Below, piece after piece: positions 1 through 8,295 of a stretch of 8,295 nt of DNA (the first letter of the stretch is position 1; each line of letters opens with the position of its first letter). Origin of the DNA: Naegleria gruberi (lineage: Eukaryota); assembly GCA_000004985.1 (NCBI GenBank), contig GG739074.1; one strand, given 5' to 3'. The notes beneath the pieces were generated by a model, which worked only from the letters and a program-made list of their open reading frames with translations, was not told where the DNA came from and did no database searches. Both the position numbers and the translations under genes were made by a program.

Positions 1-370
1 AAATAATGAAATAATTTTGAATGTGAATATTTAAATTTTATAAATTCACAAATAATAATTATTTGTTTAAAAAATGGTGATTTAATTAGATTTGAACCTA
101 TTTTATATTTTAATTATAATATTTAATAAATAATATTCCAAATATAGTAATATAGTAATATTATTATTTTAAAGCCATTGTTAAATAATCTGAAAAACTA
201 TTTTGATAAGTTTCATAATATTCACTATAACTACATCTATCACAACTTAATGTAATAAACATTCTATTTTGTATATTAAATATTTGTGATAATAATCCAC
301 CTGATTCTCTTACTTGTCCTTTATGTAATTCTTTATATCCACATTTTTTCTATTATTTTTTTTTATATTT

Positions 371-431
371 AAATAGTATTTATATTGTAAATAGTATTTA
401 ACAGTATTTAATAGTATTTATATTGTAATAA
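371..431. repeat. Short tandem repeat with a 10-bp unit A(T/C)AGTATTTA. An 18-bp block ATAGTATTTATATTGTAA is duplicated at 373-390 and 411-428.
   Basis: Read directly from the sequence. The core AGTATTTA occurs 4 times, at 375, 393, 403 and 413, and the 18-bp block recurs 38 bp apart. It sits in extremely AT-rich non-coding DNA 3' (on the minus strand) of the ORF that stops at 436-438. Confidence 0.8.
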
Positions 432-435
432 TTAT

Positions 436-810
436 TTAATAAATAATACTTACACATTTCTGATGATGTTGTTTTAATATTTCTTCTTGTTTGGGAAATA
501 TTTTGTTACTAGTATTAGTAGATGAAGAATCAACAATTGATAATCCAATATTATTTAAAGTATTTAAAGTTAATTGTTTAAAATCATCCTTTTCCGATGT
601 TAATGATGGTGTATCTAATATTAATTTATTAATTATTGAATTATTTGATGATTGTGATGGTGATGATATTATTGTAGGTGATGATGAATTGTGATGTGTA
701 ATTGATTGTAAAATATTATTAATTCTACCCTTCCTAATTACATAAACCATCAATAATCTAAATAAATATAATATTACTCCTTTATTAACTAGTGTTGTTA
801 ATACTACCAT
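436..810 (-). CDS. Candidate first coding exon of a minus-strand gene. The product is uncharacterised, with a hydrophobic signal-anchor-like N-terminus and a Ser/Asn-rich low-complexity region.
   Basis: There is a true ATG at 810-808, preceded by an A-rich context (AATAAAAAAATGG on the minus strand). The ORF is 124 codons: MVVLTTLVNKGVILYLFRLLMVYVI... followed by an S/N/T-rich tail. A stop codon (TAA at 438-436) is reached only if an overlapping GTAAGT donor (453-448 on the minus strand) is not used. The antisense ORF 491-694 is shorter and compositionally trivial. No homology search was possible. Confidence 0.4.
   Translation of the reverse strand: MVVLTTLVNKGVILYLFRLLMVYVIRKGRINNILQSITHHNSSSPTIISSPSQSSNNSIINKLILDTPSLTSEKDDFKQLTLNTLNNIGLSIVDSSSTNTSNKIFPKQEEILKQHHQKCVSIIY
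448..453 (-). other. Consensus 5' splice donor GTAAGT (minus strand) directly after codon TGT (Cys, 456-454) of the 436-810 ORF.
   Basis: The plus strand reads ACTTAC at 448-453, which is GTAAGT on the minus strand. The exon would end in phase 0 after ...LKQHHQKC. A possible downstream acceptor (minus-strand TAG) sits at 352-350, opening a 36-nt exon at 349-314 that ends at a second donor GTAAGA (313-308). Confidence 0.3.
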
Positions 811-892
811 TTTTTTATTAGTTTATTAATTTTAATTGATTTGAATATCATCTAATGCATTTGAATGAATAGCAATTAAAGGAAGCACTTCA

Positions 893-903
893 ATTTATAA
901 TAA
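893..903 (-). promoter_or_regulatory. TATA-like element (TTATTATAAAT on the minus strand), ~85-95 bp upstream of ATG 810.
   Basis: The sequence was read directly and the spacing is compatible with a core promoter for the minus-strand exon 436-810. In DNA this AT-rich, TATA-like strings are common by chance. Confidence 0.2.
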
Positions 904-1049
904 TATTCATATTGTAATATAACCAATGTTGTTGTAATAAATATTCAACATTTAAGAGTTACCATCAAGTTCATATATATTGCATAAACAATCAAAATAA
1001 ATGTTGAAACATTACAAAATAATCATTGATTAAATATTTAATAACTGTA

Positions 1050-2147
1050 AATGAACAATTGCATTAACAGAGGTTAGGACCACCGGTGGTATTAAAATAC
1101 CCAATCATTGTACCGATCTACAGCTACTGTTATTTAAATATTGTAATCCACAATGTATTCAAAATTCTTCTTGTTGTCCACGCACTAGTGTATTCAACAC
1201 TTTACAAATATATTAAAAACTTCCCAAAATGTTAATTAATTATTATTTTAAATATTGTGCACAAAATCTTGAACCAGCACGTTTGTAAATGCTCTGGTAA
1301 CACCTTCTTGTATAAGATTCAAACAATCAAATGTTTTAAATATATTTAACAAGTCCCATCGAAGATTTTTCAACATTTAGAAAATTGTTTAATAATTAGT
1401 CAACCCGAATTAAAGTCAACACCTTTTTATTTACGAAAAATACCCGCTAATCAACACGTTTGTTGTTTCCTCAAGATTTATTTTACACATATGGAAAGAG
1501 TGATTAATCTTAAATGTTGTTACAACACTATTAACATGACTATTATATTAAAAAATTTACTTTTGGAAAACGTGCACGATACAACGAACCTTCCCCCCAA
1601 CACCATTTACCAAATGGCAAGTTGAGCGCTCATTTCAAGCCTTGCAAGATTATTCGAGATTGTCTCAAGTCACCTTAAAAATGTGTTGTGTGCGTTACGT
1701 GTTCAACACGTTGTTATCATCATCAAGTCTTTGATCTCGGATGCTGTGAATAAGTTGTTATACATGTCCGGAGTTGAATGAAAATTAATATTGTATCCAT
1801 AGAATGTATTTAAGGTGTATGACCATCATGTAGATTGAAATCTCTTTCCGACGCTGAAAAATTAATGCGATTTTACTTTCCAAAATGAGAGGAAAATTCC
1901 TCAATGTTTCAAACTGCCGCAATTGTTTGTGCACCATTTGCGTCATTTATCACACAGATGCAACGAAGTGGTGGAGGACAACCAAGTGAATTGGTCCATT
2001 GATTAGCACAATTTTTAAAATCCGAAACCTTTACACAACATTTCTCTCAACAACAGAGAGGGAAAGGACGCAAGTGAAAAACTCTTCAAAGAAAAAAAAC
2101 AGTTCACTCAAATTTACTCAATTAACAAACTTAAAGAACTGTTTGCA
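1050..2147. promoter_or_regulatory. GC-richer non-coding block between two divergently oriented open frames. It may be shared promoter and 5'-UTR sequence, and it is dense in short palindromes.
   Basis: Composition shifts visibly, with many more C/G than in 1-1050. No ORF of 60 aa or more exists in any frame. Palindromes: ACCACCGGTGGT 1079-1090, CGTGCACG 1571-1578, CCATTTACCAAATGG 1603-1617, TGAGCGCTCA 1623-1632, CTTGCAAG 1641-1648, ACGTGTTCAACACGT 1697-1711. The 9-mer CACGTTTGT repeats at 1278-1286 and 1455-1463, with a variant CACGTTGTT at 1707-1715. A TATA-like TATTTAAG lies at ~1809-1816. Confidence 0.3.
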
Positions 2148-2279
2148 ATGCTGTTAAATATTAATAATACAAATATTGAAAATGTCATTAATCAATTAGA
2201 GGTTAGATATGAATTTAACTTGACATTATCTAATTCTAATATAATACTACAAACATGTTTTAATAGTGATGAAATGGTG
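2148..2279 (+). CDS. Partial 5' end of a plus-strand coding exon that runs into the N-run. The product is unknown and its N-terminus is Asn/Ile-rich.
   Basis: ATG at 2148-2150, then 44 codons: MLLNINNTNIENVINQLEVRYEFNLTLSNSNIILQTCFNSDEMV. This frame is open for 87 codons from 2019 (stop TAA 2016-2018) with no earlier ATG. A polypyrimidine-CAG acceptor-like site (TTTCTCTCAACAACAG) ends at 2056, so the exon could alternatively begin there in phase 2. The openness is unusual for AT-rich DNA, but the segment is short. Confidence 0.3.
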
Positions 2280-5200
2280 NNNNNNNNNNNNNNNNNNNNN
2301 NNNNNNNNNNNNNNNNNNNNNNNNNNNNNNNNNNNNNNNNNNNNNNNNNNNNNNNNNNNNNNNNNNNNNNNNNNNNNNNNNNNNNNNNNNNNNNNNNNNN
2401 NNNNNNNNNNNNNNNNNNNNNNNNNNNNNNNNNNNNNNNNNNNNNNNNNNNNNNNNNNNNNNNNNNNNNNNNNNNNNNNNNNNNNNNNNNNNNNNNNNNN
2501 NNNNNNNNNNNNNNNNNNNNNNNNNNNNNNNNNNNNNNNNNNNNNNNNNNNNNNNNNNNNNNNNNNNNNNNNNNNNNNNNNNNNNNNNNNNNNNNNNNNN
2601 NNNNNNNNNNNNNNNNNNNNNNNNNNNNNNNNNNNNNNNNNNNNNNNNNNNNNNNNNNNNNNNNNNNNNNNNNNNNNNNNNNNNNNNNNNNNNNNNNNNN
2701 NNNNNNNNNNNNNNNNNNNNNNNNNNNNNNNNNNNNNNNNNNNNNNNNNNNNNNNNNNNNNNNNNNNNNNNNNNNNNNNNNNNNNNNNNNNNNNNNNNNN
2801 NNNNNNNNNNNNNNNNNNNNNNNNNNNNNNNNNNNNNNNNNNNNNNNNNNNNNNNNNNNNNNNNNNNNNNNNNNNNNNNNNNNNNNNNNNNNNNNNNNNN
2901 NNNNNNNNNNNNNNNNNNNNNNNNNNNNNNNNNNNNNNNNNNNNNNNNNNNNNNNNNNNNNNNNNNNNNNNNNNNNNNNNNNNNNNNNNNNNNNNNNNNN
3001 NNNNNNNNNNNNNNNNNNNNNNNNNNNNNNNNNNNNNNNNNNNNNNNNNNNNNNNNNNNNNNNNNNNNNNNNNNNNNNNNNNNNNNNNNNNNNNNNNNNN
3101 NNNNNNNNNNNNNNNNNNNNNNNNNNNNNNNNNNNNNNNNNNNNNNNNNNNNNNNNNNNNNNNNNNNNNNNNNNNNNNNNNNNNNNNNNNNNNNNNNNNN
3201 NNNNNNNNNNNNNNNNNNNNNNNNNNNNNNNNNNNNNNNNNNNNNNNNNNNNNNNNNNNNNNNNNNNNNNNNNNNNNNNNNNNNNNNNNNNNNNNNNNNN
3301 NNNNNNNNNNNNNNNNNNNNNNNNNNNNNNNNNNNNNNNNNNNNNNNNNNNNNNNNNNNNNNNNNNNNNNNNNNNNNNNNNNNNNNNNNNNNNNNNNNNN
3401 NNNNNNNNNNNNNNNNNNNNNNNNNNNNNNNNNNNNNNNNNNNNNNNNNNNNNNNNNNNNNNNNNNNNNNNNNNNNNNNNNNNNNNNNNNNNNNNNNNNN
3501 NNNNNNNNNNNNNNNNNNNNNNNNNNNNNNNNNNNNNNNNNNNNNNNNNNNNNNNNNNNNNNNNNNNNNNNNNNNNNNNNNNNNNNNNNNNNNNNNNNNN
3601 NNNNNNNNNNNNNNNNNNNNNNNNNNNNNNNNNNNNNNNNNNNNNNNNNNNNNNNNNNNNNNNNNNNNNNNNNNNNNNNNNNNNNNNNNNNNNNNNNNNN
3701 NNNNNNNNNNNNNNNNNNNNNNNNNNNNNNNNNNNNNNNNNNNNNNNNNNNNNNNNNNNNNNNNNNNNNNNNNNNNNNNNNNNNNNNNNNNNNNNNNNNN
3801 NNNNNNNNNNNNNNNNNNNNNNNNNNNNNNNNNNNNNNNNNNNNNNNNNNNNNNNNNNNNNNNNNNNNNNNNNNNNNNNNNNNNNNNNNNNNNNNNNNNN
3901 NNNNNNNNNNNNNNNNNNNNNNNNNNNNNNNNNNNNNNNNNNNNNNNNNNNNNNNNNNNNNNNNNNNNNNNNNNNNNNNNNNNNNNNNNNNNNNNNNNNN
4001 NNNNNNNNNNNNNNNNNNNNNNNNNNNNNNNNNNNNNNNNNNNNNNNNNNNNNNNNNNNNNNNNNNNNNNNNNNNNNNNNNNNNNNNNNNNNNNNNNNNN
4101 NNNNNNNNNNNNNNNNNNNNNNNNNNNNNNNNNNNNNNNNNNNNNNNNNNNNNNNNNNNNNNNNNNNNNNNNNNNNNNNNNNNNNNNNNNNNNNNNNNNN
4201 NNNNNNNNNNNNNNNNNNNNNNNNNNNNNNNNNNNNNNNNNNNNNNNNNNNNNNNNNNNNNNNNNNNNNNNNNNNNNNNNNNNNNNNNNNNNNNNNNNNN
4301 NNNNNNNNNNNNNNNNNNNNNNNNNNNNNNNNNNNNNNNNNNNNNNNNNNNNNNNNNNNNNNNNNNNNNNNNNNNNNNNNNNNNNNNNNNNNNNNNNNNN
4401 NNNNNNNNNNNNNNNNNNNNNNNNNNNNNNNNNNNNNNNNNNNNNNNNNNNNNNNNNNNNNNNNNNNNNNNNNNNNNNNNNNNNNNNNNNNNNNNNNNNN
4501 NNNNNNNNNNNNNNNNNNNNNNNNNNNNNNNNNNNNNNNNNNNNNNNNNNNNNNNNNNNNNNNNNNNNNNNNNNNNNNNNNNNNNNNNNNNNNNNNNNNN
4601 NNNNNNNNNNNNNNNNNNNNNNNNNNNNNNNNNNNNNNNNNNNNNNNNNNNNNNNNNNNNNNNNNNNNNNNNNNNNNNNNNNNNNNNNNNNNNNNNNNNN
4701 NNNNNNNNNNNNNNNNNNNNNNNNNNNNNNNNNNNNNNNNNNNNNNNNNNNNNNNNNNNNNNNNNNNNNNNNNNNNNNNNNNNNNNNNNNNNNNNNNNNN
4801 NNNNNNNNNNNNNNNNNNNNNNNNNNNNNNNNNNNNNNNNNNNNNNNNNNNNNNNNNNNNNNNNNNNNNNNNNNNNNNNNNNNNNNNNNNNNNNNNNNNN
4901 NNNNNNNNNNNNNNNNNNNNNNNNNNNNNNNNNNNNNNNNNNNNNNNNNNNNNNNNNNNNNNNNNNNNNNNNNNNNNNNNNNNNNNNNNNNNNNNNNNNN
5001 NNNNNNNNNNNNNNNNNNNNNNNNNNNNNNNNNNNNNNNNNNNNNNNNNNNNNNNNNNNNNNNNNNNNNNNNNNNNNNNNNNNNNNNNNNNNNNNNNNNN
5101 NNNNNNNNNNNNNNNNNNNNNNNNNNNNNNNNNNNNNNNNNNNNNNNNNNNNNNNNNNNNNNNNNNNNNNNNNNNNNNNNNNNNNNNNNNNNNNNNNNNN

Positions 5201-6359
5201 NNNNNNNNNNNNNNNNNNNNNNNNNNNNNNNNNNNNNNNNNNNNNNNNNNNNNNNNNNNNNNNNNNNNNNNNNNNNNNNNNNNNNNNNNNNNNNNNNNNN
5301 NNNNNNNNNNNNNNNNNNNNNNNNNNNNNNNNNNNNNNNNNNNNNNNNNNNNNNNNNNNNNNNNNNNNNNNNNNNNNNNNNNNNNNNNNNNNNNNNNNNN
5401 NNNNNNNNNNNNNNNNNNNNNNNNNNNNNNNNNNNNNNNNNNNNNNNNNNNNNNNNNNNNNNNNNNNNNNNNNNNNNNNNNNNNNNNNNNNNNNNNNNNN
5501 NNNNNNNNNNNNNNNNNNNNNNNNNNNNNNNNNNNNNNNNNNNNNNNNNNNNNNNNNNNNNNNNNNNNNNNNNNNNNNNNNNNNNNNNNNNNNNNNNNNN
5601 NNNNNNNNNNNNNNNNNNNNNNNNNNNNNNNNNNNNNNNNNNNNNNNNNNNNNNNNNNNNNNNNNNNNNNNNNNNNNNNNNNNNNNNNNNNNNNNNNNNN
5701 NNNNNNNNNNNNNNNNNNNNNNNNNNNNNNNNNNNNNNNNNNNNNNNNNNNNNNNNNNNNNNNNNNNNNNNNNNNNNNNNNNNNNNNNNNNNNNNNNNNN
5801 NNNNNNNNNNNNNNNNNNNNNNNNNNNNNNNNNNNNNNNNNNNNNNNNNNNNNNNNNNNNNNNNNNNNNNNNNNNNNNNNNNNNNNNNNNNNNNNNNNNN
5901 NNNNNNNNNNNNNNNNNNNNNNNNNNNNNNNNNNNNNNNNNNNNNNNNNNNNNNNNNNNNNNNNNNNNNNNNNNNNNNNNNNNNNNNNNNNNNNNNNNNN
6001 NNNNNNNNNNNNNNNNNNNNNNNNNNNNNNNNNNNNNNNNNNNNNNNNNNNNNNNNNNNNNNNNNNNNNNNNNNNNNNNNNNNNNNNNNNNNNNNNNNNN
6101 NNNNNNNNNNNNNNNNNNNNNNNNNNNNNNNNNNNNNNNNNNNNNNNNNNNNNNNNNNNNNNNNNNNNNNNNNNNNNNNNNNNNNNNNNNNNNNNNNNNN
6201 NNNNNNNNNNNNNNNNNNNNNNNNNNNNNNNNNNNNNNNNNNNNNNNNNNNNNNNNNNNNNNNNNNNNNNNNNNNNNNNNNNNNNNNNNNNNNNNNNNNN
6301 NNNNNNNNNNNNNNNNNNNNNNNNNNNNNNNNNNNNNNNNNNNNNNNNNNNNNNNNNNN
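2280..6359. other. A 4,080-nt run of N (assembly gap or hard-masked segment). It has no interpretable sequence.
   Basis: Every base from 2280 to 6359 is n. The track ORFs 2148-6383(+), 2266-6393(+), 2192-6391(-) and 2247-6599(-) consist almost entirely of X and exist only because N-codons are not stops. Confidence 0.97.
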
Positions 6360-6611
6360 GGAAAATTTGCAGATAATAGATGACATATCATGATATGGTA
6401 TCGATTTGTACTTTCTAATGATGGTTGTATTCACTTGCGTGCATTGCCGATCATTCTTCAATATTGTGTATGTTAATCTAACAAATTCCTTTGTGTTCTT
6501 TACTACTGAGTTATGGTTATGTAACGTACTTATACTATTTACACATGATATCAAGTTATTACCGAATAATAAATATTCACAGCCTACTGAGCATGCCAAG
6601 TGTTGATACGT
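6360..6611 (-). CDS. Candidate minus-strand coding segment abutting the right edge of the gap. The product is unknown.
   Basis: The minus frame is open for 84 codons from 6611 (stop TGA at 6614-6612) down into the N-run: TYQH-LACSVGCEYLLFGNNLISCVNSISTLHNHNSVVKNTKEFVRLTYTILKNDRQCTQVNTTIIRKYKSIPYHDMSSIICKFS. The track's start at 6599 is a TTG, not an ATG. The opposite strand (6406-6606) is also open, so the true coding strand is ambiguous. Confidence 0.15.
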
Positions 6612-7278
6612 TCATATTATATGTTTGTTTATATCAGTAGGATATCTAACCAACACGTATAGTTAATATAATATTTTGCTTGCAACGAATACGCGCCAGT
6701 TCTACTCGTATTATTGTGCTCACAAAGAATAAGTTTTAAGTAAATGATAATAGACTGTCTACCTCATATTACAATGAATGAGTTAAAATTGTTATCATGC
6801 AATATGTAATAAGAATAGCCTCGAGGAAGAGCCATCATTTGTCGCGCACGAAGGGTTGAATTTACTGTAGCTGTTATTTAACATTCCTTCCGCGAAAAAT
6901 GGTGGATAAACAAGCCATGATATTATGTTTCTTGCTTCTTGCTGCAGGATGCTGAAATTTTCCCACCATGAGATATTTGAATTGTTACGAAGCCAAGAAT
7001 ATATCGCCTTTCAATGTGGTTCCAACAAGCTTTAAATGAAGAAAGTTGTTTACTGATTTGTTTTGAGCAAATGTTAAAAAGAACTCTTTTTGAAATAATT
7101 TGGTAAAGTTCAAAATAAAACAATAAAGCATGGATTTCATTTTTTGCATGCTTTGAATTATTGATTCCTCTGTTGTGTGAACAATGAGTTAGGAAAAATA
7201 GGAATAATTATGGCAAATTAAGTATTCTTAAAGAAAGATTATTAGAAAAAGCCAATAATGAGTTTTAGAAAAATCAAA

Positions 7279-7506
7279 CTATTTAAAATCATCAAATTCT
7301 TCTAATTGTCTGGCAAGTATATCATCATGTTGAGGATAATTTGGGATTGGTATGATAAATATTTCTGGATATGACATTATATCTTTGTTTCTATTGATAA
7401 TATCTCTCATTTCAGAAATCATTTCCCCATGAAACATAGATACTCTTTTGTATCTTTTGTTTAACATCTCCATAGCACGTAAATCCTTCTCAAGCAAGTA
7501 AAATAA
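7279..7506 (-). CDS. Candidate terminal coding exon of the minus-strand gene, in a different frame from the upstream exons. It ends ...PIPNYPQHDDILARQLEEFDDFK*.
   Basis: This frame is open for 75 codons from 7506 (stop TGA at 7509-7507) to TAA at 7281-7279. The listed start at 7497 is a TTG. The pyrimidine-rich tract TTTTACTTGCTTGAG (minus strand, ending with AG at 7490-7489) looks like a 3' splice site, which would start the exon at 7488 (AAG GAT TTA CGT = KDLR). The frame differs by +2 from 7464-7644, so the junction needs a 3k+2 intron or a frameshift. Confidence 0.4.
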   Translation of the reverse strand, partial: LFYLLEKDLRAMEMLNKRYKRVSMFHGEMISEMRDIINRNKDIMSYPEIFIIPIPNYPQHDDILARQLEEFDDFK

Positions 7507-7644
7507 TCAAAGGTTAAAACCTGTCCTGAAGATGTTTTAACAGTAGATTTTCGTGGTTTTTTACCTTGTTCAATTTCTTTACAAATATTTAAGTGAAATT
7601 GGCTTATATCAGCAATAGGTGAAATGATTACCAATAATGGATAT
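7464..7644 (-). CDS. Coding segment continuing the same reading frame as 7687-8295 after the 42-nt intron.
   Basis: The frame is open for ~60 codons with no Met: YPLLVIISPIADISQFHLNICKEIEQGKKPRKSTVKTSSGQVLTFDYFTCLRRIYVLWRC, then TAA at 7463-7461. The ORF track omitted it because it has no start codon. Confidence 0.35.
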
Positions 7645-7686
7645 CTTGAAATATAGCTGAGTTAAGTAATTCAAGAGGAAACTTAC
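7645..7686 (-). other. Inferred 42-nt intron (GTAAGT...TTTCAAG) in the minus-strand gene.
   Basis: The minus strand reads GTAAGTTTCCTCTTGAATTACTTAACTCAGCTATATTTCAAG. The three in-frame stops are TAA 7685-7683, TGA 7673-7671 and TAA 7664-7662, and they are the only stops in this frame between 8295 and 7464. Removing 42 nt, a multiple of 3, rejoins the frame exactly as ...ENELF-L-YPLLVII.... An alternative acceptor, TCAG ending at 7657, would give a 30-nt intron and is also frame-preserving. Confidence 0.4.
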
Positions 7687-8295
7687 AAGAATAATTCATT
7701 CTCAGTCAGTAGTGTAATTTTCAATGCAATTTCTTCCATTGCAGAGAATGATACCTCTTGTATTTGTTTCAAAAATAAAAATATATATCCCTCTGTTATA
7801 ATAGTGGTGTATAAACTCTGAGATTGAAAAAATATTTCATTATGACGACAATCAACAAGAGATTCAGTCACTGTTTTCTTAAATTTCTCCATTGCTTGAA
7901 AAATAATATCAAGTACCTGTTTGAAAAGAATAAAATTTTGTGGAGTAATTGGGGAAGTTTTCATGTGATCCCAAACACCTGGTAAAAGAAAATCTTCCAA
8001 TTTCATTGAGGTTGAGTGAAAAAATATCTTACTCAGACTTTCAAAAGTATTTTCCAAGCTCTGAACATTATTTTTGAATCTACTTGCAATTTGATCACGA
8101 TACCTTTCGAGTGGTTTGAAAAATTTGTGTTCCCTACCATCCTTATTATTCTCAATGTAAAAATTAATAATTACTAAATAATATTTCAATTTGTAGAGAT
8201 TACCTTCACCTATATATACAATTAAAAGTATGATTGCACTGGCAGCCCAATAAAATTCTGTTGAATAGTCTATTGACAATAGTGCAAATTCTTTA
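7687..8295 (-). CDS. Internal coding exon or exons of a minus-strand gene. It is partial, and the frame stays open past the window end at 8295. The product is uncharacterised.
   Basis: The minus frame is open for ~203 codons from the window edge: KEFALLSIDYSTEFYWAASAIILLIVYIGEGNLYKLKYY...AMEEIALKITLLTENELFL. The track start at 8279 is a TTG artefact. The frame terminates with TAA at 7685-7683, and that TAA is the AA-G-T part of a GTAAGT donor. Confidence 0.55.

Follow-up and report, generated by a model that had tools for sequence, protein, structure and literature searches.

The analysed window is a stretch of 8,295 nt from Naegleria gruberi NEG-M. A single uninterrupted run of 4,080 N occupies positions 2280-6359, and it is the sole N-run in the window. 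The run consists of N only and is surrounded by otherwise normal sequence, which confirms the original prediction on this point. Whatever sequence occupies 2280-6359 is concealed by the run, as had correctly been stated, and the four giant ORFs of 1,375-1,450 aa had rightly been dismissed as artefacts, being X-runs produced by translating the Ns.

Genes and base composition of the flanks

On the left side, a spliced gene is located on the minus strand in the AT-rich stretch 1-1050. The exons lie at 454-810 and 164-349, and the intron between them (350-453, 104 nt) has the form GTAAGT...AG. The spliced product of 164-810 is a protein of 180 aa, which matches Zn_ribbon_13 (PF09855) with E=5.6e-17. 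The orthologs in N. fowleri (FDP41_011374) and N. lovaniensis (C9374_003829) show 48-50% identity. A near-copy, EFC36844.1, is present on another N. gruberi scaffold (182,562 nt), with one mismatch (I to V) in 114 aa; the gene model of EFC36844.1 is 5'-partial. About 260 nt beyond the Zn-ribbon gene, a coding-like stretch starts on the plus strand, and the two form a divergent pair on the left contig.

In both N. fowleri and N. lovaniensis, a divergent RCC1/WD40_RLD gene (478-496 aa) is located 200 nt upstream of the Zn-ribbon gene, and a gene of 329-346 aa follows beyond it. The stop-depleted frame of the N. gruberi window matches the RCC1/WD40_RLD gene of the sister species in position and orientation. 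The left frame was rejected as an ortholog of the RCC1-like gene or of the 329-346-aa gene, as tblastx and a two-sequence HMM gave no similarity to either. Judged from these comparisons, synteny with N. fowleri and N. lovaniensis is broken on the side of the Zn-ribbon gene that faces the gap.

On the right side, the 3' two-thirds of NAEGRDRAFT_73164 (EFC38973.1) are located at 7279-8295 on the minus strand, with identity over the 203 codons of the window. The ORF at 7683-8279 (minus strand) is identical to this protein, which belongs to a scaffold of 304,373 nt. A paralog with 91% identity is present on a record of 209,908 nt, and the alignment of the paralog P0003 extends on to 7297. The gene model of NAEGRDRAFT_73164 appears to be truncated. 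No relatives of NAEGRDRAFT_73164 were found within 10 kb of the Zn-ribbon locus in N. fowleri or N. lovaniensis. Between the gap side and the 3' end of this gene, the stretch 6612-7278 looks like non-coding DNA: it contains no stop-depleted frame (P=0.73), no periodicity and no Pfam domain.

The GC content is 18.5% at 1-1050, 31.7% at 1051-2279, 32.3% at 6360-6900 and 29.0% at 6901-8295. A compositionally distinct block of about 5.8 kb around the gap had been proposed. The left GC step is real, but the right boundary is absent. Since the flanks at 31.7-32.3% are close to the genome average of 33-35% GC, they do not form a GC-rich block. The outlier is the 18.5% GC stretch 1-1050, which carries the spliced Zn_ribbon_13 gene.

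The left-hand frame

A plus-strand frame is open from 2019 to the gap edge at 2279 (87 codons). The first ATG is located at 2148, 132 nt before the gap, and the 44 residues after this ATG include 10 Asn and 5 Ile; the frame, its start and its Asn/Ile richness are all as originally described. Against dinucleotide shuffles of the edge-adjacent 600 nt, an open frame of at least 87 codons to the edge has P=0.017. Such edge-reaching open frames are found at 9-25% of real cut points in this gene-dense window, and this range applies to both sides of the gap. No stops are present in the frame over 2019-2279, versus 3-16 in the other frames.

Codon usage was scored with a model trained on 10.9k codons from long ORFs of the N. 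fowleri and N. lovaniensis loci, and for each of the four known exons of the window the model chose the correct frame. It replaced an earlier position-specific composition model, trained on the AT-rich genes of the window only, which was uninformative because third-position GC differs. The codon score of 2019-2279 (plus strand) is 17.8 bits, the highest of the six frames (P=0.007). This is on a par with the known exons at 7282-7497 and 167-349, which score 17.2 and 14.1 bits, respectively, under the same model. Codon usage and stop depletion bear out the earlier view that the plus frame from 2148 merits attention. We infer from them that the left frame is probably coding and belongs to a real gene; 2019-2279 is probably the start of an unannotated gene that is lineage-specific or recently dead.

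The same phase is stop-depleted further upstream, at 1068-2018, where it resembles a pseudogene or a multi-exon gene and matches no Pfam family. Over the whole of 1068-2279, the phase contains 9 stops in 404 codons versus 26.3 +/- 4.7 expected, and none of 5,000 shuffles reaches this value. A 3-periodicity is present over 1068-2279 (p=7e-4) and is strongest in 1700-2279. In the part before about 1950, the stop-depleted phase does not stand out by its codon score. The in-frame stops of the 1068-2279 phase are a mixture of TAA, TGA and TAG, and an alternative genetic code was therefore rejected. The region upstream of about 1950 may be a decayed 5' part or the 5' part of a multi-exon gene, and the 1068-2279 phase with its 9 in-frame stops may represent a dead gene.

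The left frame resembles the orphan genes of N. gruberi in being stop-free, in having Naegleria-like codon usage and in having no homolog outside the species. It differs from them in being absent from the species' own annotation; in addition, only 44-87 codons are visible, and 9 stops lie upstream in phase. Only 5,831 N. gruberi genes are shared with N. fowleri; thus, orphan status is common in N. gruberi.

The right-hand frame

The minus-strand frame of 84 codons at 6360-6611, which had been noted as bounding the gap on the right, is confirmed. It is open into the gap, and its first ATG is located only 9 codons from the edge. On length alone, an open frame of at least 84 codons to the edge has P=0.011 against dinucleotide shuffles of the edge-adjacent 600 nt. 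The codon score of 6360-6611 (minus strand) is 1.5 bits (P=0.48), and no 3-periodicity was detected in this frame (p=0.73). Two plus-strand frames, of 70 and 52 codons, are also open in the same stretch. That other frames are open over 52-70 codons indicates local composition, not selection on a single frame. According to codon score and periodicity, the right frame is most likely a chance ORF.

Whether the flanking open frames are real or chance receives a different answer on each side: the left frame looks coding, whereas the right frame looks chance. The suggestion that the two flanks could be the ends of one gene is excluded. The two frames are on opposite strands and therefore cannot be one gene, and the right frame shows neither codon bias nor 3-periodicity.

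Searches for homologs and repeats

The left and right flanks were compared by blastn and tblastx in both orientations. The matches were all AT-rich and not longer than 30 nt, and no LTR or TIR was found. In Pfam searches of all frames of 811-2279 and 6360-7281, no family was matched, reverse transcriptase, integrase and transposase included. Eighteen stop-free pieces from both flanks were concatenated and searched against 5.8 billion proteins, the N. gruberi proteome included, without a match at E<=1. Scans of the window for Rfam families and tRNAs gave no hit. Neither an exact 26-mer from the left gap edge nor a search for relatives of P0001 gave a match in the JGI metagenomes. The original prediction had proposed a transposable element under the gap. 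No positive evidence for this reading is present in the visible flanks, which show no similarity to each other, no Pfam domain of transposable elements and no related protein.

In a full HMMER search of the 87-aa left frame against 1.84 billion representatives, one match was obtained, the BTB-Kelch protein P0004 (E=1.3e-7). This protein was rejected as a relative of the left frame, as an artefactual tandem repeat of 22 aa inflates the score. The E value is spurious because the score sums 16 copies of the repeat; a single copy gives 24 bits and 13/38 identities. No Pfam BTB match was obtained for the left frame, even with a frameshift-corrected conceptual translation, and a BTB/POZ domain was rejected. 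A 91-aa piece gave matches at four loci in viral contigs. Beyond the seeded octapeptide ANQHVCCF, which lies in a frame with stops, these loci share nothing with the piece, and the matches were regarded as chance. The corresponding search with an 84-aa piece gave no loci.

Nature of the gap

The genome sequence of N. gruberi NEG-M is a Sanger whole-genome-shotgun draft (2010, GCA_000004985) of 40.9 Mb in many scaffolds, with 33-35% GC, 57.8% coding sequence and 5.1% repeats. Scaffolds of such a Sanger draft routinely contain sized N gaps. At 4,080 nt, the run does not have the round length of a placeholder, which would fit a gap sized from read pairs. The Ns are most simply taken as a gap already present in the original scaffold, which would belong to the assembly and not to the genome. 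The run at 2280-6359 shares with sized Sanger-scaffold gaps, such as those of N. gruberi NEG-M, the non-round length in a scaffold-level draft, the unrelated unique sequence on either side and the absence of a gene model annotated across it. In the features tested, no difference was found. The genome contains 15,727 genes with a mean length of 1,677 bp. At one gene per about 2.6 kb (15,727 in 40.9 Mb), one or two ordinary genes would be expected within a gap of 4 kb. The strain NEG-M has also been sequenced with Nanopore reads (PMC12344493).

According to these results, we propose with fairly high confidence that 2280-6359 is a sized gap, that the left frame entering it is probably an unannotated gene and that the right frame is chance. 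The gap would join two contigs of one Sanger scaffold. The left contig would carry, on the minus strand, the AT-rich Zn-ribbon gene, followed by the plus-strand stretch, the last 87 codons of which (ATG at 2148) would enter the gap. The left frame would be the 5' part of a gene that is lineage-specific or recently inactivated, with the remainder in the unsequenced part. The right contig would begin in the non-coding DNA downstream of NAEGRDRAFT_73164.

The gap may instead be located on a transposable element or a recent duplication on which the assembler failed, with the flanks at about 1050-2279 and 6360-6900 as its outer parts. Close copies of the two anchoring genes occur on other scaffolds. 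The Zn-ribbon near-copy and the 91% paralog of NAEGRDRAFT_73164 show that the locus is in recently duplicated or allelically split sequence, which is a plausible cause of assembler failure and leaves this explanation a minor but appreciable chance. The synteny break falls here, the RCC1/WD40_RLD neighbour is undetected in the flanks, and the left flank carries a stop-riddled frame with preserved phase and without homologs. With gaps caused by transposable elements or recent duplications, the locus shares the copies of both anchoring genes on other scaffolds (near-identical or at 91%) and the broken local synteny; it differs from them in that its visible flanks show no terminal repeats, no transposable-element domains and no multi-copy protein signal. 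The flanks have no direct or inverted similarity to each other, and none of the 12 frames contains a Pfam domain, including those of reverse transcriptase, integrase and transposase. No related protein was found in N. gruberi, although a coding element in many copies would normally leave one. The repeat fraction of the genome is only 5.1%, the flank composition is genome-average with no right-hand boundary, and the edge frames are on opposite strands. A more specific form of this idea, to which we give a small chance, is that a lineage-specific insertion, which may be mobile, recently duplicated or hemizygous, lies in the gap beside the Zn-ribbon gene. The stop-riddled frame at 1068-2279 would then be the decayed edge of this insertion, and the RCC1-like neighbour would have been displaced.

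Both frames would be real if two convergent genes, the plus-strand gene from 2148 and the minus-strand gene from beyond 6611, met tail to tail in the gap. Both open lengths exceed those of the shuffles (P=0.017 and P=0.011), a contig is likely from the outset to end inside a gene in a genome that is 57.8% coding, and a 4-kb gap holds two average gene bodies (1,677 bp). However, codon usage in the right frame is at background level (1.5 bits, P=0.48), and the frame shows no 3-periodicity and shares its stretch with two more frames that are open over 52-70 codons. It also lacks a homolog, as well as an ATG until 9 codons before the edge, and we consider this arrangement distinctly improbable. 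It is very improbable that the Ns are known sequence blanked out by the data provider and not an assembly gap. Some sequence collections do carry deliberately masked N stretches, but the present sequence comes from a Sanger draft at scaffold level, where sized gaps are routine. Furthermore, neither edge is overlapped by an annotated N. gruberi protein, as is expected beside a true gap.

Implications

The N-run marks missing data in the 2010 draft assembly, and its biological weight is small. The locus is in a genome region of which near-identical copies exist elsewhere. If the lineage-specific insertion were true, it would also explain the truncation of the near-identical Zn-ribbon copy on the other scaffold. 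For annotation, the value of the locus lies in unannotated features beside the gap: a complete Zn_ribbon_13 gene and, on the plus strand at 2148, at least one probable gene start. The sole biological residue is this probable unannotated gene start, together with the stop-riddled frame before it.

Results and discussion

The gene at the right end of the window, NAEGRDRAFT_73164 (EFC38973.1), is annotated as ending, within the minus-strand stretch 7279–7690, at a TAA that forms part of a GTAAGT motif. The alignment with its paralog P0003 runs past this annotated end, through a 30-nt in-frame GTAAGT…CAG segment (7657–7686). Beyond the segment, the alignment changes frame at approximately 7497–7503 and continues on the minus strand down to a stop at 7279–7281. 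Because P0003 aligns beyond the annotated TAA and then in another frame, the gene model looks truncated, and the gene contains either a frameshift of 1 nt or a sequencing error.

At the left end, the minus-strand Zn_ribbon_13 gene (PF09855/DUF2082; 164–810) is complete and spliced, with an intron at 350–453, and encodes 180 aa. The intron consists mostly of a tandem repeat (366–439; 1.9 copies of a 38-nt unit, 88% matches). The GC content around the gene (1–1050) is 18.5%, far below the 33–35% of the N. gruberi genome. An identical entry was not found in the N. gruberi proteome; the sole match there, EFC36844.1, is a 5′-partial model on another scaffold with one mismatch. Approximately 7 kb from the N. 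lovaniensis ortholog, a 1,242-aa product with matches to the Pfam families OrfB_IS605 and Cas12f1-like_TNB is encoded (positions 1–3109 of the locus on PYSW02000001.1), which we take to be a TnpB/Fanzor-like, transposon-associated nuclease. This product is not present at the matching place in N. fowleri.

The heptamer TCAACAC is located at 1194, 1416, 1451 and 1703 on the plus strand of the flank left of the N-run, and once on the minus strand at 6600. These five copies compare with 0.69 expected, and five were reached in 2 of 200 shuffles, a significance that is overstated because the motif was picked only once seen.

P0004, the sole match of the left 87-aa frame (2019–2279, plus strand) in the HMMER search, is a 983-aa BTB-Kelch library protein, in which a 22-residue BTB segment is repeated 16 times in tandem. 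The repeat is probably a gene-model or assembly artefact. For short queries, tandem-repeat proteins of this type inflate HMMER whole-sequence E-values.

Follow-up and report, generated by a model that had tools for sequence, protein, structure and literature searches.

A 42-nucleotide phase-2 intron with a stop codon in its donor as the probable reason for the early end of the NAEGRDRAFT_73164 gene model in Naegleria gruberi

The minus-strand gene at one end of an 8,295-nt stretch of Naegleria gruberi DNA (contig GG739074.1; the whole stretch is referred to here as the window) raises the question of whether a cluster of three in-frame stops marks the end of its protein or belongs to an intron. 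Read in codons from 8294, the minus-strand frame stays open between the window edge and 7464, except for TAA at 7685-7683, TGA at 7673-7671 and TAA at 7664-7662, and the next stop in this frame after the three is TAA at 7463-7461. These coordinates agree with the original prediction, which had reported three stops packed into 7685-7662. The open stretch to 7464 that it described is likewise present, but the gene does not end there and runs on in another frame to a TAG at 7281-7279. We consider it very probable that the interval 7686-7645 is a conventional U2-type GT-AG spliceosomal intron of 42 nt, in phase 2, in the gene NAEGRDRAFT_73164.

NAEGRDRAFT_73164 of N. gruberi NEG-M lies on a scaffold of 304 kb, and its product is deposited as a 'predicted protein' (XP_002671717 / EFC38973 / D2VVW5). 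The upstream exon (7687-8295, minus strand), assigned through its identity with this product, is partial and runs off the window edge. Its codons, read from 8294, encode KEFALLSIDY...LKITLLTENELF and are followed by the TT of a junction codon; the translation is 100% identical to residues about 109-311 of XP_002671717. The annotated protein has 311 amino acids, and its last residues, ...LTENELFL, correspond to termination at the TAA at 7685-7683, within a GTAAGT donor. The coding parts of the window are AT-rich, with about 29-33% GC. Half of the window (2280-6359) is filled with 4,080 N, which stand for a gap in the scaffold or for masked sequence, and any ORF listed as crossing it is an artefact. 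The sequence is extremely AT-rich at 1-1000, where GC is 16-21%. Positions 1250-2000 have a coding-like GC content of 33-36%, yet in none of the frames does an ORF exceed about 50 codons; these two stretches could represent a gene interrupted by several short introns, or a decayed element. The window gave no match in Rfam and tRNA scans.

The candidate intron, GTAAGTTTCCTCTTGAATTACTTAACTCAGCTATATTTCAAG (7686-7645, minus strand), begins with the 5′ splice site GTAAGT at 7686-7681, a hexamer that is found only twice in the window when both strands are considered (7686-7681 and 453-448, both on the minus strand). It closes with TTTCAAG, which is followed by A in the exon, so that the 3′ splice site AG occupies 7646-7645 as part of a CAAG at 7648-7645. 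Excision of these 42 nt keeps the frame open over 60 further codons (...ENELFLYPLLVIISPIADISQFHLNICKEIEQG...WRC*) and gives the junction product ...LTENELFLYPLLVIISPIADISQFHLNICKEIEQG..., exactly as written in the original prediction, which had also correctly seen that the first stop is embedded in GTAAGT. When all GT..AG pairs spanning the stops are considered, only excisions of 42 nt, 30 nt (7686-7657) and 84 nt keep the frame. The base composition implies a stop probability of 0.08 per codon, at which an open run of 57-60 codons has a p of about 0.007-0.009, and 1.8% of the inter-stop runs in the window reach this length. Because such runs are so rare, and because GTAAGT is so infrequent here, chance is an unlikely source of the downstream open frame.

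At the protein level, the product of the 42-nt splice aligns without gaps across the junction with 12 family members (alignments A1 and A5; 13 members), and an invariant HL follows ELF by 17 residues in all 13 aligned members, with further invariant residues downstream. The proteins P0004 (NAEGRDRAFT_74274) and P0003/P0007 (NAEGRDRAFT_76254/73231) read straight through the site with 43-47% identity, and they share the motif ELF-P-16 residues-HL..CK.(I/V)E.GLKPR...ITFD.FSILEKD.RA...RYRR.... Over the full length, the identity of the window product to P0004 and P0007 is 46-47%. The window product carries the family block ...EE.ALKIT..TE.ELF-17aa-HL..CK.IE.G...DY..IL.KD.RAL...KRYKRV (profile A3/A5). 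An exhaustive search, for which a profile of database proteins served as the query, found 88 family members, many of which span profile position 283, the equivalent of the junction. Four ORF calls stop exactly at this position (P0012, P0015, P0016 and P0020) and three start just past it (P0023, P0033 and P0038), as is expected of ORF calling in the prokaryotic style where an intron intervenes. The search for colinear homologs across the junction, proposed as a check on the original prediction, was therefore positive, with dozens of family members gap-free over ...ENELF and the residues beyond it. The homologs that end at the TAA comprise only truncated automatic models or ORF calls (P0001, P0002, P0006, P0012, P0015, P0016), and no independent full-length case is found among them.

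The corresponding site was then compared in paralogous DNA, taken from metagenome and Logan contigs; exact-protein look-up had returned no genomic loci on record for P0001-P0004. We assumed the comparison metagenome contigs to be DNA and not RNA assemblies, which is supported by contigs that carry several genes, for instance 9 called genes on the 8.8 kb of L009 and two convergent ones on L001. In four other paralogs, the codon next to ...(L/Y)F is interrupted by GTAAGT behind its second base, again in phase 2, and an AG restores the 17-residue spacing. The intron measures 49 nt in the NAEGRDRAFT_73231-like sequence of L002/L003, 42 nt in the NAEGRDRAFT_73161-like sequence of L005/L006, 46 nt in the XP_002674804-like sequence of L007, and 37 nt in L008/L010 and the JGI contig L009, which are metagenome contigs from two other samples. 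All five paralogous introns start with GTAAGT, and the paralog acceptors read TTAG, ATAG, ACAG, ATAG and AAAG. Of these lengths, 49, 46 and 37 nt are not divisible by 3, so that the paralogs concerned can reach their conserved downstream ORF by splicing only.

For two members of the family, the intron at this site is already part of the public annotation, namely in the NCBI models XP_002671753 (P0007, NAEGRDRAFT_73231) and XP_002671856 (P0100, NAEGRDRAFT_73161). These introns, of 49 and 42 nt, resemble that of the window in their codon position (2 nt after ...E.[LY]F), their phase 2, their TAA-bearing GTAAGT donor and the 17-residue spacing from ELF to HL once spliced, but beyond the splice signals their sequences are unrelated to it. 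In contrast, the intron is unannotated in NAEGRDRAFT_73164, NAEGRDRAFT_75206 and NAEGRDRAFT_76257, whose models stop at the TAA. The site is without an intron in L001 (P0010; lineage P0004/P0010) and in the contiguous ORFs P0013 and P0014. Since site and phase are shared among paralogs, and since these intron-less copies exist, the intron is old within the family and has been lost or gained in some lineages.

Several further observations concern these paralogous loci. The model of P0097 (XP_002674804) has a 73-nt intron at L007 1270-1345, after which 8 residues remain in place of the family's 17, whereas the acceptor of the 46-nt form gives 17; the model, a 716-aa 'TB2_DP1_HVA22 domain-containing protein', looks like a transcription-factor gene fused with a neighbouring gene. 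Contig L009 (JGI metagenome 3300002220, 8,848 bp, 38.5% GC) holds three tandem family members at 2-4808, one intron-less at the site (2107-3204), one with the 37-nt intron (3506-4808) and a third broken by an N gap. The N. gruberi members NAEGRDRAFT_73161, 73164, 73199 and 73231 are located on scaffolds of about 304-306 kb. Together with the L009 trio, this suggests that the family has expanded in tandem. When the family alignment was used to scan JGI metagenome contigs, 295 pattern hits were obtained and none was confirmed.

A nearly identical copy of the locus comes from another sample, in the contig L004 (ENA ERZ929261 / ERR1078381), which was reached via P0023 and is 99.5% identical to window positions 8102-7173. 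This contig keeps the 42-nt interval together with all three stops, and differs within the interval by one substitution (7676 T>A). The exonic differences from the window amount to three substitutions, at 7806, 7773 and 7709, all of them synonymous. Once spliced, L004 reads uninterrupted as ...ENELFLYPLL...TFDYFNLLEKDLRAMEMLNKRYKRV...EEFDDFK*, and its post-intron ORF is intact for 122 codons. The 363 nt of the downstream exon are free of substitutions, while the 3′ flank has 7 indels and, over 276 nt, 23 substitutions (Fisher p = 2e-9); by this difference, the downstream exon is under purifying selection, with the same constraint as the upstream exon. Between window 7279-6990 and L004 815-1123, the divergence rises from <0.5% (coding) to about 8% with many indels, beginning ~170 nt past the stop codon; this jump marks the end of constrained sequence, i.e. 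a 3′ UTR or intergenic boundary. A literature search on PRJEB11402/ERR1078381 found nothing useful.

The downstream exon (7279-7644, minus strand), as delimited by the homolog alignment and L004, contributes the third base of the junction codon (TT plus A, Leu), continues as YPLLVIISPIADISQFHLNICKEIEQGKKPRKSTVKTSSGQVLTFDYF[N]LLEKDLRAMEMLNKRYKRV...QHDDILARQLEEFDDFK and ends with the TAG at 7281-7279. Relative to L004 and all paralogs, the window lacks one base in this exon, 146 nt downstream of the intron. In a DNA alignment with L001, L002 and L004, the 1-nt deletion falls at 7498-7499 (minus strand), where TATTTT-ACTTG of the window is paired with TATTTTAACTTG. Taken literally, the window frame after the intron ends at the TAA at 7463-7461, following ...TFDYFTCLRRIYVLWRC, while the family-conserved continuation LEKDLRAMEMLNKRYKRV... 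is encoded in another frame, by a 72-aa ORF at 7279-7497. The last exon is thus split into ORFs of 57 and 72 aa because one A is missing at about 7499. The coding region runs ~60 codons further beyond this frame shift, and the 72 codons after the lesion are intact. A second intron that would bridge the two frames near 7499 was considered and rejected, as each GT/GC/AT-AG/AC excision deletes residues of the conserved LTFDYF.ILEKDL, no good donor is present, and against L004 the window is short of just one A. For the missing base, a very recent, NEG-M-specific lesion is about as likely an explanation as an error of base calling or assembly in the reference. Should the frameshift be genuine, the gene may be decaying in NEG-M.

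Within the interval, an upstream AG at 7658-7657 (minus strand) has to be weighed as an alternative acceptor. If it were the main one, the intron would be real but only 30 nt long, and four extra residues would be inserted (ELF-FYISRYPLL...). The original prediction had named this site as workable, and rightly so with respect to the frame, which is kept with no stop left; introns of about 30 nt are moreover deemed possible in Naegleria. The spacing of the family speaks against it, as the distance from ELF to HL is 21 residues with the 30-nt splice but the invariant 17 with the 42-nt splice. The position of the only branch-like motif in the interval also bears on the choice. This motif, CTTAAC at 7666-7661 (minus strand), was found by inspection only, by comparison with yUnAy, and no comparable motif is evident in L008; it may represent the branch point. 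Its candidate branch A at 7662 is 17 nt upstream of the 42-nt acceptor but only 5 nt upstream of the 30-nt acceptor. In L007, a CTTAAT lies 17 nt upstream of the acceptor, and the family-colinear acceptors of L005 and L007 sit 13-17 nt after a comparable motif. From the 17-residue spacing, and from the closeness of the upstream AG to the putative branch point, we infer that the 42-nt acceptor is preferred over the 30-nt acceptor; that the latter is the main site seems quite improbable.

Two other readings would dispense with the intron altogether. The TAA at 7685-7683 could be the true end of the gene, with the downstream frames as the relic of a truncated or pseudogenised copy. The NCBI/JGI model and two paralog models end there, and the window carries the frameshift at about 7499, which would suit a relic. 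A relic would nevertheless be hard to reconcile with the absence of substitutions over 363 nt next to a 3′ flank that has diverged by 8%, or with the 122 intact codons of the spliced ORF in L004. It would also leave complete splice signals exactly where paralogs have an annotated intron, and it would cut off the most conserved block of the family, so we judge this reading to be very improbable. Alternatively, the 42 nt might be a non-intronic insertion, arisen by mutation or as an assembly artefact, that disrupts the gene in frame. Such an insertion is compatible with a length divisible by 3 and with the P0004/P0010 (L001) lineage, which has no insertion at the site. Because 42 is a multiple of 3, preservation of the frame alone cannot separate an intron from an in-frame insertion, and the argument is carried by the stops and the paralogs. 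As the independent assembly L004 has the same 42 nt, and as the site is occupied in four paralogs by different sequences, 37-49 nt long and all of the form GTAAGT...AG, an insertion of this kind is barely conceivable. We therefore retain the 42-nt intron, and infer from the sequence comparisons that 7686-7645 is actually excised from the RNA.

The family to which the gene belongs can be recognized from its more complete members. Full-length family members have an N-terminal fungal-type Zn(2)Cys(6) domain, with PF00172 matched in 7 of the 13 that were scanned (best E = 7e-10), the positive paralogs being P0007, P0017-19, P0022, P0100 and P0102. Neither P0001 nor the spliced window product matches PF00172; this concerns the annotated product, and the 5′ end of the gene lies outside the window and may be mis-modelled. 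A Pfam search with the spliced window product returned no match. The family members match the DNA-binding domains of PUT3, LAC9, HAP1 and GAL4 in the PDB, and in this respect they resemble fungal Zn(2)Cys(6) factors such as Gal4, Put3 and Hap1. They differ from these in the C-terminal region of ~400 residues that follows the Zn cluster, for which there was no Pfam family and no PDB sequence match, and the annotated 73164 product itself is without a Zn cluster. It is the best-conserved part of this C-terminal region that the intron interrupts. An AlphaFold model of P0004, computed from a 4-sequence alignment, had a mean pLDDT of 45, too poor for a fold search, and a literature search on Naegleria Zn-cluster factors found nothing useful. 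NAEGRDRAFT_73164 belongs to this family of transcription-factor-like proteins of the Zn(2)Cys(6) type, which has expanded in Naegleria.

With respect to its size, the intron falls within what has been described for Heterolobosea. N. gruberi has a mean intron length of 203 bp and 1.7 exons per gene (PMC8296547), for Naegleria fowleri a minimum intron of 30 bp was assumed (PMC8296547), and introns of Acrasis kona range from 9 to 95 bp (PMC11589745). A transcriptome of N. gruberi is available as PRJEB23822 (cited in PMC6142364). Like other heterolobosean introns of Naegleria and Acrasis, that of the window has GT-AG ends, is AT-rich and measures tens of nucleotides; compared with the 203-bp mean it is at the short end for N. 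gruberi, but otherwise there is nothing unusual about it. The original prediction had treated the short intron as a clue to the source organism, which it guessed in general terms, and N. gruberi (Heterolobosea) is indeed a protist with short introns.

The early end of the gene model can be explained in a simple way. An unspliced reading meets the TAA at once, and the automatic prediction took that TAA for the gene end. Splicing would join TT and A into a Leu codon, and the protein would continue through HL..CK.IE.G...DYF.ILEKDLRA...KRYKRV to the stop at 7281-7279. The public model of NAEGRDRAFT_73164 therefore appears to have missed the intron, leaving the annotated protein ~120 C-terminal residues short, including the most conserved block. 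The paralog NAEGRDRAFT_75206 (P0002), 90-91% identical to the window product, has a model that ends at the same residue, ...ENELFL, and the model of NAEGRDRAFT_76257 (P0006) has ...ENELFP as its last residues. Both are probably truncated like NAEGRDRAFT_73164, by the same signature of a donor-embedded stop. The three automatic models end at the TAA because a phase-2 GTAAGT intron reads NNG-TAA when it is unspliced.

A phase-2 intron with a stop embedded in its donor, present at one site across many transcription-factor paralogs, could also be imagined as a regulated retention switch. Retained transcripts would then yield a factor cut before the most conserved C-terminal block, or would decay, and the family as a whole would be under post-transcriptional control. 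We regard such a switch as quite improbable; an ancestral intron that was simply inherited would account for the conservation of the site just as well. The locus holds a known gene with a short intron of ordinary type that had not been annotated before, together with an annotation error, and no new biology of splicing or of Naegleria. The practical value of the finding lies in the repair of the NAEGRDRAFT_73164 annotation, and probably also of those of NAEGRDRAFT_75206 and NAEGRDRAFT_76257, and in drawing attention to what is probably an error or lesion of a single base in the reference assembly. For short-intron protists more generally, phase-2 GTAAGT introns constitute a systematic trap for gene predictors.
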